The notes: generated from the letters alone by a model not told the origin. 64,000 bases of DNA from an uncultured Candidatus Saccharibacteria bacterium (GCA_964494105.1 CAZBQI010000002.1:18936-82935), one strand, 5' to 3'; counted from the first letter of the stretch, positions 1 through 64,000 are shown. Numbers and translations are program-made.

Positions 1-237
1 CCTAGCGGCTCATACATCAGCAAAGTTTCGTTAACAGGCAACGAGAAGGAGCCAGTAGAATTGCTTATAAATGTAGACTCACCCGAAAAAGCGGGTGTTT
101 TACGTAACGCACTAAACGCCTCTGAGCGAATAAAGAGCGTCGATGTTCAAAGCGTCAGCAAAAACTCGGGCTCAACAGGCTATGTCGTGGAAATTGTTAT
201 TGCGTTTGAACCAGGTGCCATACGATGAAACCCAAAG
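1..237 (+). CDS. 3' end of a truncated upstream ORF, possibly a PilN-like pilus assembly protein
   Basis: Frame 1 reads through without a stop from the window edge to TGA at 235-237. Its stop overlaps the ATG of the next gene at 225. The PilN identity rests only on operon context with the PilO-like gene. Confidence 0.3.
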
Positions 238-779
238 TTTTAACATATATACTAATTCTTATTTTGGTGGCCATACTTGCTATTGGGTTTGGGGGGTTTG
301 TGTACGGACAAAGCATTCTAGATAAAAAGGTCCAAGATATTCAAAAAGTCAGCGCAGATATTAAACTGCAAACTCAAGAATTGGAGCATCTGGCTAAGCT
401 AGAAAAGAACTACCAACTAATTGCTCCGCTTGATAAAAAAGCTCAATCAGTCTTACCTGCACAAAAACAGCAAAGCGAAGTCATAGCCCAAATTTCAACA
501 CTGATTAGAAGAAACGGGATGAGCGTGGATGGTCTAACATTTGAAAAAACAGCAGGGCTGCCAAGTGAAAAAAGCCAGACTCAACCAGGACAGGTAGGCG
601 GAATTTTAGTGATGCCAGTAAAGTTCCAGGTCACAGCTACCTACGCTCAAATGATCGGACTACTAGCGAGTTTTGAGCAACAACAAAGATATATGCAAGT
701 AACAAGCCTCGACATTACTCGGCAGGAAGATCGATTACTGGTACTAAATATGAGTGTAAATGTGTTTTTAAAGCCATGA
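225..779 (+). CDS. PilO-like type IV pilus / competence pilus assembly protein
   Basis: 184 aa. N-terminal TM helix (LTYILILILVAILAIGFGGFVY), then a coiled-coil segment, then a C-terminal amphipathic domain, which is the usual PilO layout. Confidence 0.45.
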   Translation: MKPKVLTYILILILVAILAIGFGGFVYGQSILDKKVQDIQKVSADIKLQTQELEHLAKLEKNYQLIAPLDKKAQSVLPAQKQQSEVIAQISTLIRRNGMSVDGLTFEKTAGLPSEKSQTQPGQVGGILVMPVKFQVTATYAQMIGLLASFEQQQRYMQVTSLDITRQEDRLLVLNMSVNVFLKP

Positions 780-1048
780 TTAATAAGGTAATAAACATTA
801 TTATAAAATATAGAATAATTATTTTATGGTCATTTATATTGCTGGTTTTCGGTCTTACACTTTTGAAGTTTAGAGCGATAAGCAATCCAACCCCAGATGA
901 TGATTACCTTCAGTCCAAAGAGCAGAGCTACCAGACCGATAAGATTAAAATCAAAGACAGTGTGCGCAAAGAAATTGAGAAACTAGAAGACACTCAGATA
1001 AACACAGACCCCGGACAGGTTGGCACAACTGACCCGTTTAATCCCTAG
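776..1048 (+). CDS. small membrane protein, hypothetical, possibly a pilus operon component
   Basis: 90 aa with one TM helix. Its start overlaps the stop of the PilO-like gene by 4 bp. Confidence 0.3.
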   Translation: MINKVINIIIKYRIIILWSFILLVFGLTLLKFRAISNPTPDDDYLQSKEQSYQTDKIKIKDSVRKEIEKLEDTQINTDPGQVGTTDPFNP

Positions 1049-1089
1049 TTGAGAAATATTATATCGCAAATAAATATGCTTATTGGTCT

Positions 1090-1674
1090 TTAGGGTTTAT
1101 CGGTTGTCGTTTCGCTGTTGCTAGAAACAACTTCAGGGCTAGACGCATGAGAGAATTTCAGTGAGTGGCGCCGTTCTTCGAAGGCCTCTTTAGTACTTAT
1201 AATCTGATTACTGATGAAGCTTGGGTTTCTAGCTAATCGAAAAATAAAGTTTTGTTGCTCGCCGGCAGTTTCAACTGTAATTGTTCCGAAATTAAATAAG
1301 TTCGAAATAAACCCTGGCTGAGTTACAGTCACATCTTCTATATCATCTAGGCTTAATTGTGACACTTTGGTGGCAAATGGCGTTAATTGCAACCGTTGAA
1401 TTATGCTCTCTGTGGTCAGTGTAAGAGTGTTGTTTCGGTAAATACTTATTGCCAAATAGGTTATCGTATAAACCAAAATCAAGACGGCGGTTGCAGTTAA
1501 GATCAACATTGGCGTGCCAAACTGGCGAAACAACTCCGGATTAAAGCCTAACTGATATAGAAAGTAAACATAGCCCACAAATGCCGCCATCATAAAAATA
1601 AAATACGGTAGCATCCCGAAAACGGTTCGACGAACAATAAGCACAACTTCTTCATCAGGGTCAATCTGTAACAT
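1090..1674 (-). CDS. membrane protein with bacterial PH domain (bPH_2, YdbS/YdbT-like)
   Basis: Two N-terminal TM helices are followed by a roughly 80 aa soluble domain (TVTQPGFISNLFNFGTITVETAGEQQNFIFRLARNP) typical of bPH_2. Confidence 0.5.
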   Translation of the reverse strand: MLQIDPDEEVVLIVRRTVFGMLPYFIFMMAAFVGYVYFLYQLGFNPELFRQFGTPMLILTATAVLILVYTITYLAISIYRNNTLTLTTESIIQRLQLTPFATKVSQLSLDDIEDVTVTQPGFISNLFNFGTITVETAGEQQNFIFRLARNPSFISNQIISTKEAFEERRHSLKFSHASSPEVVSSNSETTTDKP

Positions 1675-1710
1675 TCAATTATTATACACTATTATTCTTA
1701 TATTTGCAAC

Positions 1711-2730
1711 CTAAAGTAGTCCTGGCTGTTTAGATGATTCATTCTTAAAACCTAAGTGGCGATATGCTTTTTTAGTTACCTTTCTGCCTCGCGGGGTTCT
1801 TTCGATTAAGCCAATTTGCATTAAATATGGCTCGTATACATCCTCAATGGTAGAACGCTCTTCAGCTACTAGGGCTGCAATCGTATCTACGCCAACCGGC
1901 CCGCCTTTATGTTTTTCGATGATAGACAACAACATACTCCTGTCGCCACTGTCTAGACCAAGCTCATCAATTTCCAAAAGTGCTAAGGCTTTTTTAGCAG
2001 CTTCATCGTCAACAGTGCCATTGCCTTCAACTTCTGCCATGTCTCTAACTCTTCGCAATAATCTATTGGCCACTCGGGGAGTAAGCCTCGCACGAGTTGA
2101 AATTAATTTTGCGGCAGACTGATTCATCTGCAAATCAAGAATTGAAGCGGATCGTTTAAGAATTTCTAAGATTTCACTATCTTCGTAAAAAGCCAAGCGG
2201 TGCACTATTCCAAATCGATCACGCAAAGGTGCCGAAAGTGTGCCCACTCGGGTAGTTGCGCCAATTATTGTAAATTTTGGCAAATCTAGGCGCAATGACC
2301 GTGCAGATGGTCCCTTGCCAAGCATTATATCTAGACGAAAATCCTCCATTGCCGGATAAAGTACTTCTTCGACCGTACGCGGAAGGCGGTGTATCTCGTC
2401 AATAAATAGAATGTCGCCATCTGAAAGATTGGTTAATAGAGAAGCTAAATCACCGGCACGCTCAATCGCCGGTCCACTGGTTACTTTAAGCTCTACGCCC
2501 ATCTCATGTGCAATTACACCAGCCAAAGTAGTTTTCCCAAGTCCAGGTGCACCATAAAGTAAAATATGATCTACTGGCTCACCTCGCTTTTTTGCTGCCA
2601 TAATTGCCAGCTTCAGATTTTTCTTGGTGGTTTCTTGTCCAATATAGCTAGCGAAATCTTTTGGCCTGAGCGTTACCTCTACCAGCTGATCCTCTGGCTC
2701 ATCGATGGTATCTATAATTCGTTCAATCAT
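1711..2730 (-). CDS. ruvB: Holliday junction branch migration helicase RuvB
   Basis: Walker [14 protein letters not shown], a DEIHRL sensor, and a winged-helix C-terminus. Full-length 339 aa. Confidence 0.95.
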
Positions 2731-3284
2731 TTGCCCAGCTCACGCAGTGCCCACTTAATTCGATCCTCGTCGCTATTAAGTTCGCTGGGCATTTTTGCTA
2801 TAACCTCATGAGACTGGACGGTAGAATAGCCAAGTTGCGTCAGCGCTTCGTATAATGACGTATTGGATTTACTGCTTAGAATATCGACATTGCTACCTAG
2901 CTTATTGCTTAAGTCGACAATAATGCGCTCAGCAACTCGCTTGCCAACACCGGATACGGTTTGAAGTGCTGCGATATTACCAGAGCGTATAACATCACTT
3001 AAATTTTCGACACCGGATACTATCGCTAGAGCTACTTTTGGCCCAACACCGTTTACGCTGAGTAGCTGCTCAAACATACCTTTGTTAGCTTTGTCGGTAA
3101 AACCATACAAATCATGCGTATCTTCACGTATATGTTCGTATATAAAGTAGTTTTTGGTCTCACCTAGCTTGAGGCCAGTAATCTCGCTAATGGGACAGAA
3201 TAATTCGTATCCAACCCCGTTAACATCAAGGACTAAACTTGATAAATCAATATTTGCAACTGTACCCGATAAGGTGGCTATCAT
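2727..3284 (-). CDS. ruvA: Holliday junction DNA-binding protein RuvA
   Basis: N-terminal OB fold (MIATLSGTV...[11 protein letters not shown]) and HhH motifs ([26 protein letters not shown]). Overlaps ruvB by 4 bp. Confidence 0.9.
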
Positions 3285-3292
3285 CTTTCACA

Positions 3293-3766
3293 TTATGAAG
3301 TGATTGTAGCGCCGTGACAAATGGCGATGGCAATCGCATCAGCTGCGTCATCAGGTTTTGGTATGCTTTTTAGGTTCAGGATTGTCTTTACCATTTCTTG
3401 TACCTGGCGTTTATCGGCCTTGCCATAGCCTGTTATGGCCTGCTTCACCTGTAGCGGCGTGTACTCTGCTAGTTCTAGCCCAAACTGAGCACCGAGTAAA
3501 AGGACAACACCGCGCGCATGACTAACAGACATCGCAGTAGTGACGTTCTTAGCGAAATATAACTGCTCGACTGCGATTTGGCTCGGCTTAAATTCTTGGA
3601 TTAGCGTATTGAGTTCGTTAAATATTGTTAGTAATCGTAAATCTAAGGCTTGTTTGGCTGGAGTACGTATAACACCTGCTCCCAGCAAAATGATTTCGCC
3701 CTTTTGTTGATCAATTACGCCAAAACCGGTTATAGCGGTGCCGGGGTCTATACCCAGAATTATCAT
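3293..3766 (-). CDS. ruvC: crossover junction endodeoxyribonuclease RuvC
   Basis: Begins ILGIDPGTAITGFGVID, the RNase H-like fold with the catalytic Asp. 157 aa. Confidence 0.9.
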   Translation of the reverse strand: MIILGIDPGTAITGFGVIDQQKGEIILLGAGVIRTPAKQALDLRLLTIFNELNTLIQEFKPSQIAVEQLYFAKNVTTAMSVSHARGVVLLLGAQFGLELAEYTPLQVKQAITGYGKADKRQVQEMVKTILNLKSIPKPDDAADAIAIAICHGATITS

Positions 3767-4504
3767 CTACATACTCTCGATAATTGAGGTATCGATATCG
3801 GCGTTATTTGTCGTATTCGATACATCATCGAGTTCTTCGAGAGCATCGATTAGATTTACAATTTTTTGGGCAGTCGATAATTCACCAATCGGCACTGTTG
3901 TATTAGGCACAAACGCCAGCTCAGCAGATTCTATTACTTCACCAAGATCTTCGAGTTTTGAGCGTATATTGTTTAGCTGATTGGCTGTTGTATACAGCGT
4001 TAGGGTGCCTTCATCCTCTTCGATATCATCAACACCCGCATCAATGGCGTTGAGCATGCTGGTATCTTTATCGCCAGGCTTAAGAACAACTATACCTTTT
4101 TTACTAAACTGAAAGGCCACTGCCCCACTTTCGGCCATATTGCCCCCGCCTTTATTAAAGGCGTTGCGTACATCTGAAAGAGTACGATTTTTATTATCAG
4201 TTGCGCACTCCACGATAACTGCAACACCGCCCGGCCCATAGCCTTCGTAGACGACTTCTTGAATCTGTGCGCCCCCTAGCTGGCCACTGCCACGCGCTAT
4301 AGATTTTTCTATATTTACATTTGGCATATTGGCAGCCTTGGCTTTATCTATAGCTAGCCGTAACTTAAAGTTCATTTCTGGGTCAGCACCATCCTTGGCG
4401 GCAATCGCGACAGCATTTGCTAGTCGAGTAAACTCAGCCCCACGCTTGGCATCGGCTGCGCCCTTTTTTCTTTTTATAGAATGCCACTTGGAATGACCAG
4501 ACAT
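3767..4504 (-). CDS. yebC: YebC/PmpR family DNA-binding transcriptional regulator
   Basis: Begins MSGHSKWHSIKRKKGAADAKRG, the conserved YebC N-terminus. 245 aa. Confidence 0.9.
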   Translation of the reverse strand: MSGHSKWHSIKRKKGAADAKRGAEFTRLANAVAIAAKDGADPEMNFKLRLAIDKAKAANMPNVNIEKSIARGSGQLGGAQIQEVVYEGYGPGGVAVIVECATDNKNRTLSDVRNAFNKGGGNMAESGAVAFQFSKKGIVVLKPGDKDTSMLNAIDAGVDDIEEDEGTLTLYTTANQLNNIRSKLEDLGEVIESAELAFVPNTTVPIGELSTAQKIVNLIDALEELDDVSNTTNNADIDTSIIESM

Positions 4505-4541
4505 CTGATTTACCTCTTATAGAGATTATAACAAATAGTAT

Positions 4542-5303
4542 TTAGTCGGTCTTGCTAGCAAACACTACGGTATTGGCTAAATATTCGCCCGTTGCGCGAT
4601 TGAATTGACCACCACATGTAATAAGCCTGAGCCCCGCATATTTAGTATTGCCATAGACTTGCTCTGTAGGAAAGTTATCTTGCTGAAACTGTTGCACTCC
4701 GTCTACTTTAAATTTCACTATACTTCCGTCGGCACGCGTTACTTCTATATTATCGCCGGCTTTTAATTCTTTGAGCCGATAAAAGATGGCGGGACCTTTG
4801 TAGTTATCAACATGCCCCACGATTATACTTGGTCCGGTTTGGCCAGGCGTTGGTGAATACTTATACCACCCAGCTACATCATATGCATCGGGCGTCTCTA
4901 ACGTGCCATCTGCTTCTGTACCTAGTGTTATTAGATTTGTACTAATTCCAACACCGGGAACGCGCAAGGAAACAGGCTCTGACCTTGAAAGCCCATTAGA
5001 CGATAAATTACTTGGCGCCTGAATAGCCTGCTTTGGCGCTGGCAAGGATCCGCTAGAGACCACTGGGCGTTGACTATAGAAGCCAAAATATACCGCTCCT
5101 AATATCCCAATAACTAGCAACACTGCCGTTAGAAAACTTTGGCTGCTAAACGGCAAAGCAATAGTTACTGGTATTGGTTTACTTTGGTTCTTTTTTTCTG
5201 GTAAATAGAAAAGCAGCAGCCAGCCAAAAGCCAGCTGCTGCCCGAAGAAGATAACATCATCAAATGTAAGCTGTAGGTGCAAACGCTTGATGGTTGTCTT
5301 CAT
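4542..5303 (-). CDS. sortase family transpeptidase
   Basis: N-terminal TM anchor. Catalytic His (IIVGHVDN), active-site Cys in LRLITCGG (the TLxTC motif) and a downstream Arg (NRATGEY). Confidence 0.75.
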   Translation of the reverse strand: MKTTIKRLHLQLTFDDVIFFGQQLAFGWLLLFYLPEKKNQSKPIPVTIALPFSSQSFLTAVLLVIGILGAVYFGFYSQRPVVSSGSLPAPKQAIQAPSNLSSNGLSRSEPVSLRVPGVGISTNLITLGTEADGTLETPDAYDVAGWYKYSPTPGQTGPSIIVGHVDNYKGPAIFYRLKELKAGDNIEVTRADGSIVKFKVDGVQQFQQDNFPTEQVYGNTKYAGLRLITCGGQFNRATGEYLANTVVFASKTD

Positions 5304-5317
5304 TCGCTTTGCTCCTC

Positions 5318-5857
5318 TTATCCGCGTCGTAAACGCATGCGGATCAGACCGTATCCAGCGCTAGCGATAGAACCGCTGAAGCCAAGTAGGCCAAATGCGT
5401 TAGCATCTGCAGCGCCACCAGCACCAGCCTTTACTCCACCTTTAGGTACAGCTGCGACTTGTGTAGCAGTAACCGCTGCAGCCTGAGTAACGTTAGTTAC
5501 GTTATTAACACTGCAGTCAGGGTTAAATGTAACGCTAGCAGATTGGTTGTTACTTTGGTTGTTGCTTTGGTTGTTGCTTTGGTCAACACTTGGTGAATTA
5601 TCACCTGCGCCATTTTCCTCACCATTGCTTTGACCCAGGTTTCCCCCAAGGTTTAACCCAATGTTACCAGCAGTCTGGTTTACGCTTGTAACAATTACAC
5701 CACTACAGTTCCCGTTGACACTATAGTTAGTTGTGCTAGACGAACTAGCAGATTGCGCAGCTACCGGAGCTACCAATCCCATGGCCACGATGGCCGTTGC
5801 ACCGGCTGAGCCAAGTGCGAGTTTAATTTTAGACATTTTGTCCTCCTCCCTTTTCAA
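5318..5857 (-). CDS. secreted low-complexity protein with a C-terminal hydrophobic segment and basic tail (putative sortase substrate)
   Basis: Signal peptide, SNNQ x3 repeats, Ser/Thr/Asn-rich. The C-terminus FGLLGFSGSIASAGYGLIRMRLRRG resembles a TM anchor plus positive tail but has no canonical LPxTG/LAxTG. Strong upstream RBS GGAGGAGG. Confidence 0.5.
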   Translation of the reverse strand: MKREEDKMSKIKLALGSAGATAIVAMGLVAPVAAQSASSSSTTNYSVNGNCSGVIVTSVNQTAGNIGLNLGGNLGQSNGEENGAGDNSPSVDQSNNQSNNQSNNQSASVTFNPDCSVNNVTNVTQAAAVTATQVAAVPKGGVKAGAGGAADANAFGLLGFSGSIASAGYGLIRMRLRRG

Positions 5858-5981
5858 GGGTTATTTATTAACAACCTCAATATAGGCTTAATAAAGAGGG
5901 GGTGTCAATGCGCTTTTCTTTTATGCTAATGCTTATTTTTAGCTAAGCACAGCCATTATTATCTGACTAATGAAATCTACT

Positions 5982-7454
5982 CTACACGAAGTCAAAATAA
6001 TTATTCTTTATGTTTTTATCAAATTTTACTTTTTTTACCTTGATATACATAATAATTTGAACTGAAAATATAATTCCGTACATTGTAATTAACTGCCAAG
6101 GCAATAAGACCAACTGCTGACTAGCCCAAGATATCTGCGACAATTTTTCAATGCTGAAGACATTAAAGTGTAGTAGCCAACGCGCCGGCCAACCAATCCA
6201 ACCTGAATATACCGGGAACAACATTCCACTAAGACCTGCTAGAAAAGTCAGCAACATCGCTAATGGCACAAGTGGCAAAACTATCAAATTAGCAACAAAG
6301 GAAATTATTGAAACACGACTAAAAATGAATAGGATGAGTGGAAGTGTCATAATTTGAGCACAAAATGTTTCTATCGTTAGTTGCCACAACGCCCCAGGGC
6401 TTTTCTTTGGAAATAGGCGTGCCGAAATAGTGGGCGCCAAAATTAACACCCCATAGAAAGCCAGAAACGATAGATACCAACCAATATCAAACCAAAGGTA
6501 GCTGGGATTTAATCCGGCTGTAATAACTGCAGATACTAAAAGCAGAATACTGGCTTTTATAGTTCGGCCATAATACCAGGCAAGCAAGGCAATGGTTGAT
6601 ACTATAGCTGCACGCATTACAGAGGGACTAAGACCTGTCACCGCCAAAAAACTAAAAATCAATGCAAAAGAAATTGCCGTGGCTAAATACTTTGAAGATC
6701 TAGAAAATACCCGACGTGCAAATCTTACTAAAATTGTCAGATTGTATCCAGACACCGCAACTATATGCATCAGGCCAGTGATAACTAGTGCATCTTCGAG
6801 GCTACTTGGTAATAATGACCTGGTGCCAACTAGCAGACCCAGACCAAGCGAAGCCTGAACTTCGGGCAGAGCATTATATGTTCCAGCTATAAATTTGCTC
6901 CTTAATCTCTCAATATATGATTGGTTTCTGGCAACTAGCGAAATTTGCGCATAGTAAATTTGGCCTTGTTGATTGCCAAGTGAGGGTCGCAATCTGCCTT
7001 CTACCCTTATTACATCATTGCGATTTATTTTTGTCTTGGGGAAACCGCGCACCTTAATACGTCCCCCGCTGGGCACTTGTTCATTGGGTTTAGAAATATA
7101 TAAATTAGTTACCCGAAATTCGATTTGCTTTCTATCCGTTATGCTTGCATCTTCGGCAACCGTGCCGACAATCACTACTTTCTTGTTTAACTCACTCATG
7201 AGCGGAATGTAAGAAGATACTACACTTTGTCCTCTAGCTAGTCCGATATTTAAGAAAAACAAGGCCAAAACCAGAAAGAGAACCTTTTTGTTCTTAAGGA
7301 CCGCAATTAATACTATGAAGTTAGCCACTATTAGCTGCCAATTGGTTGCAACCCCGAAGCGTGACGCCCATAGTCCAAGCAGAAAAGTAGCGCAAGCCAA
7401 TCCTACTAGTCGAGATCTTGTCCAGTTAAATCTTGCAAACGGTGGTTTCATCAA
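5982..7454 (-). CDS. comEC: ComEC/Rec2 family DNA internalization channel (no beta-lactamase domain)
   Basis: N-terminal OB/DUF4131-like region, then a polytopic competence domain (HIVAVSGYNLTIL, FCAQIMTLPLILFIF). 490 aa. Confidence 0.8.
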   Translation of the reverse strand: MMKPPFARFNWTRSRLVGLACATFLLGLWASRFGVATNWQLIVANFIVLIAVLKNKKVLFLVLALFFLNIGLARGQSVVSSYIPLMSELNKKVVIVGTVAEDASITDRKQIEFRVTNLYISKPNEQVPSGGRIKVRGFPKTKINRNDVIRVEGRLRPSLGNQQGQIYYAQISLVARNQSYIERLRSKFIAGTYNALPEVQASLGLGLLVGTRSLLPSSLEDALVITGLMHIVAVSGYNLTILVRFARRVFSRSSKYLATAISFALIFSFLAVTGLSPSVMRAAIVSTIALLAWYYGRTIKASILLLVSAVITAGLNPSYLWFDIGWYLSFLAFYGVLILAPTISARLFPKKSPGALWQLTIETFCAQIMTLPLILFIFSRVSIISFVANLIVLPLVPLAMLLTFLAGLSGMLFPVYSGWIGWPARWLLHFNVFSIEKLSQISWASQQLVLLPWQLITMYGIIFSVQIIMYIKVKKVKFDKNIKNNYFDFV

Positions 7455-7540
7455 AACTATTTTATCGCTGAGTACAAACTTGGAAAAGCCGATTTCTAGC
7501 TATTCTATATGATGCGATAAGCTTTTATATATTTGTAATT

Positions 7541-7620
7541 GAGATGTATTGAGATGTATTGAGATGTATTTAGATGTATTTAGATGTATTTAGATGTATT
7601 TAGATGTATTTAGATGTATT
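7541..7620. repeat. 8 tandem copies of a 10-bp unit (3x GAGATGTATT, then 5x TAGATGTATT)
   Basis: Read directly from the sequence. It sits in the intergenic region between the comEC start and the racemase stop. Confidence 0.9.
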
Positions 7621-7706
7621 GGCATTTATGGATGCTAGCAACTCTAGTGGATAAGCAATCAGTAAATACAAGTTTACAATAAACCTGCTATAGCAATTTT
7701 TTACGC

Positions 7707-8399
7707 TCATGGGCTGTAGCAATAATTTGTGATGCCTTCAGCTAGAATTTCTTCAGAACTTAATACTCTCTTTCCAAGTACCTCGTAATCTAGTGCTAGT
7801 GGCAATTCAGTACAACCCAGAATTATTGCATCTGCTTTTTGGTCAAACATTGAAGACAAAACTTCCACATACTCTTTGCGTGCAGGTATTTCTTTGATGC
7901 CCGCAATGACACTTCTTATGACGATGTCACACGTTTCAATTTGGGCTGCATTTGGCTTTATCAGTTCTATACCGCGTTTTTCAAGAGCACTTTCATAAAT
8001 GCCGGAAGCAAGTAAAACAGGGGTGCCCAGCAGGGCAACTTTTGAATATCCAAGTAGTTTGCATCTTTCTGCAACTAGCTCAACCATCGATAGAAATAGA
8101 ATAGATACTTCTTTTTCTAGGTCTTGTAATAGAATATGTACCGTATTGCTTCCAATACACATTGCTTTGCATCCGGCACGTTCGAGTCCCTTAGCTGCTT
8201 CGATTAGCATTTGTCTCGCTTCTTCTAAATGCTTCTTGCTGGAAATAAAATCAGGCACAGGCACAGAAGCTATCAGCATGTCCGGATAGTCTTCGTTATT
8301 AACTGCACCGTGATTCGTTTGAGCCGAAGTTACTATCTTTTGATATAGAAAGGCCGTTGCTTGAGGGCCGACTCCACCGATTATTCCAATTCTTTTCAT
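7707..8399 (-). CDS. aspartate/glutamate racemase family protein
   Basis: Begins MKRIGIIGGVGPQATAFLYQKIV. Two conserved Cys regions (CIGSNTVH, ILGCTELP). Confidence 0.8.
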   Translation of the reverse strand: MKRIGIIGGVGPQATAFLYQKIVTSAQTNHGAVNNEDYPDMLIASVPVPDFISSKKHLEEARQMLIEAAKGLERAGCKAMCIGSNTVHILLQDLEKEVSILFLSMVELVAERCKLLGYSKVALLGTPVLLASGIYESALEKRGIELIKPNAAQIETCDIVIRSVIAGIKEIPARKEYVEVLSSMFDQKADAIILGCTELPLALDYEVLGKRVLSSEEILAEGITNYCYSP

Positions 8400-8643
8400 G
8401 TGTTAATTGTATCAAGAAAACAGAGGATAATTAGCTCGATTTTTTGTATAAGTCATTGAAGTGCCCCGCCTGTCTGGCGGACAGGTCGGGCAGACTGGTG
8501 GGATAAACGCTTCGCTACTCGCAATGATCGCATGCTCGAAGTAAACTTCTGCGCGTGCTCCCTGTGATCGAACCCGCCCTAGCTGGCGCTGGGTTCTCAT
8601 CATGTCATTCCAATTCTTTACTCACCTATGGTGAACAAAGAAT

Positions 8644-8720
8644 TGGAGGGCCTGGTGGGATTCGAACCCACGACACGCGGCTTAAAAGGCCGCTGCTCTA
8701 ACCAACTGAGCTACAGGCCC
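8644..8720 (-). tRNA. tRNA-Lys (anticodon TTT)
   Basis: Manual fold: acceptor GGGCCTG/CAGGCCC, D-arm GCTC..GAGC, anticodon stem GCGGC/GCCGC with loop CTTTTAA, T-arm GTGGG-TTCGAAT-CCCAC, CCA encoded. 77 nt. Confidence 0.85.
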
Positions 8721-8764
8721 GTGTCAATATAACAACACTACTATAACAGAGGTAGTTTGGCAAT

Positions 8765-9280
8765 TTATTTCTTACCCTTAAACTTGTCTGCGTTTGCGGC
8801 TTTTTTGTGCGCAAAACTATCGATAATAATTACAATGGCCATCGCGACCAATAACCAAACCCGGTAATAGTAGAGTTGCAGAGCAATAAACGAACGTTCT
8901 ATTAAATATTGCCGCCATTCATCGGGAATGTAGGCAAGAATGTTTGCAAGTAATGAAAGTGTAACAGTAGATACATATGCTACGAATTTGACAGGATTCA
9001 TCCGCCGCTTATCTGGCGTGTGGTTAATACCAAGAATAATTGTGGGGATTAGTAAAAGTGCGAGCTGCATAAAATTCACAGCATTTAAGCTATTAAACCA
9101 TTCAAACTTTGGAGCCAAAAATTCGTATAAAGGGGTAGCGACCGTTTGTGCTAACACCAAGCCAACAAACTGGCCAAGGCCAATATATTTTACATGGCTA
9201 TTCCAGTGCAAAATCAACGCAACCACGCCCATTGTAGAGAGAGTAATAATTATATCGATACTTATTTCAGGAATGCTCAT
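8765..9280 (-). CDS. polytopic membrane protein, hypothetical
   Basis: 171 aa with about 4-5 TM helices and a lysine-rich C-terminus. Confidence 0.45.
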   Translation of the reverse strand: MSIPEISIDIIITLSTMGVVALILHWNSHVKYIGLGQFVGLVLAQTVATPLYEFLAPKFEWFNSLNAVNFMQLALLLIPTIILGINHTPDKRRMNPVKFVAYVSTVTLSLLANILAYIPDEWRQYLIERSFIALQLYYYRVWLLVAMAIVIIIDSFAHKKAANADKFKGKK

Positions 9281-9331
9281 GTAAATACTTTCGCCTTATC
9301 TATTTGCTTATGTTTTATTATAGTGTAGCTT

Positions 9332-9832
9332 CTACTGAAAGCGTAGCATTGAGCCAATGCGTATCTTGTGTGTATCGATATAACCGGCAGGCAATTCGAC
9401 CACTGAATTTACCGGTATAGAAGAATAGTATACGTTCGGATAAGACGAAGGGCTGATGTTCCTTACCAAACCAACGACTTTTCCGTCTGCAGTAACCCAT
9501 AATACATCTATCGGAAATCTCATATCTTTCATCCAAATGCCACCGGGAGTTTTCTTCTGAAAACTAAGAATAAACGCTTGCCCGTCAGCTAGGCTATTTC
9601 GATCACTTAATCCTTTGGTGCGTTCTTGTTCGTCGTCTGCAATCTGGGCCTGCAGTACCCGACCATCCAACGTTACATTTCTAGTGGGCAGTTGTTGTCT
9701 GCGATCTAGCTTACCAAACAGCTGACTTATGGTTAGTACGGCAAAAAATATAATCGTGCAGGCGACAAACAGCCAAACCTGATTGCGTTTATTAGGCGCC
9801 AATGCGATCTTGTTTTTGCTTGCGTGAGGCAT
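9332..9832 (-). CDS. DUF192 (COG1430) domain protein
   Basis: N-terminal TM, then GLSDRNSLADGQAFILSF...GIWMKDMRFPIDVLWVTADGKVVG, which matches the DUF192 core motif pattern. Confidence 0.6.
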   Translation of the reverse strand: MPHASKNKIALAPNKRNQVWLFVACTIIFFAVLTISQLFGKLDRRQQLPTRNVTLDGRVLQAQIADDEQERTKGLSDRNSLADGQAFILSFQKKTPGGIWMKDMRFPIDVLWVTADGKVVGLVRNISPSSYPNVYYSSIPVNSVVELPAGYIDTHKIRIGSMLRFQ

Positions 9833-10697
9833 TTTGTTCTACATGCTTAATGATCTTACTTGCCACATCTTTGCCAGTAGCTTTCTCGATGCCTTCCAGG
9901 CTAGGGCTAGAATTTACTTCTATCACCAATGGACCACGCTTAGAACGCAGCATATCCACTCCGGCTATATCAAGACCTAATTTCTTTGCCGCCTTTAGTG
10001 CTACCCTCTTTTCGTCATCAGTTAGTACGGCCGATTCGCCCGTACCACCCTGATGTATATTGGCTCTAAAGTCATCATCCAGTCCTTGGCGTTTCATGGC
10101 TGCGATTACACGACCACCAACTACAAATGCTCGAATATCAGCACCACCGGCTTCTTCTATGAATTCTTGAATTAAAATCGGCGCCCCTATGCTAAAGAAC
10201 GCTTGGATCACTGATTTTGCGGCTTTTTTAGTTTCGGCAATAACAACACCCTGGCCATGAGTACTTTTTACCAGTTTTACAATTAGCGGTGCACCACCAA
10301 CTTGCTCTATAAGATCCTCTACATCGCGAGGCTCACTGGCAAACGCGCTTTTCGGTATATCGATATCATCGCGTGCCAATAGTTGCAAGCTTCGGAGCTT
10401 ATCTCGAGAACGTACAATGGCAATCGATTTTGCAGTGGTATATGTATGTCCCATCTCAAACTGACGAACCAATGCACTTCCATAGCTAGTATAGCTGGCA
10501 GCAATTCGCGGAATAATCGCATCGACACCAGATACAACTTGGCCATTATAATGAACTTGTGGTTTGTTTTGCTCGATTTCCATGTAGCACTGCGAATAGT
10601 CCAATACGAGAGCATCATGGCCGGCCTCCTTGGCTGCGTCCCTTAACCGCTGAGTGGAATAGTTGTTTTTTCCTTTTGATAAGATAGCTATTCTCAT
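9792..10697 (-). CDS. rimK: RimK family alpha-L-glutamate ligase (ATP-grasp)
   Basis: MRIAILSK..., ATP-grasp motifs (PLIVKLVKSTHGQGV, ILIQEFI, DIRAFVVGGRV, GLDIAGVDMLRS). 301 aa. Confidence 0.85.
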   Translation of the reverse strand: MRIAILSKGKNNYSTQRLRDAAKEAGHDALVLDYSQCYMEIEQNKPQVHYNGQVVSGVDAIIPRIAASYTSYGSALVRQFEMGHTYTTAKSIAIVRSRDKLRSLQLLARDDIDIPKSAFASEPRDVEDLIEQVGGAPLIVKLVKSTHGQGVVIAETKKAAKSVIQAFFSIGAPILIQEFIEEAGGADIRAFVVGGRVIAAMKRQGLDDDFRANIHQGGTGESAVLTDDEKRVALKAAKKLGLDIAGVDMLRSKRGPLVIEVNSSPSLEGIEKATGKDVASKIIKHVEQNASRKQKQDRIGA

Positions 10698-11134
10698 GTT
10701 TCGTTCTCCCTTCTTGGTTGATGATCCAAATCGATAATAAAATGTTTGCGCAGAAAGTGCCTTCCTAGTAACACCGGATTACGCATTTTCGAGCGATCTG
10801 CCAGAGAAATATGTACCGAATGAATCTCTCCTAGTAATTTTACCTTAGTTTTAATCACAAAGCGCCATTGCAAATGTCCGCTTGAGCTACGAACCTGTAT
10901 GCGTTCAAATTTGCGTTTTATAATCTTTTTACCTTTATAGCCGGCAAATCTTGGTGCCAGCGGTACAAAGTGCAGTTCAAGCAATTCGCCACGCTCAACC
11001 AGCTCTATCGAGTCACAATGAATAGAACAGTGATATGCGCCGGTATCAACTTTTGCCGGAATATTTGCAAGATCAAACTCAAGCAGGTCTATTGGTGCCG
11101 AGCGACCGATAGTTTTTTTCACTTGACTGGACAT
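10694..11134 (-). CDS. retropepsin-like aspartic peptidase (PF05618 putative ATP-dependent zinc protease, RimB-like)
   Basis: 146 aa. DTGA catalytic motif (KVDTGAYHCSIH) and a C-terminal LLGRHFL. Its start and stop both overlap the flanking ATP-grasp genes. Confidence 0.7.
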   Translation of the reverse strand: MSSQVKKTIGRSAPIDLLEFDLANIPAKVDTGAYHCSIHCDSIELVERGELLELHFVPLAPRFAGYKGKKIIKRKFERIQVRSSSGHLQWRFVIKTKVKLLGEIHSVHISLADRSKMRNPVLLGRHFLRKHFIIDLDHQPRRENET

Positions 11135-12054
11135 TATTGTGTTTGCTCCTTTAGTTTATTAACTATTAATTTATGTAGAGCGTCAGTCTTCTCGTCAGTG
11201 CCCACCTTGCTCACAATATCGGGGGCAGCATTCACTTCTAGAATATAGTGTTTACCACTATTTTTATCAATTATTACATCTACACCACTAAACTCGCGCC
11301 GGTGTAGTTTGCCCGCTCTTATTACATCGTTTCTTATTTGTGCCGAAAAATCTTTAGCATCAACAATTTTTCCCTCGGCACCTGCAGAAGTATTGTTAAG
11401 GTGCGTTGAATCATCAAGCCGCGTGCGCTTAATTACCAAAGCGATTTCGCTACCGGCAACCAGAAAACGATAATCACAATCGTTAGCGATATATCCCTGT
11501 AGAACGAAGTCTATTTCTGGTCTGGAATTTACAATTTCTGAAGCGCGCTTAGCATTGTTAGCAAGAAAGTTATTGCTACCACGAGTTCCGTTTATGTCTT
11601 TAACTACCATGGGGAAGCCAAAATTCTTATCGCTATTGATAAATTTGATCATGTGTTTTGGTGTGGAATAATAAGTATTAGGAACGGGGATGCCAGCTAC
11701 TGCTAGCTTCACTAAGTCAGTCAGTTTTGTCATTGAGCGCTTGGAGTGTACTTCACTATCAAAAAACTTATTGCCCTTGTACTTTAAATAAAGTGCAGCT
11801 GCTGTAGCACGCTCATACTGCCGTTGCCACAGTCGAAAGAACACCAAATCGTAATCTGAAATGTCGCGTTTATTGAGGGGATCGTAAATTGTGAGTATAT
11901 TATTTCTGATTAAGAATTCAAGTTCCTTGATAGCGCCCTTATAGGCACGATACCCGTGCGTAGAAGATTTTTTACCTACCTGCTCCATTAAATCGTCGTA
12001 GTTGGGGCGCAGACGGTTTTTGGCATAACTGAATAAAAATAAGACGTCTTTCAT
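11134..12054 (-). CDS. second ATP-grasp domain ligase (RimK/GshB-like paralog)
   Basis: 306 aa. PMVVKDINGTRGSNNFLANN, CDYRFLVAGSEI, and a C-terminal GVDVIIDKNSGKHYILEVNAAP. Diverged from the rimK downstream. Confidence 0.65.
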   Translation of the reverse strand: MKDVLFLFSYAKNRLRPNYDDLMEQVGKKSSTHGYRAYKGAIKELEFLIRNNILTIYDPLNKRDISDYDLVFFRLWQRQYERATAAALYLKYKGNKFFDSEVHSKRSMTKLTDLVKLAVAGIPVPNTYYSTPKHMIKFINSDKNFGFPMVVKDINGTRGSNNFLANNAKRASEIVNSRPEIDFVLQGYIANDCDYRFLVAGSEIALVIKRTRLDDSTHLNNTSAGAEGKIVDAKDFSAQIRNDVIRAGKLHRREFSGVDVIIDKNSGKHYILEVNAAPDIVSKVGTDEKTDALHKLIVNKLKEQTQ

Positions 12055-12135
12055 AGCTCTCCTTGCCGTACATAGTAACAGACAGCTAAGTAATTAAGTT
12101 TACAATACCATATTATTTAACTTATGTCTACTTAG

Positions 12136-13230
12136 CTAGCGAGCCCAAAAGCTTTTTTTAGTATTCTTTGAAAACTCTTCTAGTAACTCTTTTTGTTTCT
12201 GAGTTAGTTTCTTGGGTATTTTCACTTCTGCTGTAACCAAGTGATCGCCTCGACGACCACCGTGCTGGACTCCATGCCCCGTGAGCTTAAAGACTTGTCC
12301 GCTTTGAGTACCGGCGGGAATCTTCATCTTAATGGGCCCGTCGACGGTATCAACCTCAACTTCAGTTCCAAGAACTGCCTCAACCATCTCTACATCAAGA
12401 TTCGAACATATATTAAAGCCATCGCGGGTAAATTTTGATGATCCACGTACATGCAAATGTATATACAAATCGCCGGTTGCACCTTTGCGAGTCTGTTCGC
12501 CTTCGCCACGCAATCGAATAGTATTGCCGTCACTCACACCAGCTGGAACTTGGACATTGATTTCACGGCGGTTTTTTTCGATACCACTACCACCACACTG
12601 ACTGCAAGGCGTCTCCGGCACGACCCCTTCTCCGCCACAGGTTGTGCATATAGCTGTTTGCTGTATGTTGCCAAGTACTGTTCGCTGAGTTTTTGTGACC
12701 GTCCCTCTTCCGTTACAAGTATCACATGCCTTCAATTCACTATCAGGCTCTTTGCGTAAACCCTGGCAACGACTACACGCTTGCTGTAGTTCTAAACTAA
12801 TTTTCTTTTCGGTCCCAAAAACCGCCTCTTCAAAGCTTAGATTAATGCTGGTTTCTACGTCACGTGGCCTAGTTGCCTGGGCTGTCCTGGAGCCAGCTGC
12901 TCCACCAAAGAAACTACCAAATACATCGCCGAGATCACCAAGGTCAAACTCCATACCACCGGCATTAAAGCCACCGAATCCTTCGTAGCCAGCACCAGAA
13001 CTACTACCTGCTGCTCCACCAAAAGGATTGTGACCAAATTGATCGTACTGCTGTTTCTTGGCGGGATCCTTTAAGGTTTCATATGCTTCGTTAGCTTCTT
13101 TAAATTTCTCGCTGTCTCCACCTTTGTCGGGGTGGTGCTCGAGGGCGAGTTTGCGATAGGCTTTTTTGATATCATCGGCTGAAGCAGATTTATCAACACC
13201 AAGTATTTCGTAGTAGTCTCGCTTAGACAT
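12136..13230 (-). CDS. dnaJ: molecular chaperone DnaJ
   Basis: J domain with HPD ([14 protein letters not shown]), a G/F-rich linker, and four CxxCxGxG zinc-finger repeats. Confidence 0.95.
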
Positions 13231-13233
13231 CGC

Positions 13234-13839
13234 TTAAACCACCAATGTCTTAAAGTAATCAATAAAGCGCAAAACAATAAGTGCCATGACTAATACATAC
13301 CAACCAATTAGAAAATCCAGGTGATGTTTTTGAACAAATTCGAATAGCTTATTACCTTGTTTTACGTGCAAGTTCTTATGGCGATAATTGTACAAACTGG
13401 TATGTAAAAACAATGCAGACACCACTATCCATGCCAATATACAGTACAAACAAAGTGAACCTAAAACATACAGGCTCTGGCCAATTAGCCACAGCACAAA
13501 CACCATTCCCAGCGTTGTTCCTAGCTGCAAACCTAGCCAGAACCAGCGTTTAAATGTTGCTCCGGCTAGAATGGCTACACCAATTGTAATAAGCACACTA
13601 AAAGCAGCAATACCTATAAGTGGGTTAGGAAAGCCAAAAGCACTGGCTTGATCTGAATTTATAATGGGACCACAACTTAAGATCGGATTGAGGCTACAGC
13701 TTAGCTGATGAGCAGGATCTTTGAGTAAGGCTATTTTCTCGAGCGTAAGCGTGAAGCTGGCAAATAAGCCAAGCGCTCCACCGACAATTAATGTCCACGG
13801 TAATACTTTATCTAGTTTGCTTATCTTGTTTATTATCAT
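13234..13839 (-). CDS. vitamin K epoxide reductase (VKOR) family membrane protein
   Basis: Polytopic. Loop cysteines SCSLNPILSCG and an active-site CxxC in a TM helix (SLCLYCILAW). Confidence 0.7.
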   Translation of the reverse strand: MIINKISKLDKVLPWTLIVGGALGLFASFTLTLEKIALLKDPAHQLSCSLNPILSCGPIINSDQASAFGFPNPLIGIAAFSVLITIGVAILAGATFKRWFWLGLQLGTTLGMVFVLWLIGQSLYVLGSLCLYCILAWIVVSALFLHTSLYNYRHKNLHVKQGNKLFEFVQKHHLDFLIGWYVLVMALIVLRFIDYFKTLVV

Positions 13840-13848
13840 ATTAATATT

Positions 13849-14199
13849 CTAGACTAAATATAGCTTTTCGTTTAAGTTTGGATAGGGTGGCATCGCTCTA
13901 GCCAAAATCATATCTCTAAGCTGGCAATAAAAATTATCTGCCTCATCTGAACTTATTGTATCGTTGTGATTATTCTTAGATGAAACGATCGCGTTAAAGA
14001 ACCATTCACAACTGTACCTGTCATCCGACCGACCATAGCGGTATATGGTAGATGCTAGTTGGGCTAACATTTTTCTATCTGTCAAACTTGGCATCGAAGC
14101 ATTAACAGTATTCCGCCATGCCAAAAAAGCATTATAAATAACAGAGTTTGCTTGGCTCATTTTTTCATTTTTCCTTTTCATTTTTAGAAGTCTGGTCAT
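13849..14199 (-). CDS. hypothetical protein
   Basis: 116 aa ORF with no recognisable motif. The true start may be the internal MSQANSV. Confidence 0.3.
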   Translation of the reverse strand: MTRLLKMKRKNEKMSQANSVIYNAFLAWRNTVNASMPSLTDRKMLAQLASTIYRYGRSDDRYSCEWFFNAIVSSKNNHNDTISSDEADNFYCQLRDMILARAMPPYPNLNEKLYLV

Positions 14200-14443
14200 T
14201 GCTTTTTCTCCTTAGAAGCAAGCCACTTACAGTCCCGCCCGCCAGACCAGCGAGAATAGGTATTACTAACAGAGGAACTATTAACCAAACCCAGCTCAAA
14301 CCTATAAATGTTATAAAAACTGCAGTAAGAAGCGCACTCCAATTTAATAGTTTATTGAGGACATCCTTTCGGTTATCAAATATGGCCATTACGGCCAGTT
14401 GACCTAGCCATAGAAATGTAAAAAATACTAAGTTTGATACCAT
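14165..14443 (-). CDS. small membrane protein, hypothetical
   Basis: 92 aa with three hydrophobic helices, immediately downstream of dnaK. Confidence 0.35.
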   Translation of the reverse strand: MVSNLVFFTFLWLGQLAVMAIFDNRKDVLNKLLNWSALLTAVFITFIGLSWVWLIVPLLVIPILAGLAGGTVSGLLLRRKSNDQTSKNEKEK

Positions 14444-14448
14444 ATTGA

Positions 14449-16371
14449 CTATTCTTTCTTATCTTCGTCCTTTTTATCATCCACGACTTCGCCTTCAACC
14501 GGCTCAGCTTTTTTATCGGCTCCTTCGACTTCAGTATCAGCTTTTGCGGCTTCAGCTTCAGCTTCTTTTTGGACATTCTCGTGCAACTTAGTGCCAACCG
14601 GTTGAACTTTTTCTAGCAGTTCCTTGGCAGCAGATTCGAGCTCTTCTTTGCTATCACTTTCAATTTTATCCTTGGCAGCTTTTACCGCCTCTTCAACGGT
14701 TTTCTTGTCTTCTTCCGAGATCTTCTTGTCGTTTTCTTTAAGCATTTTTTCTGAAGTGTAAATAGCACTGTCAAGCGCATTCCGACTTTCTACCAGTTCA
14801 CGCTTTTTGCGATCTTCATCAGCGTGTGCTTCGGCTTCTTTTTGCATCTTTTCAACTTCTTCTTTATCTAAGTTTCCGCTGTTCTGAATAGTTATAGATT
14901 GCTCCTTGCCACTAGCTTTGTCTTTGGCGCTAACGTTCAGTATTCCATTAGCATCTAGGTTGAAAGTAACTTCTACCTGTGGAATACCACGTGGAGCCGG
15001 AGGAATACCATCTAGTATAAAGCGACCTAAGCTTTTGTTATCGACAGCCATTTCGCGCTCACCTTGCAAGACATTAATTTCAACACTAGGCTGGTTGTCG
15101 CTAGCTGTAGAAAAGATTTGATTCTTGCTAGTTGGAACGGTGGTGTTTTTGTCTACTAACTTCGTAGCAATTCCACCCTCAGTTTCAAGCCCTAGACTCA
15201 GTGGCGTCACGTCTAGCAACAAAACATCTTTTACGTCACCGGCCAGTACTCCACCCTGAATAGCAGCACCCACGGCCACTACTTCGTCTGGGTTGACTCC
15301 CTTCATCGGCTCTTTGCCAAAAATCTCTTTTACCTTGGCTTGAACAGCTGGCATGCGGGTCATGCCACCGACTAAAATAACTTCGTTTATGTCTTTGGTT
15401 TCAAGCTTGGCGTCTTTAAGAGCTTCTCGGCATGGACGTTCGGTTTTTGCGATTATTTCACCTACCAAGTCTTCGAGCTTGGCGCGTGTCAATTTGTACT
15501 CGAAGTGCTTTGGCCCTTCGGCGTCAGCAGTAATAAACGGTAAGTTAATATCTGTTTCAGTAGTAGTAGAGAGCTCAACCTTGGCTTTCTCGGCAGCTTC
15601 TTTTAGGCGTTGCAAGGCAGCTTTATCTTTGGTTAAGTCAATGCCTTGTTCTTTTTTAAATTCTTCTACTAGATGATTCACAATCACCATGTCAAAATCT
15701 TCCCCGCCAAGGTGAGTGTCGCCATTGGTACTTTTTACTTCAAACACACCATCGCCAAGTTCTAGAATGGAAACATCAAATGTACCGCCACCAAGGTCAA
15801 AAACCGCAATCTTTTCCTCTTTCTTTTTGTCTAATCCATAGGCGAGGGCAGCAGCAGTTGGCTCGTTGATAATTCGTTTTACTTCTAAGCCAGCAATTTT
15901 GCCAGCGTCTTTAGTAGCCTGGCGCTGAGAATCATCAAAGTAGGCAGGTACGGTAATGACTGCTTCGGTAATCTTCTCGTTCAAATACTTTTCAGCATCG
16001 GCTTTGAGCTTGGAAAGAATCATGGCGCTAATTTCCTCTGGACTATGCTCTTTATCAGCCATTGCTACTTTTACACCAGTTCCAGCTTCGACAATTTTAT
16101 ATGGCATCAGGTCGATATCTCGCTGAACTTCTTTATCCTTAAACTTACGACCAATCAAGCGCTTAACACCAAAGATTGTGTTGACGCCATTAACAACGGC
16201 TTGACGCTTGGCAACCTGACCAACCAGTCTTTCGCCGTTTTTATTAACAGCAACCACGCTAGGTGTAGTACGCCCACCTTCTTCATTTGTAATTATTGTG
16301 CCTTGCCCACCTTCCATTACAGCCATTGCTGAGTTGGTTGTTCCAAGATCGATTCCTAAGATTTTACCCAT
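14449..16371 (-). CDS. dnaK: molecular chaperone DnaK (Hsp70)
   Basis: Begins GIDLGTTNS; DLGGGTFD; [11 protein letters not shown]; C-terminal lid and an acidic tail. 640 aa. Confidence 0.97.
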
Positions 16372-16373
16372 TG

Positions 16374-16865
16374 TTATTTCTCCTTCTTTACTTTAACTAT
16401 TGAATGTCTTATTACTCTATTTCCTAGTTTGTAGCCTGCTTGTAACTCTTCGGCTACAATTTCTTCGCCCGCTGACGAATCGCCTTCACCATCTTCGTAG
16501 CCAACTGCCTCATGTAGCTCTGGGTCAAACGACTCGCCAACAGCATTAATCTTACTTAAACCAAGCTCTGCCAAGATGCCATCTACCTGCTTAGCAACTT
16601 GTTCTACTCCATTGGCCCAATCGTTATCTTTCAAATCCTCTGGGCGGTGATGTAAGGCACGTTCGATATTATCGATAAGTGGCAAGATATGCAGAATTAC
16701 CGTTTCTTTGGCCATTTCCATAATGCCAGATTTTTCTTCGTCACTGCGACGCTTAAAATTCACAAAATCGGCATGGACCCGCTGTAAATCGGCAGTAAGT
16801 TCGCCAACTTGGTTTTCTAGTCTATCTAGCTTCTTTTCGGTTTTTGCTGGTTTGTCTTTAGGCAT
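16374..16865 (-). CDS. grpE: nucleotide exchange factor GrpE
   Basis: Coiled-coil N-terminus ([27 protein letters not shown]), GrpE C-terminal domain, 163 aa, in operon with dnaK. Confidence 0.9.
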
Positions 16866-17577
16866 TTAGAACCTCCTCTAATCTACTACCTACGTGCTCA
16901 ACTAAGTTCATTACTTTCGGGTAGCTTTGGCGGGTTGGGCCAACTACGCCGACATAGCTGTAGTCACTATACGGTGAGGCAAAGCGGGAAATTATTAACG
17001 CACAACCACTAGCCTTACCCATTGGGTTTTCGTTACCAATGTAAACATTGACGCGTCCACTTGGGCTTATTTCGCGCAACCACGGCTCTAGGTTATCGAG
17101 TAAACTCGCTACTTCTTGAATTCGGCGCTGATTCTCGAATTCAGGCTGGGCGAATAAATGTGCCAGCCCACTCATATATAAGCTGTTGCCAATTGTGCCT
17201 ACCGCCAAATTATTGGTAACTTCTACCAGGGTATCTACCGCTGATTTGACAGCTTGTGCCGGTTCGCCCGCGGCGTCAATTCGACTATCTATAGCTCTTG
17301 ATTGGCGTGAAGCTTTTACCGCCTGTAATTTGGCACGCGTTTCTTGCTTGATGTGATCGACATACCAGCGATAACCTTTATCTGTAGGAATTCTCCCGGC
17401 ACTAGTGTGCGGCTGCCCAATAAAACCAAAATGCTCAAGCGTAGCCATCTCGGCTCGAATTGTTGCCGGCGAATAATCAAATTCTTGACTCAAGCCAAGC
17501 GAACCAACCGGATTGGCCGTCTGCACATAGCTATCAACTATAGCGTGTAGTATTTCTGCTTGGCGTGGAGACATCAT
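16858..17577 (-). CDS. hrcA: heat-inducible transcriptional repressor HrcA (short form)
   Basis: N-terminal wHTH (RQAEILHAIVDSYVQTANPVGS). 239 aa, which is shorter than typical HrcA. A CIRCE element lies upstream. Confidence 0.8.
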   Translation of the reverse strand: MMSPRQAEILHAIVDSYVQTANPVGSLGLSQEFDYSPATIRAEMATLEHFGFIGQPHTSAGRIPTDKGYRWYVDHIKQETRAKLQAVKASRQSRAIDSRIDAAGEPAQAVKSAVDTLVEVTNNLAVGTIGNSLYMSGLAHLFAQPEFENQRRIQEVASLLDNLEPWLREISPSGRVNVYIGNENPMGKASGCALIISRFASPYSDYSYVGVVGPTRQSYPKVMNLVEHVGSRLEEVLNA

Positions 17578-17639
17578 ACCTCTTTAAGCGCTGGCACTCT
17601 TAGCTATTTATTGCCAACGTATGAGCTTATGATAAATAA

Positions 17640-17666
17640 TTAGCACTCTCGTGTCAAGAGTGCTAA
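17640..17666. promoter_or_regulatory. CIRCE operator (TTAGCACTC-N9-GAGTGCTAA), HrcA binding site
   Basis: Perfect consensus inverted repeat read directly. It lies 63 bp upstream of the hrcA start, in the divergent region shared with the ABC transporter. Confidence 0.85.
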
Positions 17667-17708
17667 CATTACATCTCCCTCTGTTATCTGTTAAAATATT
17701 AAAAATCT

Positions 17709-18629
17709 ATGAGCACACCAAGTTTAGAAGTAAAAAAGCTAGCTAAAGAATACTCCAAATATCGAGCCGTCGATGGCATTAGCTTTCAAGTACAACCCGG
17801 CGAAGTGCTAGGGCTTTTGGGTCCAAACGGAGCCGGCAAAAGTACCACGATCCAGATGCTCTTGGGTATCACCACGCCTACTTCAGGTGTGATTAGCTAT
17901 TTTGGATACGACATGAGAACCAATCGTCAGGCTTGCCTACAACGAATTAATTACGTATCAGCGTACAATACACTGCAATACCGCATTACTGTGTGGGAAA
18001 ACCTAAGTGTATTTGCCGGGCTTTATTCTGTTATCAAGCCAAAAGATAAAATAAATGATTTGCTCAAGACTTTTAATATTGAGCACTTAAGAGATCAGAA
18101 ATACATTAACCTTTCTTCGGGTGAGCGAACAAGGGTAAACCTAGCCAAAGCCCTAATAAACGATCCGGAGATAATTCTAATGGATGAACCAACAGCTTCT
18201 CTTGATCCTGACATAGCCGACAAAACCCTGAGTATTATCGAAGACCTGCGCACCAATCGAAACACTTCGATTCTTTTTACGAGCCACAATATGGACGAAG
18301 TAACTCGCATTTGCGACAAAGTGATTATTTTGGACCACGGCAAGATCGTCAAGCAAGATGATCCACTCACCCTAACCAAAGAACTGGGTACTGCAAATTT
18401 GCATTTAGTTTTTGAAGGCGACAAAGATAAACTAATTGGCTTTCTAAAATCAAAAAGTAAAAAGCCGACCTTTACTCACGACTATAGCGTTACTTTTCCG
18501 GTTCGCGAGCGTGAAGCAGCCGTATATATCCAGGCAATCTCGTCTCTCGGCATCAAAATTCTTGATTTGGATCTTAAAAAGCCGGATCTAGAAGACGTTT
18601 TTCTAAATATTGCCAGGAGGCAAAAATGA
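17709..18629 (+). CDS. ABC transporter ATP-binding protein
   Basis: Walker A GPNGAGKST, signature LSSGERTR, Walker B ILMDEPT, and the H-loop. Confidence 0.9.
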   Translation: MSTPSLEVKKLAKEYSKYRAVDGISFQVQPGEVLGLLGPNGAGKSTTIQMLLGITTPTSGVISYFGYDMRTNRQACLQRINYVSAYNTLQYRITVWENLSVFAGLYSVIKPKDKINDLLKTFNIEHLRDQKYINLSSGERTRVNLAKALINDPEIILMDEPTASLDPDIADKTLSIIEDLRTNRNTSILFTSHNMDEVTRICDKVIILDHGKIVKQDDPLTLTKELGTANLHLVFEGDKDKLIGFLKSKSKKPTFTHDYSVTFPVREREAAVYIQAISSLGIKILDLDLKKPDLEDVFLNIARRQK

Positions 18630-19414
18630 GTCCTCGACGCATGTGGTCTGTTTTCAAGCAAGAGGTTTTTATCTCGAAGCGGTCGCTTGAAGTAGTGATG
18701 GATCTGCTGTTTTATTCGCTCTTTTCCCTACTACTTTTTGGCTTTATATCGCTATTTTTAGCTGGTCAATCAGACGGTGCTGTTGCCAAAGTAGTAATCC
18801 TAGGATTACTACTTTGGGAGGTAATTCGACTAACCCAATACACGGTTAGCGTTGGCAGTATGTGGAATGTGTGGTCGCGCAACCTGACCAATATGTTTGT
18901 GGCACCAGTTTCAACGCCGGAATACATGGGTGCACAAATGATTTCGGCAGCCGTGAAGACAGCCTTTATCTTTACTTTTTTGAGCATAATTGCGAATTAC
19001 GCCTTTAACTTTAACATCCTGAGCATTGGCTTTCTTAATCTCACAATTATCTTTGTAAATATGATTGTGTTTGCTTGGGCTCTCGGCCTCGTTCTGCTTG
19101 GCTTTGTGTTCCGCTATGGTACGCGCATTCAAGCACTTGCCTGGGGTACTGTCTTTTTGTTTCAGCCACTTTGCGCGGCTTTTTTTCCGGTTTCGGTACT
19201 TCCCATTGGCATAAGGCAAATTGCATACAGCATACCGGCAACCTATTTTTTTGAGCTCGGACGATGGGGCCTTGCTTACCACACTACCAACTGGACACTT
19301 GTTGGCATTGGAGTAGTTTTGAATATCGTATTTTTTGCCATGGCGATTTTTGTTTTTGGTAAATTATTTGCAAAATCACGCGCAACGGGGCAATTCGCCC
19401 GTAACGACACCTAA
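18626..19414 (+). CDS. ABC-2 type transporter permease
   Basis: Six predicted TM helices, overlaps the ATPase stop by 4 bp. 262 aa. Confidence 0.7.
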   Translation: MSPRRMWSVFKQEVFISKRSLEVVMDLLFYSLFSLLLFGFISLFLAGQSDGAVAKVVILGLLLWEVIRLTQYTVSVGSMWNVWSRNLTNMFVAPVSTPEYMGAQMISAAVKTAFIFTFLSIIANYAFNFNILSIGFLNLTIIFVNMIVFAWALGLVLLGFVFRYGTRIQALAWGTVFLFQPLCAAFFPVSVLPIGIRQIAYSIPATYFFELGRWGLAYHTTNWTLVGIGVVLNIVFFAMAIFVFGKLFAKSRATGQFARNDT

Positions 19415-19432
19415 AACCTAATAGCCTTCCTC

Positions 19433-20152
19433 TTAATTTAGTCGGCTTAGTAGAGCTTTGGCCACTTCTATGCCCATTTTTTGGTGCTTTTCGCTGCGCT
19501 CGCCACCGCTTGCAATTTTATCAACTGCCTTAACGGCGCTCTCTAGGTCATCATTAATGACAAACTGGTAATAATCCTTTTTTAACGCTGTATCAATTTC
19601 CATGGCTGCACTTTGGTATCTATTAGTTAATTCATCTGCGTGCAATCGTCCACGATCGTTTAGTCTGCGTTCCCATTCTTCAAAACTTGGAGGTAGCACA
19701 AAAACTGGAGTGGTATTGGGCTTGAGCACCATATACTCTTCCACCCCTTGGACCTCAATGTCTGTAGTAGCGATTTTATTCTCAGCAGAGGCTTTCATAA
19801 TTTCTTTTACACTCGTACCCGAAAACTGCTGATTATGGATAAATTTGCACTCTACAAATTCACCGTTCTTCAGCATGCGCAGCAAGTTTTCGTTCGTAAT
19901 GAAAAAGTATTCAACCCCATTTTGTTCGGGCATACCATTATTGGCTCTCGGTGGGCGCGTAGTATGAGAAACAATAAAGTAATACTTGTTTGTCTTGAGT
20001 AGTTCTTGAATTATTCTTTGCTTGCCAGCACCCGTCATTCCAACTAGTAACAGCACTTGTGCCTTGGCTAAAATATCACGCGTTTCATCACTTGGATGAT
20101 ACTTATCCAGTACATCTTTAATTTCTGCAACTAATTGTTCGTCGTCCATCAT
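19433..20152 (-). CDS. gmk: guanylate kinase family protein
   Basis: P-loop GMTGAGKQ, SHTTRPPR motif and E..GVEYFFI. There is an N-terminal extension of about 30 aa. Confidence 0.6.
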   Translation of the reverse strand: MMDDEQLVAEIKDVLDKYHPSDETRDILAKAQVLLLVGMTGAGKQRIIQELLKTNKYYFIVSHTTRPPRANNGMPEQNGVEYFFITNENLLRMLKNGEFVECKFIHNQQFSGTSVKEIMKASAENKIATTDIEVQGVEEYMVLKPNTTPVFVLPPSFEEWERRLNDRGRLHADELTNRYQSAAMEIDTALKKDYYQFVINDDLESAVKAVDKIASGGERSEKHQKMGIEVAKALLSRLN

Positions 20153-20170
20153 CTGATTATGCCCTATATG

Positions 20171-21958
20171 CTAGTCCTTTTTCAAAAGCACCATGAATGC
20201 TTCTGGCGGAATCTCTACTTTGCCAATTTTCTTTAATCGCTTCTTGCCCTTTTTTTGCTTATCGAGTAGCTTATTTTTACGAGATACGTCACCGCCATAT
20301 AATTTAGCTGTTACGTTTTTGCCAAGTGCACGAATATCCTCTCGGGCAATAATTTTGCCACCAATCGCCGCCTGTAAGCTTACTTCGTATAGCTGTCGCG
20401 GAATAACATCCTTAAGCTTTGTGAGCGTCGCCCGACCCCGGCGCTCGGCTTCCGTCCGATGAATAATCTGACTAAGGCTATCGACAACCTCACCACCAAC
20501 CAGTATGTCTAGCCTGATCAAGTTTTCGGCACGATAGCCACTAATGTCGTAGCTAAAGGAGCCATACCCGCTAGTAGAGCTCTTTAAGTTATCATAAAAA
20601 TCTGTCAAAACATTGGCCAGCGGTGCTTCGAAAGAAATTAGTGCAGTAGACTCATCAAGATAGCTCAAATTATTTTGATGTCCACGTACATCATTTATTA
20701 GTCCTAGCACATTTCCGCTAAATTCCTTCGGCACGATTATTTCGCCTTTTATCCAGGGTTCTTTGATCTCAGTTATACGACTAACATCCGGCAACTCACT
20801 GGCTGCGCGAATGTCTAGCTGTCCACCATTGCTAACCAAAACCTTATAGTCTGTCGAAGGATTAGTAACAATAAGCTCAAGACCAAATTCACGCTCTAAG
20901 CGCTCTTTGACTATGTCGAGGTGCAATAGTCCTAAGAATCCAATCCTGAAGCCAAAACCGAGTACAGATGAGCTTTCCGGCGAATATTGCAATGAGGCAT
21001 CATTAAGCTTTAGCTTTTCTATAGCTTCTTTAAGCTGTTGGTGTTGCTCGCCGGTACTGGGGAAGAACCCGGCATATACGAATGGATGAATCGCGCTATA
21101 ACCCGGCAAGGGCATCGTCGCCGGACTAGAACGTAGCGTAAGTGTATCTCCGACTCTAGCCTCTGTAACGGACTTAAAATTGCTGACTACATACCCAATT
21201 TCCCCTGTCAAAAGTTCCTTTTCTGCAATTTGCTGAGGGTGAAAAATTCCTACTTCAATCGCCTCGCCAGTTGTTTTTGCGCCCATCATGGTAACGGAGT
21301 TCGCTGTACTTAACTTTCCATCCACGATGCGTACGTATAAAATCACTCCTCGGTATTCGTCGTAGATAGAATCAAACACCAGTGCTCGCAAGTTACTGTT
21401 TTGCTCACCTTTTGGTTGCGGGATATCTGCGATAAGCCGCTTCAAAATTTCCTCAACCCCTTGACCGGTCTTGGCAGAAATCGCTATTACCTCCTCTGTC
21501 TTGCAGCCAAGTAGGTTTACTAAATCTGCAGTTACCCGCTCAGGCTCAGCCGCAGGTAGGTCGATCTTATTGATGACAGGTATAATTTCCAAACCCGCCT
21601 CAATAGCCAAGTATACGTTGGCTAGTGTTTGCGCCTGTATTCCTTGAGCAGCGTCAACTACCAAAATCGCCCCTTCGCAAGCTGCCAACGAACGCGAAAC
21701 CTCGTAGCTAAAATCTACATGCCCAGGTGTATCAATTAAGTTAAGTTGGTAACCGTGCCAAAACATGCGAACCGGCTGAAGCTTTATCGTAATTCCGCGC
21801 TCTCTCTCTAGATCCATCGAATCCAATAGTTGGGCTTTCATTTCACGCTTACTTACCGTGCCGGTAGTCTCTAGTAAGCGATCAGCTAGCGTTGATTTGC
21901 CATGATCTATATGGGCTATTATGCAAAAATTGCGAATTTTATTTAATGAATCAGACAT
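20171..21958 (-). CDS. lepA: elongation factor 4 (LepA)
   Basis: N-terminal IRNFCIIAHIDHGKSTLADRL, DTPGHVDF, NKIDL, and the LepA-specific C-terminal domain. 595 aa. Confidence 0.95.
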   Translation of the reverse strand: MSDSLNKIRNFCIIAHIDHGKSTLADRLLETTGTVSKREMKAQLLDSMDLERERGITIKLQPVRMFWHGYQLNLIDTPGHVDFSYEVSRSLAACEGAILVVDAAQGIQAQTLANVYLAIEAGLEIIPVINKIDLPAAEPERVTADLVNLLGCKTEEVIAISAKTGQGVEEILKRLIADIPQPKGEQNSNLRALVFDSIYDEYRGVILYVRIVDGKLSTANSVTMMGAKTTGEAIEVGIFHPQQIAEKELLTGEIGYVVSNFKSVTEARVGDTLTLRSSPATMPLPGYSAIHPFVYAGFFPSTGEQHQQLKEAIEKLKLNDASLQYSPESSSVLGFGFRIGFLGLLHLDIVKERLEREFGLELIVTNPSTDYKVLVSNGGQLDIRAASELPDVSRITEIKEPWIKGEIIVPKEFSGNVLGLINDVRGHQNNLSYLDESTALISFEAPLANVLTDFYDNLKSSTSGYGSFSYDISGYRAENLIRLDILVGGEVVDSLSQIIHRTEAERRGRATLTKLKDVIPRQLYEVSLQAAIGGKIIAREDIRALGKNVTAKLYGGDVSRKNKLLDKQKKGKKRLKKIGKVEIPPEAFMVLLKKD

Positions 21959-21963
21959 AACAG

Positions 21964-23538
21964 CTAAAATTTATCAGCACGAAATATAGCTTTGTGCACT
22001 TTGTCGGTAACCATTCGTGCCTCCGGCAGCTTAAGGACTATACTTATTCCCAAGTATGAAATTCCGGCAATCAAACATACGGTGAGGAATTTTGGTGCCA
22101 ATATCCAGAATCCTTGATCGCCAGCAAACAGCGGTAAAATACGCGACACCCCTACGTATGTAACTGCTGTCATAAAAACGGTCCCCAAGATAATTTTTAC
22201 GATATGGATAAACAGCTTCTTGTTAATAAAAAACGCATTATATTTGCGCAGCAAAACTAATAATGCGATAGCTTCAAAGGCTGCGACCGCGCTTTGTGCC
22301 ATTGCCAAGCCTTCTACCTGGAAACGTCGGACTAGAACGATAGCCAAAATAACATTAAGAGTAATTGTTGCCAGACTAACGAGAAGTGGAGTCTTTGTGT
22401 CCTGATAAGCATAGAATACCCTAGAGACAGACCGAATTAGCGACTGAAAGATAATTGCGACAGCAAACCAACCTAGCACCGCAGCGGTGGTAGGATCTCC
22501 AAATCCCAGTACTAAACGTACAATGTAGCCCCGCAAAATTAAGGTTAGCGCAGCTACAGGTATTACCATCCAAAGCAGCGCCTCGACTGTCTTGCGCATC
22601 TGAGATTTGAGTCCACTGGTATTGGAACTTGCCGCTTGGTGAGAAATTGTTGGGAACACTGCCGTTGCTATGGCCGTGCCAATTAGTGCGATTGGTACAT
22701 TTTTTATGTTAAAGCCATACTGATAGGCGGTTATGCTGCCAACAGCTAAGCCAGAGGCAATCGCTCGCTCAATAACTGCAGTCAAATAAATAATTCCTTC
22801 GTTTAGAGAACGCGGAACTATTAAAACTAAAACTTTGCGAAACCCTTTATTCTTCCAAAATATCTTTGGTTCATACTTAAATCCTAAGCCAACCAGCCCT
22901 AGGCTCTGAACAATCAACTGCAAACCAGCACCCGCCAATACGCCAACGGCCACACCAGTTATGCCATAGATAGGGGTCAACACAACAATGCCAAAAATTA
23001 TTCCAAGGTTATAGATTACCGGTGCCAACGCATAGAAAAAGAATCGGCCAAAGGTTTGCTGCATACTGGCAAAAACAGTTGAAAGCGAAAATAGAAACGG
23101 ATTCAGCGCAATAATTCGCGTGAGCTCAACGGCAGTATCATGACGAGCAGCATCGAATGCTGGTGCGACCACGTAAATTAATTGATCCGCAAATACAAAA
23201 ATTAGAACACTGCCAATAAGTGTAATTATCCCCAAAAAATTAAAGATGCTAGAGGCCAGTTCCCAAGCGGACTTTTTATTGTGATGAACTAACCGCTCGG
23301 TAAAAACCGGGATAAAAGTAACACTCAGAGCTCCAGAAACAAGCAAGTAAAACATAAGGTCCGGCATAGAAAAAGCAGCAAAGTAAGCATCTAGAGTACC
23401 ACCAATACCAAATTGGGCAGCCAGCAGTCGATCCCTTAGTAAGCCGAGTATAGCGCTGGCAAAATATGATGCCGCCAATAGCGCCGCAGCGTTGCCAACT
23501 GTTATTTTGGCATTGGCTCGGGTGATAATGTTTTTCAT
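21964..23538 (-). CDS. murJ: lipid II flippase MurJ
   Basis: About 14 TM helices. The start was trimmed to the internal ATG (MKNIITRAN...LLAASYFASAILGLLRDRLLAAQFG), because the listed 560 aa ORF has an unlikely N-terminal extension. Confidence 0.85.
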   Translation of the reverse strand: MKNIITRANAKITVGNAAALLAASYFASAILGLLRDRLLAAQFGIGGTLDAYFAAFSMPDLMFYLLVSGALSVTFIPVFTERLVHHNKKSAWELASSIFNFLGIITLIGSVLIFVFADQLIYVVAPAFDAARHDTAVELTRIIALNPFLFSLSTVFASMQQTFGRFFFYALAPVIYNLGIIFGIVVLTPIYGITGVAVGVLAGAGLQLIVQSLGLVGLGFKYEPKIFWKNKGFRKVLVLIVPRSLNEGIIYLTAVIERAIASGLAVGSITAYQYGFNIKNVPIALIGTAIATAVFPTISHQAASSNTSGLKSQMRKTVEALLWMVIPVAALTLILRGYIVRLVLGFGDPTTAAVLGWFAVAIIFQSLIRSVSRVFYAYQDTKTPLLVSLATITLNVILAIVLVRRFQVEGLAMAQSAVAAFEAIALLVLLRKYNAFFINKKLFIHIVKIILGTVFMTAVTYVGVSRILPLFAGDQGFWILAPKFLTVCLIAGISYLGISIVLKLPEARMVTDKVHKAIFRADKF

Positions 23539-23586
23539 CTTATAGGTATTATACAGAGACTGCACTCGGGGTGATACTATAAAAGT

Positions 23587-24108
23587 ATGATTACTCATCA
23601 AGGATTCAGGCTTAACTACTGTCCAAGCTGTAAGGCTAAGCTTCAATTAGGACCTATTCGCGATAGTGTCGAATGCCCAATCGAAAATAAAATACTTTTT
23701 ATCAACCCTGCGCCATGCATCAATGTATACATAATGAAGAATAAGCATGTTTTGCTTGGGAAAAGGGCTATCGACCCGTTTAAAGGCTCTATTGATGTTA
23801 TTGGTGGCTTTGTTGACAGAAATGAAAGCGTAGAAGAGACTGTTAGGCGCGAAGCCCTAGAAGAAACCGGTTTAAGCATAGAAATCACAAAATACCTGGG
23901 TAGTGCTTACGATACCTATGGTCAAGCTGATAAACCGCTTGTTTGCATGGCGTTTGTGGCTAGGGTGTTAAATGCCAGCGAAGAACCCAAGGCAAACGAT
24001 GATGTTGCGGATCTTTTCTGGCATCCTCTTAAGGCAGAAATGCCAAAGTTTGAATTTACCAGCGCCAAATTTTTTTACAAATTGCTACAGGCAGAATTAG
24101 CTAGCTGA
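23587..24108 (+). CDS. NUDIX hydrolase with N-terminal zinc ribbon (NudC-like)
   Basis: Nudix box GGFVDRNESVEETVRREALEETGL. N-terminal CPSC...C cysteines. Confidence 0.6.
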   Translation: MITHQGFRLNYCPSCKAKLQLGPIRDSVECPIENKILFINPAPCINVYIMKNKHVLLGKRAIDPFKGSIDVIGGFVDRNESVEETVRREALEETGLSIEITKYLGSAYDTYGQADKPLVCMAFVARVLNASEEPKANDDVADLFWHPLKAEMPKFEFTSAKFFYKLLQAELAS

Positions 24109-25947
24109 TAAACTTGGTGCTTTGCCACTCTTTAAAATAACCTTAATTTCGTCTTCGTCTAGTGTTTCTTTCTTGAGTAGTTCTTTAGCTAGTTTATCAA
24201 GCAATTTTCGATTGGTGCGAATAACTTCTTCGGCTCGTCTAGCGGCCTCTTTTAATAATTTGGCAATTTCCGCATCTATAGTTTCAGCGGTTCGCTCCGA
24301 ATAATCTTTGGTGGCGGCAAATTCCCGATCTATTAAAAACGAGTGCTGGTCATTGCTTAAGAACTGATTTGGTAGTGCACTACTCATACCATATTTTACT
24401 ATCATGTCGCGAGCCAGCTCGGTTGCCTTTTGTAAGTCGTTACTAGCGCCGGTAGTTACGTTGTCTGCGCCATAGACAACTTGCTCGGCCATGCGCCCTC
24501 CAAGTGCTCGTGCCAGCGTGTCTTTAAACTCCAGCACTGAATGGTAATTGCGATCTTCGGTTGGTAGATTCCAAGTCACTCCACCAGTAGCGCCACGGGT
24601 GACAATTGTTACTTTATGTACGGGATCGGAATGAGGCAAAATATGCCCAACAATTGTATGGCCACCTTCATGGTAGGCCGTTAGCTCCTTTTCCTTTTCG
24701 CTCATCACCTTGCTTTTGCGTTCAGGGCCTATCGCTACTTTCTCAAACGCGTCGTCTAAATCTTGATTATTGATTATTTTTCGGTTTCGCCGAGCCGCTA
24801 GAATTGCCGCCTCATTGGTTACATTTGCCAAATCAGCTCCACTCATTCCGGCTGTTTTTGCAGCTAAGGAATCGAGCTTTACATTTTCGCTAACCGGCTT
24901 GTTCTCTAAATGAACCTTAAGTATTGCAAGTCGGTCTTGGCGATCCGGCAAATCTAGTGTTACTTGGCGATCAAATCGTCCTGGCCGTAGTAACGCCGGG
25001 TCAAGCACATCGGCTCGGTTAGTAGCGGCCATTACAATTACATTTGTGCCTTGCTCGAACCCATCCATCTCTACCAGAATTTGGTTAAGAGTTTGCTCGC
25101 GCTCGTCATGCCCACCGCCCATTCCACTACCTCGACGTCGGCCCACTGCATCAATTTCGTCTATGAATATTATGCATGGGGCATTTTTTTTCGCTTTCAT
25201 AAACAAATCACGCACTCGAGAGGCTCCAACCCCAACAAACATTTCCACAAATTCCGACCCTGAAATATTAAAGAATGGCACTCCTGCCTCACCGGCAACC
25301 GCTCGCGCTAGCATAGTCTTTCCCGTTCCGGGAGGGCCAACCATTAGTACTCCTTTTGGAATACGTGCGCCTACGCTTTGAAATTTCTTTGGGTATTTCA
25401 GAAACTCAACAATTTCCTGCAACTCTTCTTTTGGCTCGATTGCCCCGGCAACATCTTTAAACTTAATTTTTTCTTTCTCGTTACCAAATACACGGGCTTT
25501 GCTTTTACCAAAACCCATAGCTTGATTATTACTACCTTGAGCCTGACGCATCATAAAGTAAAAGAAACCCATTATTAAGAAGATCGGCAAAAGCGACACA
25601 AAGAAGATGTCTGTCCAGCGACCGTTTGAATCGCTCGGGTTTTTGGTAACAACACTAACCTTAGTAGGATCAATTCCATATTCGGTTAAGCTCACGGCCG
25701 GGTCTTCTTTATAAGAAACCAGTTTCTCGGAATTTGGTTCTTTGAGAGTAACTGTCAGTTTATTGCCGGAAACCTCAATCTGCTCGACTTGCCCAGCCTT
25801 TGATTTATTCACAACTTCACTCAAAGAGACTTCTTTGGACTTGTCTTGTGGCATCGAAAGGGCAAGGACTATCAGCACGAAAACAATACTGACAATGATA
25901 AAACTAATATTGCGACTTGGTCGCTTCTTGATAAACTTACTATCCAT
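24097..25947 (-). CDS. ftsH: ATP-dependent zinc metalloprotease FtsH
   Basis: Two TM helices; AAA Walker A GPPGTGKT; SRH; HEGGH zinc site. 616 aa. Confidence 0.95.
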
Positions 25948-25967
25948 TTAGAGTAGTATAAAACAAA

Positions 25968-26897
25968 TTAGTTCAAACGCCCATCTTTAGACAAAATAAT
26001 TTCACTGCGTTTCGCTCTTGCATATAGCTTGCCACTAACAGGACATAGCGCATCTAACTTGGCAGTTTTACAAAAATGCGACAAACGCCGTAGTTGCGGT
26101 TTTTGAATTTCAGCGCCGGCGTCCAGCTTGCGTAAACAGTGGTAAAGGAATTCATTTAACAGATCTAAATTCATACTAATAAGTGCATTGCGATCAAGTT
26201 TGATTTGATTACTATCAATAACTCCAATGGCATCAAAGCGCTTTTCTAGTAAGATTTCGATTCTATTACTATCAGCTTCGAGCTCAACCAGTAGCTTTGC
26301 AAATTCAGTCTTAAAGCTAGGCCTGGCTTTCTCAATTTTAGGGATAGTCTTGCGCCGAATGGCATTACGAGCGTAGTTTAAATTACTATTGGTTTGATCT
26401 TCGACCCATTGAAGTTTGTTTTTTTTAGCATATGCCACTATTTCGTCTTTGTAGACATCCCTTAAGGGCCTTAGTAGGTCAGTGTCTTTACTAAACGGAA
26501 TCATCCCTACTCGCCCGGTTCCGCGCTGGATGTTGAACAGAGCCGTTTCGATTCGGTCATCCAGGTGATGAGCCGTAATTATCTTATCTGCCTTATATTT
26601 TTTGCGCATTTGCCGCAAAAATTTATAGCGAGCAACGCGCGCCTTATCCTCGCTGGTTTTCTCTCCCAGTTTGCCTTGAGCGGAAACAAATTCTAGACCA
26701 TAGTTATCTGCTAAACTTTTTACAAGATCTTCGTCCTTACTGGAATCGTCACGAATGCCGTGGTTAAAATGCGCAACAATCAGTTTCCAAGGCCCGGCCT
26801 TGGAAACAAGCAAATCAAGCAGAACTACGGAATCCACACCACCGGAGACCGCCAAAATATACTTACCAGCTACTGGCCAAATTACTTTATTTAACAT
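25968..26897 (-). CDS. tilS: tRNA(Ile)-lysidine synthetase TilS
   Basis: PP-loop SGGVDSVVLLDLL and an N-type ATP pyrophosphatase domain. 309 aa. Confidence 0.9.
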   Translation of the reverse strand: MLNKVIWPVAGKYILAVSGGVDSVVLLDLLVSKAGPWKLIVAHFNHGIRDDSSKDEDLVKSLADNYGLEFVSAQGKLGEKTSEDKARVARYKFLRQMRKKYKADKIITAHHLDDRIETALFNIQRGTGRVGMIPFSKDTDLLRPLRDVYKDEIVAYAKKNKLQWVEDQTNSNLNYARNAIRRKTIPKIEKARPSFKTEFAKLLVELEADSNRIEILLEKRFDAIGVIDSNQIKLDRNALISMNLDLLNEFLYHCLRKLDAGAEIQKPQLRRLSHFCKTAKLDALCPVSGKLYARAKRSEIILSKDGRLN

Positions 26898-27084
26898 TCT
26901 TTTATTATCGTCTATCTGTTTGCTATAAGAAAATGCTCAAGTTTGATCTGGATTCAAAAGACAAAATTTATAGCTAACACATAGTCTGTTTGAAATTTTG
27001 AAAGGAGGGGTGGCGAAAAGTTGATATAATTCTTGTTAATGTAACTCAGCAAGAATAGTGAAAACTATTTGTATATTCCGACTT

Positions 27085-27159
27085 GGTGGCAGTGGGTGGA
27101 TTTGAACCACCGACCAACAGCTTATGAGTCTGCTGCTCTACCGCTGAGCTACACTGCCC
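27085..27159 (-). tRNA. tRNA with CAT anticodon (elongator Met or Ile2/lysidine type)
   Basis: Manual fold: acceptor GGCAGTG/CACTGCC, D-arm GCTC-AGCGGTA-GAGC, anticodon loop CTCATAA, T-arm GGTGG-TTCAAAT-CCACC, CCA encoded. There are no three G-C pairs in the anticodon stem, so it is not an initiator. It lies 187 bp from tilS. Confidence 0.8.
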
Positions 27160-27198
27160 CAACAGCTTAGAATTATAGCAAAGATCGGGTAATATGAA

Positions 27199-27654
27199 TT
27201 ACTGCCCCACACCTTGCAAATTAAAAAACCCATTTACATTAGCACTTGGGTCTAAGTTATTCTCTAAATCTGCTGCAAGAGTATAGCTTTGCCCGTCTGA
27301 CGAATACGTATAGGCTGTTCCTTTTGGATCATTCGGAATCGTGCTCTGATAAGTAGGCACCAGCATAATCAATCCCTCTTCGCTGGTTGGATACCTATTC
27401 TTATCAGACCGATAAGTCTCAAGAGACGTCTTTAAATTTCTAAGATCATTTTTTCGCACATTATCACGTGCACGAGCCTGCGAAGCAAATAGGTTTGGCA
27501 GTGTTAACGCTATCAGGATTGCGATAACCACAATTACGACAATTAATTCAATGATTGTAAACCCCGTATAAGAATTGTGTAAACTTTTTCTTTTTGCAGG
27601 TTTTCGCTTGTTCCCTAACGGTGTAGATCCTTTTTGATTTGTATTCGTTTTCAT
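27199..27654 (-). CDS. type IV pilin/pseudopilin with prepilin-type cleavage/methylation motif and an unusually long basic leader
   Basis: G|FTIIELIVVIVVIAIL is the class III signal with Glu at +5. It is preceded by about 31 aa (MKTNTNQKGSTPLGNKRKPAKRKSLHNSYTG) with no closer in-frame start codon. Confidence 0.65.
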   Translation of the reverse strand: MKTNTNQKGSTPLGNKRKPAKRKSLHNSYTGFTIIELIVVIVVIAILIALTLPNLFASQARARDNVRKNDLRNLKTSLETYRSDKNRYPTSEEGLIMLVPTYQSTIPNDPKGTAYTYSSDGQSYTLAADLENNLDPSANVNGFFNLQGVGQ

Positions 27655-27685
27655 ATACTTACCTTAAGTTGTAATTATAACTAAT

Positions 27686-27846
27686 CAGTCTGACAGTTTA
27701 TACATAAGCCACAAACCAGCTATTCCACCAAGCATACTACCAACGATGCTCCAGGCAGAAAAATAGCTAATACCAAAAAGTCCAGGTATATAGCCGCCAA
27801 TCAAACCACCAGCACCAACACCAAGCAAGAGTAGTCGCTTATTCAT
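27686..27846 (-). CDS. small Gly-rich membrane protein (GlsB/YeaQ/YmgE-like), below the ORF-track size cutoff
   Basis: Translated by hand: MNKRLLLLGVGAGGLIGGYIPGLFGISYFSAWSIVGSMLGGIAGLWLMYKLSD (53 aa), ATG at 27844-27846. Confidence 0.3.
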
Positions 27847-27864
27847 GTCGCAATTTTCGAACGG

Positions 27865-29631
27865 TCACCAGCTACCACCACCGCCGCCACCGCCGCCACC
27901 ACCAGAGAAGCCACCTCCACCACCACCCGAAGATGAACTTTGTGAGGGGGGTGAAAAGTTGCTAGCAACAGCACCGCTAAAATCGCTCGATAAACTCGAA
28001 GCTAGGTAATAGGCACTAAAGTTATGTGTTGGCGAGCCATACCAACTAGTAGCCTCTTCTAGATCCATGCCTTCGAACTGCTTGGCCCACTCTTTTTCTA
28101 CGCCCAAGGCAATAGCGTAGGGCAATAATTTGTTAAACAAATTTGGTGTTTTCTTCGGAGCGTTATGAAATGCCATTCTGTCTTTTTCGGTAACACTTAA
28201 AAACAGTTTTAAGCCCTCAATTTTTGCCCATTCTTGGTAACCGCTTTGGCTATAGGCTGTATAACGCGCCAGAGCAGAACCAAAAATTAAACCGAGAAAA
28301 CCAACAATAAATGACCAAACTACATACCCGCCTTGTACCCCCGCCCCTAATGCAATTACATTAAGTATGCAAAATATTAAAGCCAGCCCTAGCGATAACC
28401 CAATCAACCCCTTTGGCCGTTCTTTTGCGGGTATTTCGGCCGGATAGTATTTTTGAGCTTCGAGATTTTTTTTAAAGGCCACTTTGGCTTGATTGATGGC
28501 GCTCGGGACTTTGGTTTTTGATACGTCCTTAAGCTTGATTTCAGCTTTGCCGTCAAAAATTGCCTCTAGAAGCTTTGTTTCATAATCTACCAAATCCTGC
28601 TTTCCGCTTAAGCGGTAAAAAGTATACTCTGCCTTTTTTATTATTCCGCGTGGCTTTGATTGTTCGATTCTAATATGTCCGCGCCGAGCCAAATCGATCA
28701 GGGTGGCGGTTATCTCTACCATGCTTGAAGAATTATCAATCAAATGGCCAACTTCGCCCGGACTGAGCCCATCCGGAGCATCATATTGAGGAATTATGGT
28801 CTGGGATTTTTTTGCCTGATTGTGGGTATAACTCTTTCGAAGACGGCGACTCAAACCGAATATCAGAGCACCCACCCCCACCACGTAGCCAACAAGTGGA
28901 AAATACTCTTGTGTGGGGCGATTGTTGATAAATAAATAGTTGCTGTACTGGGTAGTGGTGTCATCGGCATAAACTGTTATGCCGGCGTTTGCCGGTAGTT
29001 CTTTCGTGGTCCTCGCCTCGATGGTATTTTGGTCAGACTTTACTTGGCAATTCTGTTGCTGAGTTCCACTTTTCCCGGCATAACACCGCGTTGAATTAAT
29101 GCTTGCACCATCGGGAAACGAAATTTTGCTCTTAGCTTCTCTGATAGGCACCCGCCACTGATCCCCGACAACGTCCCAAATAAAGACGGCTTTATTTTCG
29201 GCCTTTTCCATTACCGGCTCAATGCGATAGGTTATTTGATAGTTGTGAGCACCAGTGATTGTTTTATCAGGGTCCCCTATCCGTAAGTAAAAATAGTTGC
29301 CAGCTCTTTGCTTTTTTACATTCGTAGCTTGGCCATCAACCTTTACATCAATAAGTTCTGCCTTGTAGTAGTAATACCCGCGCCCATCGGCATCGGCAGT
29401 TTTTATCGGAACATACCTTTCTATTCCGTGCCTGGGGAATGAGCCAAAGTTATAAGTTATGTTTTCAGTAATAAGAGCACTCGAGTCAGTAGCTATTTCG
29501 ATTTTGGCATCGTAGCTATCTATGCGCTCAGAATAGTCAGGTATCTCATAGGCTGTCTGCGCATATGCACTGCTGGTAAGTAGACCGCACAAGAGTATGA
29601 CGCTAAAAACTAGCTGCGCAAATCTTCTCAT
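27865..29631 (-). CDS. DUF2207 domain membrane protein with C-terminal poly-Gly tail
   Basis: Signal peptide, a large extracellular domain, TM helices near residues 240 and 400-450, and a C-terminal GGGGGGFSGGGGGGGGGGSW tail, which is characteristic of DUF2207. Confidence 0.7.
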   Translation of the reverse strand: MRRFAQLVFSVILLCGLLTSSAYAQTAYEIPDYSERIDSYDAKIEIATDSSALITENITYNFGSFPRHGIERYVPIKTADADGRGYYYYKAELIDVKVDGQATNVKKQRAGNYFYLRIGDPDKTITGAHNYQITYRIEPVMEKAENKAVFIWDVVGDQWRVPIREAKSKISFPDGASINSTRCYAGKSGTQQQNCQVKSDQNTIEARTTKELPANAGITVYADDTTTQYSNYLFINNRPTQEYFPLVGYVVGVGALIFGLSRRLRKSYTHNQAKKSQTIIPQYDAPDGLSPGEVGHLIDNSSSMVEITATLIDLARRGHIRIEQSKPRGIIKKAEYTFYRLSGKQDLVDYETKLLEAIFDGKAEIKLKDVSKTKVPSAINQAKVAFKKNLEAQKYYPAEIPAKERPKGLIGLSLGLALIFCILNVIALGAGVQGGYVVWSFIVGFLGLIFGSALARYTAYSQSGYQEWAKIEGLKLFLSVTEKDRMAFHNAPKKTPNLFNKLLPYAIALGVEKEWAKQFEGMDLEEATSWYGSPTHNFSAYYLASSLSSDFSGAVASNFSPPSQSSSSGGGGGGFSGGGGGGGGGGSW

Positions 29632-29651
29632 AAGCTTTATTATAGCTTAAA

Positions 29652-30410
29652 CTACGGCCGCAGAGTTCCGGCAAATACTTGCCAGGCCAGCGCACTTTTT
29701 GCTACCAAACTCAATATAATGTACGCCCGCTCGCCATATAGGTAATCCTTCCATTTGCCAACTTTTTTGTATTGCAAAACCATATTGATAGCAAAACAGT
29801 TAAAGAATGCGAAAATCGAAACAAATATCCAGTAAACAAATGTCGGAGGAGCACTACCCTCTTGCGCACTAAAGAAGAAGTAAAGTGCTATTAGAATCCA
29901 TGGCACAATACCAGCAAGACAACCTACCCAGTAGCTGAGCCAATTTGTCTTTGTTGTTGTTTGATTATGCACTTCCATAATTAGTCCACATAGATTCATT
30001 ACAGCAACTAAAGCAAATACGGCAATTAGACTACCAAGATCGTATACACCAACAAGCATAGATATCGCCACCATCATGACAGACGCAGAAATACTGTATT
30101 CAATCCATCGCGCCTTATTAATACCTTTTTGCAAATTTGCTTCGTAGGTTTTTCTATACTTGGTGGCTATCAGCAAATGCGCTGCCGAGGAGAGAAATAG
30201 AAAACCGGCCACCAAAAAAGCTAGTGGAACGGTAAATAACTCTTTAGAAACCGGAACCAAGCTTTGAGTGGCAGTATCAAAATTAAGGTAGCTCGCCGTT
30301 ACTGGCAAACTAAAGTCGGTACTAAGCAGTAGTATCGCCAGTCCTTGCACAAAGTGTAGTGCGGACATTATTAAGTTAAATCTATTGAGTTTGTTTAGTT
30401 TTTCTTGCAT
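29652..30410 (-). CDS. heliorhodopsin
   Basis: From the internal Met (RBS AGGAAG upstream). Near-identical blocks to heliorhodopsin 48C12 as I recall it: RWIEYSISASVMM, GCLAGIVPWILIALYF, and YLYGERAYIILSLVAKSALAWQVFAGTL, the last containing the retinal Schiff-base Lys in helix 7. Confidence 0.85.
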   Translation of the reverse strand: MQEKLNKLNRFNLIMSALHFVQGLAILLLSTDFSLPVTASYLNFDTATQSLVPVSKELFTVPLAFLVAGFLFLSSAAHLLIATKYRKTYEANLQKGINKARWIEYSISASVMMVAISMLVGVYDLGSLIAVFALVAVMNLCGLIMEVHNQTTTKTNWLSYWVGCLAGIVPWILIALYFFFSAQEGSAPPTFVYWIFVSIFAFFNCFAINMVLQYKKVGKWKDYLYGERAYIILSLVAKSALAWQVFAGTLRP

Positions 30411-30465
30411 TATTGTCTTCCTCTTATGCCTATAAATTACAGCCCGCTGAAGCATTTTGCAATCA

Positions 30466-30927
30466 TCAAACAGTAATCTCGCGCACCTCGCAAAAGTCGG
30501 GCACCAGCGTATTAATGACAACACCCAGTTCGTGGCACAAAGCTGCAATCAGCATGCCATGAGTAAACCAAATTGATTCGGTTGGCGGACTCGCAATTAG
30601 CTTCTTGGCAGCTGCGAGTGCTTCCGGGGCAATAATACCCTTAGTTAGGTTTTTGATAGTTTCCGGCGGATTTGGTGTGTTTATTTCATTAAGATCCGGA
30701 CAAACAACCATATTTGAAAACCCGGCCAGCTCGGCAGTTTGATGTGTACGTAGAAGCTCGGATACCGCAACCGGCAGGTTAAAATCTACGCCTATTTTAA
30801 CCAGTTCAAAATGTAATTCCTTGGCTTGCTTCGTGCCGACTTCGCTAAGCGAAGCACCTTGTTTACCAAACAAGTCTCGATTAAGCCGAGTACCCTCGCT
30901 TTTGCCGTGCCGTATAACCAGTCTCAT
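30466..30927 (-). CDS. histidine phosphatase family protein (PGAM/SixA-like)
   Basis: RHG catalytic motif at the N-terminus (VIRHGKSEG) and a C-terminal TH(G) (WFTHGMLIAAL). 153 aa. Confidence 0.65.
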   Translation of the reverse strand: MRLVIRHGKSEGTRLNRDLFGKQGASLSEVGTKQAKELHFELVKIGVDFNLPVAVSELLRTHQTAELAGFSNMVVCPDLNEINTPNPPETIKNLTKGIIAPEALAAAKKLIASPPTESIWFTHGMLIAALCHELGVVINTLVPDFCEVREITV

Positions 30928-30934
30928 AGCCTAA

Positions 30935-31438
30935 TTATAGTTGATGGTTAATCTCATGAGCTGCTACAGCGTGATATGCTGCATCAGGGTCAGCCACAGA
31001 CGGGTTGCTTCTTGTGATTAGATCAACGGTCTCTGCGCACCTTTGCATATAATCTACTTGTTCCTTGAATGCCATCGGCATATCCTCTGGGAACTTTATT
31101 CTGCCATCAGCGCAACTTATCAAAGCCCTTCTCCTTTTAACTAAATCGTCATTTGTTGCACTTGACTCAACAAGTTTGCCATACAGTGTGTATTCCGTGG
31201 CTCGGGAGTTATCTGCTCGATGAATCAAACCTTGATGTAACCATGCTTCTACTTGCGCACCTTGTGTGTCCTCGTAAGTAGCATGAGGTGAGTTCCACAA
31301 AGGGGAATTCCTGTGATCAAATGGAACTGCAACTCTCAGCGCTTCCGCCAAAACACCCGACAGGTTTCGATGCTGTTCTATAAGCTCAGTGGATATACCT
31401 TCAAGTGGATCACGAAAATCCTCAGCACCAATTGGCAT
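30935..31438 (-). CDS. hypothetical protein (HExxH at the extreme C-terminus)
   Basis: 167 aa with no family recognised. Ends ...AAHEINHQL. GC is visibly higher than in neighbouring genes. Confidence 0.4.
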   Translation of the reverse strand: MPIGAEDFRDPLEGISTELIEQHRNLSGVLAEALRVAVPFDHRNSPLWNSPHATYEDTQGAQVEAWLHQGLIHRADNSRATEYTLYGKLVESSATNDDLVKRRRALISCADGRIKFPEDMPMAFKEQVDYMQRCAETVDLITRSNPSVADPDAAYHAVAAHEINHQL

Positions 31439-31591
31439 CTAATTACTCCTATTATCAAATAGTATTATATCATATTTTATATTTATTGCAATTATCTTCA
31501 GCTTAGACATAGATTGCATGGTGATTCTTGCTCACTACGCCGAATCTTCCGCTTCGCTCTACAGTTCGAATCCGGGCACCAGCGTGCTCTT

Positions 31592-31621
31592 AAGAAATAC
31601 AAAAACGCCCCAGTCGGGGCG
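31592..31621 (-). terminator. rho-independent terminator (CGCCCCGACTGGGGCG + TTTTTGTATTTC on minus strand)
   Basis: GC hairpin followed by a T-tract in minus-strand sense, downstream of the 31748..32521 gene. Confidence 0.6.
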
Positions 31622-31639
31622 CTTGTGATTTTCTTGGTA

Positions 31640-31745
31640 GCCCAAGTACATTCGAATTGGAACGTTATCTTATCTGAATTAGCGAGGTGGAAAGAGGTGT
31701 TATCTGTTACAGCAGGGGCTGTTTACTCTACCGAGTAGGAGTGGA
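31640..31745 (-). pseudogene. degenerate tRNA-fMet-like remnant (pseudo-tRNA)
   Basis: The minus-sense sequence keeps GGTAGAG (D-arm), TTCGAAT (T-loop) and a GCTACCA 3' end in the same order and spacing class as the intact tRNA-fMet at 32788..32862, but cannot be folded into a cloverleaf. Confidence 0.4.
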
Positions 31746-31747
31746 AC

Positions 31748-32521
31748 TTATATATCTTTCCTTTTAGCATGGGTCATGTTAACACCTTCTTTTGTAAAGA
31801 CTCCCCAATAAAGCTGTGAATTACCTTTTTGAGGATTAACTAAGCCACGCACTTCATAGGCAGGGTCTTCTGCTGCGGCAACAGCTATTGCTCGTCTGAC
31901 TAAAAGATTAAACGGATTTACACCATTGGTTGCTTCAAACTCTGCGTTTCGTTTTACTCCGCCAGGCGTTCCCTGGACATTTACAATAGACATAACACTA
32001 GCATCATCTTCAAAATGTAAGTTAAACCCCACTCTTGCAAGATAACCGTCAGGTACATGGAGCTGTATCTGAAAGAGCGCCTCAGGACATGGAGTTACAT
32101 CCTGCCTTGGTTGCGTAGGGTCATTTGTTAGGCGGTCGGTTAGTGAAAGTCGCATATCAAATGGTTCATAGCCATGGTCGCTCAGTGTAAAACGGTCAAT
32201 AACGTCGCCAATGTGGACAAGATTATCAAGTGCTCTCTCAAGCTGAAGACTGTTTTCTGGGTTAACTGTAGTAACAAATCCGCTGCGATAGCTTGTAGTC
32301 TCAGAAAGATAGGTAGCACCCCATGCGTTTGCAAAGTTCATACGCCCAAACCCGATTCCATTTTTCGCACCAGTATAGCGTGCTAAGAAAGACCATCGAG
32401 GGTCTTGGTCATCAGGTAAGAAACCGTAAAGTCCAAATGCAGTATCTACTACCTCGGTAGGTTTTTGCATAAATGGAGCATCTAAAGCAGGCGGTGCATC
32501 TACAATTAACGGACTAGGCAT
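31748..32521 (-). CDS. hypothetical protein
   Basis: 257 aa with no recognisable motif. It sits between the two tRNA-fMet-related modules. Confidence 0.45.
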   Translation of the reverse strand: MPSPLIVDAPPALDAPFMQKPTEVVDTAFGLYGFLPDDQDPRWSFLARYTGAKNGIGFGRMNFANAWGATYLSETTSYRSGFVTTVNPENSLQLERALDNLVHIGDVIDRFTLSDHGYEPFDMRLSLTDRLTNDPTQPRQDVTPCPEALFQIQLHVPDGYLARVGFNLHFEDDASVMSIVNVQGTPGGVKRNAEFEATNGVNPFNLLVRRAIAVAAAEDPAYEVRGLVNPQKGNSQLYWGVFTKEGVNMTHAKRKDI

Positions 32522-32620
32522 TATATTATTATATAATAAAATACTTATATTATCAATATATTGATGCTGCTGCTTGTGTTTATAAAACTCTATTAAAAAT
32601 AACAGAGGTCAAAATGCTTA

Positions 32621-32636
32621 TGGTAGCGGGGGCAGG
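32621..32636. repeat. 16-bp exact direct repeat of the tRNA-fMet 3' end (TGGTAGCGGGGGCAGG), a putative att remnant
   Basis: Identical to 32788-32803 (the T-stem 3' half, acceptor and CCA of the tRNA). Read directly. Confidence 0.8.
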
Positions 32637-32747
32637 TTATGGCTAATTCTGCATACGTCCTCGGAACAAGTTCCTGCGGGCGGACTTGAATTAACGAACC
32701 TGCCCTTCGGGCTATCAGGTTCTAATCCAGTGCTTCGCACTGTTCAA

Positions 32748-32775
32748 TGAAATACAAAACACCCCTTACGGGGTG
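32748..32775 (-). terminator. rho-independent terminator after tRNA-fMet (CACCCCGTAAGGGGTG + TTTTGTATTTC, minus strand)
   Basis: Hairpin followed by a T-tract in minus-strand sense, 13 nt after the tRNA 3' end. Confidence 0.65.
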
Positions 32776-32787
32776 CTTAGATTTCAT

Positions 32788-32862
32788 TGGTAGCGGGGGC
32801 AGGATTCGAACCTGCGACCTCCGGGTTATGAGCCCGACGAGCTGCCACTGCTCTACCCCGCG
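32788..32862 (-). tRNA. initiator tRNA-fMet (anticodon CAT)
   Basis: Manual fold: 1:72 mismatch (C·U). Three consecutive G-C pairs at the bottom of the anticodon stem (TCGGG/CCCGG), loop CTCATAA, T-arm GCAGG-TTCGAAT-CCTGC, CCA encoded. These are initiator hallmarks. Confidence 0.85.
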
Positions 32863-32915
32863 CTAAAGATAGGAGTTTTTCTTTTTTACTATATTAACAG
32901 ATACAAGCTACTATA

Positions 32916-33332
32916 TCAATTTGGTTCTTTGCGAAATAGAAAGAACATCCATTGCTCTAAATTGCTTTTACTGCGCTGAGAAAAGTTTTGCTCCTCAGCA
33001 ATTTGCTCTGGTGTTTTTGGCGTTTCCAGTTCACGCGGAATTCTATCGGGAAAAATAACTACCTGTTCCCCGGGTGCTTGCAACCCGAGCTTATCTCTAG
33101 CTTCCCTATCTGCAAATGCGTCTGTTTTGTAGTAGGCAATACTATACTCTAGCTGTTTATTCTGCAATTCTAGCAGTTCTACTTCTGAGTTTAACTTGTC
33201 GATATCTTGCTGCAGTTTGTAGTTATAGCCAATCACCTGAATCGTTGAGTACGATCCGTATAGAATAAATGCAATTGCAACGGCGCTAACAATGTGGCGG
33301 GTGGTTAGTATCTGCTTTAATTTATCTGACAT
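32916..33332 (-). CDS. septum formation initiator family protein (FtsB/DivIC-like)
   Basis: N-terminal TM, then a coiled coil (LQQDIDKLNSEVELLELQNKQLEYSIAYY), then ...DREARDKLGL. 138 aa. Confidence 0.6.
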   Translation of the reverse strand: MSDKLKQILTTRHIVSAVAIAFILYGSYSTIQVIGYNYKLQQDIDKLNSEVELLELQNKQLEYSIAYYKTDAFADREARDKLGLQAPGEQVVIFPDRIPRELETPKTPEQIAEEQNFSQRSKSNLEQWMFFLFRKEPN

Positions 33333-33533
33333 ATTTGTTTTTCATCCTAATGTTCATATTATAGCCTGCAAAGTACACCCAGTCATCTGATATAATTTGT
33401 ATGTTCTTTGATTGAACCAATTTTGCAAACCAAGGAGCAAAGCTACTGTATGCAAAATTGAGATGAAGCGTAGCGAAAGACCGAAAATTTGTGAGTTTAC
33501 GAACAAATGTAGGTCGCCAGCATACGCTGACGA

Positions 33534-33609
33534 GGGGGTGTAGCTCACCGGTCAGAGCAGGTGGCTCATAACCACTTGGTAGATGGTTCGACTCCATCCA
33601 CCCCCACCA
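33534..33609 (+). tRNA. tRNA with CAT anticodon (elongator Met or Ile2/lysidine type)
   Basis: Manual fold: acceptor GGGGGTG/CACCCCC, D-arm GCTC-ACCGGTCA-GAGC, anticodon stem GGTGG/CCACT with loop CTCATAA, T-arm GATGG-TTCGACT-CCATC, CCA encoded. 76 nt. Confidence 0.85.
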
Positions 33610-33655
33610 ATAACCCATACTTGATTTTTATGCAATTTTAGGTTAAAATAACCTT

Positions 33656-34720
33656 ATGATTGATACCTTCACCCCTGCACAACAGATTGCAGCCGAAAGA
33701 CTTGCGGAACAAGGTGACATACCTATATCTCGAGTCCCGCACTCAGGTGCTGCAGAGTTTCATGCGCTAAAATATGCTATCACTCCGCCCGATAGTGCCT
33801 CGGCATTTATAGTAAAGGGTGCTTTGAAGACATACTTGGGTATAGATGATCTAACCGAAGAGCGCATAGATAACCCTACTCGCGAAGATAAAGAACGTAG
33901 GCAATGGTTTGCGCAAAATGCCAGCGCATATACTGGCCTTGAATCTGGCGCTATGTCCTATGGGATAGGATTACCGTTTTACTTAGAGCGCCTGGGCGAA
34001 GTCCGGCAACGTATTGGTAGCCATGAAGATCAAAAATCTTTACTCTTAGGTGCTTTGACTCCTGACACCATTAAAGAATACGAACTAGCCTTAGCCATGA
34101 CTCTACCCAAGTCGCGTGCTTATGTAACAGATATTGAAGGCGTCCTTACCCCCAAGCCAAACCAATTTGTTTATGGAAGTGGTGTTCAGTTACCATTTGC
34201 AGATAATTCGTTCGACACTATTCACACCAATTATCTCTTGCATGCATTTGAGGCAGAGGGGGTTGACGGATTAGCGGCATATCAGCAGTTAATAGATGAA
34301 ATCTATAGAGTCTTAAAACCTCGTGGCACAGCCATTCTAGTGGAGGGGCACTTGCCTAATTCGCTTGCCGAAAGAGGTTTGAAACCCAAACATGCAACCA
34401 GAAGGCTGTTTAAGCATACGCCCAGTAGTTCAGATGTTATTAGTTGGCTAGAAAAAGCATTTGGTAAGTATGACGCTAAGTTCTACGAAAGATTTCCTAC
34501 TTTTGTCGATAGAACAGCGCTATACGATTACATCCATATGACTAGGGGTGCGGATACTAATATTGAAATCTTGTACCGTATGGGTGATGTTGAAAACAAC
34601 ACAAATGGCGCCATAGGAATTCAAGCCACTAAGCCAATAGCCATAGAAGAAAGTCCAGGTGCTATTAGTAAAGTACCAATACCGCTTGGACCTATCCCAG
34701 ATCCTAAACCAGTAAGCTAG
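33656..34720 (+). CDS. class I SAM-dependent methyltransferase domain protein
   Basis: Methyltransf_11-like core (YGSGVQLPFADNSFDTIHTNYLLH ... VLKPRGTAILVEG) with an N-terminal extension of about 170 aa of unknown function. Confidence 0.65.
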   Translation: MIDTFTPAQQIAAERLAEQGDIPISRVPHSGAAEFHALKYAITPPDSASAFIVKGALKTYLGIDDLTEERIDNPTREDKERRQWFAQNASAYTGLESGAMSYGIGLPFYLERLGEVRQRIGSHEDQKSLLLGALTPDTIKEYELALAMTLPKSRAYVTDIEGVLTPKPNQFVYGSGVQLPFADNSFDTIHTNYLLHAFEAEGVDGLAAYQQLIDEIYRVLKPRGTAILVEGHLPNSLAERGLKPKHATRRLFKHTPSSSDVISWLEKAFGKYDAKFYERFPTFVDRTALYDYIHMTRGADTNIEILYRMGDVENNTNGAIGIQATKPIAIEESPGAISKVPIPLGPIPDPKPVS

Positions 34721-34800
34721 CTTTCTTTATCTTCAAAGCACTAGATATTTGATATTGTTCTACTAATCAAGTCATTAGTTGGTTCCAACTAGAATCTGAA

Positions 34801-35700
34801 CTAGGTGTTAACTTTCTCAGATTCCCAATTCAGCCAATCTTCAACAACCGCGGGCAATTCATTGCTTAACATTAAGGGTTTACCGCGAGAAGAACGCGCC
34901 AAACCAAGTTTCCAGACAACATTTCTAATATCCTCAACTATTACAAAAGCTGCAACAGCCCTTTCGTCATCTTGGCTGAAGTGTCGAACCGCACGATAGC
35001 CCTTAAGCCATGATTGAAATCTATCTTCTGACGCCCTTAGAACACCCCAAGGCTCGGCTGCCCGCCAAGATTCACCAGCACTATCGAAATCGAATACAGT
35101 GATTGCATTACCACTTTGGTGGATGTTATCGAGCGTCAAGTCGTTATGAATAATTCCATAATCTAGTTTAGGGTTGGAAGTAATCTTGCGCATTCGCTCG
35201 GTTAATTCATATACTCGATTCCATTCGCCTGTTTGCTGCAGTGTCATTTTCATTCGCTCGAGTTGATCGTCTAGGAGTTCGTGCATGTCGTATTTTTCTC
35301 GGGGTAAATCTGAAGTAAATGTATCGGCAGCTTGGTGAATTTGGGCTGCCGCATTGCCTAGTAACGCGTAGGTGCTGAGTTCGGGTTTTGGTTTCTTGCC
35401 TACCGCCCACTCGAATAGAATAGCGACACGTTTCTCGCCATCTACATCGAAAGCCTGCAAATACCCGCTTTTACCAGCAACCGGTTTGGCTACAGGTACG
35501 CCGTTCTTGGCAAGGTATAGCGTTAAGTCTAGCTCCCATTGAACATCTTGCTCTGTTCTAGAGGCTGCATTATAGAGTTTTAGCGCAAAGTGGCCATCAG
35601 AAGTTAATACCTCGTATGCATAGTTGGCCAAAGTGTTTAAGGCCTTGCAGGTTGGATTCTTCAATCCATACTTTTCTTTAAGCTGTTGTTCTACGCGCAT
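34801..35700 (-). CDS. phosphotransferase (APH/choline-kinase-like) family protein
   Basis: Brenner motif IHNDLTLDNI and DFDSAG (the Mg-binding DFG equivalent). The start was trimmed to the internal ATG at 35698-35700 so it does not overlap the divergent GT2 gene. Confidence 0.6.
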   Translation of the reverse strand: MRVEQQLKEKYGLKNPTCKALNTLANYAYEVLTSDGHFALKLYNAASRTEQDVQWELDLTLYLAKNGVPVAKPVAGKSGYLQAFDVDGEKRVAILFEWAVGKKPKPELSTYALLGNAAAQIHQAADTFTSDLPREKYDMHELLDDQLERMKMTLQQTGEWNRVYELTERMRKITSNPKLDYGIIHNDLTLDNIHQSGNAITVFDFDSAGESWRAAEPWGVLRASEDRFQSWLKGYRAVRHFSQDDERAVAAFVIVEDIRNVVWKLGLARSSRGKPLMLSNELPAVVEDWLNWESEKVNT

Positions 35701-35769
35701 GCGCTTATTATACAGTGGCAAGTTTGGTGCGTTTGTCGTTGCTAATTTGGGTTTTGCTATGCTAATTCT

Positions 35770-36606
35770 ATGAACCAGCCTCTTGTTTCTGTAATCACCC
35801 CTACCTACAACCGAGCCAAAGTAGTATTGAGTGCTATCAGGAGCGTTCAGGCTCAAACTTATAAAAACTGGGAGCACATTATTATCGATGACGGATCGAC
35901 TGATGATACTCGGCAATCTATAGAGGAGATTAAAGACTCACGGGCGTGCTACCTGTACAGAGAAAATGGTGGGCCTAGCAAAGCACGAAACTTCGGGATT
36001 AAAGCAGCCCATGGCAAATGGATAATGTACCTCGACAGCGACGACACGCTATTCCCAGGCTGCATTGCCACCATGGTGGAATGGCTAGAGAAGAACCCCG
36101 GCAAAGTCTTTGCCATCCCCCGGGCTAAACGCGTAAAGGAACTCTACGAAAACGGCAAACTAATAAAATCTATTGATGACTCTGGCGATACGCCCGCAAA
36201 CTTTACGATTCACGACATTTTTATGCGCAACGCTGGTTTTGCCTGTAATGGTTTTACGCACTTGCGCCAGTTGTTCGACGAAGGAATAAAGTGGGACGAG
36301 AACCTGCACAGCATGGAAGACTGGGAACTGCTAATGAGCATAGGCGAAAAATACCCAGATGGGTTTTTGTATGTGCCAATTGTGCTCTACGAATACCACC
36401 AACGCTTCGGTAGTGATAACCTAGTCAGCCAGGCTAGCTACGGCACTTGGGCTGATGCGTTTGAGTACATCTACAACAAGCACAAAGGCAGTCAATATTT
36501 AGATGGCCAGCTGTGGTACCCAAATAAAGCTGAAAAGTGGCGAAAACTGCAAGCAGAATTTGAGGCCGGCAAACGCCCAGCTTACAAATTCCTCTACTTC
36601 CAATAA
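35770..36606 (+). CDS. glycosyltransferase family 2
   Basis: VSVITPTYNRAKVVLSAIRSVQAQTY...IIIDDGSTDDT, and a DSDD (DxD) motif. 278 aa. Confidence 0.85.
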   Translation: MNQPLVSVITPTYNRAKVVLSAIRSVQAQTYKNWEHIIIDDGSTDDTRQSIEEIKDSRACYLYRENGGPSKARNFGIKAAHGKWIMYLDSDDTLFPGCIATMVEWLEKNPGKVFAIPRAKRVKELYENGKLIKSIDDSGDTPANFTIHDIFMRNAGFACNGFTHLRQLFDEGIKWDENLHSMEDWELLMSIGEKYPDGFLYVPIVLYEYHQRFGSDNLVSQASYGTWADAFEYIYNKHKGSQYLDGQLWYPNKAEKWRKLQAEFEAGKRPAYKFLYFQ

Positions 36607-36611
36607 CAAAG

Positions 36612-36650
36612 CCCCGCTCCCAGGGCTTGCCTGAAAACGGGGTTTGTATT
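36612..36650 (+). terminator. putative rho-independent terminator for the GT2 gene
   Basis: GC-rich stem (CCCCG...CGGGG) followed by TTTGTATT. The same GGGG-N-TTTTGTATT tail is seen at the other two terminators. Confidence 0.45.
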
Positions 36651-36664
36651 AAGTTTTCGCTATA

Positions 36665-36868
36665 TTAAGCAGATCGCTTGAGGGCTAGAAAACCGTTACG
36701 TGGATTCTCTACAACTTCCATACCAGCTGGCACTTCGTCGATAGATTCACCCGGTCGTTCTTCTTTAGCAAAGTAATAAATTCGCTGTTGACGTCCACCG
36801 CGGAGTGTTACGTCCTTGGCGTGTAAGTAATATGTTTGACCTTTCGAGTTTTGATGAGTGTATGCCAT
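36665..36868 (-). CDS. small hypothetical protein (67 aa)
   Basis: MAYTHQNSKGQTYYLHAKDVTLRGGRQQRIYYFAK... It looks like a conserved small domain but I cannot name the family. Confidence 0.4.
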   Translation of the reverse strand: MAYTHQNSKGQTYYLHAKDVTLRGGRQQRIYYFAKEERPGESIDEVPAGMEVVENPRNGFLALKRSA

Positions 36869-36966
36869 TTAAACAACTCCTTCTTTAATTAGTTTTAACT
36901 CAAGGTAAGCATAGTCCGACTTACAGCGGTTGTCAACTGTTCCATAGGTGTAAAGCCATAAGCATA

Positions 36967-36995
36967 TTGCCATGTACTTTGGTATCTTATATAAT
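36967..36995 (+). promoter_or_regulatory. sigma70-like promoter (TTGCCA-N17-TATAAT)
   Basis: Near-consensus -35/-10 with a 17-bp spacer, read directly. Downstream is AGGAGG, then a GTG at 37040. Confidence 0.45.
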
Positions 36996-37039
36996 GCGTG
37001 TTAACGACTAAGCCGTAACCAAATAATAGGAGGCTCTAG

Positions 37040-37189
37040 TGGCAGCAGCAAAAAACAATCATAATAATACAAAGCATCGAGTACCTACCTTTGGTGACCC
37101 ATCAACAGCCAGCAAAACCTTGGTTGTGCTGTTGATTGTTACAGCGGTTATTTTATTAGTACCGCTAACCAACATTTTAGTAAACTAAC
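37040..37189 (+). CDS. small hydrophobic peptide (about 49 aa, GTG start), hypothetical
   Basis: AGGAGG RBS 5 nt upstream of the GTG. Hand translation: VAAAKNNHNNTKHRVPTFGDPSTASKTLVVLLIVTAVILLVPLTNILVN. One C-terminal TM helix. Confidence 0.3.
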
Positions 37190-37208
37190 CAGAAAATATA
37201 ACACTTCT

Positions 37209-37748
37209 TTAGGATGATTGAGTTCTGAAAAGATTGTATATGTAGATAGCTATGGCCCCAAGGCCAAATAATACACATGCAACAAGACTAAAACCGGCTA
37301 TATCAGGAGTCCAATTAGGCGCCGCAAAAGAATAAATAAAACTGCTACGTTCTGGTAACACCACGGGCTGAGTGTTTGTGCCGGGACTTACCCTGGCGTC
37401 TAGGTACTGCTTGACGCATTGAGCCTGAGCAACCGAACCAATACCTTGGCGATCGCACTCAGCTTGGGCTTGCGCATATAGGTCACCGTTAATATCAACG
37501 TTGCCAGCCTTAGCCTTGGTTACGGCACGCTCATAACTCGCACTTAGCTCTACCTTTACCGAGCTGTTCATGTGCTTTATTACGAACTGCTGGAGTTTGG
37601 CAATATCTGTTTTTACATCAACTGACAGGGCATCTTTATTCTGAATCTGACTTGCCAATACCAACGCCTTTTTGTTGTTAAAGCGCAAAGCCACAATACT
37701 TGTAAGGGCAAAGATTAAAGCAATGATAAATATGTAGCGAGATTTCAT
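37209..37748 (-). CDS. hypothetical membrane-anchored protein
   Basis: 179 aa with N-terminal and C-terminal TM helices. The central domain has 4 Cys. Confidence 0.4.
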   Translation of the reverse strand: MKSRYIFIIALIFALTSIVALRFNNKKALVLASQIQNKDALSVDVKTDIAKLQQFVIKHMNSSVKVELSASYERAVTKAKAGNVDINGDLYAQAQAECDRQGIGSVAQAQCVKQYLDARVSPGTNTQPVVLPERSSFIYSFAAPNWTPDIAGFSLVACVLFGLGAIAIYIYNLFRTQSS

Positions 37749-37981
37749 TTCACCTATAAGGTTAGCCTATTGCTACGGCATCGGTCAAAACGCTGGCGTT
37801 TATTTTACAGAGGAAACAAAGACTCACATTGGGTACTTTATCTGGGCGATGAAGTAGAATTTGAGTTTTTAAAACATAACGCCTCTTAAGAATGATTCAG
37901 ATGGCACCGCACAGAGATATGTAAAGAAATGGTAAGAATAAAAACAAGCACCCAGATAAAAGTGATGGTAAGCTAAAACAA

Positions 37982-39247
37982 GTGAAGCATATATATTTTG
38001 TCGGTATAGGAGGAGCAGGCCTTTGTCCGCTCGCGCAACTAGCTAAGAATGCCGGATATTTAGTAACTGGTTCTGATGCCGAAGCATCAAGAAATACACA
38101 CATCCTCGAGACTTTAAACATTAATGTACAAATCGGCCAGTCAGGCAAAGAAATCGCCACCACACATAAAAAGCAACCTATTGACTGGATGGTTGTAAGC
38201 TCGTCAATCAAAAATGACCACCCGGAAATTGCCTTTGCTAAGGAACACGGAATTAAAATATCAAAGCGCGATGAACTAATTAACACTGTATTGAGAGACA
38301 AAAATCTAAAACTTATTGCCGTCAGTGGCACTCACGGCAAAACTACTACAACTGCCATGATTGCATGGTTGTTTTTGCAACTAGGTGAACCTGCTAGCTA
38401 TGTTGTGGGTACTAATCTAAGCTTTGGCCCAAGCGGTCATTATCAATCAAATTCTGATTACCTTGTTCTTGAGGCTGATGAATTCGATCGCCACATGCTT
38501 GCCTACCAGCCTTTCTGTTCAATCTTGCCATCAGTAGAATACGACCACCCCGACACGTACAAAACCGTTGATGACTATAAGATAGCTTTTTGCGACTTTG
38601 TCGCAAACTCGCAGCGTGTGTTTAGCTGGGAAGATGTAGGTAAGTATTTGTCCCTCACAAGCAAAAATCTGCATCTGTATAAATACGACGATTCCTTGAT
38701 TAAGAAGCTTAGTCTGCCAGGAATAACTACAAGGCAAAATGCTTTTTTGGCAGTGCAACTATTTCAATACTTATTCCCAAAAACAGACTTAGAAAAAATA
38801 ATTAGTGCTATAAATAGCTTCCCCGGCACCGAACGCCGAATGGAAAAGCTTGGAAATAACTTATACAGTGACTATGCCCACCACCCTACTGAAATTGCCG
38901 CTACCGTACAAACGGCCAAGGAAATTAACGACAAAATTGTTGTCTTCTATCAGCCTCACCAGAATATTCGTCAGCACGAAATTCAAAACAAATATGGTAA
39001 TTGTTTTCGCGGCGTAGAAAAAGTCTACTGGCTACCAACTTATTTGAGCCGTGAAGATCCGAAACTAAAAACTCTAAGCGCACATGAACTAATTAATCAG
39101 CTAAGTAATCCGCAAATTGCTGAATCGGCCGAAATGAATAGCGATTTAGTCCAGAAAGTTAACGAGCACAGAAAGAACGGTGAACTAGTAATAATTATGG
39201 GCGCCGGGTCTATTGACCCTTGGGCACGAAAGAATATTTTATCTTAG
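37982..39247 (+). CDS. murC: Mur ligase family, UDP-N-acetylmuramate--L-alanine ligase (MurC/Mpl-like)
   Basis: N-terminal Rossmann region IYFVGIGGAGLCPLAQLAKNAGYLVTGSD, and a P-loop AVSGTHGKTTTTAMIAWLF. 421 aa. Confidence 0.75.
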   Translation: MKHIYFVGIGGAGLCPLAQLAKNAGYLVTGSDAEASRNTHILETLNINVQIGQSGKEIATTHKKQPIDWMVVSSSIKNDHPEIAFAKEHGIKISKRDELINTVLRDKNLKLIAVSGTHGKTTTTAMIAWLFLQLGEPASYVVGTNLSFGPSGHYQSNSDYLVLEADEFDRHMLAYQPFCSILPSVEYDHPDTYKTVDDYKIAFCDFVANSQRVFSWEDVGKYLSLTSKNLHLYKYDDSLIKKLSLPGITTRQNAFLAVQLFQYLFPKTDLEKIISAINSFPGTERRMEKLGNNLYSDYAHHPTEIAATVQTAKEINDKIVVFYQPHQNIRQHEIQNKYGNCFRGVEKVYWLPTYLSREDPKLKTLSAHELINQLSNPQIAESAEMNSDLVQKVNEHRKNGELVIIMGAGSIDPWARKNILS

Positions 39248-39253
39248 ACCAAT

Positions 39254-40474
39254 ATGGATATACCCGAAGCAGACAATAGTCCAAAGCCAGAACTCAGCGT
39301 AAACGATCGCCTTGGTATTGCTACAGAATTTATAACTTCTCAAGGCGGGACAATTACCTATGAACAATTCATGGGTCTTAGCATGTATGGCGAGGGCCTG
39401 GCTTCAGACCTAGCAGATTCATTTGGGTACTACACTTCAGGCAGGGCAAGAATCCACGGTGGCGACTTTACAACAGCACCAGAGATGACATCACTCTTTG
39501 GAGTACTAACTACCAGGCGCTTGGCTAACATTTGGGATACACAGGGCAAGCCAGACAGATTTGATATAGTTGAGATGGGTGGCGGGAATGGTGTCTGGGC
39601 AAGAGATATACTGCAAGAGCTAGAATATCTGGACAGAGCTGGTACATTTCCAGGAATTGCTGACTCGATAAAATACAAACTAGTAGAAATCAGCCCGGCA
39701 CTAGCAGCTCGACAGCAGGTAACTCTTGAGGAAGCAGGATTAAGTTCTAAAGCAAGCTGGGTATATGGAAGTGCGCTAGATCTTCCTGATGATTTACAAG
39801 TAAGTGGCGCGTTTATTTCTAACGAACTTATTGATACCTTTCCAACCCACCGCGTGGCGAAACATGGTGGAAAGTTATTAGAAATTGTTGTTAAAACTCA
39901 AGGTGGAAAATTATTAGAAGATGTTCAGGAGCTAGAAAACCCTAGTATTGATAGCTATCTGGAGCAAGCTGATCAAGAAATACCAGAGGGCGGCACAGTA
40001 AACATTAACTTAAGGGCGCTCCAGTGGCTAGACGGAGTTGCCTTGCATCTAGAAAGCGGGCACGTATTAACCATAGACTACGGTAGTAATCGCCTACCTA
40101 GTGAGTTGCGTTTTTTCCCGGATCGAATACATGCGCCACAGTTGCAGTACAGCGAACCAGGGAGTTTTGATATTACCAGTGATGTCGATTTTAGCGCTCT
40201 AGCAAGCCAGGGCGTTGCCAGTGGTTTAGCAACTGTAAATTTTGCTGGTCAAGCAACTTATTTTAACTTGCCACGCACCGCAAACGGTGAAAATGCGTCC
40301 CGAATAGATAATTTGATAACAGGAGATCACTGGACTAAATCTGGTCCGCGTTCAATAAAAATTGGAATTAATAAGGCTGTAGAACTTGCCGGCTTAGATT
40401 GCTATGTGCTTGAGCAGAAGAAACAACTAGCGGTTGTCACCGCTACCGCCAATTTTACCGCGAGCTTTGCGTGA
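39254..40474 (+). CDS. MidA/NDUFAF7-type SAM-dependent methyltransferase (DUF185)
   Basis: FTTAPEMTSLFG motif, and EMGGGNGVWARD (a GxGxG SAM site). 406 aa. Confidence 0.65.
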   Translation: MDIPEADNSPKPELSVNDRLGIATEFITSQGGTITYEQFMGLSMYGEGLASDLADSFGYYTSGRARIHGGDFTTAPEMTSLFGVLTTRRLANIWDTQGKPDRFDIVEMGGGNGVWARDILQELEYLDRAGTFPGIADSIKYKLVEISPALAARQQVTLEEAGLSSKASWVYGSALDLPDDLQVSGAFISNELIDTFPTHRVAKHGGKLLEIVVKTQGGKLLEDVQELENPSIDSYLEQADQEIPEGGTVNINLRALQWLDGVALHLESGHVLTIDYGSNRLPSELRFFPDRIHAPQLQYSEPGSFDITSDVDFSALASQGVASGLATVNFAGQATYFNLPRTANGENASRIDNLITGDHWTKSGPRSIKIGINKAVELAGLDCYVLEQKKQLAVVTATANFTASFA

Positions 40475-40762
40475 GTGTAGTTTATCTAAATTAGCTTTGG
40501 CTACTTCCTCGAATGGTACGTCCAAATAATCAGCCAAAGCCTGCAAGTACCACAATACATCACCCATTTCTTTTACAATTTCCGTTTTTTCTTCGGCCGA
40601 GATTTTGCCCTCTTTGTCGCGAATGATCTTTTTCATCTTCTCGGCAACTTCACCTGCCTCACCAACGAGTCCCAGCGTACGGTAAACTGCTGAATACCAA
40701 AAATCTTTGTCGGTATGTAGTGCCGTCTGAATTGCTAATTTTTGATATTCGTTAAAGTTCAT
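40427..40762 (-). CDS. MazG-like nucleotide pyrophosphohydrolase
   Basis: GLVGEAGEVAEKMKK (the EExxE metal motif) and MGDVLWYLQALADYL. 111 aa. Confidence 0.75.
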   Translation of the reverse strand: MNFNEYQKLAIQTALHTDKDFWYSAVYRTLGLVGEAGEVAEKMKKIIRDKEGKISAEEKTEIVKEMGDVLWYLQALADYLDVPFEEVAKANLDKLHSRKARGKIGGSGDNR

Positions 40763-40773
40763 TTTTGACTGCT

Positions 40774-41145
40774 TTAGTCTTTCTTTTTATCAAGTTTGTC
40801 TAGTTTAAAGCCGTGAATAACAAAATAAATAACTGCAGCAGTTGCTAGTAATATTATTACGGAGTTCAGTACCGCTCCCCAGCCAATAATCAGGTCTTGC
40901 CCACCGCGCGTGAGGCCAGTGTGCCAAACTGTAGCCGAGAGATTAGTCCCGCCCAAGATAAAACCAACTATCGGGCTTATGAACCCGTCAACAATTGTTT
41001 TTACCGTCGCACCAGCGGCAGCACCGATAGCTAAACCAACGGCCAAACCAATAACACCTTGTTCACGAACAAAATCCATAAATCCCTTGGCATGGCTTCC
41101 GGCCTTGCCAGCTAGCTTCTTGCCGTTTTTCTTTGCTTTTTCCAT
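40774..41145 (-). CDS. mscL: large-conductance mechanosensitive channel MscL
   Basis: FMDFVREQGVIGLAVGLAIGAAAGATVKTIVDGFISPIVG. 123 aa. Confidence 0.85.
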   Translation of the reverse strand: MEKAKKNGKKLAGKAGSHAKGFMDFVREQGVIGLAVGLAIGAAAGATVKTIVDGFISPIVGFILGGTNLSATVWHTGLTRGGQDLIIGWGAVLNSVIILLATAAVIYFVIHGFKLDKLDKKKD

Positions 41146-41157
41146 ATGTAATATATG

Positions 41158-41709
41158 CTATCTCAGTTGCTTTGGTTTGTCATCAAGTAGTGAGATGATT
41201 CTAGATGGTCGACCCAATAATTCTCCGCCGTCTACATAAAAGTCTACTGTTTCGCCAAAATATGATCTGGCACTTTGTACATTGTATGCCGGCTTTTTAC
41301 CTTCGGGGTTAGCGCTTGGTGCAATCAGTGGACCCGTTCTTTCAAGAAGTTTCTGCAATTCAGAATGCTTAGGATTGCGAAAAGCTAACGAAGCCTTTCC
41401 GCGATGCAGATATTCCCACTTTCCAAGGCCCGGCCTTGGAAGCGGAAGAATTATGCTAAATGGACCTGGCCAGTAATCTTGGGCCGTAGTAACTTTTGTC
41501 GGGTCAAGATTAAATTGGCCTAAGTCTTTCAAGTTAGAAAACAGAATAATGCATGGCTTAGTAAAGTCTCGGCCTTTTAGGCTATATACCCGCTCTACGG
41601 CACGCTCATTTAAAGCAGATGCTACTAATCCATAAATAGTATCGGTCGGAATAACACCAACCTTTCCGGCTTTAAGCAAATCGGCAGCTTGTTTCCAATT
41701 AGTATCCAT
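41158..41709 (-). CDS. tsaC: L-threonylcarbamoyladenylate synthase (TsaC/YrdC/Sua5 family)
   Basis: GKVGVIPTDTIYGLVASALNERAVERVYSLKGR. 183 aa. Confidence 0.85.
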   Translation of the reverse strand: MDTNWKQAADLLKAGKVGVIPTDTIYGLVASALNERAVERVYSLKGRDFTKPCIILFSNLKDLGQFNLDPTKVTTAQDYWPGPFSIILPLPRPGLGKWEYLHRGKASLAFRNPKHSELQKLLERTGPLIAPSANPEGKKPAYNVQSARSYFGETVDFYVDGGELLGRPSRIISLLDDKPKQLR

Positions 41710-41748
41710 ACGTTTGTAATACTAGCAAAAACTGGCGATAATACAGCT

Positions 41749-42576
41749 ATGAACCTAGACGTATTGAATTGGCTACAAACCCATGCGCTTCCGATTATTC
41801 TAATAGTCTTTGGTGCATGGCTGATTAAAAGTCATGGACTCAAGCCACTCGAAGGTGTTATTCGCCGCTCAATTCAGCGCAAGCACTTTAAATCTGAAAT
41901 CGATTACAAACAACGCCAAGATACTCTGGTAGATATTAGTCGAAGTGTTTTCGGCATGTTGGTATGGGTTATTGCAATTGCGGCAATAATTACAGAGCTT
42001 GGCATTAACCTGGCTCCCCTCTTAACCGGTGCCGGCTTAATTGGCTTGGCATTAAGCTTTAGCGCACGAGATTTAATTATGGATTTTGCCAATGGCGTGT
42101 TTATTATCAGCGAAAACCAATACCGAGTTGGTGATGTTGTGCAATTAGGAAAAGTAAAAGGCCAAGTAACCGACATCAGCTTGCGTGCAACTACCCTGCG
42201 AGACCTAGACGGAACTGTACATCACGTTCCGAATGGTAGTTTTCAGGTAGCATCGAACGTATCCAAAGATTTCTCTAGTGTTAATCTAAATATGCCAATC
42301 AAATTTAGTGCAGACTTAGAAGCAGCCATCACAGCTATCAATAACGTCGGCAAAGAAATTAAGAAAGACAAAAAATGGGAAGCTAAAATTCGTAAAACAC
42401 CAAAATTCCTACGAGTTGAAAGCTTTGGCGACACCACCATTAAGTTAAAAATATATGGTGAAACCGTGCCTCTAGCCCAATGGGAAGTGTCCGGCGAATT
42501 GCGAAGACGCCTTATAGATACCTTCCATCAACAAAAGATTGAGCCGTATTACAAAGATATGTCATTACAAGAATAA
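41749..42576 (+). CDS. mechanosensitive ion channel MscS family
   Basis: Three TM helices followed by the MscS beta-domain (FANGVFIISENQYRVGDVVQLGKVKGQVTDISLRATTLRDLDGTVHHVPNG). The start was moved to the internal ATG so it does not overlap tsaC. Confidence 0.8.
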   Translation: MNLDVLNWLQTHALPIILIVFGAWLIKSHGLKPLEGVIRRSIQRKHFKSEIDYKQRQDTLVDISRSVFGMLVWVIAIAAIITELGINLAPLLTGAGLIGLALSFSARDLIMDFANGVFIISENQYRVGDVVQLGKVKGQVTDISLRATTLRDLDGTVHHVPNGSFQVASNVSKDFSSVNLNMPIKFSADLEAAITAINNVGKEIKKDKKWEAKIRKTPKFLRVESFGDTTIKLKIYGETVPLAQWEVSGELRRRLIDTFHQQKIEPYYKDMSLQE

Positions 42577-42616
42577 TGCTTGATATTTCAATTTTTCGTT
42601 GTAAAATAGGTTACTA

Positions 42617-43537
42617 ATGAGTCTTAAGAATAGAAGCCTGGTTAGTATCAACGATTACACTAAATCTGAATGGCTTCATATTTTAAAGGTCGCTAAGAAG
42701 TTCGAATCAAAGCCCCCAAAAAACCTACTGTCTGGCAAAGTAATTGCCAGTCTTTTTTTTGAACCGTCTACACGAACCAGGCTCAGTTTTGAAAGCGCCG
42801 TTCTTAAGCTAGGCGGTTCAATTATCAGTTTCGCCGATGCAAAAACCACCAGCACCAAAAAAGGCGAAACCCTGAAAGACACCGCGCGCATTGTAAGTAA
42901 ATATGCTGACTTATTAGTTATGCGTCATCCTGTCGAAGGCAGTGCTCGTTTAGCTAGCGAATATATAGAATCTCCTGTTGTTAATGCTGGTGACGGTGCC
43001 AATGAACATCCTACCCAAACACTGCTTGACCTCTATAGTATTCAGAAAACCCAAGGAAAACTAGATAACCTGACTGTCTCGTTTGTTGGCGACTTAAAAT
43101 ATGGACGAACAACGCGCTCACTAATGCTGGCTCTGTCTGAGTTTAAAAATATCAAATTCATTTTGGTTTCTCCGCCCGAACTTAAAATCACATCAGACTT
43201 GCGTTACGAACTCGAACAAAACAATGCCGATTTCGAAGAGATAAGATCTTTAAACGAAGCAATTGAAAAAAGTGACATAATCTATATGACCAGAATTCAA
43301 CAAGAACGGTTTTCTGATCCCCTTGACTACGAACGCGTAAAGGATAGCTATGTTCTGCATGCATCAATGCTTGATCGGGCAAAACCAAATGCCAAAGTCA
43401 TGCACCCGCTGCCAAGAGTACATGAAATTAATGAAGATGTTGACGACACAAAACATGCTTATTACTTTGAGCAAGCGGCCAATGGCATACCTGTTAGACA
43501 AGCTATCATTGCAGTAATTCTAGGAGCCGTAAAGTGA
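42617..43537 (+). CDS. pyrB: aspartate carbamoyltransferase catalytic subunit
   Basis: STRTRLSFE, HPTQ and HPLP motifs. 306 aa. Confidence 0.95.
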   Translation: MSLKNRSLVSINDYTKSEWLHILKVAKKFESKPPKNLLSGKVIASLFFEPSTRTRLSFESAVLKLGGSIISFADAKTTSTKKGETLKDTARIVSKYADLLVMRHPVEGSARLASEYIESPVVNAGDGANEHPTQTLLDLYSIQKTQGKLDNLTVSFVGDLKYGRTTRSLMLALSEFKNIKFILVSPPELKITSDLRYELEQNNADFEEIRSLNEAIEKSDIIYMTRIQQERFSDPLDYERVKDSYVLHASMLDRAKPNAKVMHPLPRVHEINEDVDDTKHAYYFEQAANGIPVRQAIIAVILGAVK

Positions 43538-43989
43538 AAGAACTTAGAATAAGCGCACTCCAAAACGGCACTGTTATCGATCACATACCGGTTGAAGACG
43601 TATTTAGAATTGTCGAAATACTAAAACTCCAAGATTTAAAGAAAGAGATCTCGATTGCTACCAATTTGCCTAGCAAGAAACTGGGGCGCAAAGGAATTAT
43701 AAAGGTAAGCAATGTTCAGCTTGATCAAACTGCAGTTGATGCGGTTGCACTTTTAGCAGCCGGGGCTAATATTGTCATAATTAAGAACTATAAGGTCGCA
43801 AGAAAAGTCGTTATAAAGATGCCAAATATAGTGAAGGGAATTGTACGTTGCTTTAACCCGAACTGCATCACCAACAAAGAAGAAGTCGTGACGGTATTCC
43901 GAGTATTAGCCTCCAGTCCACTAAAATTACAGTGTCATTTCTGTTCAAAAATTATGAGCGAAGATAATCTACGTTTTAAAAATAGTTAG
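43534..43989 (+). CDS. pyrI: aspartate carbamoyltransferase regulatory subunit
   Basis: Overlaps pyrB by 4 bp. C-terminal zinc domain with 4 Cys (CFNPNC...CHFC). Confidence 0.9.
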   Translation: MKELRISALQNGTVIDHIPVEDVFRIVEILKLQDLKKEISIATNLPSKKLGRKGIIKVSNVQLDQTAVDAVALLAAGANIVIIKNYKVARKVVIKMPNIVKGIVRCFNPNCITNKEEVVTVFRVLASSPLKLQCHFCSKIMSEDNLRFKNS

Positions 43990-44903
43990 TGCTGATGGTG
44001 ATGTGCATGCAGTCGTATTGGTAATCGAGCCTCAGTAACATATGTTCCTAAAAATACCAGAATTGCACCGATAAGAAATCCGGTTGTTGGTGATTCACTC
44101 AACAGCAATATCGATGCAACTACACCAAACACCGGTCTTAGATAATCCAATAGACCCGCTTCCTCGCCGCTTATTCCCTGCAGGCCATTGTTGAATAAAG
44201 AAGTAGCAGTAATTACAATACCCGTGCTAATTACTAAGGACGACCATCCAATGCCAGATATCGTGCTGAGCGGTTGGTATTCCTGGAATACGAAACTAAA
44301 TATCGTATACCCTACCCAGGCGCAAAGAATTCGAATAAATGTCTCCTGCTGTGGTGTAGCTCGATTGAGTGCAGGTTTCGCAAGCACCGTACCAATAGCT
44401 GCGAGAACACCACCAATAATAATCGCGGTAACACCCGTACGCGAGAAGCTCGTAAGAGTGTTGTTCGCTTCTACTGGTGAGAGAACCACAAGAAAGGCGC
44501 CTGCCGCAGCAAAGATTATGCCAAGCACATTTCGTGTAGTCGCTCGCTCCTTTAAAAACTCGGCTGAGAAGATAAATACTAGCAAGGGAGTTATTAACAT
44601 GATCACCGAACCAAGCAATCCACTAATCTTTGATAGTCCAAAATAATACAAAGCGTTCGCTGCAAATCCCAGTAGAAATCCACTGGAGATAACATATAGC
44701 CAGGTTCTTTTGCTAAGTCTTTTCCAGTGTCCTTTAAGCATAAAACTAACCACTACCAAAGCGACACTCATTTTAATCGCGCCGTAGAAAAATATTGGAA
44801 TCTCAGCAACACCAATTTTTACTATCGGCACATTTATGCCCCACAAAACGTTTGCCAATGCCACAAATGCTACTGAGCCTTTTGAGTGCTTGCGGATTTT
44901 CAT
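43986..44903 (-). CDS. EamA/DMT family transporter
   Basis: 10 TM helices arranged as two EamA repeats. 305 aa. Confidence 0.75.
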   Translation of the reverse strand: MKIRKHSKGSVAFVALANVLWGINVPIVKIGVAEIPIFFYGAIKMSVALVVVSFMLKGHWKRLSKRTWLYVISSGFLLGFAANALYYFGLSKISGLLGSVIMLITPLLVFIFSAEFLKERATTRNVLGIIFAAAGAFLVVLSPVEANNTLTSFSRTGVTAIIIGGVLAAIGTVLAKPALNRATPQQETFIRILCAWVGYTIFSFVFQEYQPLSTISGIGWSSLVISTGIVITATSLFNNGLQGISGEEAGLLDYLRPVFGVVASILLLSESPTTGFLIGAILVFLGTYVTEARLPIRLHAHHHQH

Positions 44904-44911
44904 ATTGATTA

Positions 44912-46213
44912 CTAGATGATTATTAAGTCTTTTCGACTTTCACCAACCCCCAAAAAACTAAGTTTTGCGCCGGGAATTGTGGTGGCTATAGTCTCGGCAT
45001 ATTTTTGGACACTGTCGGGCAAATCAACAAACTCTCGGATTGTCGAAAGGTCTTCGTTCCACCCGTCAAATACATCGGCTTTCGTGTAGAGTGCCCTGCT
45101 TGCAGAGAGCTCATCATTATCAACAAAAAAATCTTTTGTCGATTTGCCATTATGCTCATATGCTTTGCAGATTTTTAAATCGCCAACACCGGCTAAAGTA
45201 TCGAGTCGAGTAAGAGCGATGTCGGTAATTCCATTTATACGATTAATGTAACGCGCAGCTACCCCATCAAAAAATCCAACTCGACGCGGGCGACCGGTAG
45301 TAGTGCCATACTCGTGACCACGTTCGCGTATTAAGTCTCCTTGCTTATTTAGCAGTTCGGTGGGCATGCCACCGGCTCCAACTCTTGTCTGGTAGGCCTT
45401 AAAAATTCCTACCACTTTTGTTAGGTAGATTGGAGGCATGCCCGCACCTACCAATAGCCCCCCAACAGTAGAATTTGAAGAGCTGACCATCGGGTACGTA
45501 CCGTGATCAAGATCAAGTAAGCCCCCGTGAGCACCCTCAATAACAAACCGCTTTCCGGCTCTTAACTGGCTATCTACAATTTCTTCTGTGTCACGTATTT
45601 TGCCTCTTAACTGATCATGAGCTTTGTTGATTAATGGTTCGTAATAGCTGGGTTCAAATTCTTTGACACCCTTTAAGCCATAGCGAAGCTTTTTTTGCCT
45701 TAGCACTTTTGTAAGTTGCTCCATGCAAAGTTTTGGCCTGAGCAGTAAGCGCGCTTGCAAGCCAATTCTTTCGGCTTTATCCATATAGGTAGGTCCAATT
45801 CCTCGCTTAGTCGTTTCAATCTTTCTTACACCACGTTCTTCTTCTTGCATGCGATCGATGTACAGGTGGTAGTCGAAAGCTAAATGCGCCTTAGGACTAA
45901 TCACAAGATTCGACGTATCTATTCCGCGTTTATGCAAATTATCTAATTCCGTAAGCAAAGTTTGTGGGTTGAGCGCAGTACCCGGGCCAATAATATTTAT
46001 AGATTCTGAGTTGAATATACCTGCCGGTATCAGATGAAGAGCAAATTTTCCTCGGTCGTTAGAGACAGTATGACCTGCGTTATCTCCACCTTGCGCTCTA
46101 ATTACAACGTCAGCTTGTGATGCAAGATAGTCGACAATTTTGCCCTTACCTTCATCGCCCCACTGACCCCCGACAACCGCAATAACTTCTGGTTTGTTTT
46201 TATGTATTCTCAC
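44912..46213 (-). CDS. purA: adenylosuccinate synthetase
   Basis: P-loop GGQWGDEGKGK, and GTTKRGIGP. 433 aa. Confidence 0.95.
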   Translation of the reverse strand: MRIHKNKPEVIAVVGGQWGDEGKGKIVDYLASQADVVIRAQGGDNAGHTVSNDRGKFALHLIPAGIFNSESINIIGPGTALNPQTLLTELDNLHKRGIDTSNLVISPKAHLAFDYHLYIDRMQEEERGVRKIETTKRGIGPTYMDKAERIGLQARLLLRPKLCMEQLTKVLRQKKLRYGLKGVKEFEPSYYEPLINKAHDQLRGKIRDTEEIVDSQLRAGKRFVIEGAHGGLLDLDHGTYPMVSSSNSTVGGLLVGAGMPPIYLTKVVGIFKAYQTRVGAGGMPTELLNKQGDLIRERGHEYGTTTGRPRRVGFFDGVAARYINRINGITDIALTRLDTLAGVGDLKICKAYEHNGKSTKDFFVDNDELSASRALYTKADVFDGWNEDLSTIREFVDLPDSVQKYAETIATTIPGAKLSFLGVGESRKDLIII

Positions 46214-46268
46214 CGTGACTTACTATATGTCGATATGCATCCGCTAGTCAATGAAAGTGCGATATTTG

Positions 46269-46796
46269 TTAAGTAAGTTCGTCTTCTATTAGCTCTTCTA
46301 GATTCTTATGGTCTTTGATGTTAGCTTTCTCTTTTAGCTCATTGTCTTGTATTGGTGTAATACCTTGCTTCTTCATAATTGCATTTAGCATTTTCACAAT
46401 ATAGGTAACCTCCTCTTCGGCAATTACATTAATTTGCAGGTCGATTTCTTCGCGCAAGTCAGCAATTTTGGCTTCGCGGTTTTGAGATATCAACACAATA
46501 ATTGCCAAAAAAATGGCCTCGAGTGAAACCACCATTGTTAGCAATCCAAAAGGAAAAGGATCAAAAGGCTCAAGAATAGGAATCATACCAATGTTATGTA
46601 GTATCCATACTGAAAACCATATTGCGTTTATAATTAAAAAAGTAACGGTACCAAAGAACCCGGTTAGCCAATCAGCGAATATTTCTGCTTTTGTACGTCT
46701 TGCGTCTGCTTGAGCTTTGAAACTCCTGATAATCGTCGACCGCTTGGATTGACCAGAATTGTAATTATTATGCGATTCTCCTTTTGAATTTTCCAT
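46269..46796 (-). CDS. DUF1003 domain membrane protein
   Basis: Two TM helices plus PFDPFPFGLLTMVVSLEAIFLAIIVLISQNR, a pattern typical of DUF1003. Confidence 0.55.
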   Translation of the reverse strand: MENSKGESHNNYNSGQSKRSTIIRSFKAQADARRTKAEIFADWLTGFFGTVTFLIINAIWFSVWILHNIGMIPILEPFDPFPFGLLTMVVSLEAIFLAIIVLISQNREAKIADLREEIDLQINVIAEEEVTYIVKMLNAIMKKQGITPIQDNELKEKANIKDHKNLEELIEDELT

Positions 46797-46866
46797 ATTG
46801 CCCCTTATTTTCCTTCAATTTTAGTGCGCTTTAGTAAATAACGCAAAGTATGGGTAGTATATAAGT

Positions 46867-47535
46867 ATGGCCTTATTTGATTTAGAAGCATTAATAAAGA
46901 CTACTGGCTATGTCGGGATCACCGGCATTGTCTACGCTGAGTCAGGTTTATTGGTAGGTGCACTTTTACCGGGTGATAGCTTGCTCTTTACGGCCGGTTT
47001 TTTAGCCAGTCAAGGCTACCTGAATATTTGGTTACTTTGCTTATTGGTATTTATAGCTGCAGTTGCTGGTGATAATACCGGGTACGAGATAGGCAAACGT
47101 TTTGGTCCACGCGTATTTAAACATAAGGAATCGCTTTTCTTTCGAAAGGACTACGTTGAAAAGTCCGAACGGTTTTATAAAAAGCACGGCGGGAAGACAA
47201 TTATTCTTGCGCGTTTCACTCCTATAGTGCGGACCTTTGCCCCGCTTTTAGCCGGGGTTGGCAAAATGAAGCATTCCACTTTCTTTTTCTATAATGTGAT
47301 TGGTGCTTTCATCTGGGGAGTTGGCGTTAGTCTCCTCGGCTATTTTCTTGGCAAAGCCATACCAAATATTGATAGCTACCTACTGCCGATTATTGCTGTC
47401 ATTATCTTTATTTCGTTACTACCAACCGGCATACATATACTGCGCGACCCAGAGCATCGAAAAAGAATCATGCACCATGTAAAAAGACCCATACGTCACA
47501 TTAGAAGTCGAGGCAGAAATTCTAAATCAAAGTAG
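46867..47535 (+). CDS. DedA/SNARE-associated family membrane protein
   Basis: GYVGITGIVYAESGLLVGALLPGDSLLFTAG, and GKTIILARFTPIVRTFAPLLAG. 222 aa. Confidence 0.8.
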   Translation: MALFDLEALIKTTGYVGITGIVYAESGLLVGALLPGDSLLFTAGFLASQGYLNIWLLCLLVFIAAVAGDNTGYEIGKRFGPRVFKHKESLFFRKDYVEKSERFYKKHGGKTIILARFTPIVRTFAPLLAGVGKMKHSTFFFYNVIGAFIWGVGVSLLGYFLGKAIPNIDSYLLPIIAVIIFISLLPTGIHILRDPEHRKRIMHHVKRPIRHIRSRGRNSKSK

Positions 47536-47551
47536 CAAGATTTTCTTAGTT

Positions 47552-47938
47552 ATGTTAGTAAGTTTATTTAGCTTCATACCGAGTGCAGTTTTTGCAACCA
47601 GCAGCGAACTTTCCAGTACAGGCAGTAGCGCTAATAATGTAGTTGCTGTCATATTGGGTATAATGCTTGTTGTTTTATTCTTTTTGCTGATTTTGGGAGT
47701 TGTTATTGCTTCGCTTGTTTTCTGGATTATGATGCTCCTACACCTAACGAACAATGATGTTCCCGACAAAGAAGTCTGGTTAGTTATTCTGGTTGTTACC
47801 TTCTGTTTTAGCACCCCGCTGCTTGGAGCTATCGCCTACTATTTTGGTGTCAAACGAAACTACATGCCAGCGAAAACTCATTCGTCGCCAAAAAGCTCGA
47901 AATCACAAAAGAAGCAAAAGGCCTCTAAACTTCGCTAA
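47552..47938 (+). CDS. small membrane protein with PLDc_N-like motif
   Basis: Signal/TM at the N-terminus, and KEVWLVILVVTFCFSTPLLGAIAYYFGVKRN, which resembles the PLD-nuclease N-terminal domain. Lys/Ser-rich tail. Confidence 0.4.
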   Translation: MLVSLFSFIPSAVFATSSELSSTGSSANNVVAVILGIMLVVLFFLLILGVVIASLVFWIMMLLHLTNNDVPDKEVWLVILVVTFCFSTPLLGAIAYYFGVKRNYMPAKTHSSPKSSKSQKKQKASKLR

Positions 47939-49187
47939 GTATTTGTCTTGCTTCGGCCAGGAGTAAAAAGGAACCTGTAATTAGCCATACTTTGTTGGGA
48001 CTGTTTAGCGCTTCTACTATTGCCGGTTCTAGGCGGTCGCGTTTTTTTACAGCAATTGCTGAATTATTTCTGATTAATTCTTGGGTTAATTGTTCAGAAT
48101 TATAGGCGTCAGATGCAAAATCCTGGTTATTAACGGCCTCATATTGAGTTGCGATAATCTGAAATCGCTCTGGAATAATTGGCACATCTTTGGTGTTCTT
48201 CATGGCTAGAATCAAACCTATTTCTTTTTTCGGGTACAGTTTTTGGGTAGCTTTAATGAGGGCCGTTATTTTTTGCGAATTATGAGCTCCATCGAGAATA
48301 AATATTGTCTTGGCTTTTTCTATAACCTCGAAACGCCCAGGTATATGCATATTCTTTAATGTGGTCATTAGGTTTATGTGATCTAAATTCCAACTACTAC
48401 CAGTTGCCAAGTGGCGAGCAGTAACCAAAGCTAAGCTCAGGTTTTCTTGCTGGAATTCGGGTAGCGAGCTGATGAATTCTGATTTGTCATTAATTGACTC
48501 AGCTTTAGCGAAGCGAATACTCGCATGCACCGCTTTGGCTCGTTGCTCAAAAACACGATTAACGCTTGGCGCCTGCGATAAACAAAAACAATAATTTCCT
48601 GTTTGGATGATGCCTGCCTTTTGCTCGGCAATACTTTGTATTTGATTGCCCAATACATTTGTATGATCCCGTCCGATCCTTGTGATAATAGCCACTTTTT
48701 TTGGGTTTTTAATTGTATTTGTTGCGTCAAGCCTCCCGCCCATACCGGTCTCAATGACCGCATAATCAACTTTTTGCTCAATAAAATGCATCCAGGCCAT
48801 GGCTAGCAGTGTTTCGAAATATGAAACAGGGTCACCCGACTTTGCCATCTCATCAATTATCGGAATTATTTGCTCTAAGGTATTGGCAAAAGCTCTTTTT
48901 GAGATTTGCAAATTATTAACCTGACAACGCTCACGGATGTCGTACACATGAGGCGACAACGTAAGACCCACTTTTTGGTTAGCACTAACCAATAAGCTAC
49001 TGAGCATCATGGCAGTTGAGCCCTTACCTGAGGTACCAGCGATATGAACAGTTTGGATTTTCTCTTGAGGATTTCCCAATAGATTAAAGAATTTGATAGA
49101 ACGTCTAAGGCCGGCCTCGCCACTGAAGACACGCGCACTGCTACGATCCAAGTTGTTAATATAGTAAATCGCGTTTTGGTAGTTCAT
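47925..49187 (-). CDS. folC: bifunctional folylpolyglutamate synthase / dihydrofolate synthase
   Basis: Mur-ligase P-loop HIAGTSGKGST, and ETGMGGRLDATN. 420 aa. Confidence 0.85.
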   Translation of the reverse strand: MNYQNAIYYINNLDRSSARVFSGEAGLRRSIKFFNLLGNPQEKIQTVHIAGTSGKGSTAMMLSSLLVSANQKVGLTLSPHVYDIRERCQVNNLQISKRAFANTLEQIIPIIDEMAKSGDPVSYFETLLAMAWMHFIEQKVDYAVIETGMGGRLDATNTIKNPKKVAIITRIGRDHTNVLGNQIQSIAEQKAGIIQTGNYCFCLSQAPSVNRVFEQRAKAVHASIRFAKAESINDKSEFISSLPEFQQENLSLALVTARHLATGSSWNLDHINLMTTLKNMHIPGRFEVIEKAKTIFILDGAHNSQKITALIKATQKLYPKKEIGLILAMKNTKDVPIIPERFQIIATQYEAVNNQDFASDAYNSEQLTQELIRNNSAIAVKKRDRLEPAIVEALNSPNKVWLITGSFLLLAEARQILSEV

Positions 49188-49665
49188 TTCTATAGTATAG
49201 CTTGACGCCTTCTGACCTTACTTTATGCACTATTTTCCTTACCGGCTGTTTAAGCGATGGATGAATTAAATCTGGCGCAATCTCATTTAGAGGAACGAGC
49301 ACAAATGCACGTTCATGTAGATGTGGATGTGGTACCTCAAGCGTATCGCTGTTGATTATTAAATTATCATAGAACAATATGTCGATATCAATTTCTCGAG
49401 GACCCCATTTCTCGCGCTCAACTCGCCCTAATGTCTTTTCGATAGACTTCAACGCCGAAAGCAAATGGTTAGGACTAAGGCTAGTTTGAATTTCTAGGCA
49501 TTGATTCAAGAACTTATCTTGAAGCTCATTGCCCCAAGGATCAGTCTCGTAAATACTTGACTGCTTTATGAGTCTTGCATGTTTCTTGATTTCAGTTATT
49601 GCTCTTTTAAGTTGCTGTTGACGATCCCCGATATTACTGCCTAAACCGAGGAACACAGATGCCAT
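49156..49665 (-). CDS. folK: 2-amino-4-hydroxy-6-hydroxymethyldihydropteridine diphosphokinase
   Basis: VFLGLGSNIGDRQQQL, and DIDILFYDN. 169 aa. Confidence 0.85.
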   Translation of the reverse strand: MASVFLGLGSNIGDRQQQLKRAITEIKKHARLIKQSSIYETDPWGNELQDKFLNQCLEIQTSLSPNHLLSALKSIEKTLGRVEREKWGPREIDIDILFYDNLIINSDTLEVPHPHLHERAFVLVPLNEIAPDLIHPSLKQPVRKIVHKVRSEGVKLYYRNELPKRDLLY

Positions 49666-49667
49666 AT

Positions 49668-50990
49668 TTAAGGGCTTAACCTTTGCATATCACGCGGGAA
49701 AAGTGCAGCCTCTTTAACATTATCAAGCCCAATGAGTTTCTCTACCGTTCGTTCAAGACCCCAACCAAAACCACCGTGCGGAGGCATTCCGTAAAGGTAT
49801 GCACTAATCAGTGGGGCATAGCCAGGGTCTTTCGGGTCACCACCGCCGGACTTAAGTTGCTCAACTAGTTTTTCGTAGCGGTTTTCTCGCATACTTAGAG
49901 TAGATATTTCAACACCGCGAAATAGCAAATCTGCACGCTCAGCAAATTCTGGTGATTCCTCCGACGCTTTATGATAAAACTTAAAGGTTTTACTTTTTGC
50001 CGACCAGCCGGTAACGATAACGGCTTCCGATTTGTGAGTTTTTGCGCTCCACTCACAGATCCAGCGTTCTTCGGCCGGTGAAAGATCATCCTCGTCGCGG
50101 TAGTCTTTTTTCGTTGCCTTGAAAAACTGATCATGGATATCCTTAATCGAAACCCGCGGTATTTCGCTAGGCTTAGACGGCAGTATAAAATCCTTCGCTT
50201 GCCACCGGCTCAACTCTGAAGCGCAATCTGCTTGTACCGATTTGGCAACAAATATAAGAGCACCGCCGGCAAAGTTTAGTAGTTCATCGAGATTTATAAA
50301 GCCCATCTCTGCATCTATTGATATGTATTCAGTCATGTGCCGAGTTGTTGCACTCGGTTCAGCTCTGTACACCGGAGCAATTTCGTATACTCGCTCAAAT
50401 ACTCCAACCATTATTTGCTTGTAAAACTGAGGACTTTGCGCCAATGTCGCCTCTTTGCCAAAGTGATCAAGCTTGAATACTTCTGTGCCACCTTCGGTTG
50501 CTTCCGCTAAGAGCTTAGGTGTTTTAATCTCTATGAATTCATTTTTGGCAAAATACTCACGAAAGGCCTGGAGCACTTTAGCCTGCACCCTAAAAACTGC
50601 TTGCTCTTGCAGATTACGCAAGCCAATCGGTCGATAATCAAAAAGCGTATCAAGATTATCGCTTTTGTGACTTAGTGGTTTGTCAATTTCAATTGGTGGC
50701 TCGGCAGTCACCGGAACTTGTACATTTAGCTTTGGCTGATGAAGCTCTACCCCACCCGGAGCTCGTTCATCTTTTTCAGCCTTTCCCGTTACTTCTAGCA
50801 CCGTGCCGATTTGCATGCCTCGAAGTTTTTCCATTTCATCTTCTTGATCTACTAAAATCTGGGTTAGCCCGGTACGATCACGAAGCAACAAAAAATTAAG
50901 CCCACCAAGCTTGCGCTTCTTGTGAAGCCAGCCTTTAATTGTGACTTCTTTACCGACGGCGTCTGCCAGCTGTGATGATAGTGTTCGCAT
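49668..50990 (-). CDS. aspS: aspartate--tRNA ligase, archaeal/non-discriminating type (class IIb)
   Basis: OB anticodon-binding N-domain. Motif 2 FRVQAKVLQAFREYF, a QSPQ loop (LAQSPQFYKQ) typical of AspRS, and motif 3 GMPPHGGFGWGLERTV. 440 aa. Confidence 0.8.
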   Translation of the reverse strand: MRTLSSQLADAVGKEVTIKGWLHKKRKLGGLNFLLLRDRTGLTQILVDQEDEMEKLRGMQIGTVLEVTGKAEKDERAPGGVELHQPKLNVQVPVTAEPPIEIDKPLSHKSDNLDTLFDYRPIGLRNLQEQAVFRVQAKVLQAFREYFAKNEFIEIKTPKLLAEATEGGTEVFKLDHFGKEATLAQSPQFYKQIMVGVFERVYEIAPVYRAEPSATTRHMTEYISIDAEMGFINLDELLNFAGGALIFVAKSVQADCASELSRWQAKDFILPSKPSEIPRVSIKDIHDQFFKATKKDYRDEDDLSPAEERWICEWSAKTHKSEAVIVTGWSAKSKTFKFYHKASEESPEFAERADLLFRGVEISTLSMRENRYEKLVEQLKSGGGDPKDPGYAPLISAYLYGMPPHGGFGWGLERTVEKLIGLDNVKEAALFPRDMQRLSP

Positions 50991-51076
50991 ATATCATCTA
51001 TTGTACCCTGTCATCATCACTTGACTCAAACAGCGGTTATTTCTATCAACAGTAATTATTTGCTAGTATGTAGTTA

Positions 51077-51721
51077 ATGTCGAAAACTTTCTGGATAATT
51101 CTAGCTATACTAGTCGCCGGTTTAATAGGGATATTTGCAGTCGCAAATCGTAGTTCAGAAGCACCCAAAGAAGAAATCTCAAATCCAACGGCAATAAGAG
51201 AAAGTGATCATGTAGAAGGACCGGCAGACGCAAAAGTCACACTTGTTGAATATGGTGACTTCCAGTGCCCGGCTTGTGCGGCTTCATTCAAAATAGTTAA
51301 GGAACTCCGAACACAGTACCAAGATAAAGCCAGGTTTGTATTTCGCCACTTTCCGCTGAGTAATATTCATCCAAATGCTATGGCTGCCTCGCGCGCTGCT
51401 GAAGCCGCCGGTATGCAGGGCAAGTTTTTTGAAATGCATGACCTATTATATGAGAATCAGAAAGAATGGAGCACAAGCACTAATGCAGGTGAATTTTTTA
51501 ATCAATATGCACAAGAGATTGGTATAAACGTTGATCAATTCGAAAAAGATAGCAATTCCTCTGAGACAATTGACGCCATTAATCAAGATATCGCTATCAG
51601 CAAATCACTACAGATTAGCGCTACGCCAACATTTTACATCAACGATCAGAAATTAGAGTCGTTGCCCCGTTCACTGGCAGAATTTAAGGCAAAGTTAGAC
51701 GAGGCTCTTAATAAGCCTTAG
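51077..51721 (+). CDS. DsbA family thiol:disulfide oxidoreductase
   Basis: N-terminal TM anchor, then a thioredoxin fold with CPAC active site (GDFQCPACAASFKI), and cis-Pro context FRHFPL. Confidence 0.75.
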   Translation: MSKTFWIILAILVAGLIGIFAVANRSSEAPKEEISNPTAIRESDHVEGPADAKVTLVEYGDFQCPACAASFKIVKELRTQYQDKARFVFRHFPLSNIHPNAMAASRAAEAAGMQGKFFEMHDLLYENQKEWSTSTNAGEFFNQYAQEIGINVDQFEKDSNSSETIDAINQDIAISKSLQISATPTFYINDQKLESLPRSLAEFKAKLDEALNKP

Positions 51722-51728
51722 CTCTAGG

Positions 51729-52304
51729 CTATTTAACAAGCTTGGCTTCAATCACCTCTCGACCATCACTACTACCCGATAACGTACATGAATAAAGGGT
51801 TAAGCGAGACTCGCTAACGTTCTCGATTTCTGTTTGATTTGGTTTTACTTTGTAGATTTTTTCGATTCTGTATTTGTATTTTTTTCCATTCCAGTGAACT
51901 TCAATTTCATCTCCGGTTACAAGCTTATTGATATCGTAGAATACACTAGCTTCTTTTACCAAATTTGGGGTTTGCGCAAACTTAAACCGATGACCGGTTA
52001 ATATAAAATTTCCACCCATTTCCGGATCACCTCGTTCTGGATATCTGTGCCATACGCCTTTTTCTAAAACAGAATTATCACCTTCTAATATTTCGCGATT
52101 TACATTTATCTTCTTGATGATTACTCGATTTTCTTTAGCTACCTCGATATTCGATAGCTTTTTTGTAGGAATTAAGGTCGGCGCATTTAATAAAATCAAC
52201 AAATACAAACCGCCGGTAACTAAAATAGCGGAAAGCAAGGCCATGGCGAATATCACTTTTTTTGAACGAAAGCGCCCTGCTTTCGTCTGAGCTTTGTTGC
52301 TCAT
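51729..52304 (-). CDS. sortase family transpeptidase (likely class E, LAxTG-specific)
   Basis: N-terminal TM. His in ILTGHRF, TLxTC Cys (LTLYSCT) and an Arg downstream. It sits next to three LADTG proteins. Confidence 0.7.
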   Translation of the reverse strand: MSNKAQTKAGRFRSKKVIFAMALLSAILVTGGLYLLILLNAPTLIPTKKLSNIEVAKENRVIIKKINVNREILEGDNSVLEKGVWHRYPERGDPEMGGNFILTGHRFKFAQTPNLVKEASVFYDINKLVTGDEIEVHWNGKKYKYRIEKIYKVKPNQTEIENVSESRLTLYSCTLSGSSDGREVIEAKLVK

Positions 52305-52777
52305 CTTAAATTGTTAGTCGGCTGCTGATTTTGAGGTTTTTCTTCTATTTGAAACGCACCCACATTAACGATTAGTTTTCGCTCTGGACTGTAGATGTAA
52401 GCTTTTTTAGCATTGGCAAAAACCACAACTCTATCACCATTCTTGGCATCTTTGTAAAAATCTTTGTCCTTTAGTTGGTTTATATCTGTAATGGTTGCAA
52501 CCACAGGATCTTCATTTGTAGGCATAATAATTATTTGTCGCATTTCGCCTAGTAACTCTTGGGTTTGAGTCTTACTCAGTTCTTGCTGACCCTGAACAGT
52601 TGATAGTTTTTCAACTTCCTTTCTAGTTTCGGCATATTTTGTGTAAAGGAAAGCAACACCACCAGCAAGAGCGAGCAAAATTAGTAAAATTAAAAGCCAA
52701 AGTAACTTGCTTTTAACTGACTTCTTGGATTTCTTATTGTGATTCGAATTTGGTAATGTCGCTTCTAGATCTGCCAT
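52301..52777 (-). CDS. hypothetical membrane-anchored protein
   Basis: 158 aa: basic N-terminus, one TM helix, a coiled coil, then a small C-terminal domain. Overlaps the sortase stop by 4 bp. Confidence 0.4.
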   Translation of the reverse strand: MADLEATLPNSNHNKKSKKSVKSKLLWLLILLILLALAGGVAFLYTKYAETRKEVEKLSTVQGQQELSKTQTQELLGEMRQIIIMPTNEDPVVATITDINQLKDKDFYKDAKNGDRVVVFANAKKAYIYSPERKLIVNVGAFQIEEKPQNQQPTNNLR

Positions 52778-52794
52778 ATGAGTCTCCTGCTACG

Positions 52795-53670
52795 TTATTT
52801 CTTTATTCGGATACTATTAATTTTACCATGATTTAAGCCGTATATTCCGAATATTCCAGATGTAACTAAGGCAAATGCAACAAAAAGAATTAGTCGCGTA
52901 CTACCGCCGGTATCGGCCAAAACTGGCGTAGAACTAGACGCTTGATTTACTGTCGCATTGGCACAATTGGCATCATCATACGTAAGTGTAACCGAGGGTA
53001 GGGTCTCTGTAGTGTTGGCTTGTGAACCATTTGGCGGATCAAAAATTAAGCCCTCAATGATTTCGACGTTTGAGATAACAAACAAATTACTCAAATTCCC
53101 AAAGGTAGTGGCGTACGAGCCACCGGGATGAGTAAATACACTACCAACATTTGTATTACTGCTAACAGAAAGATAGGGAGTAGAAGGCCCCGATACATCA
53201 AAGAGTGCATGACTTGAATTATTTGAGGCCGGATTTGGAATGGTGCCGCTCATGGCAACTATGGTTGAAACAGACGGGCCAACAGCAACGGTCACCGGCG
53301 TTGAACTGGGGCAATTTGTGGCAGTTGACACTACCGCAAAAGCGCCGATTTCGTGCACGGTATTATCTGTTCCGGTGGCTAATGGCTGCGCGTTTAGGCC
53401 GGGGTTAAAGTTGGTGCTTGGTGCGTTTCGCAGTGAAAATGTTGTATCAGTGTTCGGCGCAGCCGAAGCATCGCCGCCGGCTTGAGCAATTGCCAATACA
53501 GTAGCGTTTGGTGCACCCCAGCCGGAGGGAGGAGTAACAACTTCATTTACAGTTGCAGCCTGTACCGAAGTAATGGGTAACAATGATGCCGGTAGCATCA
53601 GTGCCAATCCTAAAATTATGTTTAACAGCTTCTTGACCATTTTTATTTGCTCCACTAAGCGACAACTCAC
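52795..53670 (-). CDS. LADTG-anchored surface protein (paralog A)
   Basis: Signal peptide. The N-terminal domain is shared with 55221..56300 (VTP...LAIAQAG...NPGL...C.S.TPV.V). The C-terminal sorting signal is LADTG + TM + HGKINSIRIKK. Confidence 0.6.
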   Translation of the reverse strand: MSCRLVEQIKMVKKLLNIILGLALMLPASLLPITSVQAATVNEVVTPPSGWGAPNATVLAIAQAGGDASAAPNTDTTFSLRNAPSTNFNPGLNAQPLATGTDNTVHEIGAFAVVSTATNCPSSTPVTVAVGPSVSTIVAMSGTIPNPASNNSSHALFDVSGPSTPYLSVSSNTNVGSVFTHPGGSYATTFGNLSNLFVISNVEIIEGLIFDPPNGSQANTTETLPSVTLTYDDANCANATVNQASSSTPVLADTGGSTRLILFVAFALVTSGIFGIYGLNHGKINSIRIKK

Positions 53671-53728
53671 TTGTATAAACCTATTGTAACATAAAATGCT
53701 TACGGCAACAGCTTAGATGTACTAATTA

Positions 53729-55105
53729 TTACAACAGTATTTTATGCTGGCGCAGAACAAAAATGCCGGCTATGCCCGAGGCAATTAGGCTGAAGGCAAA
53801 GTAAATTGCAAGCTTGGAGCTATCGCCGGTGTCGGCAAGTTCCTCGCTGCTAGCGGCAGCTAGGGTAAAGCTAACAGAGGTGGTGGCAGTTTGGTTAGGG
53901 CCAAATGCAAACTGCCGCGGACTATCACCAACCGCAATTGTACCCGTAGTAACTAGAGTTGTCGGATTACGCACACTTATCTGATCTAGTCCTGCCTCCG
54001 ATACATACAGTTTTGAGAAATCACTAGTAAATGCAGGGAAATATGGTGTTGAGCCAGCTCCAGTATTTACGGTACTAGTTACAGTATTTGAGTTTGTATT
54101 GATAATTGAAATATTGTCGGATGTGGCATTTGCAACCAATAATAATGATTGGTCTTGGTTAAATGCGCTCCCAAGCGGTCCATCCCCAACACTAATAGCA
54201 CTGCCGGAAGTTTCCGTCTGGGTATTGTAAGGCGTTGCTGAGTCTCCACCATTAGAAATAGAGTAGCCGTGTATGTTGTCGGATTTAAGGGGTCCACCTC
54301 CACCAGACGAGGCAAAGGTGCTTAATTGTGTATTTGTAGCAATATTTATCACAGACATCGTACCGCTACCAACATTTGCAACATACACACGCGATGAATC
54401 AGAGCTCATAGCAGGGTAAGCTGGGAAATTTTGGTTATAGCCTGTTACGGCAGCCGAGATTGTAGGGTCAGCTGAGCTATAACGTGTCACAGTGCCACCG
54501 CTAAAATCCCCTGCCTCCGAACTAACATAAAAATAAGTGCCATCGGGCGTGTAATTCACTGCAATTGCATGGGCGCCCGCAGCTGTTAGGTTATGAGTAA
54601 TTACCGGCACCTCCGGGTTACTTAAACTCCAGACCTTTATTGCATTTGCGCCAAATCCAGAGACACTAACCATTTGTGTACCACTTGGGCTAACCACCAC
54701 GTTGTTTTGACTAACACTAGAGCTAATATCGGCACCAATCTTTTCATCGGTGACTGCGTTTATGACAGAGATTGTGGAATCTCCAGAATTTGGCACATAA
54801 GCATACTGCACACTCGCCGTCGCCTCAATTGTTTTAGCGCCTGCGCTCTGGCCCGTAACATTAAGGCTCCAGTTGCCCGAGTTGTCTGAAGTGGTGGTGC
54901 CAACGGCGGTGCCGTTGACCTTGACTGTAATGGCGCGCTTGGCGGTGGCAGTACCGGTAACGGTAAAACTTGTGCCGATGGCGGTAGAGCCATTGCTTGG
55001 CGAGGTAATCGCAACTGAAGTGGCAGCCGAGACAGCTAAAGGCATGAACGCCATTGTAGCAACCAGTAAAACTGCAGCTACAAATGAAGTGAGCCTTTTG
55101 AACAT
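53729..55105 (-). CDS. LADTG-anchored surface protein with YVTN-type beta-propeller repeats
   Basis: Signal peptide, Ig-like N-domain, and repeated motifs (YVPNSGDSTISVINAVTD, VYVANVGSGTMSVINIATN, LLVANATSDNISIINTNSN, LYVSEAGLDQISVRNPTT). C-terminus EELADTGDSSKLAIYFAFSLIASGIAGIFVLRQHKILL. Confidence 0.65.
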   Translation of the reverse strand: MFKRLTSFVAAVLLVATMAFMPLAVSAATSVAITSPSNGSTAIGTSFTVTGTATAKRAITVKVNGTAVGTTTSDNSGNWSLNVTGQSAGAKTIEATASVQYAYVPNSGDSTISVINAVTDEKIGADISSSVSQNNVVVSPSGTQMVSVSGFGANAIKVWSLSNPEVPVITHNLTAAGAHAIAVNYTPDGTYFYVSSEAGDFSGGTVTRYSSADPTISAAVTGYNQNFPAYPAMSSDSSRVYVANVGSGTMSVINIATNTQLSTFASSGGGGPLKSDNIHGYSISNGGDSATPYNTQTETSGSAISVGDGPLGSAFNQDQSLLLVANATSDNISIINTNSNTVTSTVNTGAGSTPYFPAFTSDFSKLYVSEAGLDQISVRNPTTLVTTGTIAVGDSPRQFAFGPNQTATTSVSFTLAAASSEELADTGDSSKLAIYFAFSLIASGIAGIFVLRQHKILL

Positions 55106-55220
55106 TGTTTGTTTCTCCTCAATTAACTTCTCTTAACTCTGTCACACATTTTAACACAAATCGCTTGTGGTTCACCAAGGCTAAGACTGCTCGTGGCGTT
55201 AAGGTTGCTTGAATCTGTTC

Positions 55221-56300
55221 TTACAGCAGTTTTTTGTGTCGACGTAGAACAAATGTCCCAGCTACGCCCGAGGCAACTAGGCTGAAGGCAAAGTAAAGTG
55301 CAAGCTTGGAGCTATCGCCGGTGTCGGCTAGAGTCGCCCCTGATTCAGTAACTGTAATTGTGACTGTTACGGTAGTGGTGCCACCATTACCGTCGCTAAC
55401 TTGTACCGTAAGTGTGTATTTTCCCGCTGGCACATTTGCCCTTGTGGTGGTGATGTTGCCGTTAGCCGAGTTAATAGCAAAGTAGCCGGCGCCATTACCA
55501 GCGGTTATGCTGTAAGCTAGAGTGTCGCCATTTGGATCTGTAGCACTATAGCTTGATCCGTTTACAATAACTGCTCCATTTGCAGTAGCTGAAGAAACAA
55601 TTGTTGTGGAGACACTCGCATTAGACACCACCGGAGCTAATGGGCAGGTAGCGTTGTCGTAACTGAGAGTGATTGTTGGTAAGCCTAACACGGCAGTACC
55701 TTGATAATGAGTACCGCCAGAAAATGTAACAGCCTCAAAGTTAACAAACGAAGCAATATTGGCTAAGTTTCCAGCGGTTGTGCTCATAGTCTGGCCACTC
55801 CCTGACGCACTGTACATTCCATTGGTATCACGAGAAGTCTGATTATAACCGGCAAGAGTAACTCCTCCGTTGATATCAACTAATGCACTCACAATTGTGT
55901 ATTCATCATTACCTGGTTGGGCATTTTGAAGTTCGCGGGTGTAGCTGCTAAACGTTACATCTACCGGCGTATTGCTCGAGCAGGTGCTAAGTACAGAAGG
56001 AATAGTAATCATAGAAAATTCATTACCCGACCCACCGGCTGGCTCCGGGCTATCTAGCCCCGGATTTATTACTGTACCCGGAGTGTTACGAGATGCAATT
56101 GTAACATTTGGAAGCGTTGTGCCGGCCTGTGCTATAGCAAGGAACCCCCCGCTACCGGGTTGCCAGGCTGTAGGGGTAACAGTTTCGGTAACCGCCAACG
56201 CATGAACAGACGTAGTTGATAAAAACATTGGCGCTATAGAACCAATTGTAAATACCACTAAGGTGATAATTAATTTTAGTTTATCTGCTAGGTTGCTCAT
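55221..56300 (-). CDS. LADTG-anchored surface protein with cadherin-like domain (paralog B)
   Basis: Signal peptide. Cadherin-repeat signature ATDPNGDTLAYSITAGNGAGYFAINSANGNITT...GKYTLTVQVSDGNGGTTTVTVTITV. C-terminus TLADTGDSSKLALYFAFSLVASGVAGTFVLRRHKKLL. Confidence 0.65.
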   Translation of the reverse strand: MSNLADKLKLIITLVVFTIGSIAPMFLSTTSVHALAVTETVTPTAWQPGSGGFLAIAQAGTTLPNVTIASRNTPGTVINPGLDSPEPAGGSGNEFSMITIPSVLSTCSSNTPVDVTFSSYTRELQNAQPGNDEYTIVSALVDINGGVTLAGYNQTSRDTNGMYSASGSGQTMSTTAGNLANIASFVNFEAVTFSGGTHYQGTAVLGLPTITLSYDNATCPLAPVVSNASVSTTIVSSATANGAVIVNGSSYSATDPNGDTLAYSITAGNGAGYFAINSANGNITTTRANVPAGKYTLTVQVSDGNGGTTTVTVTITVTESGATLADTGDSSKLALYFAFSLVASGVAGTFVLRRHKKLL

Positions 56301-56394
56301 AGTTTTCGTTTTCTTTTGTTGTTTTTTAAATTATTTATAACTATACACTAAATTTATCTAAATCAACAGATGAAGCTTATGTTAAAATTACAAA

Positions 56395-57612
56395 ATGACG
56401 AGAACAATAAAACTTCGTCGTAGCCTTACGCTTCCGCTTGTAACACTATACGGGCTTGGTAACATTTTAGGCGCCGGTATATATGTTTTAGTTGGCAAGG
56501 TAGCTGGCTTTGCCGGTGGTGGCACCACCATGTCATTCCTGCTTGCAATGATAATAGCCGGCATCACGGCCTTCTCGTACATGGAACTGGCCGGGCGGTT
56601 CCCGGTAAGCGCCAGCGTATCAGTATATCTACACAAAGCATTTGGTCGGCGATGGCTTTCGGTACTAATTGGGCTGATTATGGTTGGTGGCGGCATAACA
56701 TCGGCAGCAGTATTGTCGAAAGGCTTCGCCGGCTATTTGAGTGTATTTATTCCCCTGCCAACACTTATCGCCAGTACCGGCCTTTTGATTTTGCTCGGCT
56801 ACCTAGCATATAGAGGCATGGGAGAATCAGCAATAATCGCCAGCATCTTTACTGTCGCTGAAATTGCCGGATTAGCCTTAGTCATCAATAGCGGGAAGCA
56901 GTACTTGTCTCAAATCAACATAAGTGATGTTTTTCAGATAGATTCAGGTCTGGGCTTAGCCGGTATTATGATGGGTGCGTTTTTAGCTTTTTATGCGTTT
57001 ATTGGATTCGAAGATATGGTTAATGTCTCGGAAGAGGTAAAAAATCCACGTCGCACAATGCCGATAGCAATATTGCTATCCCTTATTCTTTCAACCATTT
57101 TATATTTGCTTGTGGTGATTATTTCACTAGCCGTTGTTAGTCCGGACGAACTAGCAGCCAGTAGTGCCCCGCTAAGTCTAGTATACGAAAGCGCCACATC
57201 GAACGCGCCGGTTTTTATTAGTGCTATTGGTATAGCTGCTGCTATAAATGGCGTTATTGTGCAAATAATAATGGGGTCGCGTATTTTATATGGCCTCGCT
57301 AAGCAAGGCTGGCTACACAAAGAACTAGCAAAACTGCATAAGGTGCGTCGCACCCCCGTATTAGCAACTGTTTTTGTGACTTCACTAATGATTATTGCCG
57401 GTCTGCTATTGCCTTTGGTGGCTTTGGCAGAACTTACCAGTTTCTTAGTATTAGTCGTATTTTGTCTGGTGAATGTATCTTTACTAAAAATAAAAAGTCA
57501 GCATAAAAATCACGGTGGGTTTATTACCGTACCAAAGATAGTCCCCATAATCGGAGCACTCAGTTGTCTGTTAATGATTGGTTATCAAATATTTACCCAG
57601 ATAAAGTACTAA
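56395..57612 (+). CDS. APC family amino acid permease
   Basis: 12 TM helices. GAGIYVLVGKVAGFAGGGTTMSFLLAMIIAGITAFSYMELAGRFP. Confidence 0.85.
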   Translation: MTRTIKLRRSLTLPLVTLYGLGNILGAGIYVLVGKVAGFAGGGTTMSFLLAMIIAGITAFSYMELAGRFPVSASVSVYLHKAFGRRWLSVLIGLIMVGGGITSAAVLSKGFAGYLSVFIPLPTLIASTGLLILLGYLAYRGMGESAIIASIFTVAEIAGLALVINSGKQYLSQINISDVFQIDSGLGLAGIMMGAFLAFYAFIGFEDMVNVSEEVKNPRRTMPIAILLSLILSTILYLLVVIISLAVVSPDELAASSAPLSLVYESATSNAPVFISAIGIAAAINGVIVQIIMGSRILYGLAKQGWLHKELAKLHKVRRTPVLATVFVTSLMIIAGLLLPLVALAELTSFLVLVVFCLVNVSLLKIKSQHKNHGGFITVPKIVPIIGALSCLLMIGYQIFTQIKY

Positions 57613-57701
57613 CTTAAAACGCCTTTATCGTAACTTTAGGGAAGATTTTTTATCTGATGTTCTTGCTCTCTCAAAAACCAACAATTAGTTTTGCGAAAAA
57701 C

Positions 57702-59384
57702 TCAGACTGACTCATTTAGCAGGTTATGAGTATGTTTTTCCTTGAGAGCATTGAATTCTCCCTGCTTAAAACCATGCCGATCGATAAGCTTGCTAACGCG
57801 TTCACTGCTAACATGGTGGGGCATCATAACGTAATTAGCTCCAGCCTCATAAAGCTCCAGTGCGTCTTCTGTATTGTCACTGCGAATGCTACCAATAATA
57901 ACAGCCTTTTTGTTTTGGTAGCGAACGTGATTAACAATTAAATTGTTAGTATTATGATCTGTTACGTTTACTACGACTAGCTTAGTTTTATCCAAATTAA
58001 GTTCGTCTAGAAATTCACTATCGTTAGCATCCCCATAACGACACGGAACTCCACGTGCCGTTAGCCAATCAATAGTTTCCGGGTCAAAATCTACAACCAA
58101 GTATCGATGACTGAGCTTTCTGAATGATTCTATAAATTTATGACTCCCCCCGCGATAGCCAAACAGCACACAATCGTAACTGTATCCACGAGCACGTTCA
58201 CTACGTAAGTTTTTTCGCTCAAACAAAGAGAGCAAAGGCGAAAATAACTTTAATAACTTATCGTCATAAATTATGAAATAGGTTGAAACCGCAATGGTAA
58301 TAGCGCTCACTTGAGTCAAAACACTTGCTACATTCTGGCCAACCTGACCCATTTGTACCCCAAGCAGAACCAGTACTATGGAGAATTCACTAATTTGAGA
58401 TAATGTCACTCCAGCCTTAAAACTCGTCTTCTTTGTATAGCCCAGTATGCCCATAAGTGCCATTATTATCAGTGGTTTAAAGACTAGTACAAATAGACTT
58501 ATTATTAGAGCAGGAATAAAAGTTGTAATTATATTGTTGAATGTCATTGTAGAGCCAAGGACAATAAAGAAAATAATAATAAAGAAATCCCTAAGCGGGC
58601 GCATACGTGAGCTTATTTCGTAACTATATGGGGTGGCTGCTAGTGCGACGCCAGCAGCTAAGGCGCCAATTTCTACCGAGAACCCTAAGGTCTGGCAAAG
58701 CGCCGCAACACCCAAGCCCCATCCAATTGCAAATAGAAACAGAAATTCTTGACTCTTTGCAAAAAAACCAGAGAGTTTTGGCATTACGTAAACCGCAATT
58801 AGCGTTGTGCCTAAAACGAATAAACCTCCCTTAACAAATGTGTTGAATGCGAGTGAACCCAGGCTATTTGAGTTATTTACGCCAGCAGCAGCTATTAGTA
58901 CCAAAGCCGCAACAACATCCTGCACAAGCAAAAAACCGGTAGCCACCTTGCCATGCAAACGACCCAGCTCCTTGCTATCGCTTAGCAATTTCAACACAAT
59001 AATCGTACTACTAAAGGCTGTTGCCACACCGATATATAGTGCGGACACCGTTCCAAAACCCAGTAGTCTACCCAGGGCAAAGCCAGCAACACTGGTAATA
59101 ATTATTTGGCTTATACCGCCAATTAGTGCGATCTTACCTACTTCACGCACAACTCGAGGGTTCAGACCGATACCAATAATAAAAAGCAGCAAAGCAATAC
59201 CTAGGTGGGAGAATAAATCAATTACATCATTCGACTGCACCAGGTTAAGAAATGTCGGACCAACTAACAAGCCGGTAAGTATGTAGCCAATTATTAGTGG
59301 CTGCCGAAGCAAGCGCATAACTGCCGCCACCCCAGTCGCAACCACCAAAATCAGACTTAATTCTACGAACACATCTGATTGCAT
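57702..59384 (-). CDS. cation:proton antiporter (CPA2/KefB-like) with C-terminal TrkA-N/RCK domain
   Basis: About 12 TM helices, then a Rossmann-like domain (YLVVDFDPETIDWLTARGVPCRYGDANDSEFL). 560 aa. Confidence 0.85.
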   Translation of the reverse strand: MQSDVFVELSLILVVATGVAAVMRLLRQPLIIGYILTGLLVGPTFLNLVQSNDVIDLFSHLGIALLLFIIGIGLNPRVVREVGKIALIGGISQIIITSVAGFALGRLLGFGTVSALYIGVATAFSSTIIVLKLLSDSKELGRLHGKVATGFLLVQDVVAALVLIAAAGVNNSNSLGSLAFNTFVKGGLFVLGTTLIAVYVMPKLSGFFAKSQEFLFLFAIGWGLGVAALCQTLGFSVEIGALAAGVALAATPYSYEISSRMRPLRDFFIIIFFIVLGSTMTFNNIITTFIPALIISLFVLVFKPLIIMALMGILGYTKKTSFKAGVTLSQISEFSIVLVLLGVQMGQVGQNVASVLTQVSAITIAVSTYFIIYDDKLLKLFSPLLSLFERKNLRSERARGYSYDCVLFGYRGGSHKFIESFRKLSHRYLVVDFDPETIDWLTARGVPCRYGDANDSEFLDELNLDKTKLVVVNVTDHNTNNLIVNHVRYQNKKAVIIGSIRSDNTEDALELYEAGANYVMMPHHVSSERVSKLIDRHGFKQGEFNALKEKHTHNLLNESV

Positions 59385-59617
59385 ACTTCTATAGTACTAA
59401 AAAGATCGTGTTAACTATACTTTTTGCGCAAGATTTACTTTTACTTGGTAAAGCTGCGGGCGATAGACTAGCTTAATAGCCATAATGCCTCTCCTTTTGT
59501 TTATTTTTAATGTTTTGTCGAGCTATTTTTTGCTCGTATTTTGTTTTTGTATGGAGAGTTTTTTGCTCTCTTTAACAATGTCTATATTATGGGGCTTATG
59601 TTTATATAATGTCAAGT

Positions 59618-60373
59618 TTAGTTTGCGCTAAACTTTAGGGTTTTTGTGACCATGGTTATAAACGTTTCGAGTTCATTCGGATAATTTTGCTCTTGTGCAT
59701 ATGAAGCTACGTATGTTCGATTATTGGTAAAGAATACGTACATGACGTTTTTTGTTCCCTTGTTGCGTAAGCCCTGCCCATTATCAACAAAACTTACTCT
59801 TGTGCCTTTAACTCCATTCAAAGCTACTGACTCTGTTTTGAAATCTTCTTGGAAACCCGGGTCGGCTGTTGTTATCTCCTTTACTTTATCACCTGCTGTT
59901 GACGCAATTGTAATTAGACTCGCCTTATCGGATTGACATATGGCTAGAGACTCCGTTGTTGGTGCGGTATGAAAGCCAATACTAGCTCCTTCACACTCAG
60001 TTAGGGTCGCCCAGGTTGGTGGATACTTCAAACTAAAACCTTGGGTTTTATCTTCATAGCTTTTCCAATCAGCTAATTCTTCGAGTTGTTCATTTGCGTT
60101 TTCTGCCGATGCTTTGTTTTGCAAAAGCTTAACCTGATTTTGTAATTGGGTAATTTGCTCTTGTTTCTTTGTAATCTGGTTATTTTGATAAGTCCAGGTC
60201 CCGGCAACACCGGCAAACATAAGTAGCACACCAATTACTACCAGTATTAAGCTTTTGACCAAGCCTTTCTTATCACTATTTGGCTGATATTTCTCACCAG
60301 GCTCCACCGGAGGCATATAAGAATTAGGGTGCTCTTCTTGCTTACTGGATTGATTATTCTGTTCTTGTTCCAT
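59618..60373 (-). CDS. hypothetical membrane-anchored protein
   Basis: 251 aa: Pro-rich N-terminus, one TM helix, a coiled coil (ITQLQNQVKLLQNKASAENANEQLEEL), and a C-terminal globular domain. Confidence 0.4.
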   Translation of the reverse strand: MEQEQNNQSSKQEEHPNSYMPPVEPGEKYQPNSDKKGLVKSLILVVIGVLLMFAGVAGTWTYQNNQITKKQEQITQLQNQVKLLQNKASAENANEQLEELADWKSYEDKTQGFSLKYPPTWATLTECEGASIGFHTAPTTESLAICQSDKASLITIASTAGDKVKEITTADPGFQEDFKTESVALNGVKGTRVSFVDNGQGLRNKGTKNVMYVFFTNNRTYVASYAQEQNYPNELETFITMVTKTLKFSAN

Positions 60374-60402
60374 TGCTATAAAGCCTATTATAACCTATGT
60401 GA

Positions 60403-61554
60403 CTACAAGTAGTTCTGGCCGGGGTCTGTAACTAAAATGTCATGCGGGTGGTTTTCATTCAAACTGGCTTGAGTAATTTGAGTGAATTTTGCTTTCTTCC
60501 ATAGCTCATTAATGTTTCTGGCCCCGACATAGAAAAATCCAGAGCGAATACCGCCCTCTAGTTGATCTACCACGTCTTGTAGAGTGCCACGATATGGCGT
60601 AAAGCCTTCAACTCCCTCCGCCACCAGCACCTTGCGCGAACTAAAGCTTTTGCCGTGAAATTCATCTTCGGCTTGAATGGATGCACCGTGCTTCATTGCC
60701 GGTAAGCTACCCATACCCCGGTATTGTTTAAACTTAAATTTATTAGTTTTGCCGTTCAATATGCTTTGAAAACGCCTCGGGACATTTTTGGCCTCTAACT
60801 CCACGACTCTGCCTGGGGCCTCCTTGGTACCGGCAAACATCGAGCCCATCATAACCGTACTTGCGCCGGCGGCTAGAGCTTTTACAATTTCGCCGGAGTG
60901 CTTGATGCCGCCATCTGCAATTACCGGTACGCCGTGTTTTTTGGCAACTGAAGCTGACTCTATAATGGCAGTTATTTGAGGTACGCCCATTCCGGAAATA
61001 ACTCGTGTTGTGCAAATACTGCCCGGCCCCATGCCCACACGCAGACCATCGGCACCGGCATCTATTAATGCTTTGGCAGCGTCAGCCGTAGCAATACTAC
61101 CCGCAATAACTTGTAGTTTCGGATAAGTTTTTTTTATGTACTTGAGCGCATCAATCACGAATTTCGTGTATCCGTGCGCCGTATCAATTACTACTACGTC
61201 TACCTTTGAGTCTACTAGCGCTCTGACGCGTTTTTCATAACCCTTCATAGTGCCTATTGCCGCACCGGCGATCTGCTTTTGTAGCTTAACTTTCTTGATT
61301 TCCACTACTTGGTTTTTAATGCTTAAACTACGATGGATAATACCAATACCGCCAATTTTAGCCAGCGAAATTGCTAGTTTGCTCTCGGTTACTGTGTCCA
61401 TAGGCGATGAAACCAGTGGAAAACTAAGTTTTATTTTTTTAGTCAGTTGTGTTGAAAGATCAATATCGGAGCGGGTAAAGTCGACGTATCCCGGCAACAG
61501 TAAAATGTCATCATACGTAAGGCCTTTTAGGAATTTTTGATCCTCTATACCCAT
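60403..61554 (-). CDS. guaB: IMP dehydrogenase / GMP reductase family protein (no CBS insert)
   Basis: Catalytic loop [29 protein letters not shown], and GIGIIHRS. 383 aa with no CBS pair. Confidence 0.8.
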
Positions 61555-61607
61555 AACTTATTCTAGAAAATCTAGCGACCCCTGTCAATCGCAAACGCAA
61601 GATCCGG

Positions 61608-62012
61608 CTATTCGTCTAGAGTTTCGGCCAGCTGTTTGAGCGGACCAACATAATACTCATCCCATCCATTACTAATATTCCTCGCTGCTTTATCGGGCAC
61701 TTTAGAATGGGTTAACTCTAATATCGTGTAGCCTTTTTCCGCCCGAAGCATGAAAACCACTTCAGATGCTTCTTCGAAATTATCTGACTCGCTATACCAA
61801 TCTTGCCTAAGCAACTTATTATTTACTACTTCCTTGTTTTCCCCATATATATCTCCATCCCATAGCTTAAACCTGGTACCAACTTGATCGTTCATAACTA
61901 CGCCCGGTCCACCGCCCCATGATTCTATAGACGCCGAATCTGTCAGTGCTTTCCATACAAGCTCTACAGGAGCATTGATTCTATATGACTTCTTTATTAT
62001 TTTCATAGCCAA
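61608..62012 (-). CDS. SRPBCC family protein (AHSA1/polyketide-cyclase-like)
   Basis: KKSYRINAPVELVWKALTDSASIESWGGG, which resembles the Activator-of-Hsp90-ATPase/SRPBCC fold. 134 aa. Confidence 0.55.
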   Translation of the reverse strand: MAMKIIKKSYRINAPVELVWKALTDSASIESWGGGPGVVMNDQVGTRFKLWDGDIYGENKEVVNNKLLRQDWYSESDNFEEASEVVFMLRAEKGYTILELTHSKVPDKAARNISNGWDEYYVGPLKQLAETLDE

Positions 62013-62109
62013 CCAGAAACTAGTTGCGCTAGTTCTACATTTCTGCCGTGAAATCCGTGATCTGCATCGTTTAGGATTTTATTAGTGAACTGAACCAACT
62101 TCAAATTAT

Positions 62110-62673
62110 TCATTGTTTTACACCTAGTAAGCCAGTTGCAAGTCCTGCTCTCAGAATTACCGAAATCGTTATTGACTCTATAATTGATTGGTTTTTTATC
62201 AACTTAATAACATCATTAAATGCGACAAATTCGCAATTAGTAATTCCCTCGTCCTCCTGCTCGGCTCCCGAAACTTCCTTCAGTTTGCGGGCTACAAAAA
62301 TGTCTCCACCTATCCTGGTAGCGCCGCTCATGACGTTTAGCTTACCAATATTCTCCCACTGCTCAGCGGCTAAACCAGTCTCTTCGCGTAGCTCTCTTTT
62401 TGCAGCAAAAAGTGGTTCCTGATGATCTGTAAATCCTCCGGGGACTTCTACCGATTTTTTATTATGAGGGTAACGATACTGCGTAACCATGCATATTTCG
62501 TTCTGATGATTAAGCGCAACTATCCATACTCCGGGACCCGGTGGTTGCTCAATAACACTATAAATTCCGGGGCGACCGTCGGGATGAACTACCTCGTCTT
62601 CAAGCACGCGTATCCATTCGCTCTCGTAAACAACTTTCGACGATTTTCGTTGATATGGCTGTAAATTACTCAT
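62110..62673 (-). CDS. NUDIX hydrolase (ADP-ribose pyrophosphatase-like)
   Basis: Nudix box GGFTDHQEPLFAAKRELREETGL. 187 aa. Confidence 0.75.
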   Translation of the reverse strand: MSNLQPYQRKSSKVVYESEWIRVLEDEVVHPDGRPGIYSVIEQPPGPGVWIVALNHQNEICMVTQYRYPHNKKSVEVPGGFTDHQEPLFAAKRELREETGLAAEQWENIGKLNVMSGATRIGGDIFVARKLKEVSGAEQEDEGITNCEFVAFNDVIKLIKNQSIIESITISVILRAGLATGLLGVKQ

Positions 62674-63479
62674 TACACTACCTGCTCAGGATTCCAGCAA
62701 GTTCGAAGGTCCTCATTTAGTGCGCCAATTAACTCCATATCAGCATCGCTAATACTAAAATCGAATACCTCAAAATTCTCTTTAATACGGGCCGGGTGCG
62801 AAGATTTTGGTATAACAATATTGCCTAGTTGTAGACTCCAGCGAATCATAATTTGGGCAGTTGTTTTTTTATATTTCTTAGACAGGCTAGTAATAGTTGA
62901 GTTTTCCTGCCTGCGACCATGCGCCAGTGGGCTGTATGCTTCAAGTGCAATATTCTTGCTCTGGCAGTATTTTAGCAAAACTTTCTGATATAAATACGGA
63001 TGGAACTCAACCTGATTTACTGCCGGAACAACATTGGAATTTTGAATTAATTCTTCTAGATGTCGGGCTGTAAAGTTACTGACACCAATCGCTTTTACTT
63101 TGCCTTTGGCTAACTCACCTTCCAAAATCTTCCAGGTTCGCAAACGTTCTTTAACTGGCCAGTGAATAAGATATAAATCTACATAGTCGGTGCCAAGTCG
63201 ACGCAAGCTATCGTCAAGGGCTTTGACTGGATCTCTGTGTTGAGTGTTAAAAATTTTGGTGGTAATAAATACATCTTCGCGTTTCATGCCACTTGCCGAA
63301 ATTGCCTTACCAACTCGACTCTCATTTCGATAAATCCTGGCAGTATCTATATGTCGATAACCAATTTCTAATGCCGACGTGACTGCATGCTCAGCTTTGG
63401 GTCCAATAATCATCCATGTGCCCAGTCCAAGTTGCGGAATATTTACGCCATTATTAAGGGTAACCATCGGTGAGTCCAT
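62673..63479 (-). CDS. aldo/keto reductase (DkgA-like)
   Basis: IGYRHIDTARIYRNE; YVDLYLIHWP; IGVSNF; IPKSSHPARI. 268 aa. Confidence 0.9.
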   Translation of the reverse strand: MDSPMVTLNNGVNIPQLGLGTWMIIGPKAEHAVTSALEIGYRHIDTARIYRNESRVGKAISASGMKREDVFITTKIFNTQHRDPVKALDDSLRRLGTDYVDLYLIHWPVKERLRTWKILEGELAKGKVKAIGVSNFTARHLEELIQNSNVVPAVNQVEFHPYLYQKVLLKYCQSKNIALEAYSPLAHGRRQENSTITSLSKKYKKTTAQIMIRWSLQLGNIVIPKSSHPARIKENFEVFDFSISDADMELIGALNEDLRTCWNPEQVV

Positions 63480-63488
63480 TGCTTTATT

Positions 63489-64000
63489 CTAACACCTGTA
63501 AATCTGGCTTTCGGTTATCACCTCATCTAGCTTTATGTCATGTGCTTGAGCCGGAATGCTATCGACTTTCTGTAATTCGAAAGCCAAACCAATTTTTTTG
63601 GCACCCTGGAAGTGTGAAAGCAACTTATCGTAAAAACCACCTCCATGCCCAAGTCGATTTCCGCTTACATCAAAAGCTACTAGTGGTAGTAGAAAGACAT
63701 TAATTTCATTATTCGGTTGCATTTCACGAACCGTAGGGAAAACTTGTGTATTGAAACTTACGACATTCGCGCTAGTTACCATGCGAGACTTATGGGCTTG
63801 ATTAGCAATCGGCATATATATACTCATCGTAGGATAAGACGATTCTAAATGCTTAATTATTGGCTGGGTTAACGGCTCTTTCAGTGTGTCGAGCGCTTCG
63901 TAAATGTGTACAGCTTGGTTTTCACTCAACACAAGGTGATTTCTTAATTGCTGGAGGATGAGACTGCTTTTTCTCGCAATCTCTGCTTCGGTAAGGTTTT
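63489..64000 (-). CDS. 5-formyltetrahydrofolate cyclo-ligase (N-terminus beyond window end)
   Basis: GHGGGFYDKLL motif. The listed start is a GTG, and the frame stays open upstream to the window edge, so the CDS is 5'-partial here. Confidence 0.7.
   Translation of the reverse strand, partial: NLTEAEIARKSSLILQQLRNHLVLSENQAVHIYEALDTLKEPLTQPIIKHLESSYPTMSIYMPIANQAHKSRMVTSANVVSFNTQVFPTVREMQPNNEINVFLLPLVAFDVSGNRLGHGGGFYDKLLSHFQGAKKIGLAFELQKVDSIPAQAHDIKLDEVITESQIYRC

Follow-up and report, generated by a model that had tools for sequence, protein, structure and literature searches.

The window, which is the whole 64-kb stretch of DNA analyzed here, belongs to a Saccharibacteria (TM7) genome and carries five co-oriented genes in the order S1-S2-S3-X-sortase (Table 1). 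The nearest relatives are Saccharibacteria MAGs. As a preliminary description of the locus had stated, an ORF encoding a sortase is present on the minus strand; its product passed the gathering score of the sortase superfamily (Pfam Sortase, PF04203, peptidase C60; 68.2 bits vs. a cut-off of 26.6), and it is the only sortase encoded in the 64-kb window. The same description placed the sortase directly downstream of three genes. Three consecutive substrate genes do precede it on the same strand, but gene X, which that description had overlooked, intervenes.

Table 1. Positions of the genes and repeats at the sortase locus, counted from the first base of the window.
Feature	Position	Strand	Description
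S1	55221..56300	-	359 aa, secreted sortase substrate
S2	53729..55105	-	458 aa, secreted sortase substrate
S3	52795..53670	-	291-aa ORF, secreted sortase substrate
X	52301..52777	-	158-aa bitopic membrane protein
Sortase	51729..52304	-	191 aa, type II membrane protein
DsbA-like gene	51077..51721	+	Thioredoxin_4 and DSBA profile matches
114-nt direct repeat, copy 1	53726..53839		sorting-signal-coding 3' end of S2
114-nt direct repeat, copy 2	55218..55331		3' end of S1

The substrate genes are separated by gaps of 115 and ~58 nt, a further 17 nt precede X, and X and the sortase gene overlap by 4 nt, with the stop codon of X overlapping the sortase start as ATGA. A consensus scan for promoters and terminators found none delimiting the five genes. 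We infer that S1-S2-S3-X-sortase forms one operon. The start of S3 is probably the ATG at 53640, giving 281 rather than 291 aa; public gene calls also begin S3 at Met11 (281 aa, P0062), and the public call for the sortase begins at Met21 (171 aa, P0001). The copies of the 114-nt direct repeat are 86% identical, and the remainder of the S1 and S2 genes is unrelated. Also encoded in the window are MurJ (lipid II flippase) and a Mur ligase, so the cell makes lipid II and peptidoglycan.

A DsbA-family oxidoreductase is encoded on the opposite strand as reported (Thioredoxin_4, 105.8 bits; DSBA, 60.4 bits). However, the gene is not upstream, as had been described, but convergent at the 3' end of the sortase gene, the stop codons of the two genes being 7 nt apart. 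Its product is of the DsbA/MdbA/BdbD type, with a thioredoxin fold, a CxxC motif (CPAC, residues 64-67) and an N-terminal hydrophobic membrane anchor, and it matched PDB entries 7unn, 4pwo (a DsbA entry) and 3eu3 (BdbD) at E ~1e-13, thus resembling DsbA/BdbD-type structures of Gram-positive bacteria. Two close relatives, L005 and L006, likewise have the DsbA-like gene next to the sortase gene, whereas ~85 other sortase-family loci do not. The DsbA link is local synteny only and not a conserved part of the system.

That CPR bacteria are enriched in sortases and DsbA-like oxidases has been published before: the sortase family fam000526 occurs in more than half of CPR genomes, and fam000318 is a CPR-enriched, membrane-anchored, MdbA-like oxidoreductase with a CxxC motif (Meheust et al., 2019, PMC6744442). 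Matched by description only, the locus in the window is an instance of fam000526 plus fam000318. The passage on the CPR sortase in that paper describes no substrates, motifs, sortase class or operon structure (PMC6744442).

Sorting signals and domains of S1, S2 and S3

Each of S1, S2 and S3 begins with a signal-peptide-like leader and ends with LADTG, ~20 hydrophobic residues and a K/R tail, in agreement with the preliminary description. When the whole 64-kb window was searched in six frames, LADTG-type sorting signals were detected in these three genes only. The C-terminal motifs also aligned as sorting signals in homologs, since S1 orthologs have LADTG, LASTG or LAATG at the same position and neighbours of related sortases likewise bear LAxTG. 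Thus, the proposed sortase-substrate locus held up, with a sortase domain and three LADTG signals in the window and the same pairing recurring in relatives.

We considered whether the C-termini might be plain TM anchors, or whether the sortase might release the proteins to water or another acceptor, so that the proteins would be only membrane-anchored or shed. In two related Patescibacteria loci (L009 and L011), some large surface proteins near X have a C-terminal TM span and basic tail but lack an LxxTG motif, and the wall acceptor for S1-S3 in Saccharibacteria is itself read from gene neighbourhood. However, the pentapeptide directly upstream of the TM span is strictly retained in orthologs and paralogs, it co-occurs with a sortase gene across the family, and the window encodes the lipid II flippase and Mur ligase. 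We therefore regard anchoring or shedding of this kind as highly improbable.

The signal peptide of S1 spans approximately residues 1-34, with the predicted junction between ...SVHA and LAV. It is followed by a lineage-restricted N-domain, in which the cysteines C107 and C219 are invariant and for which the AF2 model was of low confidence (pLDDT 50-78), and by a cadherin-like Ig domain at ~222-318, LADTG at 324-328, a hydrophobic span and RRHKKLL. The cadherin-like domain, with the pattern DPNGD...YSI...F.I...G.I...Y.L.V..D.G, was modelled with pLDDT >90. Like bacterial cadherin-like/Big_9 adhesin domains, it matched the Cadherin profile (34.5 bits; cut-off 28.8) and Big_9 (40.3 bits), and Foldseek aligned it with protocadherin EC domains at E ~1e-6. 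Unlike cadherin-like adhesin domains, it lacks the calcium-bridging motifs LDRE and DxNDN. Accordingly, of the textbook cadherin-repeat signature previously ascribed to S1, a single cadherin-like Ig domain remains and the calcium motifs are absent.

S2 consists of a signal peptide (predicted junction between ...AVSA and ATS), an N-terminal Ig-like domain and a YVTN-type beta-propeller, followed by LADTG at 423-427, a hydrophobic span and RQHKILL; it contains no cysteines. The YVTN repeats noted earlier were recovered in four stretches by the repeat model TIGR02276 (75.2 bits; cut-off 27.85), with further matches to Lactonase/YNCE propellers and, weakly, to Big_6. The propeller is shared with PDB 1l0q (E 1e-25), a Methanosarcina mazei surface-layer protein that combines a YVTN propeller with PKD. 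In contrast to 1l0q and to cadherin-like adhesins, S1 and S2 present single domains of these types on short proteins with sortase signals.

S3 is composed only of an N-domain paralogous to that of S1 (cysteines C120 and C236), followed by LADTG at 251-255, a hydrophobic span and a basic tail, and it had no match in Pfam or NCBIfam. The N-domains of S1 and S3 are 33% identical over 256 residues (E 4e-20), as anticipated from the paralogy proposed for two of the substrates. At E<=1e-3 this domain matched only 12 cluster representatives among 1.84 billion, and its cysteine pair is invariant in 22 homologs. Because of these two invariant cysteines, a DsbA-type oxidase is a plausible folding factor, and the DsbA-like protein encoded next to the sortase may plausibly oxidize the cysteine pair of S1 and S3.

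The sortase and its clade

In the sortase, the sequence KAGRFRSKK is followed by a TM helix and an extracytoplasmic catalytic domain. The catalytic residues His105 (LTGHR), Cys173 (LTLYSC) and Arg182 (DGREV) are invariant in 42 homologs. The clade signature is WHRYPERGDPExGGNF, in which Tyr88 occupies the position of the class E tyrosine.

When the sortase was classified by HMM, it reached no standard class. The score against TIGR01076 (37.1 bits) was slightly below the cut-off of 39.35. The top-scoring class models were those of class D (NF033746 and NF058671; 43.9 and 42.5 bits vs. cut-offs of 165 and 140), and the models of class C (NF033745; 39.4 bits) and class E (NF033747; 36.7 bits) both have cut-offs of 160. 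Class A was rejected: no class A model was among the NCBIfam matches, class A structures scored <=38 bits against the clade profile, under class D, C and E structures, and the substrates carry Ala, not Pro, at P3. Thus, the class A enzyme with an LPxTG preference, which had been named as the outcome contrary to the preliminary description, was not what we found.

The nearest solved structure is the class D sortase CpSrtD of Clostridium perfringens (PDB 4d70; 44 bits by phmmer and 72 bits with the clade profile), which is similar in length and loop pattern and in which the residue corresponding to Tyr88 is also aromatic (Phe). The preferred motif of CpSrtD is LPQTGS, and LAETG is not processed (PMC5148588). 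In contrast, the substrates in the window carry LADTG, not LPxTA(TN)- or LPQTGS-type motifs, and the class D models remained far below their cut-offs. Class D was therefore also rejected.

In Gram-positive pilus islands (spaABC-srtC), a sortase gene likewise follows a series of genes with sorting signals. By this analogy, a class C-like polymerase would link S1, S2 and S3 covalently as tip adhesin, shaft and base of a heteromeric pilus. Several class C structures were among the PDB matches of the sortase, and the class C score is similar to those of classes D and E, but it is far under the 160-bit cut-off. Further, S1, S2 and S3 contain no YPK-type pilin motif or E-box, and searches of Pfam and NCBIfam found no CnaA/CnaB or pilin domains, the folds being a propeller and a cadherin-like domain. 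Mature S3 has zero lysines and S1 has one only, at a variable alignment position where the consensus is Thr; the Lys nucleophile for polymerization is therefore lacking. A pilus at this locus is very unlikely.

Class E required closer comparison. The class E enzymes SrtE1 of Streptomyces coelicolor and SrtA of Actinomyces oris are, like the window sortase, transpeptidases with an N-terminal membrane anchor that are paired with LAxTG. A tyrosine in the beta3/beta4 loop of class E (Tyr229 of SrtE1) has been proposed to select Ala at P3 (PMC5148588), and the window sortase has Tyr88 at the aligned position. In the alignment, Tyr88 comes after an insertion of one residue (WH-R-Y) that distinguishes the sortase from class E, and it pairs with the GH-Y tyrosine of 5go5, a class E structure, and with the Phe of CpSrtD. 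These features would be consistent with a true, divergent class E housekeeping sortase providing general LAxTG anchoring for the whole cell. NCBI nr gives the name "class E sortase" to a relative that is 46% identical (P0039), and across the family members the lowest E-value of any single match was to the class E model (5.3e-19).

However, P0039 scored only 45.4 bits against NF033747, and none of 42 family members came near the cut-off. For the window sortase itself, the class D and C models scored equal or better, and the clade profile favoured CpSrtD over SrtE1 (5cuw; 41 bits). The window sortase is from Patescibacteria, not Actinobacteria, and its 36.7 bits compare with a required 160. Among 77 distinct clade sortases, 33 have Phe and 19 have Tyr at the position of the "diagnostic" tyrosine; LAxTG neighbours occur in the Tyr group, yet Phe-type enzymes also adjoin LAxTG substrates 25 times. 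The L006 sortase (P0003), for example, has WHRF and nevertheless three LADTG substrates. A class E identity is thus improbable. LAxTG as the motif of class E was correctly recognized in the preliminary description, and class E identity of the enzyme does not follow. On its predicted sequence, we assign the sortase to a Patescibacteria clade that by HMM lies outside classes A-F and is paired with class-E-like LAxTG signals.

Across the clade, the neighbouring substrates of the 77 sortases bore LAxTG 37 times and LPxTG 4 times, and a substrate lay immediately upstream on the same strand in 22 of the 50 loci with enough upstream sequence. Multi-substrate operons are typical of the clade, with two or three substrates in L027, L052 and L053. 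Synteny is kept in L005 and L006, each with three LADTG substrates; the gene order is permuted in L005 and the substrates are different in L006. Close relatives therefore differ in substrate content and order. The adjacency of DsbA and X to the sortase is confined to the small clade of this locus.

Gene X was compared with SafA, the small TM protein encoded directly downstream of actinobacterial sortases, which has an exoplasmic FPW motif (PMC9282373). X was rejected as a SafA-like partner, as it lies upstream of the sortase, has 158 aa and contains no FPW motif; unlike class E loci, the window locus lacks an FPW partner of the SafA type. The N-terminus of X is basic and precedes a single TM helix, a long helix and a small beta domain that is conserved, with the pattern LPxGEDPVVATIxD...FYKxAKNGD...IVNVG. 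The AF2 model had a pLDDT of 78 (>90 in the beta domain), and its fold had no match in the PDB at E<=0.001 (best E 0.4). We found 61 homologs across Patescibacteria, with a fused LytR_C domain in 5 of 36, and homologs elsewhere follow Peptidase_S74 fibre-like proteins with no sortase nearby. X probably acts in the envelope or in surface display across Patescibacteria generally, and less likely as a partner specific to the sortase.

Probable cell-wall display and candidate host-attachment proteins

We consider it likely that the minus-strand operon of this Saccharibacterium displays three surface proteins by sortase-mediated cell-wall anchoring. We infer the cleavage site in LADTG, the cell-wall acceptor, the disulfide and any adhesive role of S1-S3; for the specificity and acceptor of the sortase, gene neighbourhood is the sole guide. 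S1, S2 and S3 would be exported by Sec, with removal of their signal peptides, and the hydrophobic span and basic tail at their C-termini would retain them in the membrane. The membrane-anchored sortase, using Cys173 with His105 and Arg182, would then cut between Thr and Gly of LADTG to give a thioacyl intermediate. Resolution of this intermediate by the amine of lipid II or peptidoglycan would leave S1-S3 covalently linked to the wall. The disulfide in the N-domains of S1 and S3 is probably introduced by the DsbA-like oxidase encoded next to the sortase.

The cadherin-like Ig domain, the YVTN propeller and the cysteine-pair domain are binding-type folds, and by fold type S1-S3 would be plausible adhesins directed at a host cell. 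S-layer or structural surface proteins also contain YVTN propellers and cadherin-like domains. The source organism is a Saccharibacterium, in line with the host-attached or epibiotic lifestyle suggested in the preliminary description. Because cultivated Saccharibacteria grow as epibionts on Actinobacteria (PMC10633639), it is reasonable to regard S1-S3 as candidates for host attachment.

A wider reading is that the clade evolved LAxTG specificity independently of class E, coupled here to a swappable cassette of host-binding adhesins, with X as a Patescibacteria-specific display accessory; as a whole, we consider this rather unlikely. The independent specificity is suggested because most clade members lack the class E tyrosine. 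Cassette exchange could have been helped by conserved sorting-signal DNA, as represented by the 114-nt repeat, the permuted order in L005 and the different substrates in L006. X may supply the accessory factor; at this locus its translation is coupled to that of the sortase, and in other loci it comes after Peptidase_S74 fibre genes. The Actinobacteria on which cultivated Saccharibacteria grow have class E sortases, whose signal is likewise LAxTG. A more extreme and speculative version is that the shared LAxTG allows cross-anchoring of epibiont proteins to the host wall.

The locus is real but fairly ordinary, and it does not overturn current understanding. Attachment to host bacteria is the way of life of Patescibacteria, Saccharibacteria included, and studies of it have focused on type IV pili; to our knowledge, covalently wall-anchored proteins are largely unexplored. 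The locus offers three short candidates for surface work, namely cadherin-like, YVTN-propeller and lineage-restricted Cys-pair proteins. Public annotation sometimes labels sortases of this clade "class E" without HMM support. Further, the pairing with LAxTG even where Phe replaces the class E tyrosine bears on the recognition of Ala at P3 and on sortase engineering.

Arrangement of the locus

The preliminary description of this region had proposed a sortase locus with three genes encoding LADTG proteins. When all six frames of the 64-kb window were scanned for LxxTG or xPxTG followed by a hydrophobic span and then a basic tail, exactly three sorting signals were detected, all of which were LADTG. 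Thus, the observation was real and not a chance occurrence. The signals belong to three predicted secreted proteins (S1, S2 and S3), whose genes form with those of a membrane protein (X) and the sortase a series of five co-oriented genes, S1-S2-S3-X-sortase, running from 56300 to 51729 on the minus strand (see the table). The successive spacings were 115, ~58, 17 and -4 nt, the last of these being an ATGA overlap of the stop codon of X with the start codon of the sortase gene. Two details of the proposed layout required correction. The sortase gene had been placed directly downstream of the three genes, but X, which had been missed, sits between them. Further, the DsbA-like gene, said to lie immediately upstream on the opposite strand, converges on the 3' end of the sortase gene, the two stop codons being 7 nt apart. 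An amino-acid permease gene on the plus strand diverges upstream of S1.

Because the public call of the sortase drops a basic segment that most homologs keep, we preferred the longer start. In the case of S3, Met11 of the public call looks better than the GTG start. Scanning for promoters and terminators detected fewer sites than in shuffled sequence, none of which delimits the operon, and an Rfam search of the window detected four tRNAs and nothing else.

Coordinates of the genes and segments discussed (positions in the window unless another locus is named)
Feature	Sequence	Position	Strand	Remarks
S1	window	55221-56300	-	359 aa
S2	window	53729-55105	-	458 aa
S3	window	52795-53670	-	291 aa from GTG; public call P0062, 281 aa from Met11
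X	window	52301-52777	-	158 aa
Sortase	window	51729-52304	-	191 aa; public call P0001, 171 aa from Met21
DsbA-like gene	window	51077-51721	+	
N-domain of S3	window	52921-53556		
114-nt repeat, S2 copy	window	53726-53839		
114-nt repeat, S1 copy	window	55218-55331		
MurJ	window	21964-23646		lipid II flippase
Mur ligase	window	37982-39247		
ComEC	window	5982-7454		competence channel
tRNA-Met	window	27084-27158		
tRNA-Met	window	32788-32862		
tRNA-Met	window	33534-33609		
X homolog	L007	7001-7522		after Peptidase_S74
X homolog	L009	7001-7513		after Peptidase_S74
X homolog	L011	7001-7462		after Peptidase_S74
X homolog	L093	6001-6486		after Peptidase_S74
X homolog	L094	6001-6513		after Peptidase_S74
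Sortase	L003	7956-8519		
Sortase	L003	11561-11905		
Small ORF	L049	2648-2890		80 aa

The sortase and its clade

The sortase matched the Pfam Sortase family at 68.2 bits. His105, Cys173 (in LTLYSC) and Arg182 were invariant in 42 homologs, among which the signature WHR[YF]PERGDPExGGNF was also conserved. The N-terminal KAGRFRSKK and the hydrophobic helix fit a type II membrane anchor.

LAxTG had been read as a hint of class E, and the substrates do carry LADTG. However, the sortase scored only 36.7 bits against the NCBIfam class E model (cut-off 160). The scores for class D (43.9 bits, cut-off 165), the LPxTATN-specific class D model (42.5 bits, cut-off 140), class C (39.4 bits, cut-off 160) and class F (19 bits, cut-off 166) were likewise far under the cut-offs, as were those of all 42 aligned family members. 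P0039, a homolog named 'class E sortase' by NCBI, reached 45.4 bits against the 160-bit cut-off of that class. No class A or B model was among the NCBIfam matches of the window sortase; together with the LADTG motif, this argues against a class A enzyme preferring LPxTG. When the profile of the clade was compared with solved structures, 4d70 (class D SrtD of C. perfringens) scored 72 bits, and other class D, C, E and A structures scored ~38-48 bits (SrtE1, 5cuw, 41 bits).

A conserved Tyr in the beta3/beta4 loop (Tyr229 of SrtE1) was proposed to select Ala at P3, and CpSrtD, with Phe at that position, did not cleave LAETG (Kattke et al., PMC5148588). Tyr88 of the window sortase, when aligned by HMMER, coincided with the class E Tyr (GH-Y, 5go5) and the CpSrtD Phe, past a one-residue insertion. 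Across 77 distinct clade sortases, this position was Phe in 33 and Tyr in 19, and the Phe enzymes stood beside LAxTG substrates 25 times. One of them, the sortase of the related locus L006, has WHRF, yet is accompanied by three LADTG substrates. We conclude from these sequence comparisons that this Patescibacteria clade is class-E-like in the motif with which it is paired, but that its membership of class E, or of any other curated class, could not be demonstrated on the basis of HMM and profile bit scores.

The 77 sortases were obtained by combining 80 further loci from a metagenome scan with the genome and contig loci. Neighbours with a tripartite signal carried LAxTG in 37 cases (LANTG 10, LADTG 10, LAPTG 8, LASTG 5, LAGTG 2, LAATG 1, LAITG 1), LPxTG in four and LVNTG in one. 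A substrate gene was the immediate upstream neighbour on the same strand in 22 of the 50 loci whose available upstream sequence reached 400 nt or more, and L027, L052 and L053 contained operons of two or three substrates sharing one motif. Thus, the architecture seen in the window is typical of the clade. In L003, a Saccharibacteria contig, two sortase genes flank LASTG proteins. In L049, a small ORF just upstream of the sortase gene encodes LPNTG, a transmembrane span and a basic tail. As it shows no obvious signal peptide, its start may have been called wrongly, or it may represent a mini-substrate.

A sortase family present in over half of CPR genomes and the enrichment of an MdbA-like oxidoreductase were already reported by Meheust et al. 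(2019; PMC6744442). As far as the literature searched was available, we found in it no description of the substrates, motif or class of Saccharibacteria or CPR sortases.

The three substrates and their relatives

Residues 222-318 of S1 matched Big_9 and Cadherin in Pfam. In the AlphaFold model of S1, the pLDDT of this cadherin-like domain exceeded 90, and Foldseek matched it to EC domains of protocadherins and cadherins (E ~1e-6). 'Textbook' overstates the cadherin signature noted earlier: S1 possesses a single cadherin-like Ig domain, in which neither the LDRE nor the DxNDN calcium motif is present. The YVTN beta-propeller ascribed to a second protein was confirmed in S2, which matched the repeat model in four stretches (75.2 bits) and whose best solved relative was 1l0q, a surface-layer protein of Methanosarcina mazei (E 1e-25). 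The N-terminus of S2 showed a weak Ig-like match.

S3 matched no family in Pfam or NCBIfam. It is paralogous to the N-terminal domain (N-domain) of S1 (33% identity, E 4e-20), in agreement with the shared domain noted previously. Two cysteines of the N-domain were invariant in 22 homologs. The domain is extremely restricted in distribution: when 1.84 billion cluster representatives were searched exhaustively with HMMER, 12 proteins matched at E<=1e-3. P0146 (968 aa) carries it at residues 727-931. No fold was assigned to the N-domain, because its model was of low confidence (pLDDT 50-78) and the PDB matches derived from the cadherin-like domain of S1.

The last 114 nt of S2 and S1 form a direct repeat of 86% identity, which covers only the 3' ends encoding the sorting signals; the remainder of the two genes is unrelated. 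The repeat is compatible both with recombination at this segment and with plain constraint on it.

All four genome loci with related sortases came from Saccharibacteria or Saccharimonadales MAGs. The sortases of L005 and L006 were 68% and 66% identical to that of the window (pairwise BLAST), and both loci are syntenic with it, comprising three LADTG genes, X, the sortase gene, a convergent DsbA gene, AspRS and HPPK. The L005 orthologs of the three substrates were 82%, 65% and 73% identical, similar to the housekeeping neighbours, and are ordered S2-S3-S1. In L006, the LADTG genes encode two propeller proteins plus a third, unrelated one (852 aa as called, or 884 aa if the first in-frame start is used), and the N-domain is absent from all three. 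Thus, the substrate set is not fixed. Together with the 114-nt repeat, the permuted genes of L005 and the differing substrate set of L006 hint at cassette shuffling via recombination at the sorting-signal segment.

Gene X, the DsbA-like protein and probable surface anchoring

X matched no Pfam or NCBIfam family. Its model contains two helices, one of them transmembrane and the other long, besides a small beta domain of four strands that was predicted with confidence. Foldseek found no PDB match to the model at E<=0.001 (best E 0.4). At least 61 homologs were detected across Patescibacteria, and LytR_C was fused in 5 of 36 that were aligned. Proximity of X to a sortase gene was confined to the window, L005, L006 and L016; of ~85 sortase-anchored loci, L016 was the only one with X within three genes of the sortase, at a distance of three genes. 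In five of seven distant contexts, X was directly downstream of a gene for a Peptidase_S74 protein of 889-1644 aa, some with collagen repeats, and no sortase gene adjoined it in these five loci, which weakens the idea of X as a sortase-specific partner. The Peptidase_S74 proteins look like surface fibres, and an S1-like LADTG protein heads the surface-protein cluster in L007 and L009. X may thus function in surface display or in the envelope, and its contexts suggest a factor of general use for the envelope or for surface appendages, which became translationally coupled to the sortase in the lineage of the window. The possibility that X is an analogue of SafA, the actinobacterial sortase-associated protein with an FPW motif, was rejected, since X lacks that motif and precedes the sortase gene, whereas SafA is encoded downstream of it (PMC9282373).

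The DsbA-like protein, which is membrane-anchored and contains the motif CPAC, resembles the Gram-positive-type DsbA/BdbD structures 4pwo, 7unn and 3eu3 (E ~1e-13). Oxidation of the invariant Cys pairs, C107-C219 in S1 and C120-C236 in S3, is a possible role for it. Beyond the window, its gene was near a sortase gene only in L005 and L006. The adjacency is thus only local synteny, and DsbA was rejected as a conserved component at the level of the family.

Standard sortase anchoring is the best-supported reading of the locus. S1-S3 would leave the cytoplasm through Sec and be kept at the membrane by their C-terminal anchors; Cys173 would then cleave LADTG between Thr and Gly, and the cleaved proteins would be transferred to an amine of lipid II or peptidoglycan. 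The outcome would be the display of three proteins with binding-type folds and a putative adhesive role. Assembly of a pilus by the sortase is unlikely: the substrates lack a YPK pilin motif, an E-box and CnaA or CnaB domains, mature S3 contains no Lys, and S1 contains one, which is not conserved. The locus provides useful candidates for epibiont surface biology and would not surprise a specialist. Three modest observations can be added: a sortase clade that is associated with LAxTG, fits no curated class and often has Phe in place of the class E Tyr; a domain with a Cys pair that is restricted to the lineage; and gene X.

The presence of MurJ and a Mur ligase in the window indicates that lipid II and peptidoglycan are made. 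ComEC is also encoded there, and three tRNA-Met genes lie within 6.5 kb. Together, this content fits a peptidoglycan-containing, DNA-scavenging Patescibacterium.
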